Of a stretch of DNA of 64,000 bases, positions 1 through 64,000 are shown one piece after another. Numbering within the stretch: the stretch's first letter is position 1; each line of letters begins with the position of its first letter. The notes beneath the pieces are model-generated. The model was not told the origin of the DNA. It worked only from the letters and a program-made list of their open reading frames with translations, and did not search any database. The position numbers were made by a program, and so were the translations under genes. The stretch covers positions 32,001-96,000 of the IMG/VR virus record IMGVR_UViG_3300028920_000035; one strand, 5' to 3'. The stretch is from a virus.

Positions 1-1647
1 CGCAAGGCACAAGCAGAAGCGGCTTTGGAGCAGGCTGGATTGACGAAGGAGAAGCTGGATACTGCGTCGTTCGGTAGTTTGATGGAGACCCTTTCGAGCG
101 AGGAACGCAAGCAGCTGGAAGATGACGCCTCGACCCAAGAGCAGCTGGCTGCCAAGCAAAAGCAGCTTACTGAGTCGATGCTCCAAAAGCTCGAAAAGTT
201 GATGAACTTCATCATGAACCAGGTCTACGAGGTGATGCTCAGCATTTATGAGGCCGTAGCGGGGATTTGGGGGAAGAGTCAGGAGGCATCCAACAAGATC
301 GCTCGAATGCGCGCCGGTAAAGAGGTCGGCGGTGAGGTCGGGACTCTCGCAGGGGAGCAGGATTTCGCGAAGGCATTGGCGGGGTCCAAGACTAACCAAG
401 CCATGCTCCAAGCCATGCGTGATATCGACCGTGCTATCGAGCTGCGGAACAAAGACAAGCTGACCGAGAAGGAGCAAAAGGAGCTCAAGTCTTTAGAAGG
501 GGTCGAGGCCCGCAGTGGCGAGTTAATGAAGATGCGATCTGAGATGATGAAGGCTGTGGGTCCTCAGGCGGTCCTTGATGCGGCCAAGATGTCGGGTATG
601 GGGGAGAAGGGTCTTGCCCTCCTCCAGAAGAAGATGGACTTGGGGGTGAGTGCAGACGAAGCGATCAATCAGATGTACGCCGATGATGACAAGCGGCGAC
701 AGGTCAAAGAAGGGATCACGTCGAAGCTGGCGTGGACCGAAAGCACTGGCGAGTTGGTGACACAGTTCGGCAAGATTGAGAAGCTCATGTCCGAGCTGGG
801 GTACATGAAGGGAGGTCCCGCTCCGACGGCGGCCAAGGGCGAAGAGAAGGGGAAAGGGAAGGCCGATGCCCAGCAGAAGGCCAGCGCTAAGGCCGGTGGC
901 CCCTCAGCGCCTTCCATGCCCGCTGAGAAGAAGGTTGAAGCCCCTGCGACTCCCGTGGCTCCTGTGGCCCCCCAGCCACAGGAGCGTCGTCCAGGCGCGG
1001 CGGCGGGCGAAGCAGCTCTCACTGGTCGGTCCAAGGAAGTCCCTGCCACTGCTAAGGGGCAAGGCACTTTACACGAGGACATGGCGAGCTTGGAGAAGCA
1101 GCTTGGTCAGAAGGGTATCCGCTACGAGAAGGGTTTTCTCCGCAGTGATTTTGGCAAGCAGGTCGAAGACAGTGTGCTCGATGCCATGCGTGTTGCCCTG
1201 ATGGAATATGCCCTCTACAAGGACACAGCCTCTACTGACCTCGCTGGGATGCTCAAGGGTATTGACCCCAAGGCATTCAGCCGAGGGCTCATGGATGAGG
1301 TTAAGGCTAAGGGTGTTCTCCCCAAGGAGTTCGGCGGGGGAGGAGAAAAGGGCAAAAAAGGCGGGGCCCAGCAGAAGGGTGGCTACATCGTCGGTACAAA
1401 TCCTGATGGGTCGGCGCGTGTGCTCACTCCGCCCGCGGGTGAGGTCCCCATCTACGCGGCCCCTGGAGAGGCTGTGCTCAATTCGAAACAGCAGCGCGCT
1501 GTAGCCGGCGGTCAACGTGGGGGCGGGGGTGATTTACATCTGCACGTTCAGGTCAATGGGGTCGGCGGCCAAGACCTGGCAGCCTATGTCGAGAAAGCGG
1601 CTTCCAACGCTGTCTACGAGTACAAGCGCCGGGAGGGATTGACCTGA
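1..1647 (+). CDS. Tape measure protein, C-terminal part (5' truncated)
   Basis: Frame is open from base 1. Helical and rich in A/K/E/Q/M. C-terminal GGYIVG...VPIYAAPGEAVLN motif and final V-x-V-N strand are typical of tape-measure C-termini. Lies directly upstream of the baseplate genes. Confidence 0.75.
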   Translation, partial: RKAQAEAALEQAGLTKEKLDTASFGSLMETLSSEERKQLEDDASTQEQLAAKQKQLTESMLQKLEKLMNFIMNQVYEVMLSIYEAVAGIWGKSQEASNKIARMRAGKEVGGEVGTLAGEQDFAKALAGSKTNQAMLQAMRDIDRAIELRNKDKLTEKEQKELKSLEGVEARSGELMKMRSEMMKAVGPQAVLDAAKMSGMGEKGLALLQKKMDLGVSADEAINQMYADDDKRRQVKEGITSKLAWTESTGELVTQFGKIEKLMSELGYMKGGPAPTAAKGEEKGKGKADAQQKASAKAGGPSAPSMPAEKKVEAPATPVAPVAPQPQERRPGAAAGEAALTGRSKEVPATAKGQGTLHEDMASLEKQLGQKGIRYEKGFLRSDFGKQVEDSVLDAMRVALMEYALYKDTASTDLAGMLKGIDPKAFSRGLMDEVKAKGVLPKEFGGGGEKGKKGGAQQKGGYIVGTNPDGSARVLTPPAGEVPIYAAPGEAVLNSKQQRAVAGGQRGGGGDLHLHVQVNGVGGQDLAAYVEKAASNAVYEYKRREGLT

Positions 1648-1650
1648 TAG

Positions 1651-2532
1651 ATGCCCTACATCAAGTCACCCAATCCGGACTTTCAACGGAACGACGACAA
1701 CGACCCGCGGTACGCCCACCCCGCGGAGAGTCGTTCGACGCGCCCCATTCCTATGGCGTTCCAGATCACGAGCCCCGTCAATAGACGCAAGGTGCTCTTG
1801 CCCCACTCGCTCGTGCTGCATGTCAATCCGATGAGTCTAAATGAGACCCACACCCAGAAGATTGAACGGTTCCAGACCCGCGGGGGCTGGGTTGAGCAGC
1901 ACTGGGGTCACGACCTGACCGAAGTCAGCGCCGACGCCACGACAGGCGCTTTCATGAACGTCTACACGGGGACCGCCAGCGTGATGCGGCAACGCACCAT
2001 TGCGTGGGACCGGTTTCGCGACTTGCTCGACCTCTACCACAACAATGGTAGCCTCCGAGACCCGTTCGGTAACATCGTGCTGCAAGGCTACGTCCAGCTC
2101 ATGTTTGATCGAGGTACCCACCTGGGCTCGTTCCGGTCGTTTGAGGTCACGGAGACCGCCGACTCCCCTTTCGCATTCCAGCTTTCGTGGAGTTTCAAGA
2201 TCGAGCGCACCTTGCTCAAGGCCGTCCCCTCTATACGAGGCATTGCCGGGGACAACCCCTTCAGCCGTGTCCGACGGCCCAACCCCACCACGGTTGAAGC
2301 TCGGATCAGCGAAGAGCAGAAGCTTCTGGAGCAGTCTAAGAGTCCGTCCCTCATTACGCCTGAGGAAGCCCAAGCTCGTCTTGAACAACTGGAGGAGCAG
2401 AACGCTATTCTGGAGGATTCCGCTCGGCGACAGAATGAGCAACGAATCGCTGAAGAGAATGCTCAGCGTCGTTCCGACGCCGCGGAGTATGGGGTCGATG
2501 TCAACAAACTCTTCCCCTCAGGAGGTAGCTGA
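1651..2532 (+). CDS. Tail tube initiator / distal-tail-like baseplate protein
   Basis: Follows the tape measure. LVLHVNP..L..T.T.KI...QTRGGWVEQHWG and G.F.SF...E.A.SPF.F...F motifs resemble tube-fold initiator proteins. Confidence 0.6.
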   Translation: MPYIKSPNPDFQRNDDNDPRYAHPAESRSTRPIPMAFQITSPVNRRKVLLPHSLVLHVNPMSLNETHTQKIERFQTRGGWVEQHWGHDLTEVSADATTGAFMNVYTGTASVMRQRTIAWDRFRDLLDLYHNNGSLRDPFGNIVLQGYVQLMFDRGTHLGSFRSFEVTETADSPFAFQLSWSFKIERTLLKAVPSIRGIAGDNPFSRVRRPNPTTVEARISEEQKLLEQSKSPSLITPEEAQARLEQLEEQNAILEDSARRQNEQRIAEENAQRRSDAAEYGVDVNKLFPSGGS

Positions 2533-4538
2533 TGGCCCGACGACTGCTCCGAGACATCGAGGCAAACGCCCAGCACCTGACCAGCGGTGACATCGCTCAG
2601 CTGTTGACCTTCTACTCGGACCTGACCCTTGAAACGGACAGCCTCGGAGGTCAATACATCCCGCTCACGGCGGCCAAGACCTACACCCCCAAGCTGTTCG
2701 CGGTTGGTATCATCCCACCTCAGGTGGCCGTCACTGGACGTGCCCTGGACCGCTCGGCAAGTGTCGCTTCTCAGGGTGACCCTCTACCCGTGCTCCCCAA
2801 CTCGTCGGGCGGGCCCACCCTCAACATCGACGGTTCCATTGCGGACGCCACGGTTGATGGGGGTACGACGACTGGGACCCAGGAGTTCGACCCTACCAAG
2901 AATCGCATCAACACCAAAGCCTGGCAGTCGCACCCCGATTCGTTCTGGATCGATTTCGTCAGCATGGCCGAGCGCCAGGGGACAGACCCCATGGAACTGG
3001 CAGCCGTTCTCTGGAATGAGTCCAACTTCGATCCCGGCGCCTACAACGCCTCAGGGCGCGCGAAGGGACTCATCCAGCTTGTCCCGGTATCAGCCTTCTC
3101 CAAGCGGGTGGGGATGGACCGTGAAACCTGGGAGGGGTACCAGGACCTTTCAGCTGAGGACCAGCTCGTCTACGTCGAGAGGTATCTCAACGGGCAGATC
3201 AGAGGCAAGGACCGTGGGCAGATCTACCGGGTTATTTTCGGGGGCTTCAACAACCCCGACGGCTCACTGTATGCCAGCGCCGAGTACCAGAAGCAGTTCA
3301 GTGTCGAGTTTCCACGGGCTGAGTACCAAGCGACGGCCTACAAGATCAACGCTCCCTTGGACAAAGACAAGGACGGGACCATCACGGTCGCGGACCTTCG
3401 TGCCAAGGTAGAAAACCTTCCACCCTTTGGTGTCCGCGCGAAGATTGAACAGGCTGAGAACTCGGGTATTCGGTCCGGTCGCCGAACGGGCACTGAGGGT
3501 GACGCCGCGACGGAAGACACAAGCGTTTGGGCTACCGATGGGTCAGCCCTCAACGATGACCTGCGCCGACAGTTCGATGCCATCGCGGGGACGGGCTACA
3601 ACGCCACCGAGTTTGGGCAGAAGCTCCAGCTCGCTCAGAGGAAGCAGATCGAGGGCCTACAAGCCCAGATCGAAAAGATGAAGAAGCTACCTCCGTTGAA
3701 GATGCTGGTGAATCCCAACAGCTTTGCGGTGGCACACACGAAGGTCGTGGCCGACGCCAACTGGTCCCGCACCGGCCCCATCGTCGAGCACTGGGGTGAG
3801 GAGCAGGATGCCATCAGTGCGTCGGGGCAGCTCGCTGGCTTCTACGCGGTCGATGGTGTCAGCGGCAACGGGGGTCCAGGGCTCACCCGTATGGCTCGTC
3901 AGTTCAGTCAATCGTATCAGAACTTCATGGCGCTCTACCTCCTGTACCGGAGCAACGCTGGTGTCTACATGGAGGACCAGACGGGCGTCACGCCTTCCGA
4001 GAAGCGTGTCAACCTGGCCCTCCTGGGCAGCGTCTACATCTTCTACGACAACATCTTGTACATTGGGTCATTCGAGAACTTCAACATCACGGAAACTGAC
4101 GAGAAGCCTTTCACCTTGGAGTACAACTTCAGCTTCAGGGTTCGCGCATCGTTCCTGCTCGACGAGCCCACCGACCAGCGCTTCACCTATGGCGCTCCAG
4201 GACTCTTCGTCAACGAAGCGACACCAACGCTCCCGTCTCAACAACGGGTAGATGCCTTGGAGGGAGACCTCGAAGAGCTACAACGCCTACGCGAGGAGCA
4301 AATCGTCGCCAACAACGTTGAGCTGTTTGGGAGCGAAGAAGCCACCACTCGATACCTCGAATTGGAAATGAAGGATGCCATCACCAGCTCGCCCAAGACT
4401 CCTGGGAACGAGGCAGGTGCCGAGGCAGAACGCAAGGCTCGTGAGCAACGTCGTGCTCGCGCTCAGCAGAAGTTCATCAACGGGGAGTACTCGCTTGGAC
4501 AGCGAGACAGCATCTATGCCGCTAACCCACTGGATTGA
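2532..4538 (+). CDS. Virion lytic transglycosylase (SLT-like) fused to a second tube-initiator-like domain
   Basis: LAAVLWNESNFDPGA...AKGLIQL gives the catalytic E-S and GLxQ motifs. An EF-hand-like DKDKDGTITVAD follows. The C-half LKMLVNPNSF...VEHWGEE...GSFENFNITETDEKPF is paralogous to 1651..2532. TGATG coupling to the upstream gene. Confidence 0.75.
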   Translation: MARRLLRDIEANAQHLTSGDIAQLLTFYSDLTLETDSLGGQYIPLTAAKTYTPKLFAVGIIPPQVAVTGRALDRSASVASQGDPLPVLPNSSGGPTLNIDGSIADATVDGGTTTGTQEFDPTKNRINTKAWQSHPDSFWIDFVSMAERQGTDPMELAAVLWNESNFDPGAYNASGRAKGLIQLVPVSAFSKRVGMDRETWEGYQDLSAEDQLVYVERYLNGQIRGKDRGQIYRVIFGGFNNPDGSLYASAEYQKQFSVEFPRAEYQATAYKINAPLDKDKDGTITVADLRAKVENLPPFGVRAKIEQAENSGIRSGRRTGTEGDAATEDTSVWATDGSALNDDLRRQFDAIAGTGYNATEFGQKLQLAQRKQIEGLQAQIEKMKKLPPLKMLVNPNSFAVAHTKVVADANWSRTGPIVEHWGEEQDAISASGQLAGFYAVDGVSGNGGPGLTRMARQFSQSYQNFMALYLLYRSNAGVYMEDQTGVTPSEKRVNLALLGSVYIFYDNILYIGSFENFNITETDEKPFTLEYNFSFRVRASFLLDEPTDQRFTYGAPGLFVNEATPTLPSQQRVDALEGDLEELQRLREEQIVANNVELFGSEEATTRYLELEMKDAITSSPKTPGNEAGAEAERKAREQRRARAQQKFINGEYSLGQRDSIYAANPLD

Positions 4539-4541
4539 CCC

Positions 4542-7500
4542 ATGCCCAGAGGACCCTTTCAAGGCACATGGCGGCAAGGTATCCGCCCTACCGTCGCCCA
4601 CGCACCCGATGCTCTGGTCTACATCAACGGTGAGATGGACATCTTGGGATGCCCTCGGTGCCGACGGAGGTTCGACCTGAACAAGTACGTCACGAGCGTC
4701 CAGGTTGACTTGAACATCGACTCCCCCCCTGGAAGCGCATCCATTAATCTGAGCCTTCCGCGGCACACCATCGACGACTTCTATTTTGAGGGTACGCCCC
4801 TGATCACGCCTATGATGGAGGTCGAGATCTACATGAAGGGGTTTTTCCTGCTCGAAGGGGTTCCTCAGTACTATCCGACTTTCTGGGGGTTGGTGACCGA
4901 GGTCGAGGACTCCTACTCGGCGGGTGAACACACAGTCTCGATCAACTGCGCGGACATTTTGAAGTGGTGGGAGCTGTGCCGCATGAACATCAACCCGGCT
5001 TGGACGTCGGCGGTGCCCAACATCGGAGGTCGCAACCTGTTTGGGAATGTGTTTTATGGTATGAACCCCTACGACGTCATTTGGTCCTTGGCCCAGCAAA
5101 GTTTTGGGGATGTCGTCGTGGGCTCGGGCTCTCTCGTCTCGGTCTACAAGGAGAAGGCTCAGAAGCAGACCTTCAACACGGCGCTCGCAGACATCATGCT
5201 CTACTGGACCGAGCGCTTCAGTCGCATTCGCAACCGACTTCTGCTCTACGGCACCCAAGGGGTGGCCGTACGTGGCGACACCCTTTTTATGCGCTACCAG
5301 AAGCGGGGGGCCCAATCGGGCAAGCCTTTCGCATCGGCGGTCGTGCGAACCGCCAACGGCGGCAATAAGGGCAGCCAGATGGTGTTCGATCCGACCGACG
5401 AGAACGTGGTCGCGTTCCGCACCCAGTTCATGAACGCAGGTCAGGTGAATTTCTGGCAGAGCGAGTACCAGACGAAGCTGGAAATCGCGATGGCCGCCAA
5501 AGAAGCTATTGGCTTCGAGTTCTACATGGATGTGGACGGCAGCATCGTCTTCAAGCCACCGTTCTACAACCTCGACGTCCTCGGCAACAAGCCGGTGTCC
5601 TGGATCCAGGACATCGATATCATCGACTGGAGCCTGTCTGACAGCGACTCCGAGGTCGTGACCCAGGTCCAAATTCAAGGGTCGTTCGGTGGCAACATCG
5701 ATTACGGTATGAGCGAGGAAACCACCCCGTTTACCAGCGTCACAGACTACCACCTGCTCCGGAAGTATGGGTGGCGCCCCCAGACCTTCAACTCCGAGTT
5801 CATGGGCAGCCCGCAGCTCATGTTCTACGCGGGCCTTGACCTGATGGACCGCTACAATGCGCGCCGGTTTGGCGGGACCATCAACATTCCGTGCCGCCCC
5901 GAGTTGCGGTTGGGCTTCCCCGTCTATGTCGCCCCCAAGGACCAGATTTGGTACATCCAGGGGCTTAGCCACAACGTGCAGATGGGTGGGCGAGCCCAGA
6001 CGACCCTGACGCTCACGGCCAAACGAGAGAAATTCATCGCGCCTCGGGGGATCGGTTCGGTGCGGCTCACTGGGTATTCGACTGGCAAGGGTAAGGTTAC
6101 CGAGATCCCACAGAACCCGGCGGACGACATCGATCGGAAAGTCAAGAGCCTGACCACCCAGCAACTGGCTAAGGGTGGTCAGTTCGAGCTGAAGGTGGGG
6201 GAGGCTGCTGAGCTGCCTCCCATCAATCGGGACAACCCCAACTCCGATGCCTATGCACCCCTGATCTTGCGTCATCCCAAAACTGGACGCATCATGGGGT
6301 ATCCCAACGTCGTGATGGCCTACACCCGGCCATTCTCGAACGTCACCGACAACCAGTTCCTTCGAGCTGCGGGGCAGAAGCAGCTGGGAACGACCAACAA
6401 CGCAACGGGGAAGAAGCTCGACCGCCAGTTGAATGCTGCCTTGGCCGACACTGTGGATACCTTCAAGGGGATTGTCGAGGTCAACGACCGAGACCGCCTG
6501 TTGGAGATCCACTCGACCAACCGGTACGCGTACGGTCTCAATTCCGCAGGTGTGTACACCTATGCTCACGATGTGAGCGAGGTCATCAAGGAGATTCTGA
6601 TGATCGCTCGCAGCAAGATCACTTCGACCGATGTTGCGGGCAACGAGGGGAACTTCCTGACGAGCGACAAGGGCACTGCCATGATCCGTCCCGTTAGCGA
6701 TGAGCGAGGGTTCGAGATCGTCGGGCACTACAAATACGGGCGGGGCATCGCCTTGCGGGATGGGTCCCTTGTTCTGGCAGACGACCCCGGCCGCCCCAAC
6801 ATGAAGGCCAACGTGGACTTCCAGGCGGCTATCGGTGGCGACCTCCAGGAGATTCTGGAAGCACAGTCACAGGGACTCACGACGCTTTCGACGACTTATC
6901 CCAACCCTGCCGATGCCATCGCACGCATGGCACCTGAGGAGCTTCAGACGGCGGCGACCATCGAGCCTGACACGGGCAAGCCGGTCTTCACCGAGGTTCA
7001 GAAGAACTTCGTCGATGCCGCACCTTTGGGATCTCTTGCCAATGATGGGGTGCCCGTCAGCGTTGAGGCTGGTCAGCTCAGCAAGGCTCTGACCTTGGCC
7101 GAAATGAAGGCCCGAGAGGATGAGGCCCTACCAAACGAGGACTGTGAATGCCTGACGGGACGTGCCGACCTCGCTTTCATCAACGTGGGCTACCAGTTGG
7201 CTAGCCCCGTGGGGACGAGCGCCCCAGATACCGGCCAAATCCCAGGAGACGGACGGTCCGAATTTGGGACCCCTGATCTGCTTGTCGACGGGGGCGGCAA
7301 CCAGGTAGACATCCTGGGCGATTTCACGGCTCAGAGCGAGGCTATTCGAGCAGAAGAGCGGGAAGCCATCCTCAACGACCCTCGTGTCACTCTGGGCGAG
7401 ATCACGGAGAATGATGCCCAACGCATCGCTGATTCCAGGGCCAGCGAGCGCATCGCCGTGTTGGCAGGTGAGCAAGGAGTCAGCATCGCTAACCAACAGG

Positions 7501-8081
7501 TAGCAATGGCTGCCAGTGAGGGGCGGCCCATTCAGAGCATCGGGGCTCTTGGGCAGCAGCAGCTCTCCCGGGTGGACGATTTTCTGCTCGACCTCTACCG
7601 CACCCTCGACGATGCTCATCGGCAGTATGAGTCGGCTATCCGAGGCGAGACTCTTGACGTGCCCGGGCGTGACCCTCGAATCGTTCGCTTTGGGGATCCC
7701 ACGGACGTTCCGGGGGACCTTAGCCCCCCCTTCAACAAGGCGAGACGTTTGGGGGGTGACCTAGACGAGATCGTGTCTCAGGCGACGACGGCCCAGGACA
7801 ACCTCCGAAGCAACTGGGAGAACTTCGGTGAGACGCTCAAGGAAGAGACCAATACATCTCTCTACTCCGCCCGAATCGAGTCTAACCAACGCAAGCTTCA
7901 GCAGTTGCAAGAGGAGCGTGACCGCTTGAAAACGGCCAAGGCAACAGGCAGCACAATCATCACGGCCAAATCCGACCGGGGGCCTTCTTCTCAGTTGGAG
8001 CGGGTGGAAGCTCAGATCTCCAGGGTGGAGCAGGACATCGCACGGAATCAGCAGAAGCTGAACCAGGCTAGGAGTAGGTGA
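4542..8081 (+). CDS. Baseplate hub protein (gp27/gpD/VgrG-N-like) with long C-terminal extension
   Basis: Hub-like motifs: PMMEVEIYMKG, FWGLVTEVEDSYS, GFEFYMDVDGSIVFKPPFY, and GTINIPCRPELRLGFPV...WYIQGLSHNVQMGG..TTLTL. Lies just before the spike and ends in a coiled coil. Confidence 0.75.
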   Translation: MPRGPFQGTWRQGIRPTVAHAPDALVYINGEMDILGCPRCRRRFDLNKYVTSVQVDLNIDSPPGSASINLSLPRHTIDDFYFEGTPLITPMMEVEIYMKGFFLLEGVPQYYPTFWGLVTEVEDSYSAGEHTVSINCADILKWWELCRMNINPAWTSAVPNIGGRNLFGNVFYGMNPYDVIWSLAQQSFGDVVVGSGSLVSVYKEKAQKQTFNTALADIMLYWTERFSRIRNRLLLYGTQGVAVRGDTLFMRYQKRGAQSGKPFASAVVRTANGGNKGSQMVFDPTDENVVAFRTQFMNAGQVNFWQSEYQTKLEIAMAAKEAIGFEFYMDVDGSIVFKPPFYNLDVLGNKPVSWIQDIDIIDWSLSDSDSEVVTQVQIQGSFGGNIDYGMSEETTPFTSVTDYHLLRKYGWRPQTFNSEFMGSPQLMFYAGLDLMDRYNARRFGGTINIPCRPELRLGFPVYVAPKDQIWYIQGLSHNVQMGGRAQTTLTLTAKREKFIAPRGIGSVRLTGYSTGKGKVTEIPQNPADDIDRKVKSLTTQQLAKGGQFELKVGEAAELPPINRDNPNSDAYAPLILRHPKTGRIMGYPNVVMAYTRPFSNVTDNQFLRAAGQKQLGTTNNATGKKLDRQLNAALADTVDTFKGIVEVNDRDRLLEIHSTNRYAYGLNSAGVYTYAHDVSEVIKEILMIARSKITSTDVAGNEGNFLTSDKGTAMIRPVSDERGFEIVGHYKYGRGIALRDGSLVLADDPGRPNMKANVDFQAAIGGDLQEILEAQSQGLTTLSTTYPNPADAIARMAPEELQTAATIEPDTGKPVFTEVQKNFVDAAPLGSLANDGVPVSVEAGQLSKALTLAEMKAREDEALPNEDCECLTGRADLAFINVGYQLASPVGTSAPDTGQIPGDGRSEFGTPDLLVDGGGNQVDILGDFTAQSEAIRAEEREAILNDPRVTLGEITENDAQRIADSRASERIAVLAGEQGVSIANQQVAMAASEGRPIQSIGALGQQQLSRVDDFLLDLYRTLDDAHRQYESAIRGETLDVPGRDPRIVRFGDPTDVPGDLSPPFNKARRLGGDLDEIVSQATTAQDNLRSNWENFGETLKEETNTSLYSARIESNQRKLQQLQEERDRLKTAKATGSTIITAKSDRGPSSQLERVEAQISRVEQDIARNQQKLNQARSR

Positions 8082-10249
8082 TGGCAGGACCTCGACGTAA
8101 GCACCCAGTTGGGCACGTGCCTTTCGACCGCTTCACTACAGGCGGTGATAACCTCTATTGGGGCACCAAGGTCGGCATCATCACCTACGTTGATGAGGTG
8201 AACATGAAGGCGAACGTGCGGGTGATCACGGGCGCCTCCGACCGTTTCGAGCTGGACTTGACTCAGGGCATGGCGGGCGCGCGGTCGTTCTGGGGTGGGG
8301 TTCCCGAAGAGGGCAGCGTCTGCATCATCGGGTATCGTCGGGTCAGCAAGCAGATCAAGGAAGCCGTCATCCTCGGATACATCCCTGTTGGGACCAAGAG
8401 CGGTGCCCGCTTCGATCCCTTCTCCCCTGTGGACCCTGACGATATCGACGAGGGTTCGAGCGAGGCCGTTGAGGACCTGTTCGGGAAGACCCGTCGCTAC
8501 AAGCGCCTCATGCTCAAGCCTGGTGATGTTGGCGGCATGAGTTCCAAAGGGTCAGAGCTGATCCTGAACGAAAACGTCACCCTGACCAACCGGGCTGGCG
8601 ACTTCATGGAGTTCCGGGACGCTGAGCGGGCCATCATCACCTCGACGGTTCACCGAATTGATTCGGTCAGTGGCGTGCGGATCTACTCAGGCCCGGTTCG
8701 ACGCAGTGCCTTCTACCTTCCCGATGACATCTTGCGTGAAGGGTCTCGGGTCCTCAAGGACGAGGGGGAGGGGTACTACGGACGGGATGAGTTGCAGACG
8801 GCGGGGTCGTCCATCGAACCGGGAGAGGCTCCCAACTATGCTCTTTCCGACGGCACCCTTCTGGAGACCTTCAACAACTACACCACGTTCCCACCTACGG
8901 TTTTGGGGAATGGGCGGTATGTTTACTACCCCCCCACGGTGGTGGGGGAGGACATCGAGGTCGATGACGCGATTGCTGATACCTACGTCGAACATCGGTT
9001 GGAGTTAAGCCAGACCAGCAACGCCAACCAAGAAGTGTTGGAGGAGATCGACGGGTTCCGTATGGACCGGCGGCGGGCCTATATCGAGCACGTCCTGGGG
9101 ACCGTAGTTGGCTACGACTACGATTCGTTGCGGGGGCAACGGCAGTACGCCCAGGTGCTCAAGCCGCGCATCTTCACAGATTTCAATTCGCGACAACGGG
9201 GCCGGTTCTCGATGGAACTGTGCAAGCGCCAGGCGACCGAGGACTACGAGCAAGAGACGGCGGCTGGGGCATTCCTCTTTCGAATCCGGCCCCCTCGCAA
9301 CAGCGGAGAGGATGCCTTCGTCACAGCGGTTTCCAAGCAAGGTAAGCTTTTTGTCAATGTCCCGAGCCCGAGCGTTGAGGACTACCCCAGCGGGGCCAAG
9401 AACGTCAGCGCTGAGGTCAACATGGCAGGCGCGCTCAAGGCGTTTTTGGGAGCATCTTTCCCCAACAACATCAGTCTCGACCTGACGTGCTTGGGCGGCA
9501 TTCGTGCAGATCTGGGGCACACTTCGACCGGTAACGCGGTCGAAGTGACCTATCGGTCTGGCGTCAAGACGACCGTGGCGACCACGACGCCTAACGATTC
9601 GGGGGTGGCTTCTGAAGAGAACGTCCAGGGGACCAAGCGGGTCAACATTACGGGGCTGCACCAGGAGCAAGCGGGTCGCAAGCATACCATCGTCGATGGG
9701 GCGGCTCGGGTAGATGCTGATCGGGTAGAGACCAACGCTCACTCGGGACTCACCCAGAACTGTGGTGAGCTGTCCTGTATGGTGAGCGGCAAGAGCCAGT
9801 ACAACTATGCCCTCCAGGTCCTGGAAAACATTGTTTTGGGGGGTAAGGTCACGACGGTGCTTGCAGGTGGGCTTGTGACCACCGTGGCGGCTGGTGCCAT
9901 CACCACGACCGCGGCGGCGGGAGCCATCGCGATGAGTGCGGCGGCGGGCGCGGTCAGCGTGGCAGCTGGTGCTGCTGTTAGCATCACGGCCGGCGCGGGG
10001 GCCACCATGACAGCGACGGGCGCTTTGGGGATGACCGCGGGGGGCGTTCTTTCAATGACGGCGTCGGGCGCTATTTCGGCCACGGCTGTATCTTTGACCG
10101 TTAATGCCGCCCAGGTGATGATTGGCTCCCCTGCGGCGGCGTTTGGGGTCGCACGGGGCACACCCATGATGCCCCCAGGCTCGCCCTCGCTCGATTGGAT
10201 CACTGGTTTGCCGTTGCAAGGGAGCGCCTCATTCCGGTCACTGCTGTAA
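8078..10249 (+). CDS. Central baseplate spike (gpV/gp5-like OB fold plus beta-helix)
   Basis: N-terminal VGIITYVDEVNMKANVRV...VPEEGSVCIIGY fits an OB fold. C-terminal 8-9 residue A/G/T repeats fit a triple beta-helix. Start is GTG 8078 or ATG 8081. Confidence 0.75.
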   Translation: MMAGPRRKHPVGHVPFDRFTTGGDNLYWGTKVGIITYVDEVNMKANVRVITGASDRFELDLTQGMAGARSFWGGVPEEGSVCIIGYRRVSKQIKEAVILGYIPVGTKSGARFDPFSPVDPDDIDEGSSEAVEDLFGKTRRYKRLMLKPGDVGGMSSKGSELILNENVTLTNRAGDFMEFRDAERAIITSTVHRIDSVSGVRIYSGPVRRSAFYLPDDILREGSRVLKDEGEGYYGRDELQTAGSSIEPGEAPNYALSDGTLLETFNNYTTFPPTVLGNGRYVYYPPTVVGEDIEVDDAIADTYVEHRLELSQTSNANQEVLEEIDGFRMDRRRAYIEHVLGTVVGYDYDSLRGQRQYAQVLKPRIFTDFNSRQRGRFSMELCKRQATEDYEQETAAGAFLFRIRPPRNSGEDAFVTAVSKQGKLFVNVPSPSVEDYPSGAKNVSAEVNMAGALKAFLGASFPNNISLDLTCLGGIRADLGHTSTGNAVEVTYRSGVKTTVATTTPNDSGVASEENVQGTKRVNITGLHQEQAGRKHTIVDGAARVDADRVETNAHSGLTQNCGELSCMVSGKSQYNYALQVLENIVLGGKVTTVLAGGLVTTVAAGAITTTAAAGAIAMSAAAGAVSVAAGAAVSITAGAGATMTATGALGMTAGGVLSMTASGAISATAVSLTVNAAQVMIGSPAAAFGVARGTPMMPPGSPSLDWITGLPLQGSASFRSLL

Positions 10250-10821
10250 TGCCCTACGCTCCTCCCCAAGTTACAGCCACACTGATTCCGCCGCTCTTGG
10301 CTTCGGCCATGATCGGGCCGGGGATGCCTAAGCTTGCTTTGGGTATTGCTACGGGGCTCGCCATTTGGGTACCCAAGATCAAGATCACTACCGTCGATGC
10401 TGGGACCGCGGGGGTGGGTGAAGGCGCCCCTGTCCCCATCCTTGTCCCTCAGCAGCTGCTCTACGCGAACATTCTGCTCGGGATGCGCTTCCAGAAGATT
10501 TTGGGCCCCCTAGCCCCAGTGTACGCCGTGGGGCTGTCCACCGGGTTGAGTCTGGCGTTCCTTCAGATGCTCACTTCGACTCAGCATCCCACCGTGGGTA
10601 CGGGCGCGGCGGTGGCCAAATTCGGGGCGCCCCCAGCGGCTCTGGACTTGCGCAAGGGATTTTCGGTTGTTGGTCTAGTTGGGGATGGAGTCAACAAGAA
10701 ATCCAAGGCTTTGGGTCAGGCGCTGGACCGCACTTTCAGTAGTCTTGTTTTGCCCGTGCCTATCGTAGGCCCACCATCACCGTCACCTAGTTCCGGCTCT
10801 GGGTTCGGGTCAATCATATGA
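10249..10821 (+). CDS. Small hydrophobic three-repeat protein, candidate spike tip (190 aa)
   Basis: ATG 10249 overlaps the spike stop (TAATG). Three ~60-aa internal repeats. Occupies the position where PAAR genes usually lie. Confidence 0.55.
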   Translation: MPYAPPQVTATLIPPLLASAMIGPGMPKLALGIATGLAIWVPKIKITTVDAGTAGVGEGAPVPILVPQQLLYANILLGMRFQKILGPLAPVYAVGLSTGLSLAFLQMLTSTQHPTVGTGAAVAKFGAPPAALDLRKGFSVVGLVGDGVNKKSKALGQALDRTFSSLVLPVPIVGPPSPSPSSGSGFGSII

Positions 10822-10834
10822 AGGATCGGATCGA

Positions 10835-13800
10835 ATGGGATTGCAGTTTGGCGGTTACGTTCTGGAGGCGCCCCGAGTAGGCCAACGGAATGCGGCTTTT
10901 ACTTGGACTCCAGACAACTACATCGCCGATCAGTCGGCTTTCGACGTTGCCTACCCGCAAGATCAGTCAGTGCCGCGCACTGACTACCTTGTGGTGGTGC
11001 TCCAGGATGGGGATCTGACCGATGCCGTGTTTGGGTGGACCAAGAACGAGGAGCTGTCGAGGTTCGACTACCAGGGCCAGCAGGGGGCCTTCCTGCCGCT
11101 TCCTGGTGGGCCCCCGGATGAGGTGGGGGTCCTCACCACAGACGCCAACACGACCCGCCTGAGCGTCCTGGCGCCCCAATTAAGCGATCTTGGGAGCTAT
11201 CCCGTGCGGATGGGTCTCGGGGCTTTGCCGGGGACCACCTTCACAGTGGCGCTCGTTTTGAATGATTCCCTGCTTAACAACCCCAGCCCCGCGATGGGGA
11301 CTGTCCAGATCTCGCAAGAATCGGGCGCACTTGGCTGGGCCCCCTCTGACCTGCTGACTTACGCAGGTCTCGACGTTTGGTTCCAACGCCAAACTTTCTT
11401 TAAGTTTGACGACCAGATGACCTTAGGAGAGATCGAGGAAGCTCTGGTTTTGAACCCGTTGCCTGCCACGGGTCAACATCCTCAAATCCGCATTGGCTTC
11501 CAGCCTTACCTGACAGCGGTAGAGGTCACTTCGTTTGGATCGCCCACCAGCGGAACGGTCGAGTGGGACCGCAACACAGGACAGTTGAACTTCAACACCA
11601 GTGACATCACGTCCAACCCAGGGGCCCCAGTCTACTACGACGGAGTTCTTTTAGCGGTTGACCTCACCGTCCAAATCTCGAACCACGGCACGGTGGGTTC
11701 CCCCGGGTCGGTTAGCCTCCCGCTGCCCCCCTATGCCAGCGATGTCTATTTCCGGGCAGTGGGGGTCCTCTCGACTCAGTTCTCCGAGACCGTTCGGAGC
11801 GACACAGCGGTGACTCCCAAGCGGGGCCAGGTCGTTTTGCTCGACAGTGGGGCTCTTTCCACATCCTCTGTTGACCAGTCGGTCTACGGATCTTCAACCC
11901 TTCAGATGGTCGTCCCCGACCTCACCGTCGAACGGGGGTTGAAGCTGCGACTCTTCCGCTCCCCGGGAGACCCAGGGGCCACCGACCCTTCTATCAAGGA
12001 CGTGTCGTCACTCTATTTCACGGAGAACGCCGTTCTGGCTGACCCGATCATTGCGTCCCCCCAGGTCGTTCTGCCGCAGACGCCCTTGGATAACATCAGC
12101 CTGGAGGTCAAGCTCTTTACCGAGTCGGGGGAGCAGGCGTTGGACCGTCTTGACGTGTTACCCCTTCCAGGTGGGTCGGAGGTTCTCGGCTACGTTCTCG
12201 ATTTCGAGGAACAGGCGTTGCTCTACGCACGGCTTCGGCGTGACGTGGAAGTTGACCCGGGGCAGACGTATACGATGGCCCAGCTCCCTGACGCTTTGAT
12301 TCGCCCACAGAATCTGTCCCTAGAATTGCAGGCAATTCCAGGGGGGTCCTACGTGGCGCTGGCTGAGGGGTCTGATTTCATCCTCGACTATTTGAGCGGC
12401 GTGGTGACTCTCACCCAGTCGTCGAGCGAGCTGGTTTCCAAGGGGACAGGTGCCACCTTGACGGGCACCACGCTCGTGGATCCCGATGGTACGCTTGTAG
12501 CCGATGGGGTTCAGCAAGGTGATGTCCTGTTGGTCCGATCGGGTGCGGCGGTAGGGGTTTACACGATCGACACCGTGGGTAGTGACCTTCTTGCCAACCT
12601 GGTCGAAACCGTTACCAACCCGGCTTCCAGTGTTGCCTACAAGATCTGGCGCGGATCCGAGACTTTGGTTGATCGGTATTGGCGCGAGATTCCGCCTGTG
12701 GACCCCAACACCAAGGTTGAGCGCTTGGTGAGCTTGGGATCCACACAAAACTCTCCTCGCCTGAGCATCCCTTTAGGGTTCATCAACCGTACGCGTTTTC
12801 GGTTCGGAACCGACCGATGGGCAACGCACGTTCTTCTGGTCTCGACCTTCTCACCCCCTGCGTCCTTACAACAGGGAAGAGTCGAGATCCTCGAAACTAC
12901 GGGAGAGCTGAACTTCTCGTCCCAAGACCTGGGGGAGACGGTGTTCTGGTCTCGGGAGTTGGTGCTCGGCACCGACTACAGCCTTCAACCCCCACTGGGG
13001 TTCATCGAGTTCTCTGAGCGTTTCTTGGAGAGCGAAGAGGCTTTTCTGACTTACGGGTACGTTGGGGAAGACGACTCAGTCACCATCATCGAAGAGCGAG
13101 CGGCATTCCTCGTTCGCAAGGAGATCTGCACCCACACGGGCTCTGACCGGGTGACCTTCAACCCCTTGGGTCGAGAGCTGGCAGAGGCGCCTACGGTCGA
13201 GGTTTTCCGTGGGGGCCGCCCTCAGCAAGTTGGAATACAGGTCGAAGTTGATCTGGATTCCTCGACCATCATCTTCCAGCCCGATAGTCAGGTGACCGAT
13301 GCTTTGCCCCATGGCAACGTTCTGGAGCCCGACGAGAACGTCTACATCGACTACTACATTCATCAGGCCATCGGCGGGGAGCGGGACGTCACTGTTATCC
13401 AACGACCCATGGCAGGGGTGACCATCGTCATTGACGATGAGGCCACCGAATTTACCCTTCAAGGTGACCGGACTTCCGACTTTCAGGCAGACCACTTGCT
13501 CCAGGTGGACGGGTCTCAGGTCTACATGATTGGTACTGTCACCTATGACAGTGGCGACGGCGTTACCACCGTCACTCTGGCAGGTGGGGCTTTCCGCGAC
13601 GACTTCCTCAACCCCCCACTAGTCACGACTTCTGGCCCTACGTCCTTGTCGTCGAGCCCCGGAAACCCCACCTACTTTATCGCCGAAGTGGCAGCCTTCA
13701 CGACTACGCCGAGGGGCTCGAACTTGGTCCGACTTGTAGGGGACCGGGCCTCCAGCTACGAGCAGGGGACCGTCATCCACTTCACGGGCGCAGGCGCCTA

Positions 13801-16690
13801 TGACTATTTGCTCGTCGAGGCTGCGGTTTACGACCCTGAAATGGATTGGACCGAGCTGACTCTCGCCAGCAACGGGTACCAACAGTACGAGCCGGGAACC
13901 CATACCCTGTTGCGCACGGTACGACCTGTGCTCCCGACGCCCACGGGCTCGGCCACCACCAATCTGACGCCTCTGCTTGCCGATCCGAGCCCCGACGATC
14001 CTGTGCTCCCCGAGCCCCCGGTGACGGTTTATCGCAAAATCCCTGGCCAGGTGGGGGAGGTTCTGACCGCTCCCGAGCAGTACGCCATCGACGATGCTGG
14101 TACGGTGACCCTAGTGGACCCCCTTGCCGTAGGGGAGTCAATCGAGCTGCTCTATGTGGGGATTCAAACCGTAGAAGCTGGTCGTAAGTTGCGAGCCACC
14201 TACGTCCACGGGCTGGTGCCTACCGAGACGAATGGGCTGCTCGACCAGACCCTCAAGATGACCTACCAAGCGTACCTCCCTGACACGTTCTATTGGAGGG
14301 TTGATGTGATGGACGCTTTCAGGGCGGAGTTACGGGACCAATACAGCAGCGACGCCACGGGGTCCTTGCCCACGGCGGGTCCTGTCTTGGAGAACTCTTC
14401 AGAACCACGCTTGTACGAGCAAGGGCGGGAATCGGTTTACTTCACCGAACGTCGGCTTTCGAATGAGGACATCGTATCGCGAGGCACTCTCGTGGCCTAC
14501 AACGACGCGATCAACCTCGTCGAGGATGCCCTCCAACACGCGGATGGTCGGGTCGTGGGCGACCATGATGGACGCTTCTTGTTCGATGGGTCTTTGGTCA
14601 ACCCGCCCCGGGCATCGTTTGCCGCTGCTACCAATCAGATCGACGACTTGATCCAGCTCATCCCGAGCGTCCCAGCCTTCCTGCGCGCGGCGGCTTTCGT
14701 GCGCGCGGCGTACAAGGCCGCTCCTACGAGCCGGTTCTTTCCCACCCAACGCAACCTGTTTGCTGAAGCTGCGGTCAGCTCTCCTGAGATCGGGGACCCT
14801 ATTGCCGACATCGGCTATGAGAACCTCACAGGGGTGGGGTCCGTCAGCGACCGCTTGGCGTGGGGGGTGGTGACTGAGCTTGCCCCCATTGGCCAATTCT
14901 ACGTCTACGTTGACGAAACCGGCGGTTTAGCTGACCTTTTGAGACCCTCCTTTTCCGTGGGCGACCGAGTGGCTGTCATCAGTCAGAGTGGCTCGACCAT
15001 CGTTTCGGACGCCTCTCCCTTGGTGGTGACAGGTGTTCCCAGTTCAACTCGCTTGAACCTTAGTGCCCCCCTCACTTCTGAGGTTCCGGTGGGAGCCACG
15101 GTGCGACATGCCATCGGCGACTTCACATCCGGGGGCGGGAACGTCCAGCCGCAACAGTATCCTGTAGGCATCAGCGTTGCGCTCAACTTGGAGCTGGGGA
15201 TGCTGACCTACTTCGAGCTGTTGGCAAGTTTCTTCTCGTCAACGCCCCCCTCCCCTCAAGACGGGGACCCTCTGGACTTTACAGGGGTTGGGGTTCCAGT
15301 TCCCTACACAGCGCCCGAGCGATTCCCAGCGCTCGATGGGGCCACGACCGATGATGACGGGAACCGCGGATTCCCTATCCTCACTCCCCAGATCGAGAGT
15401 GAAGAGGGGCGGGGCCTTGGACACCTGTCTATTGAATATGCCCTGCTTGCGGACATTCTGTCTCACGCTACAGAGGTCTACGATTCGCAGGGGGGCTTGA
15501 ACGGTACGGGCACGGTCTTGACCAACCTCAATGGGAACTGGCCCAACCCTCAACCGGCAATTGGGGACCTCGTGCGAACCCTCAATGGGGTCAATGGGTT
15601 ATCGACTTTCCGGCGCATTCAGGCGGTAGGTGCTTCGACCGTGACCCTGATCGACACCCTTGCCTTTGACACGGGGTTCGATTTCCAGCTTGTGCGGGGG
15701 TCCACCATTGCTATGGGGTCCGGAACCGTCAGCGGCACTATCTTGACCGATGTCACTGCGGCATTCCAGACCAACGTACGCGTGGGGCACACCGTCGTGG
15801 TCTACCAGTCGGCGTCTAGTACCCGGCGGCGGCAAGTAGTCGCGGTTCTTTCTCAGACCCAGTTGCAGCTGAGCGCCTCAACGTTCAGTGGGGTCGTTAC
15901 CTACCGGGTCACCAATGCCATCTCGACCTACGGAGGTGCTGCGGGTTCTGAGACAGACCGTTTGGCCGAGGCACTTGACGGCCAACTGCGAGTGCTCCGA
16001 GACAACTCTTCTCCCAAGGCCCAGCAACCCGCTTTGGAAGGTTTTTTTGACGCTGTGTTTACAGATGTGGTGCCTACGGGGGGTTCGGCAACGGTTGCCG
16101 GGACTGACGAGTTGTCGGACCCCACCCGCAACTTCCCTGCGTTGGGAGTCGAAGGGGGGCACTTCGTCTTCATCCGCAGTGGCAGCGTGGCGGGGACCTA
16201 CCAGATCCTGGAGATCCTGGACCCCAACACCCTGAGGGTTGATCGCAGCTTTCCCACGGGCGCCACGGGGGTTACCTACTCGATTCGCGAAACCACCTTG
16301 GTTACCTTGGCGAGCCTGCAATCTATCCATGAGGTGCTTTTGCGAGTGGATGCCGCCATCTCGAGTGTCGGGGTCTTCAGGTCTTTGGTTATGACAACGG
16401 TGACTGTAGCAGGGGATTCCAATGCCTTTGCCCTGGCTTGGAGGGGAACCGACCTGGTGGCACGGCAAGGTGTGGTTTCCGTTCGTTTGAATGAGGTAGT
16501 GTCGGACGTTTCGACGCTGGAAGGAGCCCTCAGCTCAGGGGACCGACTTTATGATCGGAGGTATACATGGATCGACGCGAGGATCAACCTGGAGACGGGG
16601 ATCATCGTCCGACAGGAACGAGCGGTAGAGAAGCGGGAGAAGACCCTGGAAGAGGCAAAGAGTCAGATCATCAAGCTGGTGACGACGTAA
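10835..16690 (+). CDS. Very large baseplate/structural protein (1951 aa)
   Basis: SD AAGGA upstream. Beta-rich, with repeated GxDY/F..DY..G..(T/E)(L/F) modules and G-D-x-L...G.Y.I..V modules. Helical C-terminus. Inside the baseplate operon. Confidence 0.7.
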   Translation: MGLQFGGYVLEAPRVGQRNAAFTWTPDNYIADQSAFDVAYPQDQSVPRTDYLVVVLQDGDLTDAVFGWTKNEELSRFDYQGQQGAFLPLPGGPPDEVGVLTTDANTTRLSVLAPQLSDLGSYPVRMGLGALPGTTFTVALVLNDSLLNNPSPAMGTVQISQESGALGWAPSDLLTYAGLDVWFQRQTFFKFDDQMTLGEIEEALVLNPLPATGQHPQIRIGFQPYLTAVEVTSFGSPTSGTVEWDRNTGQLNFNTSDITSNPGAPVYYDGVLLAVDLTVQISNHGTVGSPGSVSLPLPPYASDVYFRAVGVLSTQFSETVRSDTAVTPKRGQVVLLDSGALSTSSVDQSVYGSSTLQMVVPDLTVERGLKLRLFRSPGDPGATDPSIKDVSSLYFTENAVLADPIIASPQVVLPQTPLDNISLEVKLFTESGEQALDRLDVLPLPGGSEVLGYVLDFEEQALLYARLRRDVEVDPGQTYTMAQLPDALIRPQNLSLELQAIPGGSYVALAEGSDFILDYLSGVVTLTQSSSELVSKGTGATLTGTTLVDPDGTLVADGVQQGDVLLVRSGAAVGVYTIDTVGSDLLANLVETVTNPASSVAYKIWRGSETLVDRYWREIPPVDPNTKVERLVSLGSTQNSPRLSIPLGFINRTRFRFGTDRWATHVLLVSTFSPPASLQQGRVEILETTGELNFSSQDLGETVFWSRELVLGTDYSLQPPLGFIEFSERFLESEEAFLTYGYVGEDDSVTIIEERAAFLVRKEICTHTGSDRVTFNPLGRELAEAPTVEVFRGGRPQQVGIQVEVDLDSSTIIFQPDSQVTDALPHGNVLEPDENVYIDYYIHQAIGGERDVTVIQRPMAGVTIVIDDEATEFTLQGDRTSDFQADHLLQVDGSQVYMIGTVTYDSGDGVTTVTLAGGAFRDDFLNPPLVTTSGPTSLSSSPGNPTYFIAEVAAFTTTPRGSNLVRLVGDRASSYEQGTVIHFTGAGAYDYLLVEAAVYDPEMDWTELTLASNGYQQYEPGTHTLLRTVRPVLPTPTGSATTNLTPLLADPSPDDPVLPEPPVTVYRKIPGQVGEVLTAPEQYAIDDAGTVTLVDPLAVGESIELLYVGIQTVEAGRKLRATYVHGLVPTETNGLLDQTLKMTYQAYLPDTFYWRVDVMDAFRAELRDQYSSDATGSLPTAGPVLENSSEPRLYEQGRESVYFTERRLSNEDIVSRGTLVAYNDAINLVEDALQHADGRVVGDHDGRFLFDGSLVNPPRASFAAATNQIDDLIQLIPSVPAFLRAAAFVRAAYKAAPTSRFFPTQRNLFAEAAVSSPEIGDPIADIGYENLTGVGSVSDRLAWGVVTELAPIGQFYVYVDETGGLADLLRPSFSVGDRVAVISQSGSTIVSDASPLVVTGVPSSTRLNLSAPLTSEVPVGATVRHAIGDFTSGGGNVQPQQYPVGISVALNLELGMLTYFELLASFFSSTPPSPQDGDPLDFTGVGVPVPYTAPERFPALDGATTDDDGNRGFPILTPQIESEEGRGLGHLSIEYALLADILSHATEVYDSQGGLNGTGTVLTNLNGNWPNPQPAIGDLVRTLNGVNGLSTFRRIQAVGASTVTLIDTLAFDTGFDFQLVRGSTIAMGSGTVSGTILTDVTAAFQTNVRVGHTVVVYQSASSTRRRQVVAVLSQTQLQLSASTFSGVVTYRVTNAISTYGGAAGSETDRLAEALDGQLRVLRDNSSPKAQQPALEGFFDAVFTDVVPTGGSATVAGTDELSDPTRNFPALGVEGGHFVFIRSGSVAGTYQILEILDPNTLRVDRSFPTGATGVTYSIRETTLVTLASLQSIHEVLLRVDAAISSVGVFRSLVMTTVTVAGDSNAFALAWRGTDLVARQGVVSVRLNEVVSDVSTLEGALSSGDRLYDRRYTWIDARINLETGIIVRQERAVEKREKTLEEAKSQIIKLVTT

Positions 16691-16833
16691 AGGAACGACC
16701 ACAGTGGGAGTATCGCGAGCGCTTCAAGGTTCAGGATCGGATGGGGGACGTCGTCCGCAAAACCATCGACGCCTCGAAGCACGAGCTGGATCGCCTGCGC
16801 AAGAGATTGCGGAAGATGCAGTATGGGAGCTGA
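16567..16833 (+). CDS. Small coiled-coil protein overlapping the end of the 1951-aa gene
   Basis: Fills the 16691-16836 gap. GGAGGT at 16557-16562 precedes ATG 16567. Alternative start is ATG 16741. Confidence 0.45.
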   Translation: MDRREDQPGDGDHRPTGTSGREAGEDPGRGKESDHQAGDDVKERPQWEYRERFKVQDRMGDVVRKTIDASKHELDRLRKRLRKMQYGS

Positions 16834-16836
16834 CTC

Positions 16837-19029
16837 TTGGCTGATTGGAAAGCACTTGAGCTGAAGGCCCCGGGCAAAGACCTCCTGAAGCCCGTCCGTT
16901 CGATCCTGGAGGTTCTACTCATTTTCCTCGACGTGTTGAGGACTATCCTCAACACCGTCAAGGTGCTTCTGATCGACTTCGGCAACCCTATCCGGGCGTT
17001 GGTCGAAGCGCTCATCAAGCTCATCGAGGAGCTGATTGCTTCTCTGCAAACGACAGGGGTCTTTGCCTACTACGACATCCCCAACCCTTTAGAAGACCCC
17101 AACTTCGATCGCTACCATGGGGGGTTCCCCCACTTCCTTGGCAAGTGGAAGGGTTCCTTGATGGACCAGCAGGACCCTAATCGGCCGCAGCCACGGGGGT
17201 CGAGCACGCAGAGCGGGTTCATCATCATCGCGGTCGATGCCCACGACCCCTTCACCCTGCTGGAGCGCATCAGCCAACTCTTGCGCTTCTTCTCGAAGGA
17301 GCTGACCAAGCCACGGTATGCGGCTCCTGCGGGCTTTCGGGCTTTCCCTGTGGGTGCTGAGGAAGAAGACCCCATCACGGCGTTGGCCGACGTGTTCGGC
17401 AACAGCCCCATCAGCGCTATCGAGTTGAAGTGGGAGCTGCCCACGACCAAGGAAGTGCCCGACCCAGGCTTCACGGATCTTGTGAGCCGCGTGGGTGCCG
17501 ACTTCATCCCGCCCAAGTGGTTGGTCGAACGTGCCGAAACACCTCTCAGCGCCGAACTGGACGTGTCGGGGAGCCAGCCCAACCAGGTTGACCTGACCAC
17601 CCTCAACGCTACGAGCAACGCCGGAAAGTGTGTCTTCACAGTCGATAGTGGGTACAGCTTGCCAGGTGAGTTAAATGAATCCGCTCTCATCAAGCAGCAG
17701 CTGCTTGATGAGACGGGCGAGCAGGTCCTCAAGTTCGACAAGGTGGAGGTTCTGGAACGGGACAGCCTCGAAGGCTTGCTTGGGCAACTGGGGACGTTCC
17801 GGTACATTGACCGCGACATCGAGTTGGACAAGACCTACTTCTACCGCCTCCGCGCCTTCACGGGGCCCTTGAAGGTCGAGGATGGTGCTATTCAGTGGCG
17901 GCAAGCGGCCGTCGTCCTGGGTCAGGATACCCGGCTGCCAACGGTGCGCTGGCCCGCAGAGGACCCGACCAAGGCCGTGATCATGGGCGATCCTTCGCAA
18001 ATCGTCTCGGTCATCGTCCCTGACGTAGGTGACTTCGATGTTTTGGAGCACCTGAAGCGCATCTATCAGGCGGCGTTCTCACATGACTTCCATCTGCCCT
18101 TGCCAGATGACGCTGAGTTCGACAAGAACGGGGAGCCTGTTTCGGGCACCGACCCCGACGCCGTGGGCAAAGGCTCGTTACGCAATCGAGCGGGGGTCCT
18201 GGGTGCTTTCCGGTCGATTGGGCTCCTTGAGCAGTACCTTCAGGCTCAGGGCCCCGACTCCACCATCACGACTCTTTCCGAGCCCAAGATGCCGTGGGAG
18301 CTGTCAAAGGTACGGCGTGCGGCGGCGCGTTTGGCCAACGTCGTAGCTCAGGCAATGCTGGGCGGGACGAGTGCTTCGGTCGAGCAGTTCCGAACGCTCA
18401 TGACGGGCTCGTTCCCCAAGCAGCCTCCTCCGTTGCAGGGATCGGGGGACCCCTTCGACGACCTTTCGACGATGGTGTTCGAGCTGACGGGTATTGACGA
18501 CGACGGTGTGGCTACTTCAGCCGCACGGTCCCTTTATGCCTACAGCTATAACTACACGCGAACGCGCATCAATCTGCTCTACGTCGTGGACTACCTCAAC
18601 GGGTTCGCCTTACAAGGGGAGCCCCCAAACTGGATCTCAGTGCAGCCTTTGCGGGACATCATCCCGTGGTCGGCGCAGTTCCTGTATGACCTGCTTGACA
18701 AGATCGAGGCCCTGCTAGCGGCCTACTCCGGTCTGATGAAGGAGATTGAGAATTTCATTGATTTGCTGATTCGCAAGATCGAGACCCTGGAGCGATTTAT
18801 TCAATTCCTGCTCGATATTCTCAACTTGATCGAGTCTCTTCAGATCGGAGCCTACCTGCTGTCCGCGCCTGAAGCGGGCGGCACCGTCTATGATTGGTGG
18901 GAGGTCGTGGACAACGCGGGTGGAATACAGCCTTCTACCGGACCCGGCGGCTACTCGGCGGGCGTGTCGTTTGCCTGGGTGGCTACCGACATTGGAGCCT
19001 TTGTCACCGCCTTTAAGCAGATCTTCTGA
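16837..19029 (+). CDS. Baseplate-associated protein with terminal amphipathic helices and a central FN3-like domain
   Basis: TTG start after GGGAG. IELKWELP...YIDRDIELDKTYFYRLRAF is FN3-like. The N- and C-terminal helical segments resemble each other. Confidence 0.6.
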   Translation: MADWKALELKAPGKDLLKPVRSILEVLLIFLDVLRTILNTVKVLLIDFGNPIRALVEALIKLIEELIASLQTTGVFAYYDIPNPLEDPNFDRYHGGFPHFLGKWKGSLMDQQDPNRPQPRGSSTQSGFIIIAVDAHDPFTLLERISQLLRFFSKELTKPRYAAPAGFRAFPVGAEEEDPITALADVFGNSPISAIELKWELPTTKEVPDPGFTDLVSRVGADFIPPKWLVERAETPLSAELDVSGSQPNQVDLTTLNATSNAGKCVFTVDSGYSLPGELNESALIKQQLLDETGEQVLKFDKVEVLERDSLEGLLGQLGTFRYIDRDIELDKTYFYRLRAFTGPLKVEDGAIQWRQAAVVLGQDTRLPTVRWPAEDPTKAVIMGDPSQIVSVIVPDVGDFDVLEHLKRIYQAAFSHDFHLPLPDDAEFDKNGEPVSGTDPDAVGKGSLRNRAGVLGAFRSIGLLEQYLQAQGPDSTITTLSEPKMPWELSKVRRAAARLANVVAQAMLGGTSASVEQFRTLMTGSFPKQPPPLQGSGDPFDDLSTMVFELTGIDDDGVATSAARSLYAYSYNYTRTRINLLYVVDYLNGFALQGEPPNWISVQPLRDIIPWSAQFLYDLLDKIEALLAAYSGLMKEIENFIDLLIRKIETLERFIQFLLDILNLIESLQIGAYLLSAPEAGGTVYDWWEVVDNAGGIQPSTGPGGYSAGVSFAWVATDIGAFVTAFKQIF

Positions 19030-19805
19030 TGGCAACGTTCAACTTCCTCGGCACCTTCAACAGAGCACAGTTTGGTCGCCTGGTGGCATTCGTGCGACCC
19101 CAGATGTCGCAGATCGACCGTCGTCTCCAACACCTCAATGCCGAGTTGAATCGAGTAGGACGGGTCGAGTTCCAGTACGACCCCGAGACCAAGGAACCCA
19201 CCGCCTACGTTGCTGAGCCCGAGGGGTCATATCTGTACCGCTTGGTGGCCTGCTACGAGGTGCTTGGTGGCAACCCTTTCATCGATCTGCGCACCCGCAG
19301 CACGGCGCAGGCGGTTTTCATCCGCAAGGGTGACGAGACCGTGAGCCCCACGACCTTGAGCAATGGTGAGGCCCTGCCCGGGAAGGGCCTCAGTGATGGT
19401 CCTAGCGGGGAACTCGTTCGACGCATGAAGGAATGGACCGAGGTCATTTTGGAACGTCGTTTTGGGCGTCTGGAACGTCGTATCCGGCGGACTCTCGACT
19501 ATGCGGATCAGCTTGAAGCAGAGATTGCTCTGTTGGAGACGGCGAGGTCGAGCCCGACGCGCGGATTCGAGAAGACTGTGCAGGATCTCGAACAGCTTCT
19601 CAACGACCCCAACTACCGCGCGATTACGCCCGACAGTGACCCCTTCGGCTTTCTGACCTACGCTCCCTATTCCTCCTATGATGTGGCTCAATCGTCCACT
19701 GACGACGGTCAACCGATTGACCCCAACCAGCTCGTGGAGCGGGAAGCCACCGTCCCTCAGCGCCAGGATGGCGTGATCATCAAACCCGGCCAGAAATCGA
19801 CGTGA
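19029..19805 (+). CDS. Hypothetical virion protein (helical)
   Basis: Coupled at both ends (TGATG and GTGA). Contains coiled-coil segments. Confidence 0.6.
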   Translation: MATFNFLGTFNRAQFGRLVAFVRPQMSQIDRRLQHLNAELNRVGRVEFQYDPETKEPTAYVAEPEGSYLYRLVACYEVLGGNPFIDLRTRSTAQAVFIRKGDETVSPTTLSNGEALPGKGLSDGPSGELVRRMKEWTEVILERRFGRLERRIRRTLDYADQLEAEIALLETARSSPTRGFEKTVQDLEQLLNDPNYRAITPDSDPFGFLTYAPYSSYDVAQSSTDDGQPIDPNQLVEREATVPQRQDGVIIKPGQKST

Positions 19806-20935
19806 GCTACGATCGCAAAATTGATCACACTTGCCCACACTTCGTCCGCGATGAGATGCTCTTTGTGGAGTCGGACCGTCGTACGTTCAAACCCTTCCGC
19901 CCCATCTCGGCCATTAACTCGGTTTCTCTTCGTGTCGATGGGATCGCTTCGGTTCCTTCGACCGGCCTGCTGAATGCCGCCACACTCACAGGCAACCGCC
20001 CAGAGCCCTTCAACATCACGTCTGGCAGCGACAAGCTCGTCTTGAGCGTCGATGGGGGCCCTGACCAGACGCTCACGGCGGTGACTGGCAAGGGCCTCAG
20101 CGCCATTCAGATCGTCCGTTCGCTCCAACATCAGGTCAGCGGCATCGAGGTCGTCCAAGTAGGGCGGAAGGTCGGCATCCGTTCGCGCACCAAGGGCCAG
20201 CAGGCTCGCGTACAGACGCGCGGCGGTGGGCTAGGCCCAGTGCTCGGCATCCTCAACAATCGCGTTTTCAGAGGCCAGCAGGCGATACCTGGGTGGTCCC
20301 TGGTCTACGACCCCAACACCGAGCTCAGCCGCCCGACCCGGCTCATCGTGTTCGACAGGGAATTGCCCGGGTACGCGAGCTACATCGAGGTCGACTACTC
20401 GACCATTCGCGAGGAGTGTCGTCGCTGTGGCGGTCTTGGGGTCGAGAACGATTGGCGGTACGGCGGTACGGGAGAGGTCACACAAGTGACCAACGAAGTG
20501 CTCCTGCTTCAAGAATTCCAGAAATTCTGCTTCACTCTGTTGGGGTCCAATCCCTTCAACAGTTGGTACGGGACAGAGATTCTGAACGCGGTGGGCAAGA
20601 AGCTGTCCGATGCCGCTTTGCTCCAGAACTTCATCTTGACCGACATCTACGAAGGGTTTCGACGCTGGCAGTCGATCAAGAAGCAGCAGGAGGAAACGGT
20701 TGGGCAGGAAGTGTCTGACGAGGAATTCCCTTTGCGTCTGGTCAATGTGACAATGCAGCTCAGCCAACAGGATCCGACGGTCGTCTTCGTCAACGTCGTC
20801 ATCCAGAGCCGGTCGCTAAAAGAGGTACAGTTCGAGCGAGGCATCCGGCTACCTCAACCGCTCGACGTCATGGGTTCTACGGCTCAGGAAGGTGTGTTCC
20901 GTGAGTCAATCAACCGCGCAAGGTTGGTGGGGTAA
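19802..20935 (+). CDS. Baseplate wedge/sheath initiator, gp25-like C-terminal domain with N-terminal extension
   Basis: LLQEFQKFCFTLLGSNPFNSWYGTEI matches the gp25/GPW pattern. HTCPH and CRRCGG may form a Zn site. Precedes the baseplate J-like gene. Confidence 0.7.
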   Translation: MSYDRKIDHTCPHFVRDEMLFVESDRRTFKPFRPISAINSVSLRVDGIASVPSTGLLNAATLTGNRPEPFNITSGSDKLVLSVDGGPDQTLTAVTGKGLSAIQIVRSLQHQVSGIEVVQVGRKVGIRSRTKGQQARVQTRGGGLGPVLGILNNRVFRGQQAIPGWSLVYDPNTELSRPTRLIVFDRELPGYASYIEVDYSTIREECRRCGGLGVENDWRYGGTGEVTQVTNEVLLLQEFQKFCFTLLGSNPFNSWYGTEILNAVGKKLSDAALLQNFILTDIYEGFRRWQSIKKQQEETVGQEVSDEEFPLRLVNVTMQLSQQDPTVVFVNVVIQSRSLKEVQFERGIRLPQPLDVMGSTAQEGVFRESINRARLVG

Positions 20936-20938
20936 AGC

Positions 20939-23900
20939 ATGGCAACGGCACCGCAAATCGACCTACGTGACGGCAGTGGCGATACCGCCCAGGCGGTTGA
21001 GTTCTCGACCAATCAGGACTTCGTTTCCCTGACTGGCATGGTGACCACCAACACGGTCGACCTTCAAGTCGCCATCAACAGCTCGACCTTCGTTTCCGAC
21101 CCGACGCTTGTGAAGCTCGATGGGGCAAACTTCACGGTCCCCAACCCGGACCTGATGCCAGACGGGATTCCTCTAGATTCTGGGATCAACACTATCCAAC
21201 TGCGGGCCATCGACATCAGCGGGGGGGTCAGTGCGCCTTCCACGGCTCAGGTGAGCCGCATCACTCTGGACCGGAACGTCGAGGATCTAATTCCAACCGG
21301 GGTCCGCCTGCGCCGCCGTCGGGATTCAGTGCAAATTCTTTGCACTCAGCAGAGCACCGCGTCCGTGGGAGACCAGCCTGATGACCTGGAGTTCCGGGGG
21401 TTCAACTTCTACGCCTCGACCGCGCCCGGGGGCACAACCGGCTACTACAAGGTTAACAGAACGCCCGTCACGGACATTGACACCATCGAGGAAGATTTCT
21501 ACCCGTTGGACGGCGGGGAAATCGAAACGACCTGGAGCCCGACGGGTAACTACATCCGCATCGAGGTGACGGAGGTCGATGAGTTCGGTGTCGAGCTGCA
21601 CCGACATGTGGACTCCACCCTCAATGCGCGCATGGTCGAGTCCGACCTGAAGTTCACGTCTGAGTTGACGGGCATCACCCGGACGGATTTTGCAGCCTTC
21701 ATTCACAATCGCAATGGCGGGTCGAACATCATCAACTCCGACCTGTTTCTCGGAGTCCCTGACTCAGATCCTCTCTACTATGTCGTGGCCGGTGTCTACT
21801 ACGACCCCGTTGTCAACGTCGAGTTTGAGTCGCCCTACAGTCAGGAGCTGGTTGGCAAGCCTCATGTTATCGACACCGCCATTCGGGACCTGCCAGGACG
21901 CCGGCAGATTGATGTGGTGGTGGACTATGTGGATGCAGTGCAGCGGGTCAACACCGAGATCGCACTCATTCCGGGCTCGACGACGCGCGACGTGAGCATC
22001 GACCCGTTCGCCAGCGAGGTCGAACGTATCTGGTTCCTACTTGACTTCGTGCACCGCAGCCAGTCATTCCTGACCCTGCTTCAGATCGACGATGTGAACA
22101 ACGACGGGGTGAGTGATCCTGTGCGCAATAGCGCCTATAAGCAGGCGCTCAAGGCCGCTCTGGGGTACACCAACGATCAGGCTGTCCAGAACCTGATTGA
22201 CACCCAGTTCGAGAAGCTCGCCTCGAATTTCGACAAAGCCCGCCTCTCCGGGCGTGCGGCCATCGGCGAGGTCGTCTTCTACACGGCGACAAGACCCGTT
22301 GAGGACAAGACCATTGCCACGGGCACTGTCGTCTCGACCGATTCTGACAACGGCACCGCCTCACGCTTCATCGTCGGTGGTACGTTCGTCATGTTGGCGG
22401 CCAATGCTGACGCCTACTACAATTTTGACACCCAACGGTACGAGATTGTTGCGGACGTCGTTGCCGAGTCTCCTGGCTCAGCTGGCAACCGCCCCGCCAA
22501 CACGATCAAGAACGTCCAGGGTGATGTCGGCGGGCTTAGTGTTACCAACACTGAAGCCACCGTCTTCGGGCGCAATCGGGAAAGCAACCACGACCTGGCA
22601 ATTCGAGCCCAGTTGGGCTTCAGTTCCGTCGATACCGGTACCGAGGGTGGCTACCTCGAAACGAGTGCCAACCAGGTTGGCGTCATCAAGAGCAAGGTTG
22701 TCAAGAGTGGCGACCCCTTGATGATGCGCGACTGGGACCCTATTCGAGTCAAGCACATCGGTGGCAAGGTCGATGTCTGGGTCCAAGGGCTCAAAGAGCG
22801 CACGGTTACCGACACCTTTGCCTTCACCTTCGACATCGCTCGGGACATTCGCTGCGACATCATCGATGTAGCCAACCTCACCTTCCGTGTCCAAGACTCG
22901 CGCGTGACGGAGGACACTCCCATCATCGAGATTCTGGATAACCTGACCCAAGGGTTGGGCGTCCGCAACGTGACCGCGGCAGCGAACTACGACCTCTCGG
23001 GGGTCACCATCCTCGATTACAACACCTTCCAGCTCAACACGAGCATTCCACAGCCAACCACGGCCATCGACGACGTGATCACGGCGGACTACCGGTTTCG
23101 CAGCATCAACCAGTTCATCTTCACGCTTCAGCCCGTACGGCGCGTCATCTCAGTCGTCGGCGAGACTTCGGGTGCCCTCGACCCCTTGCTAGGGTATGAC
23201 CTCTACAAGACGGATGACCCCCTACTCGATGGGGAGTCCACCATTGCCCAGAATTACCTCGTCATCAACCAGGTGGGCGGGATTCCGAGTGGCGACACGG
23301 TTCCCGTCAACGACGAGACCCATGTTCTCATCGGCTTCTTCGAGGAGCCCTTGGCGAGCGTCGGTATCAACACTGCCACGTTACGTATTTTCAACGAAGA
23401 GCGCACGGTCGAGTACAATGGTCCCGATGCGACCGTTCCTGACTACGACATCGTAGGCGGAACTCCCACAACCCCTATTCGCGTCGTGCGGACCAATGAC
23501 TCACAGATTGTCAGCGGCGAAACCGTGAGCGTCGACTATGAGCATGACGAGAACTTCGTCGTGACCTATGTGGTCAACGACTTGCTTCAGGAGCTGCAAG
23601 CGACCTTCAACCAACAGCGACACATTACGGCGGATGTGCTTGCCAAACAGGCGGTCGAGAACGAGCTCGTTCTCGAGACCTCGGTTCAGCTCAATCCTGG
23701 CGCCAAAAAAGACAAGGCTGACCCAGCCATCCGCTCAAATGTGTCGGTCGAGCTGAACAGCCGCACCATCGGGCAGGGAGTCGCCCAATCGGACGTGATC
23801 CAGTCCATTGACGCCACGGAGGGGGTGGACTTCCAGGTTCTGCCGCTTGCCAAGATGGGGTACTCCGATGGATCCGTGAAGCTCCGGGAAGGAGTTCGTA

Positions 23901-24373
23901 CCGATTATGAGCGGGTGACCAGCCTCGATATAGGGGGCAACCGTGCCTTCATCCTCACCGATGCTCTTGACTACCCCACGACCGATGGTGGGGGCCTGGT
24001 CACCGAACACAAGGGCGTGTTCCAGGACGACCGGGCGATGACGCTCAGCTCGACTTTTACCACGGTCGCTTTGACAGCTCCTGGAGCCTTCATCATCGGT
24101 GCCGACGGCGCCATCATCAACGGGTACACAGACGATGTCACGCTCATCGCTGACGGCTTCACGGATCCGGAGGAGATTAAGGCCGAACGCGTACGGCGCA
24201 CCGCCAACCACGTCCTGGTCGCGCTCGCGGGATCAGTCGACGTTCCGACGGACCATGACTACGCGGCGAGCTACGTAGTCCGCAACGATTCTGGCCCACA
24301 CGACCTCGTGGCTTCACAGGTTGAGTTCGTGAGCCAAGGACCCTTCACCATTACCATCCGTGAGACAAGCTAA
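20939..24373 (+). CDS. Baseplate J-like (gp6-type) wedge protein, extended
   Basis: IPGSTTRD, AAIGEVVFY...IATGTVVST, VVAESPGSAGNRPANTI, VTNTEATVFGRNRESNHDL and GGKVDVWV follow the Baseplate_J signature order. Confidence 0.85.
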   Translation: MATAPQIDLRDGSGDTAQAVEFSTNQDFVSLTGMVTTNTVDLQVAINSSTFVSDPTLVKLDGANFTVPNPDLMPDGIPLDSGINTIQLRAIDISGGVSAPSTAQVSRITLDRNVEDLIPTGVRLRRRRDSVQILCTQQSTASVGDQPDDLEFRGFNFYASTAPGGTTGYYKVNRTPVTDIDTIEEDFYPLDGGEIETTWSPTGNYIRIEVTEVDEFGVELHRHVDSTLNARMVESDLKFTSELTGITRTDFAAFIHNRNGGSNIINSDLFLGVPDSDPLYYVVAGVYYDPVVNVEFESPYSQELVGKPHVIDTAIRDLPGRRQIDVVVDYVDAVQRVNTEIALIPGSTTRDVSIDPFASEVERIWFLLDFVHRSQSFLTLLQIDDVNNDGVSDPVRNSAYKQALKAALGYTNDQAVQNLIDTQFEKLASNFDKARLSGRAAIGEVVFYTATRPVEDKTIATGTVVSTDSDNGTASRFIVGGTFVMLAANADAYYNFDTQRYEIVADVVAESPGSAGNRPANTIKNVQGDVGGLSVTNTEATVFGRNRESNHDLAIRAQLGFSSVDTGTEGGYLETSANQVGVIKSKVVKSGDPLMMRDWDPIRVKHIGGKVDVWVQGLKERTVTDTFAFTFDIARDIRCDIIDVANLTFRVQDSRVTEDTPIIEILDNLTQGLGVRNVTAAANYDLSGVTILDYNTFQLNTSIPQPTTAIDDVITADYRFRSINQFIFTLQPVRRVISVVGETSGALDPLLGYDLYKTDDPLLDGESTIAQNYLVINQVGGIPSGDTVPVNDETHVLIGFFEEPLASVGINTATLRIFNEERTVEYNGPDATVPDYDIVGGTPTTPIRVVRTNDSQIVSGETVSVDYEHDENFVVTYVVNDLLQELQATFNQQRHITADVLAKQAVENELVLETSVQLNPGAKKDKADPAIRSNVSVELNSRTIGQGVAQSDVIQSIDATEGVDFQVLPLAKMGYSDGSVKLREGVRTDYERVTSLDIGGNRAFILTDALDYPTTDGGGLVTEHKGVFQDDRAMTLSSTFTTVALTAPGAFIIGADGAIINGYTDDVTLIADGFTDPEEIKAERVRRTANHVLVALAGSVDVPTDHDYAASYVVRNDSGPHDLVASQVEFVSQGPFTITIRETS

Positions 24374-25189
24374 GTGGCCCGCTTCGTCATTGATCCGAAT
24401 CGGATCAACTTCAACATCGAACGCAAGGGCAAGGAGTATCAACTCCGGGTAATCCAGCGGGCCCAGACTATCTTCTCAACCCTCCTAAACCTCCTACCTT
24501 CCAACTATGTGGCAGCCGTTCAAGGTGCCAACTACACCAATGAGTTGAAGGTCGTCGCGGTTGAGCTGGCGAAGATTGAGCTAGAGCTGGAAGACATCAA
24601 CCTGGACATCGACTTCAGCGCCACGAGGTCTGAGTTCCTGTACTCAATCGCGGGGTACCTGGTCTTCCTCAACGGTCGCATCCCTGCACTGGAGTTCGAT
24701 GGTGAGGAGTTCCGGCGCTTCGTCCTGTCGCTCATCCGAATCTATTTCCAAGGGTCAGTCCCCAAGAGCATTCGAGATGCGGTAGACTTGTTTTTGGCGG
24801 GCGAGTTCGAGGTCTTGGAGAACTTCCTCTTGGTGCGACAGGGGGTGAGCGGGCTCGACATCAGCGATCAGTTCGGATTCCAGGTGAACGTCGAAGCCCC
24901 CCCGGGGGAGGGTCTCCCCGAGGACATTTTCGGGATTCAGGGTGCGATCAAAACCGTCGTCAACGTGGTTCGACCAGCCCACACCCTGTTCAGGATTAGG
25001 TACATTTTCAACGACGACTACGTACCAAATGGTGAAATTGGTGAGGTTTTAGACGCCATGCGCTGGTGGCTAGCTGCGTACTACTACGACGATTTCCGTT
25101 CCTACTGGGACGGTCTTCGGGACCGTGATCGGCTGGGGCGCAAGACCAATTGCCGGGTAACCGGTGAAGACCACTCGGCCGATTTTTGA
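24374..25189 (+). CDS. Baseplate wedge protein (P2 gpI/gp7-like)
   Basis: Follows the J-like gene. Contains FRRFVLSLIRIYFQGS...IRDAV and VVNVVRPAHT motifs. Confidence 0.75.
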   Translation: MARFVIDPNRINFNIERKGKEYQLRVIQRAQTIFSTLLNLLPSNYVAAVQGANYTNELKVVAVELAKIELELEDINLDIDFSATRSEFLYSIAGYLVFLNGRIPALEFDGEEFRRFVLSLIRIYFQGSVPKSIRDAVDLFLAGEFEVLENFLLVRQGVSGLDISDQFGFQVNVEAPPGEGLPEDIFGIQGAIKTVVNVVRPAHTLFRIRYIFNDDYVPNGEIGEVLDAMRWWLAAYYYDDFRSYWDGLRDRDRLGRKTNCRVTGEDHSADF

Positions 25190-25235
25190 GAATCTGCTTT
25201 TACCCAGCCTCAGGGCAACGGAGGACAACCGACCA

Positions 25236-25781
25236 ATGCTCATCCAAAGCCACTCGCTCAAGGCCCGCGCCTGTGTTCGCGTCCACCACGAGCGCGCCTA
25301 CGACTATGACGACCAGACTGGACTCTACCTCTACAAGCAGGCGGACGAGGACGAAGAGGTCGGCAACCTCGTGACCGATGCGGGGCGTGTCGTATTGCAC
25401 ACCTTCATCTATGGCTCGTCGGCTCAGCGCACATCGGCGGGGCTCGGCACCGGGATGTATTGGATCGGTCTCTCCGACGACGCCAGCGCCCCCGCAGCGG
25501 GCGACACTTCGCTTGCGAGCGAGCTGACCGCTGACGGTTTGGCTCGTGCCGATGCCAGCACGACGGGCACCATCACGCTCCCAACGGGCTCCGGCACCAT
25601 CACCACGATCTCGAACCAATTCACCTACACTGGCGCTTCCCAGGGTGTTCAGAAGACAGCGCTCTTCGACGACGCGGGGCCACCCGTCAACGGCAACATG
25701 GCTCACGAGATCCAATTTACGCAGCGGACCCTGTTTACAAATGATACGTTGACGCTGACGTTTTCCATAACGCTTACGTAG
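25236..25781 (+). CDS. Tail collar / fibre-anchor-like protein (181 aa)
   Basis: SD GGAGGA before ATG 25236. NLVTDAG...YWIGL......A.DTSL.SEL...ALF...LTLTFSIT pattern of fibre N-terminal/collar domains. Confidence 0.65.
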   Translation: MLIQSHSLKARACVRVHHERAYDYDDQTGLYLYKQADEDEEVGNLVTDAGRVVLHTFIYGSSAQRTSAGLGTGMYWIGLSDDASAPAAGDTSLASELTADGLARADASTTGTITLPTGSGTITTISNQFTYTGASQGVQKTALFDDAGPPVNGNMAHEIQFTQRTLFTNDTLTLTFSITLT

Positions 25782-25785
25782 ACTT

Positions 25786-25807
25786 AGCCCCCCTTCGGGT
25801 GGGTTTT
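25786..25807 (+). terminator. Intrinsic terminator with cUUCGg tetraloop
   Basis: AGCCCCCC-TTCG-GGTGGGT-TTT begins 5 nt after the TAG stop. One mismatch in the stem. Confidence 0.65.
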
Positions 25808-25965
25808 AACAAGAGGACGTGGTGGCCGAGCTGGGCATCGCGGCCAAGACGCTGCGTCAGGGCTCAAGGCAGCAGGGCTTGTGGTGCCCCAACGGGCGCC
25901 TTCCGCCGCTCGCGAACGTGACAGGCAGGTAGCCATCTAAAGCAGCCTGCTTTGTTGCATTTTGG

Positions 25966-25978
25966 AAGAACTATTTGT
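25966..25978 (+). promoter_or_regulatory. Putative phage late-promoter motif (AAGAACTATTTGT)
   Basis: Looser copy of the WWCnTYTTRT-like motif, 14 nt before ATG 25993. Confidence 0.35.
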
Positions 25979-25992
25979 GCCCGACTTCGAGT

Positions 25993-26412
25993 ATGAAACT
26001 CTCTGATCCTCGTGACCTACAGCTTGAACTCCAGGCCCTTCGTCGGTACGCCGCGTCCCCACGACCGTCCCGCAAGCTGATTGCCGAAGTCCTTCAGGCA
26101 CTTGCCGCCAGCGTCGAAGGGGAAGGCCGCTCGAAGACCGCTCGGGGAGGATTCAACCCCCTTCTGGTGGACCAGATTCGGGACATGACCAACCGGAACC
26201 ACCACACACGGGCGATGGCTTTGGGTGCCAAGATGCTGGGATACACGCACCTGGCCAAGCGCATACAGCTCCTATCTCAGCTGGTTGACTTGGAGGGCTA
26301 CCTGCCCCCCACGCTCAAGAATTATTCCAACGGTCTGTACGATGTCTTGATGGGGCAGGCCGAGCGTACTCTTTCAAAAGAAGAGTACGCTGAGTTCTAT
26401 GCTGCATTCTGA
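25993..26412 (+). CDS. Small helical protein with leader-like N-terminus (139 aa)
   Basis: ATG 25993 has no SD. A ~44-aa basic amphipathic N-region ends in SKTA, followed by a helical domain. Confidence 0.65.
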   Translation: MKLSDPRDLQLELQALRRYAASPRPSRKLIAEVLQALAASVEGEGRSKTARGGFNPLLVDQIRDMTNRNHHTRAMALGAKMLGYTHLAKRIQLLSQLVDLEGYLPPTLKNYSNGLYDVLMGQAERTLSKEEYAEFYAAF

Positions 26413-26418
26413 CCGGCA

Positions 26419-26431
26419 CTGATCGTCTTGT
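26419..26431 (+). promoter_or_regulatory. Putative phage late-promoter motif (CTGATCGTCTTGT)
   Basis: 19 nt before ATG 26451. Confidence 0.4.
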
Positions 26432-26450
26432 GCACCGTGGTTAGGGAGTC

Positions 26451-27725
26451 ATGGCATTCGCGACGATCCAAATCACTCAGGGCGCAACCGTCGGAGGGGG
26501 TGGTGAGTCTGTCATTGGCCTCGTTCCTGGCACCGACATCACACTGACCGACTCTGGGGGTGCCGGCGCCACGAGCTACCTTTGGGAGATTCTCCAGTGG
26601 CCTGCTCCTGATGCGGTAGCACCCACTTTGGTCAATTCGACCAACCAGGTCTGCACGGTTCAAGCAGGAGCAGGTCTGACCGACGGTGTGTACATCGTTC
26701 GTCTGACCCGGGATGATCCGGCTGATGGTGTATCAGCAGACACCAAATTCTTTGCCGTCGCGGACGACGACGGGCTGTCGTTGCCTGTGGCCGGCATGAA
26801 CCGCACAATGAGCAACGTCTTAGGCTCCAGCGAGGCCCAAAAAGCGGGTTGGTTCGGGTCCACGGCGGGAGGCACCAACGTCTTCCTCGACGCCTACTTG
26901 CGTCTCAGAAGGGCCAGGGAAGGCCTATCCAAGGTTAGTTCGAATGACACCACCTTTCTCCATCTGGAGAACAAGGTGGCCGTCGGGGTTGGTATCAGTA
27001 AGCAGACCCTCAACGATGGCGCTTCAGAGCAGGTCGAGCTGAGTTCTTTGCTGGAGACCATCTTGACCCCTACCCTGATCACCGCGGATCAGGACGACTA
27101 CACCCCTACGGGGTTCGGACCCGCGGGCGTCTTGCGCCTTTCGACAAATGCCTCGCGCACCATTACGGGCTTCGGGACGGCCACCGAGCAGCCCATCAAG
27201 CACCTTGTGAACGTGGGCTCGAATGACCTCGTTCTATCCCACCAGAACAGCAACTCGACGGCGGCCAACCGCATCACGACCCCCGATGGCCAGAACTTCA
27301 CGATTAGCCCCAATGGGACTACTGCCCTTTGGTACGACACCACCAGCTTGACGTGGCGAATTCTTGACTATTCAAGCGGTGGTAATGGGGGCGCCGTTGC
27401 TGAGTCGTTCATCAGCCCCACAGCTCTGGCAGCCAACACCGACGACTATGGTCCCACGGATTGGCAGACGGCCACCGTGGTGCGTCTCAGCACAAATGGT
27501 AGTGACTACGACATCACGGGCTTTGTGGCCCCCACGGGAGACGCAGTTCGGAAAACGCTCATCAACGTCGATTCGACGTCGACCATCACTCTGAAGAACG
27601 AGGACTCCAACTCGACGGCGACCAACCGCATCACCACGTCCCCCGGTACAGGATTTGCCATGCTGCCTGAGGATGCCGTCGAGATCTTGTACGACCCAAC
27701 CAGCGAGCGGTGGAGGACGGTGTGA
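26451..27725 (+). CDS. Fibre/appendage protein: Ig/PKD-like anchor plus two tandem C-terminal domains
   Basis: SYLWEI...DGVYIVRLT is Ig-like. Two ~105-aa repeats (PT....DDY.PT......RLSTN...ITGF...L.NV....L....SNSTA.NRITT...W.). Confidence 0.7.
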   Translation: MAFATIQITQGATVGGGGESVIGLVPGTDITLTDSGGAGATSYLWEILQWPAPDAVAPTLVNSTNQVCTVQAGAGLTDGVYIVRLTRDDPADGVSADTKFFAVADDDGLSLPVAGMNRTMSNVLGSSEAQKAGWFGSTAGGTNVFLDAYLRLRRAREGLSKVSSNDTTFLHLENKVAVGVGISKQTLNDGASEQVELSSLLETILTPTLITADQDDYTPTGFGPAGVLRLSTNASRTITGFGTATEQPIKHLVNVGSNDLVLSHQNSNSTAANRITTPDGQNFTISPNGTTALWYDTTSLTWRILDYSSGGNGGAVAESFISPTALAANTDDYGPTDWQTATVVRLSTNGSDYDITGFVAPTGDAVRKTLINVDSTSTITLKNEDSNSTATNRITTSPGTGFAMLPEDAVEILYDPTSERWRTV

Positions 27726-28417
27726 CTTTTCTCGAACGGCCCATGGTCCATGACTCCAACGACGTCGTCATTTGGCGCGGGGATGGGGTATCTGGCAATT
27801 CCATCAGCAATCTCGGGTCTGGGGGCTCGTCCTACGATCTAGTCGGAAGCGGGGCAAGCGTTACCACGGGGGCAGCGCCTTTCTGGTCGAGTTTCAACTC
27901 CGACGCGGAGTTCTACCAGAGTGCCAACATGGCGTTCGGGGTTTCGCTGACGAGTGGGATCACCATCTCCTGTTGGATTTACACGTCGGCTCCATCGTCC
28001 CTGGATCGAATCATCATCAAGCAGAACAACGCTACCTGGGCAGGCTCACCCATCTACCCGGTGGGGTTGATCATGCAGGGCTCCACAGAGGTTCGAGCGG
28101 TCGTGAATGATGCAGCAGCTCAGGTAGTGGCTACCAGCGTCGGGGTTGGGGCTTGGCACCACGCGGGGCTGACAGTCAATGCCGCACAGGACACTCTTGA
28201 GTTCTATGTGGACGGTATTTCAAAGGGGGCTGACACCATTTCAGGAGGTCTTGACCTGGACAACGACAACGGTCCCTGGTGCCTTGGGGGTCGTACTAAC
28301 TCAAACTTTTTCGGGGGAAACATCTGGGATGCTCGGATCGCTACCACCGTGCGGCCCGCGGCCTGGTTTCAGAACAGTTATGTGCGAGGTCTGCGGTTCT
28401 TCGGCACCTATGCCTGA
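27722..28417 (+). CDS. Concanavalin A-like/LamG lectin-fold protein
   Basis: GTG overlaps the upstream TGA, with SD GGAGG. ITISCWIY, GAWHHAGLT, LEFYVDG and FFGGNIWDARI form the LamG-3 signature. Confidence 0.8.
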   Translation: MTFLERPMVHDSNDVVIWRGDGVSGNSISNLGSGGSSYDLVGSGASVTTGAAPFWSSFNSDAEFYQSANMAFGVSLTSGITISCWIYTSAPSSLDRIIIKQNNATWAGSPIYPVGLIMQGSTEVRAVVNDAAAQVVATSVGVGAWHHAGLTVNAAQDTLEFYVDGISKGADTISGGLDLDNDNGPWCLGGRTNSNFFGGNIWDARIATTVRPAAWFQNSYVRGLRFFGTYA

Positions 28418-28423
28418 TTTCTG

Positions 28424-28436
28424 GGTTTCCTTCTAT
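28424..28436 (+). promoter_or_regulatory. Putative phage late-promoter motif (GGTTTCCTTCTAT)
   Basis: 19 nt before ATG 28456. Confidence 0.4.
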
Positions 28437-28455
28437 GCTCTTGCTCAGGGCGTAG

Positions 28456-31400
28456 ATGTCCTACGGACAAGGTGAGTATGGTCAACAAGGGTACGGCGGC
28501 TCCAGTTACGAGTCAGGCGGCCCTCAGCTCGTTAGCAGTGATCCCCCCGATTCGGGGACCGGTGTCAATGTCGATACCCCTATCGAGATGGTTTTGGCGA
28601 GCCCTGCCTCGCTTGACCTCAACACCCTGAACGTTGACATCGATGGTGCTCAAGCCATCGTCGGAGGGGTTTTCCAGGCTGGGTACACCGGTACCATCGA
28701 CCAGGACCCCGAGACCGAGATGGTGGTCACCATCTTGACGCACCCACAGTTCCCGGTGAGCGATGTCACCGTCGACATCACGATCACCGACCTTGCTGGG
28801 TTGTTGGCGACTCCTTCGTTCACTTTCACGGCCGGTCAGCTCGAAGAGACTGTGACCCTTGCCGAGACGGCGGCGGTCACCGTGGGCCACGCCGTCCCTG
28901 TGGCGGACTCGGTGGCCCTTGCTGAGGCGTTTTCTGAGGGTCCCGTTGTTAGTGAGTCCCTGGCTGTTTCTGACGCCGTAGTCAGCTATGAGGGCCAGGG
29001 CGTTGGCGCCCCCGACACGCTGTCCCTGTCGGAAGCCATCGAGCTGGGTCAGGGCCTGATCGTTGGTGTCACCGACTCCTTGGTTCTGGCTGATTTCGCC
29101 TACACGAGGGAGGCTGTCGAGGTCGCTGACAGCTTGGCCATCAGCGACGCCATCAACATCGGAACCGGAATCGACGTTCCTGAGACGTTGACCCTTTCTG
29201 ACAGCCTAGAAACCCTTCAAGCGCTTCAGGCCACAGTCCTCGACTACGCTTCAGCGTTTGAGACCGTCACTCTGAGTGTGGGCATAATCGTTGGGGTGGC
29301 GGACTCGCTGACCCTGACTGACGGGCTCGAAGAGTCCGTAGCCTACGCTGACGACCCCCTTACCGTGACCGACGGGGTGGAGGTCCTGGCCGGGCGCCAA
29401 GTGGGTGTCACCGACTCCCTTGCTTTGACCGAGAGCGTGGGCTTTGGTCGTGAGCACACTGTAGCAGAGTCCCTGACGGTTTCGGGTGCCGTTGATGCCG
29501 ACATGGGGCTGTCGGTTTCCGAAACCCTGAGCGCTTCTGACGCTGTAGGGACCGAGCAAGCACATGCTCGGGGGGCCTCGGAGACCGTTTCGCTATCGGA
29601 GGTTCTGGCCACTAGCGCGGGGCACAAGGCTACCGCCGCGGAAACCGTCTCAATCACCGAGAATGCGCTGAGCATCGACATCGGGGCAAACGTTTCGGAA
29701 TCCCTGAGCTTGTCCGAAGGAGTTGTTCCGGAGCAGGCCGCTGGGGTCACCGTCAATGAGACCATGAGCGTCACCGAGGGCGCTCTTGACATTGACCGAG
29801 GGACCACGGTCCTCGACTACCTGACTTCTTCTGACGGAGTTGCCGTCGAGCAGGCGACTCCTGTTCAGGATTCGGTTTCGGTTAGCGACGCCGCTGAGGC
29901 CGTCCAGGGCTACGAGGTAGGGGTCAGCGACTCCTTGCCTACCTTGGATTCGATCTCCACGGTGGTGGGGCAGGTTCTGCCCGTGTCCGACTTGATGGGC
30001 ACCGTCGATGCAGTTGATGTCAATGTCGAGATCACTCTCCCCGACTCCCTATCCACCAGTGATGCAGTGGGACCCTCTGCGGGTAATGCCCAGCCTGTTG
30101 CTGATGTCGTCGTAGCCGGGGATGCCGCCCAGACCCAATCCGACGCTTCGACTACCGTTGCCGACTCGACTACCTTGGCCGAGGGCCTCGACGTCGGCGT
30201 CTCGGTCATCCTGTCTGAATCATTGGCCGTCAGCGACGACGTGGGGGCCCAGCAGGGGTATCAGGTTCCCACGGGCGACGCGCTGGCGGTAGCCGATGTC
30301 GTTGGCACCGAGCAGGAGTATCAGGTCCCGGTTGCCGACTCTACGGCCACCAGCGACTCCTTCGGGCTGGGGGTCAGCATTGACGTCACGGAATCCTTAG
30401 GGGCTTTCGATAACGTCACCGAGAGTCGACTCGACCGTACCGTGGAGGCGGCCGAATCTGCTTCGGCTGTTGATGCCCTTGACGAGCAGGTTGGTCAAGG
30501 GGTGGTTGTCTCCGAAATCGCTTCGGTGGGGGATCTTGCCTCGTTAGGAGAGGGCCAGGTCGTCGGAGAAGCTCTGACAGTCGCCGATACCGTAGCGACC
30601 TCGATTCCAGAGACCGTCAACGTGGGGGACACCCTCACCGTTTCAGACGTCACTTCCCAAGGGTACGACGTTGGAATCGAAGTTGCGGAGGCCCTGGCTC
30701 TCACCGACGCCACGGCACCTTCCCGCAACGAAGACTTTGGGGTCGCCGAGACGCTGGCGATTCAAGAGCAGCTGTCCACGGGCTCGTTTCAGCTCATCAC
30801 AGGTGGGGACGGGCGCCTCCTGGAGGTCTACTTCACACAAGAAATACGGGTGGATGGGGTCTCCAACCTCTCGAACTACACTCTGGAGCCGACCCTTGAA
30901 TCCGACGGCGTGCCGGTTGCCATTCGATCAGCTGAGCCTATCTACGAGACCTTCCAGACGGGCTCTTCAGCTTTCTTGGCACCCAACAACCCTACGGACC
31001 TTTTCACTCGTCGGGTCTCGATCAACGGTGTGCTCAAGTCGGTCGAGCACGTGGGAACCTACTTCAGAATCTTGACCGGTCAGAACGTTGGAATCTATCG
31101 TATCGTCTCTATCGAGCAGGAGATTCCGGGGATTGCCATCGTAGATCGGGACCTTCAAACGGTCGACAACCTCTCCCTGGTTTGGCATCACACGTCGGCG
31201 GTTCGAGGGGTTCGGTTCCGAACCACCAAGTTCACTAACCTCCAGCCTTACCACTTTGAGGCTCGCAACCTGAAATCATGGGTTGCCGGCACTTCCGTGA
31301 CCGAGAGTGGCAACTTCCTGGCGCAGAACATCCCGGCCCCCCGTCTTCTGGAGGTCGAACCTCAGGACGACGGGTCCCTCATCGTCACTTATGACGAGAC

Positions 31401-34400
31401 CATGCGGATGGATGAGTCAGTGGGCAACCCTGCCGATTACTTGGTGTCAGGGCCCACCGCCGTCGTGGTGGATGTCAAAGTGCTCAACGATCGCCAGGTC
31501 CGATTGGAGCTGAGGGGCTTGTCGGCGGGCCTCTACACGCTGACTATCTCGACCTCGACCCCCAAAGACATCGCTGGCAACCCCCTTGACCCCGTATACA
31601 ACCAAGCCGCGTTCACGGGGGGTACACCGTTGCAGGTCCGCAGCGTTTTCACGGACAAGGGCCCCATTACCAAGCCGCCCGAGACTTTAGCGAGTGGCAC
31701 GGGTGCCGTACTTGATGACTTCAACGCTGTGACCTTGACGGGCGCCTCCTTGACTTCGGACGTGGTGGGCCGCCGCTTGACCCTGAGTGGTACAGGGTCC
31801 CATGCTGATGAGTACCTCATCAAGAGCTTGGTCAGCCCCACTCAGGTGCGAGTGAAGGGATGCTTCACTTTGCCCCACAGTGACACCTACGACTGGGAGG
31901 TTTTTGACCCCCGTGACGGGCAGATTGCCGACGACCCTAGCGATGTGGAGGTCCGGATCAACGGCACTCCCACGATGGTCGAGGCAGTCGTGGGCCTTTT
32001 GGGCCAGGTCGTTCTTCAGCAGACCCCGGGGGAGGACGACAACGTTCAGATCGACTACCACTGCATCTGTAATCCCACCGTCGAAGTGCGTCGGCTCAAC
32101 TCGCGGGAGTTCCGACTCAACTCGTGGAACCGGGACAATGGTTACCCCCGCGATCGGCAGCATCACTACCGCTTCAACAATGTTCTCATTCGGCCGAGCG
32201 ACTATGAAGCGACAGACCTGCGCGCCAAGCTCGATCAGCCTTTGGAACGCGAGCTTCACTACCGGGCCTACGAGCGCGCCTACACAGCTCTGCTCAACGA
32301 CCCCCAGCGGTTGGTCCTCAACAGCCCCAACCACCGCATCGCGTACCCCCCAGCTCAACGACTTCTGGAAGAGTCCCTCGTCAACTACGAAGGGACGGTT
32401 CTGCCCGAAAACGGTCCCACCCCCTGGGTTCGCAAGGGGGTGGGATCGGCATCGGTCTTGGCCGGAACGCTCACCGTGCAAGACGATTCTGACGGGGAGT
32501 TTCCCACGGGCCAGCCTGTCTTTTGGACCCGTTCCATCGACGTCACGTTCACCCACACTTACAGCCAAGCATGGCGCTCTCAGATTGACGTCGTGGACGA
32601 GTTTGAGGGCGTTTTCACAGGTGTGGCCGTAGGGTACTCCGACGAACGTGTGGCCGTCGTCGTGGGCTTCTTGGAAGAGGGGGGCGTCCAGAAGGTGGGC
32701 CTGCTCCAGCGTGGCGCTCTCGACCCAGGAGACCCCCTATCGTGGTCAGGTGGACTCAACCCCGACTTGACGGCGACGGGCGACGCCGCCGAGCTGGACT
32801 GGAGCGCGCTGCACAGTTACCGGCTCTACCGAGACCCAAATGGTACGGTGAGCCTTTACGTCGACGGCGACGTCGTGCCCATTCTGCAACTCGCCACTTC
32901 GAGCTTGCCGTATCTTCAGAGTGTTCCTTCTCCCTTCGACGAGATTCAGGGTGCGTTCTTCGGCAGCCTTTCGCGCCCGGCACGGAGCACATCGAGCTGG
33001 GACTTCGTACGCGTTCTCATCCAGCCCTCTAACCCGACCCAATCGGGCCCGGTGGCGATAACCCAGTACGAAGCCAACGTCCTACCCGAAAACGACGTTC
33101 GGCCCTGGACCCCGGTTGGCTACCACGGAACTGGGACAATTCTGTCGACAGATTTCCTCCTGTTGGACGCCACGAGCGCTACCGATGTGGCGACGGCTGC
33201 CGAGGCGGGCCTCATGGGTGGGGACTTTCGGGGCTACTTCCGGCTTGAACCCCTACTCAGCGCCGCCAGCGAGTACGTCGTCGATGCTGCGCCCGCCGTT
33301 CTGAACCTGACCCATGGATTTGATGCCAACGCCGTCATGTTTGCCGTGGACGACGGGCGCCGTTTGCTCCAGCTGAGTTTCCTCGCCGACAAGGAAGCTC
33401 CTCGACTGAGCTACGGCGGGCGATCCCTGCCAGAGGACTTTTCCCCCTACGCTTGGACCCCCATGGGCGGTCAGGCAGGAGAGATGGTAGGGCGGTCTTT
33501 GCGGGTCACGGACACCGTGGTGGGGGACGGTCTGATCTATGTTATCGAGGATTCAGAGCCCTCAGGTTCTGACAATCGGGTCGTGGCTACGGCTCTCGAT
33601 TCGGTGCTCGAAGCTCGACTCAAGGTGACATCCTACGTCGTCGACGGGAGTGGCTTTGCGGGCGCCTTCGCGACGGTTGATGACGGCCTACGTACTGTGG
33701 GGTTCCAGCTTCAGGAGGTCGCGGGGGTCAAGCAGGTCGCCTTGCATTCGGACGGCATCGTGGTCGCGGCCTTCGACTTCGATTGGGGTTCCAGCTTCCA
33801 CACCTACCGCGTCCGCAAGAACACGAGCGGTAACCTCGTAACCCTGTTCGTGGATGGTGTGCTGTTGGGGACCGCAGCGTACAGTTCGTTCACGGCGGGG
33901 GCCCCCGAGCTGGTGGGCCGTATTAGCTTTGGTAGCTCGACCCCCAGCAGTGCGGGCTCGACGGGGATCGTCGATTGGGCTTACTGTAACGCTTTCCGTG
34001 TTCATGTTGGGGTGGGCCCCCGGCGGTACGTCGGCGTTTGGAAAGGCTCCGATCCCGACAGCCTGCTGGGCTATCACCTGCCGCTCAAGACAAAGGGCAA
34101 GGGTGCTCGCACCTACAACACCGTTTACCTGATCGACGACAACGCCAACTTCTTGAGCACGACCGTCGCAGGAGACCAGCTCGTCATCGACGTGGGGCTC
34201 AATCGGGGGGTCTACACGGTTCACTCCGTCATCAGCAACACCGAGCTACGGATCGTCGAGACTTGGCCCGCGACGCCCACCGAGGTGGATTACCGCATCG
34301 CCAAGGAGACCGATTGGACGGTCCAGCACCGGTACCGTTTGGTCCGGGATACGTCGGGGGAGATTTCGGTCTTGCTCGATGCTAACCCAACTCCGCTCAT

Positions 34401-35499
34401 CTATCTGGCCTACGAGGAGCAGCCCTTGAGCAGCGCGGGCTTGGTCAATGAGCTGGCGGGAGGGCTTCCCACGGTCGTCTTTGGAGCCTTCAGCAGCGAG
34501 CACTTGAGCCAGTCGCGGTGGGACTACGTGCGCTACCAGATCACGCGCTCCCCGACCGAGATGCGGATCGTGCCGTCCAACCAGGTCCTCAACCAGTGGA
34601 ACGTGATGCACAGCCCCGAACGGCTGTTCACAGCGGAACCACACGACCTGACGGATTTCAAGTCGAGTTCAACGGGTATTGTACCCAAGAAGAACCCTGA
34701 TTTTTTGGCCGAAGACCACTTGGTGGCGTTCACCAAGCTCAACGAGGGCACTCCTCTCGTCCCTTTGACCCAGACATGGGAAGTCCGCAAGCCCTTCATC
34801 ACGACCGAGCCCATTAGCGGGCTCAACCGGCCTGAAGACGTCCTCAATTCCGACGGGGATTTCGTGCTCAACGACGGAGCTCTTAGAGCCCGAATGGTTG
34901 TGCCTGACGACGTGCTCTACTCCAGTCTTGACATCATCGAGCAGACGACGGGTGAGATTTCGCTGGTCAAGCCCTTTGATGACCAGTGTCAGCCCAGCTT
35001 TGACGGTGTTCAGTACCAGAAGCAGGTCTGCCTGACCTACGACGGGAGCGTCCTGCCGGAGATTGACCCTGCCGCCGCGACGCCTTGGGACCTCGTGAGC
35101 GACGACCCTGGCCAGGTGGCGGTGAGCGCCTTCAACGGCATTCTCACCTATGGGACGGGCACAGGGGGCACACGTACGGTCTACCGCAACAACAGCCCGC
35201 TGCCGGACCATCCGAGCCTGCAAAGCGAGGCGACATTCCGCCTGCGCTTGGCCAATGACGGTTCTCTAGGGACCGACGACTCCCAGGTGCGATTCGGCCT
35301 GAGTGCACCAGGGATGACAGCAGCCCTGGCATTCGTCACCAACCCTTCGACGGCCGAGCGGTTCCTCTTGGTCCTCGACCTCAACAACGGGGCTGTGCTG
35401 GGGAGTCAGAGCTTCGACTTCCTTGACGGGGCATATCACACATATCGGCTCGTGCGGGATCCCGCGGCGGGCGAATTTCGCGTCTTCATTGATTCGTGA
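28456..35499 (+). CDS. Giant fibre/appendage protein (2347 aa): Ig-like domain, acidic repeat stalk, Ig-like and lectin-like domains
   Basis: Big_5-like PQLVSSDPPDSGTGV.VDTPI. About 34 repeats of ~19 aa. Repeated DW...H.YR....G...L.VDG lectin-like modules. Confidence 0.7.
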   Translation: MSYGQGEYGQQGYGGSSYESGGPQLVSSDPPDSGTGVNVDTPIEMVLASPASLDLNTLNVDIDGAQAIVGGVFQAGYTGTIDQDPETEMVVTILTHPQFPVSDVTVDITITDLAGLLATPSFTFTAGQLEETVTLAETAAVTVGHAVPVADSVALAEAFSEGPVVSESLAVSDAVVSYEGQGVGAPDTLSLSEAIELGQGLIVGVTDSLVLADFAYTREAVEVADSLAISDAINIGTGIDVPETLTLSDSLETLQALQATVLDYASAFETVTLSVGIIVGVADSLTLTDGLEESVAYADDPLTVTDGVEVLAGRQVGVTDSLALTESVGFGREHTVAESLTVSGAVDADMGLSVSETLSASDAVGTEQAHARGASETVSLSEVLATSAGHKATAAETVSITENALSIDIGANVSESLSLSEGVVPEQAAGVTVNETMSVTEGALDIDRGTTVLDYLTSSDGVAVEQATPVQDSVSVSDAAEAVQGYEVGVSDSLPTLDSISTVVGQVLPVSDLMGTVDAVDVNVEITLPDSLSTSDAVGPSAGNAQPVADVVVAGDAAQTQSDASTTVADSTTLAEGLDVGVSVILSESLAVSDDVGAQQGYQVPTGDALAVADVVGTEQEYQVPVADSTATSDSFGLGVSIDVTESLGAFDNVTESRLDRTVEAAESASAVDALDEQVGQGVVVSEIASVGDLASLGEGQVVGEALTVADTVATSIPETVNVGDTLTVSDVTSQGYDVGIEVAEALALTDATAPSRNEDFGVAETLAIQEQLSTGSFQLITGGDGRLLEVYFTQEIRVDGVSNLSNYTLEPTLESDGVPVAIRSAEPIYETFQTGSSAFLAPNNPTDLFTRRVSINGVLKSVEHVGTYFRILTGQNVGIYRIVSIEQEIPGIAIVDRDLQTVDNLSLVWHHTSAVRGVRFRTTKFTNLQPYHFEARNLKSWVAGTSVTESGNFLAQNIPAPRLLEVEPQDDGSLIVTYDETMRMDESVGNPADYLVSGPTAVVVDVKVLNDRQVRLELRGLSAGLYTLTISTSTPKDIAGNPLDPVYNQAAFTGGTPLQVRSVFTDKGPITKPPETLASGTGAVLDDFNAVTLTGASLTSDVVGRRLTLSGTGSHADEYLIKSLVSPTQVRVKGCFTLPHSDTYDWEVFDPRDGQIADDPSDVEVRINGTPTMVEAVVGLLGQVVLQQTPGEDDNVQIDYHCICNPTVEVRRLNSREFRLNSWNRDNGYPRDRQHHYRFNNVLIRPSDYEATDLRAKLDQPLERELHYRAYERAYTALLNDPQRLVLNSPNHRIAYPPAQRLLEESLVNYEGTVLPENGPTPWVRKGVGSASVLAGTLTVQDDSDGEFPTGQPVFWTRSIDVTFTHTYSQAWRSQIDVVDEFEGVFTGVAVGYSDERVAVVVGFLEEGGVQKVGLLQRGALDPGDPLSWSGGLNPDLTATGDAAELDWSALHSYRLYRDPNGTVSLYVDGDVVPILQLATSSLPYLQSVPSPFDEIQGAFFGSLSRPARSTSSWDFVRVLIQPSNPTQSGPVAITQYEANVLPENDVRPWTPVGYHGTGTILSTDFLLLDATSATDVATAAEAGLMGGDFRGYFRLEPLLSAASEYVVDAAPAVLNLTHGFDANAVMFAVDDGRRLLQLSFLADKEAPRLSYGGRSLPEDFSPYAWTPMGGQAGEMVGRSLRVTDTVVGDGLIYVIEDSEPSGSDNRVVATALDSVLEARLKVTSYVVDGSGFAGAFATVDDGLRTVGFQLQEVAGVKQVALHSDGIVVAAFDFDWGSSFHTYRVRKNTSGNLVTLFVDGVLLGTAAYSSFTAGAPELVGRISFGSSTPSSAGSTGIVDWAYCNAFRVHVGVGPRRYVGVWKGSDPDSLLGYHLPLKTKGKGARTYNTVYLIDDNANFLSTTVAGDQLVIDVGLNRGVYTVHSVISNTELRIVETWPATPTEVDYRIAKETDWTVQHRYRLVRDTSGEISVLLDANPTPLIYLAYEEQPLSSAGLVNELAGGLPTVVFGAFSSEHLSQSRWDYVRYQITRSPTEMRIVPSNQVLNQWNVMHSPERLFTAEPHDLTDFKSSSTGIVPKKNPDFLAEDHLVAFTKLNEGTPLVPLTQTWEVRKPFITTEPISGLNRPEDVLNSDGDFVLNDGALRARMVVPDDVLYSSLDIIEQTTGEISLVKPFDDQCQPSFDGVQYQKQVCLTYDGSVLPEIDPAAATPWDLVSDDPGQVAVSAFNGILTYGTGTGGTRTVYRNNSPLPDHPSLQSEATFRLRLANDGSLGTDDSQVRFGLSAPGMTAALAFVTNPSTAERFLLVLDLNNGAVLGSQSFDFLDGAYHTYRLVRDPAAGEFRVFIDS
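28843..30780 (+). repeat. About 34 degenerate ~19-aa repeats, core [DE]-[ST]-L-x-[LVI]-[ST]-[DE]
   Basis: Counted by eye from ETVTLAE to ETLAIQE. The region is almost free of Lys. Confidence 0.8.
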
Positions 35500-35509
35500 G
35501 GCTAGGTAG

Positions 35510-38500
35510 ATGGCCATTTCCCTCATCAAGTTCACCCAAGGCACCAACACCGACGCCGCCGGACATGCGCTCCTCGGAACCATCGCTGGTGGTCCCGTCA
35601 CCGTCGAGAACGGTGGCGACAACACCAACACTTTGTCGTGGCGCATCGAGCTGCTCTATGCCCCGCCGGAAAGTGGCATGCCCACGGGGGTCGTGGCTTC
35701 CAATGCCAACGACGCGAATCCGACATTTGCTTTCACTCCTGACGCGACCGGCTGCTACCGATTCCGTCTGACCGTTTGGACCGGCGTGTCCTATTCAGGA
35801 ACACAGAACGTCGATATCCGTAACTTCGCGGTTCCCCTCAGCGAGAAAATCGTCCAGCCGCCGTATCAGACACACCCTCCAACCCTCCCCATTCAAGGGT
35901 CAGGGTATCCTGGCGAAAAGCCCGATGAGTTGAACTTCGGGGGGCAGCCCTACGGGTGGGCGGGCGATGACGACCCCACCCGCAAGCTCCTGCACCAGCA
36001 ACTGGCCGAGCTGAACGAGCTGGTGGCGCGGGTACCCGCGGTCACAAACGACGCCATCTTGGCGGCGGTCTCGAATATCCAGATGTCGGTTCCGCTCAAG
36101 ATGAACTTCGACGACGCGGGCAACATCTGGGTCGGCGACGGCAACTTGCTCGACAACACCGACCCTACGAACGGCGTCATCAGCGGCCCCACGATCCCAT
36201 CACCGACTCTTTCTCGGGCGTGGACCTATCCCCAGGTGTCTGACGCCCACCAGCGGACGATCGCGGCCGTCTACTCCCCCGTGACAGACACCATCTTCGC
36301 GGTCCGCTACATCGGGCAAGGAACCCACATTCACGAGCTGACCAAGACGTCCCCCATCACGGAGGTGCGGCCCCCGGTTGATCTGTTGACTACCTCCGAC
36401 GCGCGCAACATCATCACGGGAGGGGGTTATCTGTGGGTAGCGAGCCTTAACCAGGTTTGGCGTGTCAACCCTTCGACTTACTACACTGGGGGCATAGACG
36501 TTGTTGCTGATGGCAGTTCAACCACACCAGCTGGCTACAACGACGGCGCGCTTCTTTTCATCGAAGATACCATCTTTGGGGATGGGTTTGGCCGCTTTTT
36601 CTATACCACGGCCAGTGATGGGGGCATTCATCGTTTCCACTCGGACACCTTGGTCCACGAGGCGTCCTTCACTATGCCAGACACCCCGGCCTACGAGGTG
36701 GCACCTCCTGCCTATGACCCGACCAAGGGTCGTATCGGCGTGGTTTATGATGGGTCGTCCACGGGTATCAATTTCGTCACGTTTGACGCCGACACTTTGG
36801 GCGACAACCTACGCTCGATTGACCTGTCGTCTTACGGGCAACAGTACTTCTCGGTCGCCTATGAGCCGGTTTCGGACACCTACTGGATCTACGCTTACAA
36901 TCTCGCCAATCAAAATGGCGCGATCATTCGAGTTCAGGACACTGGTTCGGCCTTGGTGTATGTAGACACCTTGGACTTGGGGGTTACAGCCTCTGACTAC
37001 TACCCCCCCTACTACCCTCAGCTGACGACCTACGATGGGTACGTCTGGGTGGTGTGCCTGGAAAAGTTGTACGCTTCGACCCGGGCCTACCGATTCCTGC
37101 GTATTGATCCCCAAACGGATGTAGTTTTCCAGATCCCCATCAACAGCCGAACTTACTGGCGAGCTCCCACCCTAAGAGGTGATGTTGAAGGGTCTCTCGA
37201 CAATGCAGTGGTCACCCGCATTCGAGGGGTAGATGGTGTTGACTGGGGCACCGCTTGGACTACTTCGTTGAAGCAGGACGGTATGGTGCCGATGGTCCAC
37301 AGTGGTAGGGGCACCATCTCTCCCACGTTCCTTCCTGCCACCCAGCAGTCGTCCGCAACCGGTAGCCTTTTCCAGTACCAATCAAACGATGACCATCAAG
37401 GGTGGACCATTCGCCGGGATTCTGGGGTGGGGGGTTGGACTGCCCAGCTTCGACCTTCGTACGCCGTGGTGTCAGGGTCCATCGCTGACAGTCCTCAGCG
37501 AATGTACATGACAGATGTGAGTGGTCGAATTGGCAACGACGACCACCTAGCAGCGAACCGATCAGGGGTCATCGATCCGACCGCAGGCGGGGCCAACAGC
37601 TCTTACCGCATCTACGGGGTCACGGGCATCGGACGCAGTCCTCAATTTGGCACCGACTCGTTCCGCATGAAGACGGCCTACGAGAGCGTGGAGTTGACCT
37701 GGAGCCCCGACCATGATGGGTGGGTCATCACAAACCGTTACCGGCCATGGGAAGACGTTGTGCGGCCCAATCCGGTCAACCCCTCGACGATCATGGTCAA
37801 CTCGGGCAAGGCCGTCGTTCACGTCGACACGCGTACGGCGGGGCAGTCGGTGGCTCTTGCCAGCACTTTGATGTCCCACGACGACTGGGTCATCATCAAG
37901 GATTCCTACGGCAATGCAGCAGCCAACAACATCACCGTTGATGGGGGCCCCCACCTGATCGATGGGGTGGCTCAGGTCACTATTGATCAGGATTACGGCT
38001 GCTACATCTTCCGTTACGACGCTCAGGGTGACGACGACGCGGGGTCTTGGGAGGTTCTTGCCAACGTTGGTGCTGGTGGAGGCAGCGGCAGCAGTGACGA
38101 GTTGCCATACCCCCTGCCCACTGAAGAGAGAGTTCTTCGGGGGGGCCCCCTTGCCGTGAACAGCCTTTACTATGTCAGCACTGATGGGGTCGATTTGTGG
38201 CTAGGGCAGAGCCAGTTGGTTACCCAAGACCCTAATGGTGAAAAAAACAACTATCTTCGCACCCGGGGCGACGGGACCTTCACCGAAGTGGGAGACCCTC
38301 TCACGGGGACAATGTCCGAGTGGGCGACCGTTATGGTGCTGTACGAGCCGACTTTGGACCAAATGGTTGCGGTTCAATACGACACCGATTCCAACGCTTT
38401 ACGGTTGGCACCATTGTCTCGGACCACGCCCGCGGTCTTGGGGACGTCGACCCTCATTGCCCCACTCTTCTGCCCTACGGACGGTGTGGCAGGTGGTGGG

Positions 38501-41500
38501 TACCTCTGGTTCACCAACCAGTTCGATACCTGGGTGAAGGTGAGTGCTAACTTCGCGTCAGTCACGTCTTTGGGAGCAAGTGACACTTCTGCCCGTCTTG
38601 CGTATGACGACGGACCAGGCAATCGCTATGGCGACAGCGAAGGCCGCGTGTACATCACCAATAGTACTGTCATCGAACGGTACGTTCCCAGCACGGACGC
38701 CTTGGATGGTACCTTCGACCCCAGTGGCGGATCTTCAGAAGATTTGAGGGGCATTACTGTTGACACCATCAACGGTCGGGTTTGGACGATCTATGATGAT
38801 GCAGAAACTTATCGGCTAACGTCCTTCGATTGCGAGACTCTGGGTGCCAATCAACGTTCGGTCAGCGTTGCCTCCTATGTATTTTCCCTCAACTACATCC
38901 TAGACATTCTGTACGCAGATGGCTTTTGCTACGTACTATTGTACGGGTTTTCCGGAGGGATCCTTTTAAAGGTTCAGGACACCGGTTCGGCACTGAATAT
39001 CGTCGATTCCCTGACTGATACCGTCAGCGACATTGATACCTACATCCCTTGGTATCGCCAGTTGGCGGTGCTTAATGGGTATGTGTACTACCCGTCGAAT
39101 AACAGTAGTTCGCAACCAGTGCTCATGCGGACGGACGTCGCGTCCCTAGGGACCCCTACAGAGGTTGACCTTGGCGTTGGCCTCAACTGGGCAGAATGGC
39201 CCGTTAACGTAGCGGCATCCAATAGCGATACTGTGCCCGACAAGCTCTACTTCAAGATCGATCCTGACGAGTCGTTTGAGCTTGATATTCTCAATCCGGG
39301 GGGCAACGAGAAGCTGCACTTCAGAAGCTTGGCGTCAGTCCTTGGGACCTTTGTTTGGGATTTTGACTCCAGCACGGTAATGTCGGACCCGGGAACCACT
39401 GATTTCCGGTTCAACAATTCCAACTGGGCATCAGCTACCCAGCTTGCTCTTGACGACCAGGTGCTCACTCATGGCACCTTCCTAGACGTAGGTCGTCTCG
39501 TCCAGAACTGGGTAGAGGGTGATCGTCTCCTGGTTCGATCAGTGGACAACAACTCTAACCGGTATGGGATTTTCGAAATCGGTGCAGGTGGTCCCATGGA
39601 CCAAGGCGGTTGGTGGCTCATCCCGGTCTCTCATCTGCAAGGTTCCACATTCACGGCATCGTTCAATGAGAGGTTCTTCTTCTACCGTACTTCAGCAGGC
39701 AATGGTGGGGGTGGTGGTCCCGGTTCAGATACGACGGCTATTCACAGGGATACCTCGGCCGAGATCTCGACCATCACAGAAAAAACTACTCCGGCTGGGA
39801 CCGACCTTCTCATCATCGAGGACAGCGCCGCCGCAAATGCTAAAAAGCGGGTTCAGATCGCTAACTTGCCCAGTTCAGGAGGAGCTGACCCAGTATTCGG
39901 AGGCAACTCTGCCCTTCGCGCCTCTGATACCTATTCGGGGCGAATTCACAAGCTTCAGGGTGGCGGGTTTGACCTGACGGGGGGCGAGCCCCGAAGCATC
40001 GTTGTCGACTATGGGATAGCTTTCAGTGTCTGCCCTGTGGGGGGTCCCAACGGGCGAGGGACCATCGTAGGATTTTTCCTAGGGGTCAAATTCGATGGCT
40101 CACTCAATGCTGGGTTTGAGTTCCCAACTCAAGCCGAAGGCCCTGTCGACCTCATCAAAGACCCTTCGAATGCACCGGGCGCCGAGTTCTACGTAGCGTG
40201 CTCGACCACTGGAACCGTCAAGTACTGTACTGTCTTACGTTGGTTCCCTGAGCCGGTTTCCACCACTGCGGGTGCCGTCACTGTCAATAGCACCTGGTCC
40301 GTTGGGACCAACCCATCACGCTTGATCCGATGCAACACACACCTCGCGGTTTTGTGCAACGGGTCCATTCACAGGATCATCGACATCCACTTAGGCCCCT
40401 TCGTCGTGACCCAGGATTCAATAGCCGTCACGGGTGCTGTTTGGGAAGATGCCATCTATGACGGCAACTACCTTTGGGCACTTGACTCGAATGCCAACTT
40501 GCTTCGGAAGATCGACATTAACGGCAGTACAATGTCCGAAGTCAGCTCAGTGTCCGTGACGACCATTACAGGTAAGGGTAACCTGGCTTTCGACGGGGCT
40601 GCCATCTGGCACTGTAGGGGGGAGAGTTCGTTTCTGGAACGAGTGGACGTTGCAAGTGGATCCGTAACCTCCCTGTCTATAGGTGACATTGGCAGTTACA
40701 GTTCTCGTGCGGTCGCGTTCGATGGGGAGGCCCTGTGGGTCTACACGTCGACTCCCTCCCCTGGCGAGGCGGTGTTCACAGTTGACCCCATTTCAGGGCA
40801 GGTTCGTGAGCGGGAAGTTACGGGGGCCACTGCTTTCGACACCTCATACCGGCATATTGGAATGAGCCTCGGTCGAGGCCAGGTCACTTTTATGTCGCGG
40901 GCATCCGTGCGCACATTCCGTCGAACTGGAGGGTACATCTCTAATGCAGACGCTTTGCTCATCGGTCATGTGGGGCGTGTTTTCACGGGGTTCGGACCCC
41001 TACGCATTCGTGATGGGGATACTCATGATTTGATTGCTGAGGCTCCCAATCTTCGATTCCTACTTTTACAGGACGACGTCACCTCTCCGACGACTTTCAA
41101 GTTTCCTGTGGGCTGGACGTTCCACCCCACCCAGCCGACGGGTGTATCAGAGGCCAACCCAGGCTTCCTCTTCATGTACCGCCCAGCAGACGCCTCCGGA
41201 GAGATCACGATTAACGGGTACCATGCGTCTGGGCCGGCCTTCTTCGATTCTACGGAGACCCTTGCCCCTGGTGAGGTGGCGTTGGTGTTCGAACACCAGA
41301 ATCCGGTGACCCAAGCGGATCGGGTGATGTGGAAGATCCCTGACGCTGGATCGGACGTCCCGAACACCGTCACAGTCGACGCTGGGTTTTCCAGTAAGAG
41401 TGCCTGGAACCCCACCGGATGGGGATCAGCGGAGTTCGTTCGCATTACCTCCGGCGCCGCTGTCGACATCAGCGGTTGGTATTCTGAGGTCACCCACTAC

Positions 41501-41668
41501 CGCAAAAAGTTGGTCAACGTTGGGTCTTTTGCCATCACTTTGAAGCATGCAACGGGGCCCACCGCCTATCAAATGCTCATCACAGGGAGTGCCGACCTCG
41601 TGCTCCAGCCCAACGACATGGTCGACATCACTCGGGATGTTTCCAGCCTCAGGTGGAGGGTCGGGTAA
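35510..41668 (+). CDS. Long mosaic tail fibre / receptor-binding protein (2052 aa) with about three beta-propeller-like regions
   Basis: Repeated YLW/aromatic blade patterns and Gly linkers. N- and C-terminal domains are shared with 26451..27725. Confidence 0.7.
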   Translation: MAISLIKFTQGTNTDAAGHALLGTIAGGPVTVENGGDNTNTLSWRIELLYAPPESGMPTGVVASNANDANPTFAFTPDATGCYRFRLTVWTGVSYSGTQNVDIRNFAVPLSEKIVQPPYQTHPPTLPIQGSGYPGEKPDELNFGGQPYGWAGDDDPTRKLLHQQLAELNELVARVPAVTNDAILAAVSNIQMSVPLKMNFDDAGNIWVGDGNLLDNTDPTNGVISGPTIPSPTLSRAWTYPQVSDAHQRTIAAVYSPVTDTIFAVRYIGQGTHIHELTKTSPITEVRPPVDLLTTSDARNIITGGGYLWVASLNQVWRVNPSTYYTGGIDVVADGSSTTPAGYNDGALLFIEDTIFGDGFGRFFYTTASDGGIHRFHSDTLVHEASFTMPDTPAYEVAPPAYDPTKGRIGVVYDGSSTGINFVTFDADTLGDNLRSIDLSSYGQQYFSVAYEPVSDTYWIYAYNLANQNGAIIRVQDTGSALVYVDTLDLGVTASDYYPPYYPQLTTYDGYVWVVCLEKLYASTRAYRFLRIDPQTDVVFQIPINSRTYWRAPTLRGDVEGSLDNAVVTRIRGVDGVDWGTAWTTSLKQDGMVPMVHSGRGTISPTFLPATQQSSATGSLFQYQSNDDHQGWTIRRDSGVGGWTAQLRPSYAVVSGSIADSPQRMYMTDVSGRIGNDDHLAANRSGVIDPTAGGANSSYRIYGVTGIGRSPQFGTDSFRMKTAYESVELTWSPDHDGWVITNRYRPWEDVVRPNPVNPSTIMVNSGKAVVHVDTRTAGQSVALASTLMSHDDWVIIKDSYGNAAANNITVDGGPHLIDGVAQVTIDQDYGCYIFRYDAQGDDDAGSWEVLANVGAGGGSGSSDELPYPLPTEERVLRGGPLAVNSLYYVSTDGVDLWLGQSQLVTQDPNGEKNNYLRTRGDGTFTEVGDPLTGTMSEWATVMVLYEPTLDQMVAVQYDTDSNALRLAPLSRTTPAVLGTSTLIAPLFCPTDGVAGGGYLWFTNQFDTWVKVSANFASVTSLGASDTSARLAYDDGPGNRYGDSEGRVYITNSTVIERYVPSTDALDGTFDPSGGSSEDLRGITVDTINGRVWTIYDDAETYRLTSFDCETLGANQRSVSVASYVFSLNYILDILYADGFCYVLLYGFSGGILLKVQDTGSALNIVDSLTDTVSDIDTYIPWYRQLAVLNGYVYYPSNNSSSQPVLMRTDVASLGTPTEVDLGVGLNWAEWPVNVAASNSDTVPDKLYFKIDPDESFELDILNPGGNEKLHFRSLASVLGTFVWDFDSSTVMSDPGTTDFRFNNSNWASATQLALDDQVLTHGTFLDVGRLVQNWVEGDRLLVRSVDNNSNRYGIFEIGAGGPMDQGGWWLIPVSHLQGSTFTASFNERFFFYRTSAGNGGGGGPGSDTTAIHRDTSAEISTITEKTTPAGTDLLIIEDSAAANAKKRVQIANLPSSGGADPVFGGNSALRASDTYSGRIHKLQGGGFDLTGGEPRSIVVDYGIAFSVCPVGGPNGRGTIVGFFLGVKFDGSLNAGFEFPTQAEGPVDLIKDPSNAPGAEFYVACSTTGTVKYCTVLRWFPEPVSTTAGAVTVNSTWSVGTNPSRLIRCNTHLAVLCNGSIHRIIDIHLGPFVVTQDSIAVTGAVWEDAIYDGNYLWALDSNANLLRKIDINGSTMSEVSSVSVTTITGKGNLAFDGAAIWHCRGESSFLERVDVASGSVTSLSIGDIGSYSSRAVAFDGEALWVYTSTPSPGEAVFTVDPISGQVREREVTGATAFDTSYRHIGMSLGRGQVTFMSRASVRTFRRTGGYISNADALLIGHVGRVFTGFGPLRIRDGDTHDLIAEAPNLRFLLLQDDVTSPTTFKFPVGWTFHPTQPTGVSEANPGFLFMYRPADASGEITINGYHASGPAFFDSTETLAPGEVALVFEHQNPVTQADRVMWKIPDAGSDVPNTVTVDAGFSSKSAWNPTGWGSAEFVRITSGAAVDISGWYSEVTHYRKKLVNVGSFAITLKHATGPTAYQMLITGSADLVLQPNDMVDITRDVSSLRWRVG

Positions 41669-41671
41669 CCT

Positions 41672-43081
41672 ATGGCTGGTTCCCAACCCTGGGGTGGGGC
41701 AACGAGCGCTGACATCACGGCCGTTGTCCATGAAGACATGACGATCAGCGAAGGACTGATCGTCTTGCCGGCGGTCGCCGAGCCTGAGCTGTACCCGTCG
41801 GAGACCCCAGGTGGTTGGGGTGGCAAGCTAGGCAGTGGCTGGGGTGGTGCATACCAAGTTCTGCTGACCGAGGTTGGCCTCGGGGACACACTGCTCCTTT
41901 CCGAGTCCCTGTCCATTGACTTCCCGTTGGCAGTCATCGGAGCCACTCCCCTCAGCCCCTACGCAGTGAGGGTCCAGTTCAGTCAGGTTCTCGACCCTTC
42001 CTGGGCACCTAACTACGATCCGGTCAACTACACCCTCAACCCGTTCCTGACGGTCCACGAGGTCTTGCCCGGACTCAACCCCGCGGCGGTCATCCTCATC
42101 ACGAGCCCCCAGCAGCCGACGCTGTATGCGCTGACGGTTTCTGATGCGCGGTCCCTCAGCGACTCCCTCGGGCCGCAGAACACAGCGTCATTCCTGGGCT
42201 TCCCCGTTGCACCGAGTTTCATCGCAGCGGCCCAGAGCACTTCCAAACTGGCCGTCTGGTTCAGCGTGCCGATGCGAGTCGATGCCGAGTTCTCTGCCCC
42301 CGAGAACTACATCGTCACCGACTTGAAGGGGAATCGTCTCTTCGTGGTGTCGGCAACTCCCTCGGGCCCAGACCCTATTTCGCGCGTTGATCTGGAGCTG
42401 ATGCCCGCCTATGAGTTCGAGCCCCTCGACTACTATGCGGTCCAGGTGCTGCCCAATGTCATCAGCTTGCAGGGGGCCACCTGTACGCCAGACACCCAGG
42501 TTTTTCAGTGGCGCGAACACCTGTGGGCGGCCAAGGGAGTCGGGCCCATCAACATTCCCATTGCGAGCTTCAGCGGTGAGGTCGAGGGCGGGTTGCTGGG
42601 GCAGCCCGCAGGACAGATTTTCTTCAGTCCAGCGCTGGAGCAGCCAATTGCCAACTCCACGCTCGAAGTGGACGAGGTGTCTCTCTGCACCCGAGCTTTT
42701 GACGTCTACGAGATGCCGCCTCAAGTGCCGGACCCCGTGCCACTCAGAACTTGGGGCGGGTCGGTAGAGACTCACCTCGTTGGTGGAACCAACGTAGGGG
42801 TGCTCTACGCGCCCGCTGAGCACATGGGCGAGGTACGTCTGACCTTAGCTGATCTGCGTCAAGAGACGATGCCAGCGCCCGTCGACGGGCCCTCGACGGG
42901 CATTCTGGAAGAGCCTATCGACATCTTGAAGGGCGGCTTCCTCAACGACCCACGCTGGGGTTTGGCAGACGGAGTGCTTCCCGACCCCAGCCTTGGCACC
43001 TACCCCGCCGCCTTCCACACCATCGACAACTTGACCCCAGTAGGCCCCGGCTCCACGACCAACATTACCCTTCAGCCGTGA
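41672..43081 (+). CDS. Ig-like domain structural protein, short paralog of the 2347-aa protein
   Basis: GGWGG N-terminal motif, two acidic repeats (EDMTISE, DTLLLSE), and two V.FS.......P.NY Big-like domains. Confidence 0.6.
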   Translation: MAGSQPWGGATSADITAVVHEDMTISEGLIVLPAVAEPELYPSETPGGWGGKLGSGWGGAYQVLLTEVGLGDTLLLSESLSIDFPLAVIGATPLSPYAVRVQFSQVLDPSWAPNYDPVNYTLNPFLTVHEVLPGLNPAAVILITSPQQPTLYALTVSDARSLSDSLGPQNTASFLGFPVAPSFIAAAQSTSKLAVWFSVPMRVDAEFSAPENYIVTDLKGNRLFVVSATPSGPDPISRVDLELMPAYEFEPLDYYAVQVLPNVISLQGATCTPDTQVFQWREHLWAAKGVGPINIPIASFSGEVEGGLLGQPAGQIFFSPALEQPIANSTLEVDEVSLCTRAFDVYEMPPQVPDPVPLRTWGGSVETHLVGGTNVGVLYAPAEHMGEVRLTLADLRQETMPAPVDGPSTGILEEPIDILKGGFLNDPRWGLADGVLPDPSLGTYPAAFHTIDNLTPVGPGSTTNITLQP

Positions 43082-43091
43082 TTCCTCTTAT
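43079..43091 (+). promoter_or_regulatory. Putative phage late-promoter motif (TGATTCCTCTTAT)
   Basis: Intergenic. 12/13 identical to the copy at 56272. Confidence 0.45.
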
Positions 43092-43128
43092 TGGGTCCGT
43101 TTAAGGACACCCCAGAGGAGAATGAAGG

Positions 43129-43791
43129 ATGAAGATTGACAAGGGGCTGATCCGTCGCGAGCACTTCAAGCCGCCCGCCAATGCCTTGAAGCTCGGACTC
43201 GGCGCCCATCACGAGGACCACTATCCTCGAAGTAGCATCCGGGGCGACGTGATTATGTGGCTGCGGGACGGGAAGACCGGCGAGTTACAAGAAGAGCGTG
43301 TGCATCGCAACTTGGTGGTTCGCGACGCCAGCATCCTGATTGCTCGTCTGCTAAAGGATTCCCAGGAGGCTCCCCACGGCGCTTTTGCCTTAGCGATCGG
43401 CACAGGTGACACCGGCTGGGATCCCATGAGTCCACCAGCTGCGACAGACACCCAGCGGTCCCTTTATGGTGAGCTGACCCGCAAGACCTTCACCTCAACC
43501 GAGTTCATCGACTCTGGGGGTAGTCCGACCGCAATCGCGACCAACGTCGTTGACTTTACGACGACCTTTACTGAGTCGGAAGCAGTGGGCCCCCTTGTCG
43601 AGATGGGCCTCATCGGTGGCAACGTCGACTCGAACATGAGCGTGCAAAAGCCGGTCACTCCACCCAACGGAGCCTACGACCCTCTGGTGGACCTGGCCCA
43701 GTACGACACCCTCATAAACTACCTTGTATTTCCAGTAATCAACAAACCAGCAACGAGCACTTTCACCATTACGTGGCGCTTGAGTTTTTAA
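43129..43791 (+). CDS. Tail collar / fibre-anchor-like protein, paralog of 25236..25781
   Basis: NLVVRDAS...LAIGTG...ATDTQRSLYGELTRK...EAVGPLVEMGL...INK..TSTFTITWRLSF. Confidence 0.7.
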   Translation: MKIDKGLIRREHFKPPANALKLGLGAHHEDHYPRSSIRGDVIMWLRDGKTGELQEERVHRNLVVRDASILIARLLKDSQEAPHGAFALAIGTGDTGWDPMSPPAATDTQRSLYGELTRKTFTSTEFIDSGGSPTAIATNVVDFTTTFTESEAVGPLVEMGLIGGNVDSNMSVQKPVTPPNGAYDPLVDLAQYDTLINYLVFPVINKPATSTFTITWRLSF

Positions 43792-43809
43792 GCAGGTAGG
43801 AGGGCCGCC

Positions 43810-46383
43810 TTGGCAGTCAAAGAGTACGGAACCGGTGTCAGTGGTTATCTCGACCCAGAGGGTCGGAACTGGGAGACTGTTGTCTACCAGGCTGGTAAAC
43901 CGGTCATTGACACTGAGCAGAACCTGATACAGGACTCCATCCAGAATCAGGCTCGCAAGAATGGGCCACCTTCTGGTTGGCTGATGCCGGAGGTTTTGGA
44001 CCGTTTGGACCAGTCGGTGGTGATCAGCAGCGCTACAGCCAACGAGCTGGAGCTCGACCCTCTGGATGCCTATGTGAATGGGTGGCGGATTCGGGTGACT
44101 GACACCACGACGACGGGCTCGAACGTGCTCGACCTGGGCGCGGGGCCCACGGGTGCCGGCGGCAAGCGGTTTGACCTCGTGGTGTTGGAAGTGTGGCGGC
44201 GCGTGCTCATCGCGGCTCCCTCGCCGAATGGTAAGAGTCCTGCTGGGTACATCTGGCGATTCGGCAACGTCAAGGCGACCGACCAGGACGCCACCCTCAA
44301 CCATGTAGACGACATTCAGGACCCCAACGTCGCCGCGCCCACGACCAAGCGTGTCCAGATCCAATACCGCCTGCGCGTCATCCAGGATGTGGACCTGTGG
44401 TCGTACCCATGGGGTGTAGGCGACCCGGCAGTGCCAGCTCAGACGGTTCCGCCCGATCCCAGCACTCCTGACGGCAACGCCACGGCATTCACGTACACGA
44501 ATCAATCGGTAGTGGGTGACCCAGGGTTGTGGCGCGCGGGGGACGGCAACCCCGCCAACGGTTTGGGGACCGTGGACGGGTACATCTATGCGCTCCCTCT
44601 GATGGCGGTGGCTCGGCGCAACGACGCTGCGTTTGACCGGATCTCGAATCACAACGGAGGCGTGCCCACGCCAGGGCCCTCGGACCGCCCGGACGGGCTG
44701 CTCAACGACATCATCGACCCTCGGGACGTCATTGATCTCCGCACGGCGGTGAGCCATCAGGGATGGAGCTACCATGAACTGCTCCAGAAAAACTTTCACT
44801 GGTTGCTCGACAACGCCCTTCGTGGCGAGGTAGGGGAAACTCTGCTTGGCGGCGGGGCCCAAGGGGCAAACCTCCTGACGGCGGTCGAAATCGGGCTCAG
44901 CAATGCCAACGGCGGCGCTCCCCCGGCGACGGGTGACACGGCGGGAGCCGACTTCATAGCCGAGTTTGATGGGGTTCGGCGCACGTTCAGCGACCAGCCG
45001 ATCGTCGAAACCGTGTGGTTACGGTACGGCCCCTCGGACTTTGGCTACGGGGCAACCTGGCCCGCGACCGATTTCACCATCACCGTCACGCCAACGACGA
45101 ATTTCATCCCTGAAGGGCACTCCCTCTTCAACTGGGCGGCCCACGTGCCTCCCACAACCAGCGTCCTGAGTGTCGAGTCTGTTCTCACCGACGGCCTGAA
45201 CCCGCCGCCTACAATGATGATCTCAGGGGTCGGGACCGTACCTCAAGCAAACCTTTCCCTGCGCTTCCCAAATGGGATTACGTCAGGGGGCACCCACGAC
45301 CTCATGCTGAAAGTCGTGGTGGCCTACCCCGCGGGCATCGGCATGGTGGTCCACCCTAGCCGACTCTTTGGGTCGGACGGCTTCATCTGGAACAATCCAG
45401 GTTCGCTACCAGCCGACTATGAGGGTGACGAGGTGAAAGACATCGACATCCCACACCGAGGCGTTCGGTACGAGTACCGGACAGTGACCTTGACCAAGAC
45501 CTACAATGTGCTGGGAAATCCCAGTGGCTACTACGAGGACTTTGATAGCGCCCGAGACGTTCCGCTGTTCGATCGCATCGAGTCCGTATCGAGCGTGACC
45601 ATCGACGCGGCGCCCTACGTGGGTAGCATCGAGATTCGTAACTCGAACCAGACCATCCGCTTGGACCCCGCGTCGGTTGGGCTTGGGCAGACCGTGGTCA
45701 CCCAGTTCAAGGCAATTCGGCCAATGCAGCAGGTTGGCGCCCAACTGACGGTCTTCTACGAAACCGTGCCGATGCAGACGGTACGAGAGGCACTGTCGGG
45801 GACGAGTCTCAAGCTCACCCCCCGCTATGTGTCGCCCGAGCTGTACGTCCTGGTGGCAGGCACATCATCGTTGGGGGAGGGCTACCCCTTCCCCTCGCAA
45901 GCCACCCAGAGCGGAGGCGTCTACCCCACTTCAGGGGGCAGCCCCGTGGGGGACCATCACCTCCGTGCGGGGCCTCGGTTTGCGACCCAATCGTTCGACG
46001 CCGACACTGGCTTCGGCAAGGTGCTAGCCACCGTACCAATGGTAGCCAACCCCGAAGAGTTGGAAATCCAGCGGGATCCTGGTGACCGAGACGGCGAGGG
46101 CCGTGTCTTTTACAAGACGGTTCCGGCGGGGTACCTCCCCAGCGCGTTTGGGCCCTCGCTGAGCGACCCAGTTGCGCACAAGGTCCTTCTCCCCATCTTG
46201 GCCGAGCTGCCTGAGGATGGCCCCTTCGGCTACAAGGGACAGCTGGTGCTGGTGACCCTGCAACGATGGGCTCCCAGCTCCTCGGACAATGCGGTGGCCT
46301 TCGACCTCGACCTGGCCTCGAACTGGACGGCGGCTTCGGTTTACCGCCTCAAGGGTAATCCACTGAATGGTAGGGTGGTATGA
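43810..46383 (+). CDS. Baseplate-attached fibre protein (857 aa)
   Basis: TTG start with SD GGAGG. N-terminal DP....ETVVYQAGKPVIDTEQNLIQD is a fibre-attachment-type motif. Paralog of 50421..54449. Confidence 0.65.
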   Translation: MAVKEYGTGVSGYLDPEGRNWETVVYQAGKPVIDTEQNLIQDSIQNQARKNGPPSGWLMPEVLDRLDQSVVISSATANELELDPLDAYVNGWRIRVTDTTTTGSNVLDLGAGPTGAGGKRFDLVVLEVWRRVLIAAPSPNGKSPAGYIWRFGNVKATDQDATLNHVDDIQDPNVAAPTTKRVQIQYRLRVIQDVDLWSYPWGVGDPAVPAQTVPPDPSTPDGNATAFTYTNQSVVGDPGLWRAGDGNPANGLGTVDGYIYALPLMAVARRNDAAFDRISNHNGGVPTPGPSDRPDGLLNDIIDPRDVIDLRTAVSHQGWSYHELLQKNFHWLLDNALRGEVGETLLGGGAQGANLLTAVEIGLSNANGGAPPATGDTAGADFIAEFDGVRRTFSDQPIVETVWLRYGPSDFGYGATWPATDFTITVTPTTNFIPEGHSLFNWAAHVPPTTSVLSVESVLTDGLNPPPTMMISGVGTVPQANLSLRFPNGITSGGTHDLMLKVVVAYPAGIGMVVHPSRLFGSDGFIWNNPGSLPADYEGDEVKDIDIPHRGVRYEYRTVTLTKTYNVLGNPSGYYEDFDSARDVPLFDRIESVSSVTIDAAPYVGSIEIRNSNQTIRLDPASVGLGQTVVTQFKAIRPMQQVGAQLTVFYETVPMQTVREALSGTSLKLTPRYVSPELYVLVAGTSSLGEGYPFPSQATQSGGVYPTSGGSPVGDHHLRAGPRFATQSFDADTGFGKVLATVPMVANPEELEIQRDPGDRDGEGRVFYKTVPAGYLPSAFGPSLSDPVAHKVLLPILAELPEDGPFGYKGQLVLVTLQRWAPSSSDNAVAFDLDLASNWTAASVYRLKGNPLNGRVV

Positions 46384-47060
46384 GCACGATTTACCTCTAC
46401 GACGGGCACACGACCCCAGTAGCTAGCTCACCTCTGGTTGACGTGATCAAGGCGCCGCCTTCGACCCCGGTCGAGATTGGCACGAGCTTCCCCGTCCGCA
46501 TCCCAGAGAATCTTTCGCTGCCTCGTGAGCCGGCGGACGTGTACGACCTGGTGAGTTTGAAGGTTGAAGCTCTGGAGCAGAAGACAGGCTTCGGTGACAG
46601 TCTGTACGAAGATTTCATTGAGAACCCGTCAATCTCGACAGCCTCCCCCGACCTGTATTCGCGGCGTATGGGGGATCGGGTCTCGTTCGCCCTGATGTAC
46701 AACCCAAGTTACGTCTGGAGCACGATCACCAACATTGGCCCAGCCACCCCTGATGTCGTGCAGCTAGAGTTGGACATGTTCCTCCTGACCTACGAGGCGG
46801 ACCCTCTTACCGGGCGAACGCGGAGGATGCTGACGGACGTGTCGGACGAGATCCTTGGCGGTACTGGAGTTCGGGCCCGACTTGATTTCCAAGGCACCCA
46901 AGCTCCCCCCACCGTCTTCACTACTGTCCCGGGGCAGCCTCAAGTCGTCGCGCCTGCATTCCAAGGCTCCGACTTCTCCGTGGGGCTACAAGGGGACTTC
47001 ACACAGCTTTCTGGAAATCCCCTTCACGCCATCATCGGTTTCTGGGGGCTATTTTACTGA
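46380..47060 (+). CDS. Hypothetical virion protein
   Basis: ATGA coupling. Beta-rich and inside the fibre cluster. Confidence 0.6.
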   Translation: MSTIYLYDGHTTPVASSPLVDVIKAPPSTPVEIGTSFPVRIPENLSLPREPADVYDLVSLKVEALEQKTGFGDSLYEDFIENPSISTASPDLYSRRMGDRVSFALMYNPSYVWSTITNIGPATPDVVQLELDMFLLTYEADPLTGRTRRMLTDVSDEILGGTGVRARLDFQGTQAPPTVFTTVPGQPQVVAPAFQGSDFSVGLQGDFTQLSGNPLHAIIGFWGLFY

Positions 47061-47068
47061 GGTGACGC

Positions 47069-48511
47069 ATGCCATCCACTAGGACCCCCACTCAGATCAC
47101 GCCCCGCTCGGGCCAGGCCCCCACCAACACCGTGGATGGGTCAGCCCTGTCGTTCCCTGTTGATGGTGGTGGGAACCATGATGGCCTTTACGCATTGCTG
47201 TCGGGTATCGACGATAAATACCGACGGGCCACGACTCCTTCGTTTGGCATCCCCAACACCCCAGGTTCTGGTGCTGTGTGGACCCGCGATGGTCAAGCCA
47301 TTGAAGCTACACCAGTGGTGGATGATTGGACCGCTAATCGACCCCCTGACCCCTTCCAGTCCTTCTACCGAGTCGGGTTGGCAGGGGACCTTACTGCTAC
47401 AGCGCGAGATCCCTCTCGGCAAGGTGACATGGGATACGTCCTGATGGGGACCTATCGATCTTCCGACAGTGACCCTGATGGTAACGAAAGGTCTACGCTC
47501 AACCAACCCCTAGCAGGGTTTGCCACCCTGAACGTTCGAAGCATCGAAGGCGAAACGGTTGACGGGAACCAGGTACACACGCGGTTCTCCCAGGGTGCAG
47601 CAGCGACCCTGAATCCCGGTGGTTCGCTGCCAGATACCATTGAAATCTCTGCACCCAACTACTTCCGGCACACCAGTGGTAATTCCGCGATTTGCCTTAA
47701 GCACGACATTATCTTGGTGGAGTACCCCGACGGCACAGAGCAAGCATACATTCCATGGTCAATGACCGCGGACAATCGAGTCAGGGTCGCCAACCTAGGC
47801 CAAGGCCCTTACAGCTCAGGGTATCCGGTGTTCCCAAACCCCGACGAGGCGGTCAATATCACCTGGGTCCAACCCCTGTTCGCGGCGGGCGGTGGCGTAT
47901 CAGGTAATGTTTTCGGTGGCAACAACTCCTGGGCCCCTCTGACGGTCATCTACCCCACTCGCATCACAGACGACCTCTTCCCCAGCAATCAACTTCCGGC
48001 CATGCGCATTGTGGGGGAGTCTCCTAGCCGGACAGTTCTTATCGTCGGGCACCATGACCCCTCCTACGCAGGTACCTCTGCTCCTTTCTCGCTCCAAGCA
48101 GATGGGTCCTTGTGGGCGTCAAGGGTCACAGGCATCCTCAATTCCAAAGGGGAGGCTGTTACCGGGATTACAGGAAACTATACGTACACTTTCGCCCTCC
48201 CCGAAGGTGCCTCGTCGGTAGGCCTTAGGTGCAGTGCTGGAGTCGGCACTCCCTTGACCCTTGGGATCAATATCGCAACGACGTCAAACCTCAGCCAAGG
48301 GGACCGGATCGCCGTCACCCTGGACAACCAGAATGGCGCCAATATTACAATAGACTGGGGGTCTATCCTACCTTCTGGTACAGGGTTCCTTTTCAGTGGG
48401 GGCGATGACCAGGCTCTACCAAACGTTCCGGGAGTCTACAAGTGGGAAGGTCTGGTTCATGGGGGGCCTCTAGGGTCCTACACCATTCATATGACCCGAA
48501 CGGACTACTGA
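47069..48511 (+). CDS. Fibre-cluster structural protein (480 aa)
   Basis: SD GAGGTG. Rich in G/P/T with a C-terminal beta domain. Confidence 0.6.
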   Translation: MPSTRTPTQITPRSGQAPTNTVDGSALSFPVDGGGNHDGLYALLSGIDDKYRRATTPSFGIPNTPGSGAVWTRDGQAIEATPVVDDWTANRPPDPFQSFYRVGLAGDLTATARDPSRQGDMGYVLMGTYRSSDSDPDGNERSTLNQPLAGFATLNVRSIEGETVDGNQVHTRFSQGAAATLNPGGSLPDTIEISAPNYFRHTSGNSAICLKHDIILVEYPDGTEQAYIPWSMTADNRVRVANLGQGPYSSGYPVFPNPDEAVNITWVQPLFAAGGGVSGNVFGGNNSWAPLTVIYPTRITDDLFPSNQLPAMRIVGESPSRTVLIVGHHDPSYAGTSAPFSLQADGSLWASRVTGILNSKGEAVTGITGNYTYTFALPEGASSVGLRCSAGVGTPLTLGINIATTSNLSQGDRIAVTLDNQNGANITIDWGSILPSGTGFLFSGGDDQALPNVPGVYKWEGLVHGGPLGSYTIHMTRTDY

Positions 48512-48518
48512 GGACACT

Positions 48519-48938
48519 ATGCCGAAATTCAATAGCCCAGTCGAAGGAGCCAAAACCTACCGGGGTTATGAGTTCACTCCCGCAGCCGGCGCCAACCTGA
48601 CCATCTATGTTGACCCCTCGGGATCCGGGACTAATCCAGCGGCAGGGTACGAATGGCTTACGGCTACCATGGACCCCGACGGGGGAGACGTCATCTTGAC
48701 GGTAGAAGCAAGCCTTTTGGGGGGCGTGCACCCAGAGTTCTGGCTGTTCGTGAGGCAGTCATCATCGGGGCAAGTCACCATGAACTGGAGTGGAGCCTTC
48801 CAGTTCAGTTCCCCCGAGGACAAGCTCATTCCCGATGACGATGGTCGCCGTTTACACGTCTGGCATGGGGTACAAGCCCCCGGGTATGGTCAATACCTCA
48901 TGCAGCGGTGGGGTGACTACGACCAGAGTATCACCTGA
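48519..48938 (+). CDS. Small beta protein similar to the C-terminal domain of 47069..48511
   Basis: SD GAGGA. VTMNWSGAFQFSSPEDKLIP...WHG resembles ITIDW...FLFSGGDDQALP...WEG. Confidence 0.6.
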   Translation: MPKFNSPVEGAKTYRGYEFTPAAGANLTIYVDPSGSGTNPAAGYEWLTATMDPDGGDVILTVEASLLGGVHPEFWLFVRQSSSGQVTMNWSGAFQFSSPEDKLIPDDDGRRLHVWHGVQAPGYGQYLMQRWGDYDQSIT

Positions 48939-48950
48939 GGAGCGGTTTGA

Positions 48951-50402
48951 ATGCGACACGGAGTAACAGACGTCACCAATCTTCGATACATTTCCGAGAC
49001 TGTTGAAGCCAATGGGTATGGCACCACCGCTTACGAGTGGAACCCTCTCAAGGTGGGGCAGGTTACCTTTCGGTCGGACGTTATGCGAGTTTTCACCGTC
49101 GACTTGGTGCCAGGGTACACCCCCAGGGTAGGGGACCGTCTGCGGGTCAATTATCAAGCTACATCAACTTCTCATTATGGGAATGTCGTCATCGATTTCA
49201 GCAACCTCATCAGTGAGGCTTCTGAAGAGATGTACATAAATGCCTACTACTCTTGTCCTGGGTGGTTGCAATACGTCGAGGGGCAGTATGGCCCAAGATG
49301 GGTGTACCATTCCGACCGGTCCATCAAGACACTGCGAAACCGTCTTGACTTGACCATGGCATCCTTGGGGGTCGCTGGAAAACTTAACCCTCAAGGGTCA
49401 GGATCTGACACGGTGATTGGCCCCATCGGTGAAGGGTACCAAGGGTTCCCCCTTTTTACAGGCTACAATTCGCTCGCTGACGACGGAGTATTTTGGTTCC
49501 TACAGCCAGGGGCCACTCGCAACGGGAGCACAACGGGGCTGTCATCCAATTTCAAGTACCCTGGGTCCCTTCTTCTAACTACCGGCTATGGTTGGATGAC
49601 AGGAGCACCTGATGGTGGCACCTCCTCTACATTGGTATCTAGATCTGTGGACGGAGGTCAGAATTGGAGTCAACCAGCGGGTCCCCACTCGGCCGCGGTG
49701 TCAGCGTGGCTCCTTTGGGTAAATGGTACAACAAGCTGTACCATCCTGCTGCAACTGGATAATGGGACATGGCGCGTCCAGCGTACAACTGATAGTGGGG
49801 CTTCCTGGACGACCATCCGCACGACTAGTGCCAGGTCAGGTGATATCCAATACGTGGCTATGGACAAGCTCAATTATCAAACTGCGGTAGTCGTCACAGA
49901 TGCGGGGGAAGCTTACGTTTTCACAGATACTGACGATACCGCTGACGACTACCTAGCCGTCAGCACTGGAGGCGATGCCCTGAAAGCCGCGGTCATCCAC
50001 CAGAACCGGTTTGGGGCGATGGTAGGGGGGGAAGACGGGGCATTCTGGTACTCCCCAGACCCTAGCACTCCGGGGTCCTGGGTAGATAGGACCAACCTTA
50101 GCTTGAGCAACTACGATATACACTCCATGGACACGAACGAGAGAGGTCTTCTCTACCTGCTCCTACGTGTTTCAGGAGCAGGTGACGCCCGCCGTTACCT
50201 CGCGATGTCGGACACCCTGGGGATCTCAATCACCAGCCCAGGAGGGGTTTTCCCTACACTCCTTCTTGGAGGTTCTGGTTCCTCCACACGCCCGGGGGCC
50301 ATTTACGTGGGAGGCCAAGGCTGGATCTACTTCTGTCAAGGCCGCAGTGTGACCGCCGATGACGGTTACCTTGTCTATCGAATGCGCCACCTGTACTTTT
50401 AA
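48951..50402 (+). CDS. Beta-propeller protein with BNR/Asp-box repeats (putative receptor-binding)
   Basis: SRSVDGGQNWS and RTTDSGASWT are Asp-boxes. SD GAGGAG. Lower GC than the flanks. Confidence 0.7.
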   Translation: MRHGVTDVTNLRYISETVEANGYGTTAYEWNPLKVGQVTFRSDVMRVFTVDLVPGYTPRVGDRLRVNYQATSTSHYGNVVIDFSNLISEASEEMYINAYYSCPGWLQYVEGQYGPRWVYHSDRSIKTLRNRLDLTMASLGVAGKLNPQGSGSDTVIGPIGEGYQGFPLFTGYNSLADDGVFWFLQPGATRNGSTTGLSSNFKYPGSLLLTTGYGWMTGAPDGGTSSTLVSRSVDGGQNWSQPAGPHSAAVSAWLLWVNGTTSCTILLQLDNGTWRVQRTTDSGASWTTIRTTSARSGDIQYVAMDKLNYQTAVVVTDAGEAYVFTDTDDTADDYLAVSTGGDALKAAVIHQNRFGAMVGGEDGAFWYSPDPSTPGSWVDRTNLSLSNYDIHSMDTNERGLLYLLLRVSGAGDARRYLAMSDTLGISITSPGGVFPTLLLGGSGSSTRPGAIYVGGQGWIYFCQGRSVTADDGYLVYRMRHLYF

Positions 50403-50420
50403 CCTATCGAGACAGATGAA

Positions 50421-53400
50421 ATGGCAAACAACTTCGGAACTGGCGTCTCGCGCGCCCTTGACCCTTCCCAACGGCAGATGGTCCAGGTCATCTGGCAAGA
50501 GGGCAAGCCTCCGCTCGACAGTGAGCTGAACCTGCTCCAGCAGCTGGCCGCAGAATGGCAACGGACTGCGGTCCTGCGCAACTCCCCCTCGGGGTGGTTG
50601 GGCAGTGCTTCTAACCCGTCGGAGGTCTACGAGACCAACGTCAACTGGTCCAACTGGTTCAAGTTCGGACGGCAGCGTACAGGCGACCAGCTCGATGTTC
50701 AGTGGGCTGTCGTGAATGGGTGGCTCATACCCGTCACGGGCACGGGCACTGGCACCCCGCCAGGCTCCCCAAACGACAGCGACACCTGGAACAAGATCAC
50801 ACTGAATCCACCTCCCTCGAACAGCGGCGACGCTCGCATCGATTTCGTGTTCCTGGAGGTTTGGCAGGCTCGTGTGCCCCCGAACCCATCAGACGTCAAC
50901 AAGCCTGCCGTCGACTCGATCTATCGCTACGGCAACATCGAAGGTGGGTACAGCTACCTGGCAGATGACCTTCAGGATTCTGCCATTGGGTTCGAGACGA
51001 CTGCGCGCGTTCAGATCCAGTATCGCCTGCGCGTCGTCAGCGGCCTTGTTGGCCTCACGAGCTACCCCGATGGGTTTGACCCCTCGGTGGTCAAGGCCCG
51101 CGGCGCGGCCTCGACCGACACGAGCTTCACTTTCACCAACATGGCAAAGACCCTCAACGACCCGGGTCTGTGGCGTGCAGGTGATGGGAGCGCCAACGCT
51201 CTCAACACCGTGGATGGGTACACCTACGCCATTCCGTTGGCAGTCATCTTCCGCCGCAACAGCGTGGCTTGGGATGGGGACCCCGCCCAGAATCTCAACG
51301 GTGGCGTCAACCGCAACCCGACAGCCATCGACCGCACGGGCGCCACGACGTTCACCACGACGCCGACCTTGGCGTCTGATCTCGACGCCTCGTCCCTTTC
51401 GCTCATCCTGTCGTCGATCTCGAACATCCCGCTACCCTTGAACCCGGCTAGTGATGTTCTGATCCGCATCGGCGACGAAGTCATGAGCTACAGCTCGATC
51501 ACAGGCTCAACCATGACCTTGACGGCCCGCGGCGCACAGGGAACCAAGGCTGAGTCACATGCGGCAGGTACTGAGGTGGAGATCTTGAGTGGGCGCCCCG
51601 ACGGACTGTACGCCGATCAAATTTCCAAGACCGACCTCTACGACGTGCGGCATGTCGTCAACCCCAATGGGTTCGACTACGACACGCTCCTGCGCACCAA
51701 CCTCGACCGGTTGCTCCGTGGCACCATGCGTTCGAACTGGAAGCGCACGGGCGCGGGACCCCGCGGCACCTTCGTCAACTACCAGGACAAAATTGGTTCG
51801 TCAGCGGCGCTTGGTGTAACCACCGTGGGTGCGGCCGATAACGTACGGCAGGTCTACTCCGATGCCTCAGTAGTCCAACCGTACACGGCCATCGTCCGCT
51901 CGACCACCAACGGCATCATTGCGGCCGAGCCAATCTCATTGACTTGGGACCTTTCGGTCGAGGCCAACCTTCAACGTCCCGCCAACACCCAGTACATCGG
52001 GTCCGCAGGGGACACGGTTACCATCGGAATTGCCCAGTTCAAGAACTCGGGCATCGACTCTGACCAGGTTCGATTCGCGACGACCCAGGACTTCGCGGGC
52101 GCCGTTGAGATCCGTCAAGAGACTTCAGGTTCCCCCTTGGTTGAAGGACCCGACTACACCCTCACCACGCCCACGACCTCCGATGACGATCTTGTCATCA
52201 CGTTCACGGGTTCGTTCGGGACCTACGATCGAGAGTTCCACATCAAGTTCCACCTGATCTACGGCCCAGGTGTGGGGTTGAGTCGACGACCTGATTCGGT
52301 GTCGAGTGTCGTTTTGCTGAACCCGGACAGCTCAATTCTGAGCCAGCAGGAGAACATCCCGACCAACAACGTCCCCATGCGGGCGGCGTGGCTCCCCTTG
52401 TGGAGCAAGCACCGAGCCGACAGCGCCAACCCAACGCTTCTGAACAGCCTGCCAGTGACGGCCGAGGCTTATGTAGACCCCGGCAGCAAGACGGTAGCGT
52501 TCACGCCTTTCCGAAAAATCGAGTTTTCCAACTACCAGCCCTTGATTTCGAGCACAGGACCTCACGAAAACGACCCCCTGGCCTTGTTCTTGCCAGCCCC
52601 CAGCACATTCCACTTCCTTCAGGTTGATGATGACCTGATGCCCAAGTGGGGCGCCGTCCGCGTACCTATCCGCCATACTGCGGACGCTACCTTCAAGGGA
52701 GGGATCAACTTCGGGGTGTGTGATGACCCCACGGGGGCGTTCAACTCGGACTTCCTCGCCGATGCCAAGTTCACGACTTGGAACTTCGTCAGCTCGTCTT
52801 CGGCGGCCTACAACACCCTGATCGCTACTCCTGGCCAGGATTATGCGGGAATCCGCCATTTCACGGATACCCGCGGGCTGGGGCGAAAGGGTCTGGAGCT
52901 ACCTCCCCAGTACGGCATTGCTCGACTCTATGCGGTCTATGAAGCGCTCGACTTCGACAACCCCGTGACCCCCGGTCAACCCGTCAACCTGCTGAAGCAG
53001 ACTTTCGACGGAGACACCTTCTGGATCGAGACCAACAGCGGGGAGGAGACCTTCATCCTCAACGCCGAGTGCATCGACATCTCGCGGTCCCCGAACCCCA
53101 TCGTGGACTTTGCGTCGGGGCAGTATGTCATTGAGGCAGTGATCTTTGGCTTCACCGCAGGATCGTGGGACCGTGGAGGCAGCCCCTTCGGACTGTTGCT
53201 GCGGACCGGGCACGCGGACCCCGTTGACATGCCCACCTTGGTCATCCCAGCGCCTCTCCCCGACAACGACGAGGCCGCCATCAACTACTCGCGGACTCCT
53301 TACATGGGCGACGCTTGGGCGAGTCAGACCACCCAGACAGACTTGCCCTATCTGCCGGGCCCCATCGCCAGTTCGGTGGCATATCAGCTGGCGACCACGG

Positions 53401-54449
53401 AGCTGGACGAGACCGCGCTGTCCCGTCCCAACGAGAAGGTGCTGGAGGTCCTGTCGAGCGTGAGTTTTTACACCACCTTGGGCACAGGTCGCCTCTCCGG
53501 TGACTTCGAGGGTACCAACGTTCTGACCAACGTGTGCTTCGAGGATGCCGCCAACTACCCTCCAGGCAGTCCCACCGACGACCGCCCGACGCTCCTAGTG
53601 GGCGCGCTCCACGACGAGACCTTCTCTCTCGGCACCGAGTACTTGGGGTGCACCACTCGCCTTCCCATGGGCGCGCTCTTCCGGGACAAGGACTTCCGCG
53701 GCAACCTGCCAGGTGGAGGCTCAGTCCAGCGTCCATTGGTCATCGTGGATGACCACTCCCCAGGTACGTTCGCGGCGGGCATCCAAGCCGGCAAGACCTA
53801 CGAGCAGAACGAACTACCCGTCAGCACGTCCAGCGTGGCCGCCGGGCATGGTGGTGAGGTCGTGGTCCACGTGGACGGCGAGACCGGCAATTACGGCCTA
53901 CTAACCAACTACCGTACGACCCGCGGGGGCTCGGCCTTCGTGGCAAGCGGGCCTCATCCCGGCGGCGAACTGGGAAATGCCTTCGCCGTGGCGGGCCCCA
54001 GCCCCAGTTGGGCTGGTGTACTTACGGGCACAGCGTACCTCGTGCGCAATACCCCGACCAACATCGGCGCCACCGAGGTCAGCGCGGGCAGCGAGCTGAT
54101 GATGCTGGTTGTCACCACGGCCCAACGACGGGGCCCGTCGGGCGCTGAGATGCGGACCATCATCGGCACCAGTGGATCCTGGGAAGGCTACTCCGCGGCG
54201 GACCTCTACCGTCTGGATGGGCACCCCCTGGTTAACGACCATGTGCGCCTCGACCTTGATCCGGGAGAGGTCGCGCTCTCTCGAAAGATCCCCTGGCAAG
54301 CCTTTGCTGGCGGGCCCCTATCGGTTTCGGCCCTGGCCGTCGCACCTTCCCCAGAGCCTCCAACCCCCGCCCAAGGGCACGTCATCTGGTCCGATGGAAC
54401 CTCACTATACGTGAAGGATTCCAACGGCTCCATCAGCACTCTTCCCTGA
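50421..54449 (+). CDS. Baseplate-attached fibre protein (1342 aa), paralog of 43810..46383
   Basis: Shared blocks: GTGVS..LDP, Q.GKP..D.E.NL.Q, D.V.LEVW, RVQIQYRLRV, DPGLWRAGDG, TVDGY.YA.PL...RRN, RPDGL. Confidence 0.7.
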   Translation: MANNFGTGVSRALDPSQRQMVQVIWQEGKPPLDSELNLLQQLAAEWQRTAVLRNSPSGWLGSASNPSEVYETNVNWSNWFKFGRQRTGDQLDVQWAVVNGWLIPVTGTGTGTPPGSPNDSDTWNKITLNPPPSNSGDARIDFVFLEVWQARVPPNPSDVNKPAVDSIYRYGNIEGGYSYLADDLQDSAIGFETTARVQIQYRLRVVSGLVGLTSYPDGFDPSVVKARGAASTDTSFTFTNMAKTLNDPGLWRAGDGSANALNTVDGYTYAIPLAVIFRRNSVAWDGDPAQNLNGGVNRNPTAIDRTGATTFTTTPTLASDLDASSLSLILSSISNIPLPLNPASDVLIRIGDEVMSYSSITGSTMTLTARGAQGTKAESHAAGTEVEILSGRPDGLYADQISKTDLYDVRHVVNPNGFDYDTLLRTNLDRLLRGTMRSNWKRTGAGPRGTFVNYQDKIGSSAALGVTTVGAADNVRQVYSDASVVQPYTAIVRSTTNGIIAAEPISLTWDLSVEANLQRPANTQYIGSAGDTVTIGIAQFKNSGIDSDQVRFATTQDFAGAVEIRQETSGSPLVEGPDYTLTTPTTSDDDLVITFTGSFGTYDREFHIKFHLIYGPGVGLSRRPDSVSSVVLLNPDSSILSQQENIPTNNVPMRAAWLPLWSKHRADSANPTLLNSLPVTAEAYVDPGSKTVAFTPFRKIEFSNYQPLISSTGPHENDPLALFLPAPSTFHFLQVDDDLMPKWGAVRVPIRHTADATFKGGINFGVCDDPTGAFNSDFLADAKFTTWNFVSSSSAAYNTLIATPGQDYAGIRHFTDTRGLGRKGLELPPQYGIARLYAVYEALDFDNPVTPGQPVNLLKQTFDGDTFWIETNSGEETFILNAECIDISRSPNPIVDFASGQYVIEAVIFGFTAGSWDRGGSPFGLLLRTGHADPVDMPTLVIPAPLPDNDEAAINYSRTPYMGDAWASQTTQTDLPYLPGPIASSVAYQLATTELDETALSRPNEKVLEVLSSVSFYTTLGTGRLSGDFEGTNVLTNVCFEDAANYPPGSPTDDRPTLLVGALHDETFSLGTEYLGCTTRLPMGALFRDKDFRGNLPGGGSVQRPLVIVDDHSPGTFAAGIQAGKTYEQNELPVSTSSVAAGHGGEVVVHVDGETGNYGLLTNYRTTRGGSAFVASGPHPGGELGNAFAVAGPSPSWAGVLTGTAYLVRNTPTNIGATEVSAGSELMMLVVTTAQRRGPSGAEMRTIIGTSGSWEGYSAADLYRLDGHPLVNDHVRLDLDPGEVALSRKIPWQAFAGGPLSVSALAVAPSPEPPTPAQGHVIWSDGTSLYVKDSNGSISTLP

Positions 54450-54472
54450 GGACACTATCCCGGTGCTCTGAG

Positions 54473-54685
54473 ATGACCAAGAGACACGCCACCCGCAAGC
54501 CCTCCCCTCTGATGCTCATGCGTAGGCAGGCCAGAGCGACTCGCCAGGCGCTCCAGGAAGCGGCCCTAGTAGTGAGTACCCTCCCGTCAGAGCCGCCGTC
54601 AGAGCCGCCGTCAGAGCCGAAGAAAGGCAACCACCACCAAGTCATCGTCACTGAGACGCTGGCCTCAAATGAATCTGCGGGATAG
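54473..54685 (+). CDS. Small basic hypothetical protein
   Basis: Fills the gap between fibre and holin-like genes. Contains (PSEP)x3. Confidence 0.4.
   Translation: MTKRHATRKPSPLMLMRRQARATRQALQEAALVVSTLPSEPPSEPPSEPKKGNHHQVIVTETLASNESAG
54584..54619 (+). repeat. Perfect 12-bp tandem repeat x3 (CCGTCAGAGCCG)
   Basis: Read directly from the sequence. Confidence 0.95.
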
Positions 54686-54716
54686 AGCCCCGCGGTAGAT
54701 ACGGAAGGAATGTAAA

Positions 54717-55124
54717 ATGGACCCCATTCAAGCACTTTGGAACCCAGGCACCCTCATCGTCGCGATGGTGGCCGTTATCGGCACGTTTTTCATTCGGCAG
54801 ATCGTCGAAACCATCGTGCCAGACCTCAAGAAAACCAGTGACGAGAACGACCTGACTCAAGCCACCTACAAGACCCAGTTCGCACGGTGGTGGAACAAGG
54901 TCATCCTTCATGCACTGCCCGTCTTCATCGGCGGCCTGTGTGGGTTGGGGCACAGCGTCTGGCTCTTCCCTGGGGTCGACACTACCGGCGCCCGCGTGAT
55001 GGTCGGCATCGTCCTTGGCTGGTTCAGCACTTTCCTTTACAAGATCATCCGCAAGGTCGTCAAACAGAAGACCGGTGTCGAGATCCATGAAGGTCCTCCA
55101 CCCGTGGGCACACCCCAGGATTGA
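54717..55124 (+). CDS. Putative holin (3 TM helices, basic C-tail)
   Basis: Three hydrophobic segments followed by KIIRKVVKQK. SD AAGGA. Lies at the end of the virion operon. Confidence 0.55.
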   Translation: MDPIQALWNPGTLIVAMVAVIGTFFIRQIVETIVPDLKKTSDENDLTQATYKTQFARWWNKVILHALPVFIGGLCGLGHSVWLFPGVDTTGARVMVGIVLGWFSTFLYKIIRKVVKQKTGVEIHEGPPPVGTPQD

Positions 55125-55133
55125 GAGGTCCCC

Positions 55134-55664
55134 GTGGCGTTCTGGAAGTCTTTTGGCCAGACGCTCAAGAAGGGATGGGACTGGTTCTCGGTTTGGATTC
55201 TGGGCCCCGGTGCGGCCCTGTTCGTAGTCCTGGGAGCCCTCGTTCTACTCTTCTTCGGCGCCAAAAACGTTCAGGTTGGTGGGATCCTCGACAAGCTGTT
55301 CAATCGCGACCGCAAGGACGGGGGCGGAGGCAAGGCCGTAGACGTTGCCAACACCGTCCCCAAGGGTCGTGTCGACAAGGACGGCAAGATCATCAAGCCA
55401 GGCGAACCCGACAGCAAGGGCACGACCCAGGCGGTGGTGGTCCCCATCAAAAAACCCGGGCTGTTCAAGCGGCCCGACAAGGTAGAGATTGTGCCACCGG
55501 GCAAGAAAGAGCCCGTCGAGATTGATCTCCCCGACGGTGTGAAGGCAAAGGACGTGGATGCCGTTATCATCGTCAAGCCCAACGTGAAAGTCGTCGCCGT
55601 CAAGCAGCACAGCCAGGTCAAGGGCAAAGACCTTGACGACTTGCTCGACAGGTACGGAGGATGA
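55134..55664 (+). CDS. N-terminally membrane-anchored protein (i-spanin-like topology)
   Basis: GTG start with SD GAGG. One TM segment (GAALFVVLGALVLLFFG), then a K/D/P/V-rich soluble domain. Confidence 0.6.
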   Translation: MAFWKSFGQTLKKGWDWFSVWILGPGAALFVVLGALVLLFFGAKNVQVGGILDKLFNRDRKDGGGGKAVDVANTVPKGRVDKDGKIIKPGEPDSKGTTQAVVVPIKKPGLFKRPDKVEIVPPGKKEPVEIDLPDGVKAKDVDAVIIVKPNVKVVAVKQHSQVKGKDLDDLLDRYGG

Positions 55665-55671
55665 GGTAGCG

Positions 55672-56274
55672 ATGATTCCCTTCATCATCTTTGGAGCTGA
55701 CACCGTCACCACGACGGCCGCGCCCGTGCAGGAATGCCAGGGGACCTGCGTCCCTGATGAAGACCTCCAGACGCTGCTGGCGGCGGCTCGCGAGCTACGG
55801 TGCTACAAGCCGGACAGCGACCACTACCAGGCGCCCACGCTTGAAGCTGACCCCATCACCATCATCGTGGACGAAGACAACCGTGTCTTCTTCAGCGGCG
55901 CCGAGCCCCATCCCTACAAGCTCCACCTCAAGTGGTGCGAGACCGAGGTGGAGTTCGAGGGTAAGCTCAACGTCGTTGCTGCCGTCCAGGAGGACCCCTG
56001 GTGGGGGTTCCGCTTCCGACCCAAGGCGTACCTTGGGTACCTGCCCCTCGTCGCTCTGGAGAGCAAGGAGGGGCTCGACGGGATGGATGCGGGGCTGCTC
56101 CTCGATTTCTTCTATGTCAGCTGGTTCAACGTCAATGCCGCGGTCGGATTCCGCAGTGTGGGCGCGGGATTTGGCATCGATATCACGAAGAACTTCGGGG
56201 GCTACGTCGGCTATGGGCTGAGCTATCAAGAGCCCTACCACGGGGTCAATGGTGCTCTTTGGTTCGCGTTCTGA
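55672..56274 (+). CDS. Cys-containing protein with C-terminal outer-membrane beta-strand region
   Basis: SD GAGGT before ATG 55672. Four Cys in the N-half. C-terminal ~90 aa of alternating Gly/aromatic strands ends VNGALWFAF. Confidence 0.6.
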   Translation: MIPFIIFGADTVTTTAAPVQECQGTCVPDEDLQTLLAAARELRCYKPDSDHYQAPTLEADPITIIVDEDNRVFFSGAEPHPYKLHLKWCETEVEFEGKLNVVAAVQEDPWWGFRFRPKAYLGYLPLVALESKEGLDGMDAGLLLDFFYVSWFNVNAAVGFRSVGAGFGIDITKNFGGYVGYGLSYQEPYHGVNGALWFAF

Positions 56275-56284
56275 TTCCTCTTGT
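56272..56284 (+). promoter_or_regulatory. Putative phage late-promoter motif (TGATTCCTCTTGT)
   Basis: 15 nt before ATG 56300. Confidence 0.45.
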
Positions 56285-56299
56285 GGGTCGGGTCTGGTG

Positions 56300-56875
56300 A
56301 TGGCCTATCGCTATGACCGTCGGACGGCGGCCGGGCCCATTCCCCTTGACAAGGGTGATATCAAGGAGCTGGCGGACCGCATCCTGAAGAAGCTGCCTCT
56401 ATACCTCAAGTTCCGTGACGACTACATGGACACTCCCATGCAGAGGGCGCGGGGGTACAATCCCAACCGTTGGCAGTACGAGGTTGAGGAAGGTTTCTCG
56501 ACGACCAACGTGCGCAACCACCCGATTCAGGTCGAGGTACATGTTGGCTTCAAAAAGCCTGAAGTTGCGTGGGGTGGGCGTGACTATGTCACCGGGGGAG
56601 CGGTTTCGTCACGATGGTATGGGGCGGATCGACGCGGCCGGGGGCGCGGCTTTGGTCTGCACACCAAGCTGACCGTCAACTCCACGCAATTTGTCGAACA
56701 GGCGTTGAAAGCATCAGCAACCTGGAAGCGCATTCAAGGCGCATTGAATCCCCACAACGAGCGCAAGATTCGAGAAGCCGTGTCACGGGCCCTGGTGCGT
56801 GAATGGCCACGTCTACAAGAGCTGTACCCTCAGGACCCTGACGACGAGTGGGACGAGACGCTCAACCTACCCTAG
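56300..56875 (+). CDS. Hypothetical protein beginning MAYRYDRRTAA (191 aa)
   Basis: ATG 56300 avoids overlap with the upstream gene. No SD, but the shared upstream motif is present. Confidence 0.6.
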   Translation: MAYRYDRRTAAGPIPLDKGDIKELADRILKKLPLYLKFRDDYMDTPMQRARGYNPNRWQYEVEEGFSTTNVRNHPIQVEVHVGFKKPEVAWGGRDYVTGGAVSSRWYGADRRGRGRGFGLHTKLTVNSTQFVEQALKASATWKRIQGALNPHNERKIREAVSRALVREWPRLQELYPQDPDDEWDETLNLP

Positions 56876-57329
56876 CGACTAGCTGCCGTTGTTTGATTTC
56901 GCCGAGCAGCTCGCGAGTGGCACGCATCAAGGCCATCCCTGCGACCTCAGGGGCGGACTTCTTGACGACCTCTACTCGCTTGTCAAGCTGGGGGCGCCGG
57001 TCGAAGTCGAAGGGTACATAGGAAACCAGAACCTGGGCAGCGCGGGGTACTGAAAGGGCAATAGAAAAGGCGTCCAGGTGGTGACGTCCGGTAAAGAAGT
57101 AGTAGACCACACCACGGGACTCGCTCGCTCCCAGCTGGTAGCGCTCCCCGGTAGCCTTCGAGATCATGAACATAAAGCGCTCAAGCATAGCGTTGAGGCT
57201 CAGCTTGGCTTCGACGAACCCCTCGCCTGGGTCAAAGGCAACACGCGTACGAACCCAGTTGGGTACCTCCAGCGTCGGACGAAGTCGGTGAAGGTAGTAG
57301 CGGGCGGCGACTCTCTTTGCGATGCTCAT
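56862..57329 (-). CDS. Hypothetical protein beginning MSIAKRVAARY (155 aa)
   Basis: The only credible minus-strand gene. ATG 57329 avoids overlap with the helicase, and the shared upstream motif is present. Confidence 0.6.
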   Translation of the reverse strand: MSIAKRVAARYYLHRLRPTLEVPNWVRTRVAFDPGEGFVEAKLSLNAMLERFMFMISKATGERYQLGASESRGVVYYFFTGRHHLDAFSIALSVPRAAQVLVSYVPFDFDRRPQLDKRVEVVKKSAPEVAGMALMRATRELLGEIKQRQLVARVG

Positions 57330-57345
57330 CACCGTAGCGAGCGGA

Positions 57346-57358
57346 ACAAAAGATTGTG
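57346..57358 (-). promoter_or_regulatory. Putative phage late-promoter motif (CACAATCTTTTGT on minus strand)
   Basis: 16 nt before the minus-strand ATG 57329. Its orientation flips with the gene. Confidence 0.4.
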
Positions 57359-57440
57359 GTGTCGTTGAGGGTACACCACTACCGGTTGTGAGTGGCTGAA
57401 AAGACGTGGTTCTGCTTAAGGGCCGGTGTAGCCTGAGGAA

Positions 57441-60329
57441 ATGCCAGATCCGATCAAGCTGTCGACCAAGCAGCGGGAGAAGTACGATCATCTTCTGAAG
57501 GTTCGAGCCAGCAAGACCTGCACGCTCAAGGGTACGCCACGGATGGCGAAGGAGATCACGGGTCTCGATGGGCAGCGAGTCCCTTTCAAGTTGCGGTACT
57601 ACCAGGTCCAGGGTGCATACCATTTGCTGGCGATGCGGCGCATGGTCTTGGGGGATGCGACGGGTCTAGGTAAGACCGTTGAGGCACTGGTGGCCATGGC
57701 GCACATCTGGGGCATTGAGCCATCGACGCGCTTCGTGATCGTCGCTCCCAAGAGTGCCCTGTACCAGTGGGCTAGCGAGATCGAACGCTTTCTCGTGGGC
57801 GTTGAGCCCATCGTGGTCGAAACCCCTAAAGCGGCCAAGGGACGGGCTCGCATCCAAGCTCGCGGAGATGCCTACCGTCGTTGGCTCGAAGCCATGAACG
57901 AGCGTCGGCATGCCGTGCTGATCATGAACTACGCAACCCTGATCCGGGACTGGAATCACGGCGCGTTTCAACCCGCGTTGCCCAACGGCAAACCCGACCC
58001 TAAGGCGCCCGTCAAGCCAGGACTCCTCGACCGAGTGATGGCGGCTGCGACCCGACGTAACCTAGGTGTCTTCTTTGACGAATGTTTCGACTACCACACA
58101 CCAATCACCTTGGCGGATGGGTCCACTGAATTGATCGGCAAGATTGTCTGCACCAAGACTCCGGTTGAGGTGCAATCGTGGAATTTTGAGAAGGGTTGTG
58201 CAGAGACGAGAAGGGTCGTGTCCTGGTTTCGCAACCCGTTGCGTGACCATCACCTGTTGAAGATATCGTTTCGATATGCCAACTCTTGCCGGGTCACCAA
58301 GAGCCATAAATTCTACAAGACCAACGGCAAGTCTGTTCGTGCCGGCAGCCTGAGGCCCGGCGCTGAGACGGCTTTCTTGAGTCTGAAGGTCCCCTCCTTT
58401 GACCAAGAGCAAGTTGTCTTGGGAAGCCTGCTTGGCGACGCTTGCATCCGCAACCCAGAAGGGGCTTGGGGGGTCACGTTTACCCAAGGTGAGGACCAGC
58501 TAGACTATCTGACTTTCAAGCGAGAGGTCCTGTTGTCGCTAGGAGTGTCTGAGTTCAACTCCGGGCCCAGTGGCTACAACCCTGCTAAAACCGTACACCA
58601 CTTCAGGTTGGGGGCGAACCCTTTCATCAACTCGCGGCACCACCTGCACAATGGGGCCCGTAAGACGGTCACAGTCGATTGGTTGGACGCCATTCAACCT
58701 CTCGGCTTGGCGGTCTGGTACGGAGACGACGGCTCTCTTGGAGAGTATCGCTCCAAGAAAGGTGCAATTCGGCGCCACATCATTCTCAACACACAAGGTT
58801 TCACCAAAGCCGAAAACGACCTTCTAGCAGGTTGGTTAAGGTGGCGGTGGGGTGTCAAAGCCAAGGTGCGCCTGTCGAGCAAAGGTTTCTACCTGTACCT
58901 TCCCCACGATGCAGCCGAACGCTTTTTGGGGTTGCTACCAGGGGCTTTGCCTGGGATCGAGTACAAATTTCCCGACAAGAAGCCTCTCCCGCTTCTCGAC
59001 AGAGAACCTCACACGGGATTAGTTCGAGATGAGGTTGTGGAGGTGGTACCCTGGTCACGGGCGCCCAAGAAGCGCGACTGCCAACAATATGTCTATGATA
59101 TCGAGGTGGAGGGTAACCATAACTACTTCGCGGCTGGAACGCTCGTCTCTAATTGCCAGGCATTCAAGAACATGCGCACGAAAACCTGGGAGATCTGTCG
59201 CTACTTGTCAGACAGATCAGACCGGGCCTATGGGCTTAGTGCGACCATCATCCAGAATCGCCTGGAGGAAGCGTTTGCCATTTTCAAGTGCCTTGTTCCC
59301 AAGCTATTCACCACGAAGACAGCATTCCTGGAGGACTACTGCCACACGCAGCTTCAGCCGGTCAAAGGAGGGCGCAAGGTACCGATCGTCGTAGGGTACA
59401 AGAACCTCAAGCACTTTCGGAATCGCATTGACCCCTTCTACTTGGGACGGCTCAAGCACGAGGTCAGTGATGAGCTACCGGTCCTGACGACACGTGAGGT
59501 CCGGGTCACTCTCAGCAAGGCCGAAGAGGTCAAATACAGGGAAGCCCTGACCGGTGTGCTGGAACTGGGCGATGGTGATGTGCGCGACTATGAAGAGCAC
59601 AAGGCATTGGTCGCCCTGACCTACTGCCAGCAAGTCGTCAACTCGCTCGCCCTGCTCAAGTTCGAGGAAGGAGATGAGGTAGGTCACGACCAATTCGACC
59701 TTGAAGCAGGAGACTACAAATCACACAAGGTCGGATCCCTCAGCAGCAAGGAACAGGCGTTGGTCGATCTGCTCACCGAAGAGTTGGATGGTCAGAACGT
59801 CATTATCTACACGCGGTTCGAGTCATGGGTCGGCCGCCTCCAGACCATTCTGAAAAGGCACAAGATCGAGGCGGTTCGCATCACGGGCAGGGAGACCAAT
59901 GCTAAATTGAGGCGAGAGGCCCAGGAAGCCTTCCAGGACCCTCAGAACCCGGTGCGAGTTGTGGTCATCACCGACGCCGGTAGCGAGTCTATTAACCTCC
60001 AGACGGCCATCGCCGAGGTCTTCCTCGATAGTCCCTACAATTGGGGCAAGTACGTGCAGATCATTGGTCGCATGATCCGCATTGGGTCCCCTCACCGCGG
60101 TGTGCTCGCCTACCATTTCATTGCCGAGCGGCCCCTCAAGAAGGACGCACGGACTATTGACGATCATGTGCTCAAGCTGTTGGCGAAGAAGAAGAACCTC
60201 GTTGACAAGGTGCTGGGAGAGGCAGCTGTGGGCGCCTTGGAGTTCGACTCTGACGACACCAACTCCATCCGGGCGCTTATCAACGCGATGGCCGGCAAAG
60301 AGGGAGACGCGAAGAAGGGGAAGAAGTGA
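57441..60329 (+). CDS. SNF2-family (SF2) helicase/translocase with intein
   Basis: LRYYQ, LGDATGLGKT (Walker A), VAPKS, spliced FFDE|CQAFKN (motif II), LSATIIQN, DAGSESINLQ and QIIGRMIRIG. Confidence 0.92.
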   Translation: MPDPIKLSTKQREKYDHLLKVRASKTCTLKGTPRMAKEITGLDGQRVPFKLRYYQVQGAYHLLAMRRMVLGDATGLGKTVEALVAMAHIWGIEPSTRFVIVAPKSALYQWASEIERFLVGVEPIVVETPKAAKGRARIQARGDAYRRWLEAMNERRHAVLIMNYATLIRDWNHGAFQPALPNGKPDPKAPVKPGLLDRVMAAATRRNLGVFFDECFDYHTPITLADGSTELIGKIVCTKTPVEVQSWNFEKGCAETRRVVSWFRNPLRDHHLLKISFRYANSCRVTKSHKFYKTNGKSVRAGSLRPGAETAFLSLKVPSFDQEQVVLGSLLGDACIRNPEGAWGVTFTQGEDQLDYLTFKREVLLSLGVSEFNSGPSGYNPAKTVHHFRLGANPFINSRHHLHNGARKTVTVDWLDAIQPLGLAVWYGDDGSLGEYRSKKGAIRRHIILNTQGFTKAENDLLAGWLRWRWGVKAKVRLSSKGFYLYLPHDAAERFLGLLPGALPGIEYKFPDKKPLPLLDREPHTGLVRDEVVEVVPWSRAPKKRDCQQYVYDIEVEGNHNYFAAGTLVSNCQAFKNMRTKTWEICRYLSDRSDRAYGLSATIIQNRLEEAFAIFKCLVPKLFTTKTAFLEDYCHTQLQPVKGGRKVPIVVGYKNLKHFRNRIDPFYLGRLKHEVSDELPVLTTREVRVTLSKAEEVKYREALTGVLELGDGDVRDYEEHKALVALTYCQQVVNSLALLKFEEGDEVGHDQFDLEAGDYKSHKVGSLSSKEQALVDLLTEELDGQNVIIYTRFESWVGRLQTILKRHKIEAVRITGRETNAKLRREAQEAFQDPQNPVRVVVITDAGSESINLQTAIAEVFLDSPYNWGKYVQIIGRMIRIGSPHRGVLAYHFIAERPLKKDARTIDDHVLKLLAKKKNLVDKVLGEAAVGALEFDSDDTNSIRALINAMAGKEGDAKKGKK
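58083..59153 (+). mobile_element. Intein with LAGLIDADG homing endonuclease (357 aa) in helicase motif II
   Basis: Starts CFDYHT. Block B is VTKSHKF. LGSLLGDA and AVWYGDDG motifs are present. Ends VYDIEVEGNHNYFA...LVSN before Cys+1. Confidence 0.92.
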
Positions 60330-61285
60330 CCGACGAGCTGTGCCCCCGTTGTGGAAAGGCGCCCATTGAAGGGTGTCGGGGGAAGGGGTTCATCCTGAAG
60401 GAGTCCGCCACTGGAGAGACCTCGCGGACTTGCCCGAACATCTTGATCGGACGCTTCTACGCAAAGTGGCAGCGAACCTTGGGGCAGGATGCTCAGCCTA
60501 TGATCGACATTCCGCCCGACAAGCGGTATCGGGAGTCCCCCCTCTACGTGAAGGGGGAGATCGACCTGACTCGGAACAACCTGCTCATCACTGGGTGTGC
60601 GTGGATTCGCTTCTTGAACCACCTGCGCTGGGTTCTGCTTGTGAAAGGTCTTGACTTTCATGCGCGGACCACAACGGATGCCCGCATCCAAAACGTGTTT
60701 GTCGGAGCTGAGGCCACGAAGGGCAGTCCCGACAACAAACACGAGTTCCTCACCACAAACCGGTCCCTTTACGACCACGCGGCTCCGCCGGATCTGCTGA
60801 TTATTCGACTAGGGGTGTTGAGCTACCGGTACAAATCAGCTCCTGGTGCTTTACTGGATACATTGCGTATCAGGGAGTCGCTGCACCGCCCCGTTTGGCT
60901 AGTGGAAATCCCAGGCCGCCCCTTCGAGGATTGTGCTTCTCATGACGGGGACGTTGAGGTGGAAATCAGCCGATTCCCTCGACTGGAGCTTGGAGCCGAT
61001 GACCACGACCCGAGCGCCCTTGACATGACCGAGGGGGAAGACCTGTTGGGAGAATTGGGTGAACCCGAACCCATAGACGAACCCGTAGACGAGCCGATGG
61101 GAAGGGTCGAGGAAGGAGTCGAAGAAGACGAAGAAGACGAAGACGAAGACGACAAAGAAGAAGATGAAGAGGACCTTTGTGGCGAAGATAGTCCGATCGG
61201 CGGTCCTTCTAACCCCTGGGCCCGCGGTCGGGGTTATCCAAAGAAGCGAGGGGGAGGGGGAGGGGGAGGGGGAGGTCCAATATGA
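60326..61285 (+). CDS. Degenerate DnaC/IstB-like helicase-loader-type protein with Zn finger and acidic tail
   Basis: CPRC...C.G.G...C N-terminus. NLLITG, DLLIIRLG and R....RPVWL occupy the AAA+ loader positions. Directly upstream of the DnaB-like gene. Confidence 0.5.
   Translation: MTDELCPRCGKAPIEGCRGKGFILKESATGETSRTCPNILIGRFYAKWQRTLGQDAQPMIDIPPDKRYRESPLYVKGEIDLTRNNLLITGCAWIRFLNHLRWVLLVKGLDFHARTTTDARIQNVFVGAEATKGSPDNKHEFLTTNRSLYDHAAPPDLLIIRLGVLSYRYKSAPGALLDTLRIRESLHRPVWLVEIPGRPFEDCASHDGDVEVEISRFPRLELGADDHDPSALDMTEGEDLLGELGEPEPIDEPVDEPMGRVEEGVEEDEEDEDEDDKEEDEEDLCGEDSPIGGPSNPWARGRGYPKKRGGGGGGGGGPI
61250..61275 (+). repeat. (GGGGGA)x4-GG, G-quadruplex-competent, includes the SD of the helicase gene
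   Basis: Four G5 tracts with single-A loops. GGAGG at 61271-61275 and ATG at 61282. Confidence 0.85.
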
Positions 61286-64000
61286 AGCGACTACTCCGTG
61301 GTATCATTGCCTTCGACGACAAGACCCCTATGCACTTGTTGGTGGCCAATTTCCGCCGCCTTCGCACGAGCGGGTATCAGTGGCAGCCCACCGACAAGCA
61401 GATCTTCGACTTCTGTGCGGACCACCTGCACCGCTACATGGAGATGCCATCCGTTCGTAGTCTGGTCGACTACTACGAGGTAGCCCACGACACCGAGGCG
61501 TTGGAGCGACTCAAGGACATCTCCAGCGCACAGCTCTACACGGACAGTGGGTATGCCCGTCTACTCGACGACGAGCTGGAGAAGCAGGTCCGCGTCAAGA
61601 TGCGGGCCCTCGTCAAAGAAACCAATGAGATCCTCGAAAGGGGGCTGACCTTTGGGGAGGGGCAGAAAAAGCGGCGCGTCCAAGGACCACGTGAGGCACT
61701 GGTGCATTTCACCGAGAAAGGGCATGACCTCCTACCCCCGGTCGGAAACGCCCTGACCCGTGGTGACCTACGCGATACTGTTGAGTGGGCTCGTGAACGC
61801 TACCACGAGGCCGAGATCAACAAAAGCAAGGTTTACGGCGCTTTCATGGGCCTCAACCACGTGGACACCCAATGCCATGGGTGCAAGCGCGGCGAGCTGT
61901 GGCTCCATGCAGCTTTCCCAGGCGAGTTGAAGACCGCCACAGCCCTGAACTGGGCCTACCACCTCGTCACGCGGTATAGGCACAATGTCTTCTATGTCAA
62001 CTTGGAGATGAAGTACGAGCAGGTCATGACACAGGTCTATGTCCTGCACTCATCACACGCCAAGTGGGGGCGCCCCCCGCTCGACTATCGCAAGGCCCGT
62101 GATGGGGAACTGAGTCCCAAAGACAAGGATTTTTACTTCGAAGTTCTCAACGACTTCGAGAGCAATCCCGAGTACTGTCGGTTCGAGCTTTGGTGCCCGG
62201 ACCACAACGTGACGATTCAGTCGACTCGGACCGAAGCTGAGACACTCCATCGTAAGATGGACGTGGGAATGACGTTCATCGACCACGGAGGCATCGTGAC
62301 GCCGCCTCCGGATCAGAAGGGGAAGGGTACTACCGAAGCTCTGAACGCGGTGATTCGAGAAACCAAGAAGTTTGCCCTGCATTTCAACAATGGCGAGGGG
62401 ATGGCGATCTGCATGCTGTTCCAGATCAACCGCTTGGGGAAGGATGACGCCGACAAAAACGAGGGTCGCTACAAGATGAAAGCGTTGTCATACGCCAATG
62501 AGTGCCTAGTTGAAGGGACGTTGGTGCGAACGGCCAACGGCCTTGTCCCCATTGAGTGCGTCCCGAAAGGTATGCGCGTTTGGAGCAGTACGGGCTGGAA
62601 GACGGTTCAGGCTCGCTTGGACAATGGCATTCGCGAAACTGTTGAAGTGCGTACCTCTGGAGGTCAAGCAATTCGAGTAACCCCAGACCATTTGTTTCGG
62701 ACGTTGACACCAGAGGGCAAGGTTGGGTGGACCGCTGCCGCGGAGTTGAGGGGGCGGTGCGTGCTATCTGACCTGGTGACGTCCTGGGTGTCTGGAAAGG
62801 CAGTCACATTACCACCTCTAGTTATCCAGAAGTATGAGAAGCCCTCAGGAGAGCAGAGCACACCTTTGCAGACCCCTAAGGTCATGACTCCAGAGCTTGC
62901 GTACCTGCTGGGCGCTCACGACGGCGACGGCCTAGCATTGGACGCCTATCGTGTAGGCTGGACGGGCAACCTCGAAGAGAGGGCCGTGTGCTGCCAGATT
63001 CAAACCGCATTTAAGGCTACGTTTGGGCACGAGATCAAGGAGACTAACTGTCCCTCACGGCCTGGTTCGTTTGAACTGACTAAATGGTCAAAGCCCTTGA
63101 AACGTTGGTGCCTTGAGGTTGGCATGGACCGTCAGCCCTGTATTAGCCCCTACGTGCTGCAAGCAGGGTCGGAAGTCCAGTGCTCGTATCTACGAGGCCT
63201 TTGGGATACGGACGGTAGCATCAACAATCAAGGTGTCTTGTCGATCAACATGGCCGCTGTCAAGGAGCCTCTTCTACGACAGGCCCAACTGCTGCTTGCG
63301 GGGTTGGGCATCGCCTCAACGTTGCGCCCTGGAAAGGACCGTTGCCTATTGTGGATCACGTCACAAGATGCGCGTGACCGGTTTGCTGCTGTCATTGGGC
63401 TCTCTGAGTCTTGGAAGCATCGTCGTCTACAGCTACAGGCCCGTAAACGACCCTTGGAAAAGGGAACCTGGCCCCTAGGCGAGGTCTACCTGAAGCTGTA
63501 CGAACGCTATGCACGCAAGCGTGGATGCCTCGACGGCATGGTCTTCCACCGCACTTGCTCGGTGGCAGCAACACAGGTGCGAAAAGGCCGACGGGACGTC
63601 CCTCAAGGGGCGTTGGTCAAGCTCTTGAGTGCCCTTGGGGGTGTTTGTGACGATCAGGTCGATTTCTTGAAGGCATTGGTTCTCAACTGCCGCCCCCAAA
63701 TAGTGGAGAGTGTCACACCTGCCGGTAAGGCCCCAGTGTATGACCTGGATGTGGGAGGAGACCACGAATTCTCTGCCGGAGGGCTTCTCGTTCACAATTG
63801 CGAACGGTCGGCGGACTACATCACCACGACGTACCTGAACGACGAGCTGCGAGAGAGCGGGGAGACCATCATGTGCAATCTGAAGAACCGGGACAATCCG
63901 ATCTTCAACCCCATCATCTTGAACATCGACTGGGGTTCGCGGCGCCTCTACGACCGGTCTGTGCCCGGGGAAGACGACGCTGTCGAGGATGCTGATCTGA
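61282..64000 (+). CDS. dnaB: DnaB-like (SF4) replicative helicase with intein, 3' truncated
   Basis: Translated by hand, with no stop before the window end. Motifs: AAFPGELKT (Walker A), VNLEM, TFIDH (Walker B), LFQINR, spliced LSYANE|CERSAD and LKNRD. Confidence 0.88.
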   Translation, partial: MKRLLRGIIAFDDKTPMHLLVANFRRLRTSGYQWQPTDKQIFDFCADHLHRYMEMPSVRSLVDYYEVAHDTEALERLKDISSAQLYTDSGYARLLDDELEKQVRVKMRALVKETNEILERGLTFGEGQKKRRVQGPREALVHFTEKGHDLLPPVGNALTRGDLRDTVEWARERYHEAEINKSKVYGAFMGLNHVDTQCHGCKRGELWLHAAFPGELKTATALNWAYHLVTRYRHNVFYVNLEMKYEQVMTQVYVLHSSHAKWGRPPLDYRKARDGELSPKDKDFYFEVLNDFESNPEYCRFELWCPDHNVTIQSTRTEAETLHRKMDVGMTFIDHGGIVTPPPDQKGKGTTEALNAVIRETKKFALHFNNGEGMAICMLFQINRLGKDDADKNEGRYKMKALSYANECLVEGTLVRTANGLVPIECVPKGMRVWSSTGWKTVQARLDNGIRETVEVRTSGGQAIRVTPDHLFRTLTPEGKVGWTAAAELRGRCVLSDLVTSWVSGKAVTLPPLVIQKYEKPSGEQSTPLQTPKVMTPELAYLLGAHDGDGLALDAYRVGWTGNLEERAVCCQIQTAFKATFGHEIKETNCPSRPGSFELTKWSKPLKRWCLEVGMDRQPCISPYVLQAGSEVQCSYLRGLWDTDGSINNQGVLSINMAAVKEPLLRQAQLLLAGLGIASTLRPGKDRCLLWITSQDARDRFAAVIGLSESWKHRRLQLQARKRPLEKGTWPLGEVYLKLYERYARKRGCLDGMVFHRTCSVAATQVRKGRRDVPQGALVKLLSALGGVCDDQVDFLKALVLNCRPQIVESVTPAGKAPVYDLDVGGDHEFSAGGLLVHNCERSADYITTTYLNDELRESGETIMCNLKNRDNPIFNPIILNIDWGSRRLYDRSVPGEDDAVEDADL
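62503..63798 (+). mobile_element. Intein with LAGLIDADG homing endonuclease (432 aa) in helicase motif H4
   Basis: Starts CLVEGTLV. Block B is VTPDHLF. YLLGAHDGDG and YLRGLWDTDG motifs are present. Ends VYDLDVGGDHEF...LLVHN before Cys+1. Confidence 0.92.

Follow-up and report, generated by a model that had tools for sequence, protein, structure and literature searches.

A conserved three-gene locus behind the tail-fibre gene of a huge-phage lineage encodes a holin-like protein and a candidate inner/outer-membrane protein pair

Gene content and conservation of the locus

The analysed DNA, referred to below as the window, is a 64,000-nucleotide stretch of IMG/VR virus record IMGVR_UViG_3300028920_000035, in which three short genes, p1, p2 and p3, follow a 1342-aa tail-fibre-like gene. 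The ORF check of the window found all three exactly where an earlier note on this DNA had placed them. The features of the locus are as follows:

54473..54685, + strand: p0, a small soluble ORF of 70 aa separating the fibre gene from p1
54717..55124, + strand: p1, 135 aa, three hydrophobic segments, predicted holin-like inner-membrane protein
55134..55664, + strand: p2, 176 aa, predicted single-pass inner-membrane protein with its transmembrane (TM) segment near residues 22-41
55672..56274, + strand: p3, 200 aa from the ATG at 55672, predicted exported protein
55672..55698, + strand: N-terminal hydrophobic stretch of p3, 9 residues with no K/R, a degenerate signal peptide
55747..55986, + strand: N-domain of p3, residues ~26-105, one helix and a small sheet, predicted periplasmic
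56002..56271, + strand: beta domain of p3, residues 111-200, six predicted antiparallel amphipathic strands with a GxxFxF-type beta-signal

The genes are tightly packed: a gap of 9 nt separates p1 from p2 and one of 7 nt separates p2 from p3, and p1 starts only 268 nt past the fibre gene. The gene order fibre - p1 - p2 - p3 - SNF2 helicase was found again in 40 IMG/VR contigs of huge phages, across which the identity of p3 falls to about 30%. The combination of ORFs, packing and synteny is far beyond chance, and it bears out the earlier description of three adjacent membrane-type genes closing the virion operon. Related huge-phage contigs with the trio reach 529 kb, and several are complete with terminal repeats. 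The source is an uncultivated lytic huge-phage lineage with genomes of about 400-530 kb, the window's phage having ~450 kb. None of the genes between the fibre and the helicase belongs to an endolysin family in the 40 loci, so that the caveat of the earlier note, that no endolysin is adjacent to the trio, holds in all 40.

Several of these loci carry insertions, which encode a J-domain protein, a homing endonuclease or an AdoMet decarboxylase; the J-domain gene has been inserted within the module repeatedly (12 loci). Relatives of p0, 21 small ORFs that cluster together, occupy its position in 21 loci. The C-terminal tail of the window p0 resembles a conserved family of 59-116 aa at the equivalent position, with a common motif judged by eye, and its N-terminal part looks shortened compared with the relatives. 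From the fibre gene to p3, four terminator-like sites were found against a chance expectation of 5.7, and none stands out. The tight spacing, together with this lack of a standout terminator, was counted in favour of a late timing of the module. Tentatively, and with somewhat less than even confidence, p1-p3 may be regarded as a core envelope module, presumably transcribed last within the virion (tail-fibre) gene block.

The p1 protein combines the features by which holins are recognised, namely small size, one or more TM segments and a hydrophilic, charged C-terminus, the last in the form of a K/R-rich stretch after the third segment. Its topology is predicted to be N-out/C-in, the basic juxtamembrane stretch is followed by a Pro-rich tail, and alignment A3, which comprises 23 relatives, has R27 and G101 as invariant residues. 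Nine of these relatives matched phrog_1299 'holin' (best E 3.3e-5) and three matched phrog_1129 'holin'; the PHROG matches of p1 relatives comprise holin annotations only, such names being annotations and not functional tests. The window copy itself matched the holin PHROGs weakly, with E values of 0.018-0.027. The search of Pfam with all members of the p1 alignment gave scattered weak TM-driven matches and no consistent holin family, and tblastn of p1 against 50,697 GenBank phage records gave no match. The view of the first protein as holin-like, with three TM segments and a basic tail, is in keeping with the holin-only matches of 9/23 relatives.

Among known holins, p1 is most readily compared with the class I holin lambda S105, with which it shares small size, three TM segments, a predicted N-out/C-in topology and a charged C-terminal tail. 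However, it differs from class I holins in its long (~30 aa) cytoplasmic loop, in the lack of a neighbouring endolysin and of a Pfam holin family, and in being missing from the distant branch: a p1 relative is present in about 30 of the 40 loci, and in the most distant branch p1 is absent while p2 and p3 are kept. On the T4 genome map the holin gene t comes after tail-fibre gene 38, and the endolysin and spanin genes are sited away from gene t. The position of p1, directly after a tail-fibre gene, is likewise that of T4 gene t.

The inner-membrane protein p2 and its coupling with p3

The p2 protein consists of a Trp-rich amphipathic N-terminal helix, the TM segment and a strongly conserved soluble domain of 130 aa. 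Its gene is present in 39 of the 40 loci, and 80 homologues were found in metagenomes. The mean column identity in alignment A2 is 54%, a conservation on par with that of replication enzymes. The AlphaFold2 (AF2) model has a pLDDT of 63, with values below 50 in the conserved stretch 69-98; it shows short strands and disorder in the soluble part, with no long helices and no coiled coil. This agrees with an earlier caveat that the TM partner is not coiled-coil-like. The protein contains no Cys. The Pfam search with the window copy and all alignment members gave no family and scattered weak TM-driven matches only, the comparison of the model with the PDB (Foldseek, VIA) matched only the N-terminal helices (Z <= 4.6), the beta part being too poorly modelled, and the ESM Atlas contained no usable match to p2. 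The mean number of K/R around the TM segment in 85 sequences was 3.2 in the N-flank and 3.9 in the C-flank, from which the positive-inside rule gives no orientation.

The two genes are kept together, as neighbouring, overlapping or fused genes, in 39 of the 40 loci. In 18 of 37 loci (about half) p2 and p3 are immediate neighbours, with 4-nt overlaps in 8 of them. Moreover, in at least 8 full-length distant representatives and one 5'-truncated one, all at the same genomic position, p2 and p3 form a single ORF. The adjacency, overlap and fusion of the two genes show, on genomic grounds, that p2 and p3 are functionally coupled, and the tie between p3 and the single-TM protein proposed in the earlier note is thereby strengthened. 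A frameshift fusion of p2 and p3 in the window was considered and dropped; the two genes are in different frames, p2 ends in a clean TGA and p3 has a strong Shine-Dalgarno sequence. The complex prediction from alignments of p3 (20-200) and p2 (45-176) returned a score of 0.01, which speaks neither for nor against binding.

The fusions also bear on the topology of p2. At the fusion junction the signal peptide is retained, with an h-region and an AxA (small-x-small) site. The conserved domain of p2 is therefore most likely cytoplasmic, because the internal signal peptide could otherwise not export p3, and this argues against spanin-like bridging between the membranes. A role of p2 as a periplasm-spanning analogue of an i-spanin, suggested by the comparison with two-component spanins in the earlier note, would be incompatible with a working internal signal peptide.

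The comparison with spanins such as lambda Rz/Rz1 and T1 gp11 nevertheless merits attention. As in those systems, p2 and p3 are a predicted inner-membrane and a predicted outer-membrane-targeted partner encoded by adjacent, overlapping or fused genes, and they are phage-specific and sited with late genes. A true spanin analogue would require that p2 spans the periplasm and binds the N-domain of p3, the complex fusing or tearing the membranes after peptidoglycan breakdown. The separate, overlapping and fused architectures mirror those of spanin genes, and residues 69-98 of p2, conserved yet modelled as disordered, are what partner-induced folding would look like. However, the fusions keep the full signal peptide, so that export of p3 needs a cytoplasmic p2 domain. 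In T1 gp11, a unimolecular spanin, a single chain crosses the periplasm, whereas the p2-p3 fusions imply cleavage and a cytoplasmic p2 domain. Of the features of a two-component spanin, the adjacency of the genes was found, but the lipobox, the coiled coil and the location in a lysis cassette were not: p2 has a TM segment, but no coiled coil and no Cys, p3 has a signal of the signal-peptidase-I type and a beta domain, and no endolysin adjoins the pair. Moreover, the charges flanking the p2 TM segment do not favour a C-out orientation, and p2 is much more conserved than spanins usually are. Such an analogue is therefore considered improbable.

Export and the C-terminal beta domain of p3

In the window, p3 is preceded by a Shine-Dalgarno sequence, GGAGGA, 8-13 nt 5' of the ATG and overlapping the last p2 codons. 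The protein has four Cys and no lipobox, as had been noticed earlier; within the family, a single distant homologue (P0308), which carries an LLAC-like motif, is the exception to this absence. Homologues were found in metagenomes (n=153). The Pfam search with p3 gave no family match, tblastn against 50,697 GenBank phage records gave no match, and none was found in 185,579 prokaryote species genomes, which, with a single peptide pattern scanned, is a weak absence. Judged by these sequence searches, the p3 family appears to be phage-only so far.

Signals and fusions were counted in a set of 111 cluster representatives at 50% identity. An h-region was found in 107 of the 111 p3 homologues, and 97 (about 87%) have K/R ahead of it. 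Ten have the h-region with no K/R, the window copy among them, and the degenerate signal peptide is common to this copy and its two closest relatives. In the p3 alignment, AxA-type sites are followed by Q/E, a pattern of the signal-peptidase-I type. The cleavable Sec signal expected of an outer-membrane protein (OMP) is thus present in the family and minimal in the window copy. The caveat that the N-terminus MIPFIIFGA is short for a signal peptide is correct for the window copy, but it does not extend to the family, 97/111 of which are canonical; the concern that homologues might lack signal peptides is dispelled by the same 97 sequences with K/R and an h-region. In the N-domain that follows, C26, C44 and C89 are invariant, and a fourth Cys lies close by in most sequences.

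The structure of p3 was modelled with AlphaFold2 from a 30-sequence alignment. The C-terminal block (pLDDT 86-96) contains strands at residues 111-123, 138-149, 152-159, 162-170, 175-184 and 190-199, in agreement with the earlier reading of the ~90 C-terminal residues as six amphipathic strands with a terminal Phe. The per-column analysis of alignment A1 showed that one face of the strands is variable yet hydrophobic throughout, the strand ends carrying aromatics, and that the other consists of Gly/Arg/Lys/Asp/Asn and holds the invariant residues G112, R116, K118, G159, G164, G168, D170, G176 and G180. Length variation is limited to two loops on one side. Residues F198 and F200 are present in 30/30 aligned sequences, and residue 195 is A, G or S. 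Among 120 C-termini, 56 end in FxF and 29 in FxFW (85 together); the distant branch has a terminal N, H or Y beyond the hydrophobic dyad, not F. Two hallmarks of OMPs are thus found in p3, the beta-signal and the amphipathic strands with a hydrophobic dyad and aromatic girdles. A closed single-chain barrel of at least eight strands is not, six strands being modelled. The smallest outer-membrane barrels known to us have eight strands, and we know of no natural six-strand one. An eight-strand p3 barrel using the hairpin 81-98 was considered and dropped, C89 being invariant alongside C44 in the helix of the N-domain and the hairpin packing on this domain. The sequence and the model support the view that the C-terminal domain carries the hallmarks of an outer-membrane beta-protein and not of a lipoprotein, and the AlphaFold2 model gives an outer-membrane-type set of six strands with a hydrophobic variable face. 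According to the model, the domain could possibly build a barrel through oligomerisation or a six-strand barrel of a novel kind.

Closest in structure to the beta domain is 9xzt, a de novo designed six-strand barrel that is soluble (Z 9.3, rmsd 2.3 over 79 residues). A designed TM barrel follows at Z 6.3, and many OMPs reach Z 4-5; the natural neighbours include OmpW, OmpA, OprF, NspA and PagL, and phage OMP-like proteins are among the neighbours in BFVD. In the Pfam search PF13505 OMP_b-brl was matched by 1 of 30 members (E 0.0018), and the ESM Atlas neighbours PagL, OMP_b-brl, CopB and PorP had low scores. The p3 profile search against PDB sequences gave no match with E up to 10, and Foldseek against the PDB gave nothing at E <= 0.001. 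These data bear on the alternative that the domain is a small soluble periplasmic barrel, for example lipid- or ligand-binding, and not inserted in a membrane. The soluble nature of 9xzt and the lack, to our knowledge, of a natural six-strand outer-membrane barrel are in its favour, as are LptF/G jellyroll domains and lipocalin-like proteins among the weak matches. However, a hydrophobic variable face and an invariant face of Gly and charged residues are the opposite of what is expected of a soluble protein, and aromatics at both strand ends, the beta-signal-like C-terminus and the one-sided loop variation point in the same direction, so that a soluble barrel appears unlikely.

Six-stranded OMPs of huge phages have already been catalogued (1,603 proteins in the catalogue), and in the available text of the same preprint the cyanophage DUF680 / IPR056410 is described as an incomplete barrel of six strands, for which dimerisation to a 12-strand barrel is proposed (bioRxiv 10.64898/2026.10.24.761521). 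Like these proteins, p3 is phage-encoded, apparently exported and modelled as an incomplete six-strand barrel. It differs from DUF680 in its extra Cys-containing N-domain of ~85 aa and its obligate inner-membrane partner gene, and Pfam DUF680 was matched by 0/30 members of the p3 family with E up to 5. The other group to be compared is lambda Lom / Ail and the eight-strand phage OMPs, which p3 resembles in being small and phage-encoded, in its signal peptide and beta structure, and in an aromatic motif at the C-terminus. It differs from Lom and Ail in having six strands and not eight, in the lack of a sequence family match and in being a core gene, not a moron, coupled to p2.

This resemblance raises the alternative of superinfection exclusion or receptor masking, in which an outer-membrane p3 would bind or crowd receptors as Lom-like proteins do, with p2 as an inner-membrane helper. 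Phage OMPs are common in huge phages, and such a role has been proposed for them in the available text of the preprint (bioRxiv 10.64898/2026.10.24.761521); the loops of p3 on the presumed outer face vary in length, and the trio has no adjacent endolysin. However, exclusion genes are usually accessory and patchy, whereas p2-p3 are core genes fixed in position despite ~30% identity, and they sit among late virion genes. The invariant residues of p3 map to the presumed lumen face and to the N-domain, not to surface loops, and exclusion leaves the coupling to the highly conserved p2 unexplained. Exclusion is therefore rated a rather unlikely role of the pair.

Lysis-like genes elsewhere in the genome and the possible role of the module

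In the genome of the window's phage (G000), the trio is followed, about 54 kb downstream, by a separate lysis-like locus. This locus contains a CHAP-like enzyme and a 143-aa TM/coiled-coil protein, encoded at G000 143378-143809, with three 'Rz-like spanin' PHROG matches (E about 5e-4), and it is syntenic to a locus with a PG_binding_1 + Peptidase_M15_4 endolysin in the complete relative G001. Endolysin-type genes are found 50-80 kb from the trio. PF00959 and PF01510 were absent from the genomes of relatives searched, and PF01464 (SLT) was found in 3 of 5 relatives and in the window's phage only within a gene of 630-668 aa, which in the latter and in G001 belongs to the virion block. Lipobox scans around the endolysin loci gave no credible o-spanin partner for the Rz-like protein, and the complete relative has no adjacent pair of a TM protein and a lipoprotein of the spanin type. 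The earlier note had held that canonical spanins elsewhere in the genome would speak against an unusual lysis cassette; an Rz-like protein does exist at the distant locus, but a lipoprotein partner was not found there. That no lipoprotein o-spanin was found, either close to the endolysin locus or as partner of a TM protein in the complete relative, is a further point for a true spanin analogue, improbable as that remains. It is equally doubtful that p3 is a six-strand outer-membrane protein that replaces the lipoprotein o-spanin, with p2 or the orphan Rz-like protein as partner. With this separate lysis-like locus, the phage may not need to rely on p1-p3 for lysis.

Functions other than lysis were considered as well, such as the maintenance or remodelling of the envelope during a long infection, or the membrane anchoring of an assembly step. 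In this view p2/p3 would stabilise or modify the envelope in concert with further envelope genes of the phage, for example one for a membrane-anchored protein of the GT51 glycosyltransferase type, which is encoded in the same genome, has the motifs of the family and is conserved in G001. The J-domain insertions at 12 loci would suit a p2 domain that lies in the cytoplasm and depends on chaperones or recruits them. Moreover, some six-stranded OMPs are sited in 'conserved virion-assembly loci' in the available text of the preprint (bioRxiv 10.64898/2026.10.24.761521). However, none of the components belongs to a recognisable family of enzymes or structural proteins, p1 gives holin-type matches, and there is no tie of p2 to virion proteins. 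Such a role is thus judged unlikely.

The reading tentatively preferred here, to which we give somewhat less than an even chance, is that p1-p3 form a coupled inner/outer-membrane module acting late in envelope disruption; a role of the trio in lysis is plausible. The p3 protein would be exported through Sec and then inserted by BAM in the host outer membrane as a very small or oligomeric barrel, its disulfide-bonded N-domain remaining in the periplasm. The p2 protein would be an inner-membrane protein whose conserved domain most likely faces the cytoplasm, and in the fused forms signal peptidase would separate p2 from p3. The p1 protein would be the holin, sited after the tail-fibre genes as T4 gene t is, and p2/p3 an accessory directed at the outer membrane, weakening or permeabilising it late, for release, by a mode of action other than spanin-like bridging between the membranes.

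Several observations weigh against this reading. The p3 monomer model is closest to a soluble designed barrel and its six strands are fewer than eight; p1 is lost in the distant branch, where the C-termini lack F, and the signal of the window p3 is minimal. With regard to lysis in particular, the conservation of p2 is unusually high for lysis proteins.

A recognisable spanin is lacking in about 15% of the phages that infect Gram-negative hosts, in the available text of another preprint (bioRxiv 10.1101/515445). Summarizing, p2-p3 constitute a core pair with no known family, fixed in position through a whole lineage of 400-530-kb phages, and the natural p2-p3 fusions with an internal signal peptide are a ready-made topology and processing experiment. 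If p3 inserts in the outer membrane, it would be the smallest barrel in nature or else an oligomeric architecture of a new type, and a compact BAM substrate for studies of OMP assembly. If the module is a lysis factor, it would represent a fourth kind of outer-membrane disruptor, alongside spanins, disruptin and LysB.

Genomic setting and conservation of the module

The source record, an IMG/VR virus sequence of 147.6 kb of which the window covers bases 32001-96000, is 31% complete according to CheckV, and therefore the full genome should reach about 450 kb. Related contigs recovered by a p3-based search span 66-529 kb, and several with direct terminal repeats are rated 100% complete, among them the huge-phage genomes G001 (437 kb), G004 (512 kb) and G005 (448 kb). 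In the window, very large virion-type genes make up a long block on the plus strand; the last of them encodes a tail-fibre-like protein of 1342 aa with a weak match to a tail-fibre PHROG. The three ORFs described in the earlier note all exist, and a fourth small ORF precedes them:

54473-54685, plus strand: p0, fourth small ORF, upstream of p1, with same-place relatives in 21 loci
54717-55124, plus strand: p1, three hydrophobic segments
55134-55664, plus strand: p2, one hydrophobic segment
55672-56274, plus strand: p3, ATG start, GGAGGA Shine-Dalgarno sequence overlapping the p2 end, four Cys, without lipobox

No Pfam family was found for p1, p2 or p3. Downstream of the trio lie an intein-bearing SNF2 helicase and then a DnaB-like helicase.

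Searches of a collection of 5.8 billion proteins yielded 153 p3 homologues at E <= 0.01, as well as 111 cluster representatives at 50% identity; for p2, 80 homologues were obtained. The synteny of the trio in related phages was borne out, and the module has core status: the order fibre - (p0) - p1 - p2 - p3 - SNF2 helicase is kept in 40 IMG/VR loci, with p3 identity down to 30%. p2 is present in 39 of the 40 and p1, or an equivalent, in about 30; p1 is absent from the nine most distant loci (L033-L041), where p2-p3 are retained. In 18 of 37 loci p3 begins right after the p2 stop, and in 8 of these the two genes overlap by 4 nt; the remaining loci carry an insertion of 0.2-1.7 kb, most often encoding a J-domain protein and in one case a NUMOD3 endonuclease. 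No homologue was seen in cultured phages or, by a single search pattern, in one-per-species prokaryote genomes, and therefore the family looks specific to this phage lineage.

Several other features were observed around the module. The C-terminal tail of p0 matches a conserved helical family (59-116 aa) at the same position in the related loci; the middle part of the family sequence seems to be missing from the window copy, and the motif CACTATCC precedes the p0 ATG by 13-20 nt. The J-domain protein (343-438 aa; N-terminal PF00226 at E 2.7e-5, narrowly missing the cut-off) recurs in the p2/p3 gap, in the p1/p2 gap or just after p3 (L001 6901-8004, L003 4809-5987 and 10 further loci), with none at this place in the window. 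In L001, a 421-kb relative, a predicted 185-aa lipoprotein with an HExxH zinc-peptidase motif and a weak Peptidase_M10 match in a precomputed table (5062-5619, minus strand) lies between the fibre gene and p1. In the p1-less distant branch, proteins rich in Cys and Gly/Ser whose N-termini are lipobox-like adjoin the p2-p3 pair (L034 4454-5452, L038 4312-5172, L040 6603-7172) and might represent a third envelope component. Behind p3, ORFs at 56249-56875 (208 aa) and 56862-57623 (minus strand, 253 aa) have counterparts at this place in none of the 40 loci; G001 encodes a relative of the 208-aa protein with 43% identity at another place (288267-289067). The SNF2-family helicase (window 57441-60329) measures 962 aa, against 583-596 aa in many relatives, and its extra ~370 aa, with Cys first and HN then Cys last, look like an intein with a homing-endonuclease part; enlarged forms (1030-1398 aa) occur in some relatives too.

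Export signals and the six-strand domain of p3

The p3 family is characterized by export signals and a six-strand amphipathic domain with a beta-signal-like end. Most members of a 30-sequence alignment carry a canonical Sec signal peptide, and by a simple count 107 of 111 homologues have an h-region, preceded in 97 by K/R. The short N-terminus, a cause of doubt in the earlier note, is real in the window copy and its two nearest relatives, where it is hydrophobic and without positive charge, but the doubt does not extend to the family; since most homologues have a canonical signal, it is peculiar to the window's sub-branch. C26, C44 and C89 are invariant, with a fourth Cys just before C26 in most sequences. 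In the AlphaFold2 model (mean pLDDT 81.5), the N-domain consists of one helix and a small sheet, and the C-terminal part of six long strands with pLDDT above 90.

Alignment column statistics revealed a strict dyad pattern in these strands. One face is variable yet hydrophobic (F/L/V/I/A) and has aromatic residues at either end of the strands; the opposite face carries invariant G112, R116, K118, G159, G164, G168, D170, G176 and G180 and near-invariant R114, D139, D145, N153, N155 and R161. Length varies only in the loops after strands 1 and 5, both on the same side, and the opposite turns have 2-4 residues. This pattern is the one found in small outer-membrane barrels. A soluble beta domain, which would cut across all functional readings, is unlikely, because soluble barrels combine a conserved hydrophobic core with a variable polar surface, the reverse of what p3 displays. 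The last strand follows the motif small/Gly-x-x-F-x-F, in which neither Phe varies, and in 85 of 120 homologues the chain ends at this motif or one extra Trp. A C-terminal beta-signal is the mark of BAM substrates, and the p3 motif fits such a signal. We infer that p3 is probably inserted in the outer membrane; given the even strand number, its N-domain and C-terminus share one side, expected to be the periplasmic one.

The closest structural match was the designed soluble six-strand barrel BBn6 (9xzt; Z 9.3, rmsd 2.3, 79 residues), a fold rarely if ever found in nature according to the BBn6 paper. A designed transmembrane barrel followed (6x9z; Z 6.3, rmsd 2.8, 81 residues), and OmpW, KdgM, OmpU, OmpA, OprF, TamA, PagL, NspA, Tsx and CarO gave Z 4-5. 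The BFVD neighbours were phage OMP-like proteins and one uncharacterised 324-aa phage protein (E 4e-4). In our reading of the monomer model the six strands close into a minimal barrel, and the real state could be this or an oligomeric barrel.

Coupling of p2 and p3

The soluble part of p2 has a mean column identity of 54%, and its most conserved stretch comes out disordered in the model. Alignment, model and Pfam searches on homologues revealed no Cys, coiled coil or known family, in agreement with the previous remark that the TM partner is not coiled-coil-like. p2 and p3 are coupled to the point of fusion: an exhaustive profile search found single-frame p2-then-p3 proteins of 335-410 aa (P0216, P0243, P0258, P0261, P0265, P0274, P0277, P0294) and a 5'-truncated one (P0246). 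In locus L053 the fusion occupies the module's genomic position, in the order fibre-like gene, 123-aa membrane protein, fused gene, SNF2, DnaB, primase, PolA. The fused proteins belong to a distant branch and represent the same p2-p3 module.

At the junction of every fusion there is a hydrophobic stretch of 11-16 residues, followed by a small-x-small site, Q/E and the first Cys, and preceded in most fusions by K/R from the conserved C-terminal motif of p2. Together these elements constitute a complete internal signal peptide. If this signal is to export p3 and be cut, the upstream p2 domain must stay cytoplasmic and p2 would be N-out/C-in; this cytoplasmic placement is somewhat favoured. Charge counts flanking the TM segment favour neither orientation, but some p2 homologues have Pro- and acid-rich N-terminal extensions of a translocatable kind. 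The earlier note proposed a spanin-type bridge between p2 and a barrel-anchored p3, next to a holin-like p1. The internal signal peptide is the main argument against p2 as a periplasm-spanning i-spanin analogue, and such bridging is very unlikely.

Holin-type matches of p1, the lysis-like locus and the possible role of the module

Relatives of p1 give holin-type matches, and an endolysin-type locus lies apart from the module. All three hydrophobic segments are conserved across 23 aligned relatives, in which an Arg behind the first segment is invariant and the Pro-rich tail varies. 'Holin' PHROGs were matched by 9 of the 23 (phrog_1299, best E 3.3e-5), by 3 (phrog_1129) and by 1 (phrog_3427); the sole other PHROG, unnamed, was matched by a single member, and Pfam gave nothing consistent on these sequences. 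In T4, holin gene t stands directly behind tail-fibre gene 38, with the endolysin and spanin genes elsewhere; thus, there is precedent for a holin gene that comes last in a fibre operon.

PF00959 was not found in any of five relatives, of which four are rated complete and one 94%; PF01510 was found neither in the source record nor in four complete relatives. SLT occurs in three of the five relatives and the source record, only within a 630-668-aa gene, which lies in the virion block in the source record and G001. The source copy (window 2532-4538, 668 aa) holds the record's only SLT (lytic transglycosylase) domain (30 bits); its counterparts in the three relatives measure 631-660 aa. It probably encodes an enzyme carried by the virion to cut the wall at entry rather than the endolysin. 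G001 and G005 encode a PG_binding_1 + Peptidase_M15_4 protein and the related genome G003 a GH25 protein, each 50-80 kb from the trio. The source record is collinear with G001, and its lysis-like locus (C1:142080-144680; L077 1581-4181), outside the window and ~54 kb downstream of p3, is syntenic with the place of the G001 endolysin, so that one enzyme has replaced another at a constant position. This locus contains:

CHAP-like gene, minus strand (PF05257 at E 2.7e-5, scoring 25 bits where the cut-off is 26)
TM/coiled-coil protein, 143 aa, N-terminal TM, three 'Rz-like spanin' PHROG matches (E about 5e-4)
coiled-coil ORF, 77 aa
TM/coiled-coil protein, 213 aa

An enzyme type that changes between relatives at one locus, with conserved membrane proteins on its flanks, is the usual lysis-cassette signature. 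No lipoprotein o-spanin was found at this locus in the source record or G001, and a whole-genome heuristic census of G001 showed no lipoprotein paired with a TM protein. Hence, of the canonical spanins elsewhere in the genome that would count against the earlier note's proposal, an i-spanin-like protein does exist, but its canonical partner was not found there. Two tandem paralogous ~100-aa lipoproteins and a Pro- and Cys-rich 121-aa lipoprotein in G001 (242789-243617 and 265050-265415) adjoin no TM protein and therefore do not look like o-spanins. A membrane-anchored 632-aa protein of the source record (G000:C1:108367-110265, minus strand) shows, by eye, GT51 EDxxFxxHxG-like and GGSTIT-like motifs; its 34%-identical counterpart in G001 (70970-72676) indicates conservation of this GT51-type protein in the lineage.

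Late expression of the module and any role in lysis are inferred. Action in late envelope disruption is a tentative reading, within which p3 would act on the outer membrane rather than through spanin-like bridging. Superinfection exclusion, the other role previously suggested for an outer-membrane p3, is improbable, and a part in envelope maintenance or assembly is also unlikely. A preprint (bioRxiv 10.64898/2026.10.24.761521) describes a class of six-stranded phage OMPs. Most of them are relatives of cyanophage DUF680/IPR056410, the model is a dimer with 12 strands, and part of the class is situated in 'conserved virion-assembly loci'. None of 30 p3 members matched Pfam DUF680, so that p3 cannot be detected as belonging to that family, although it is the same kind of object. 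With this class already catalogued, a six-strand phage OMP is less novel as such; the coupling of p3 to p2 is unaffected.
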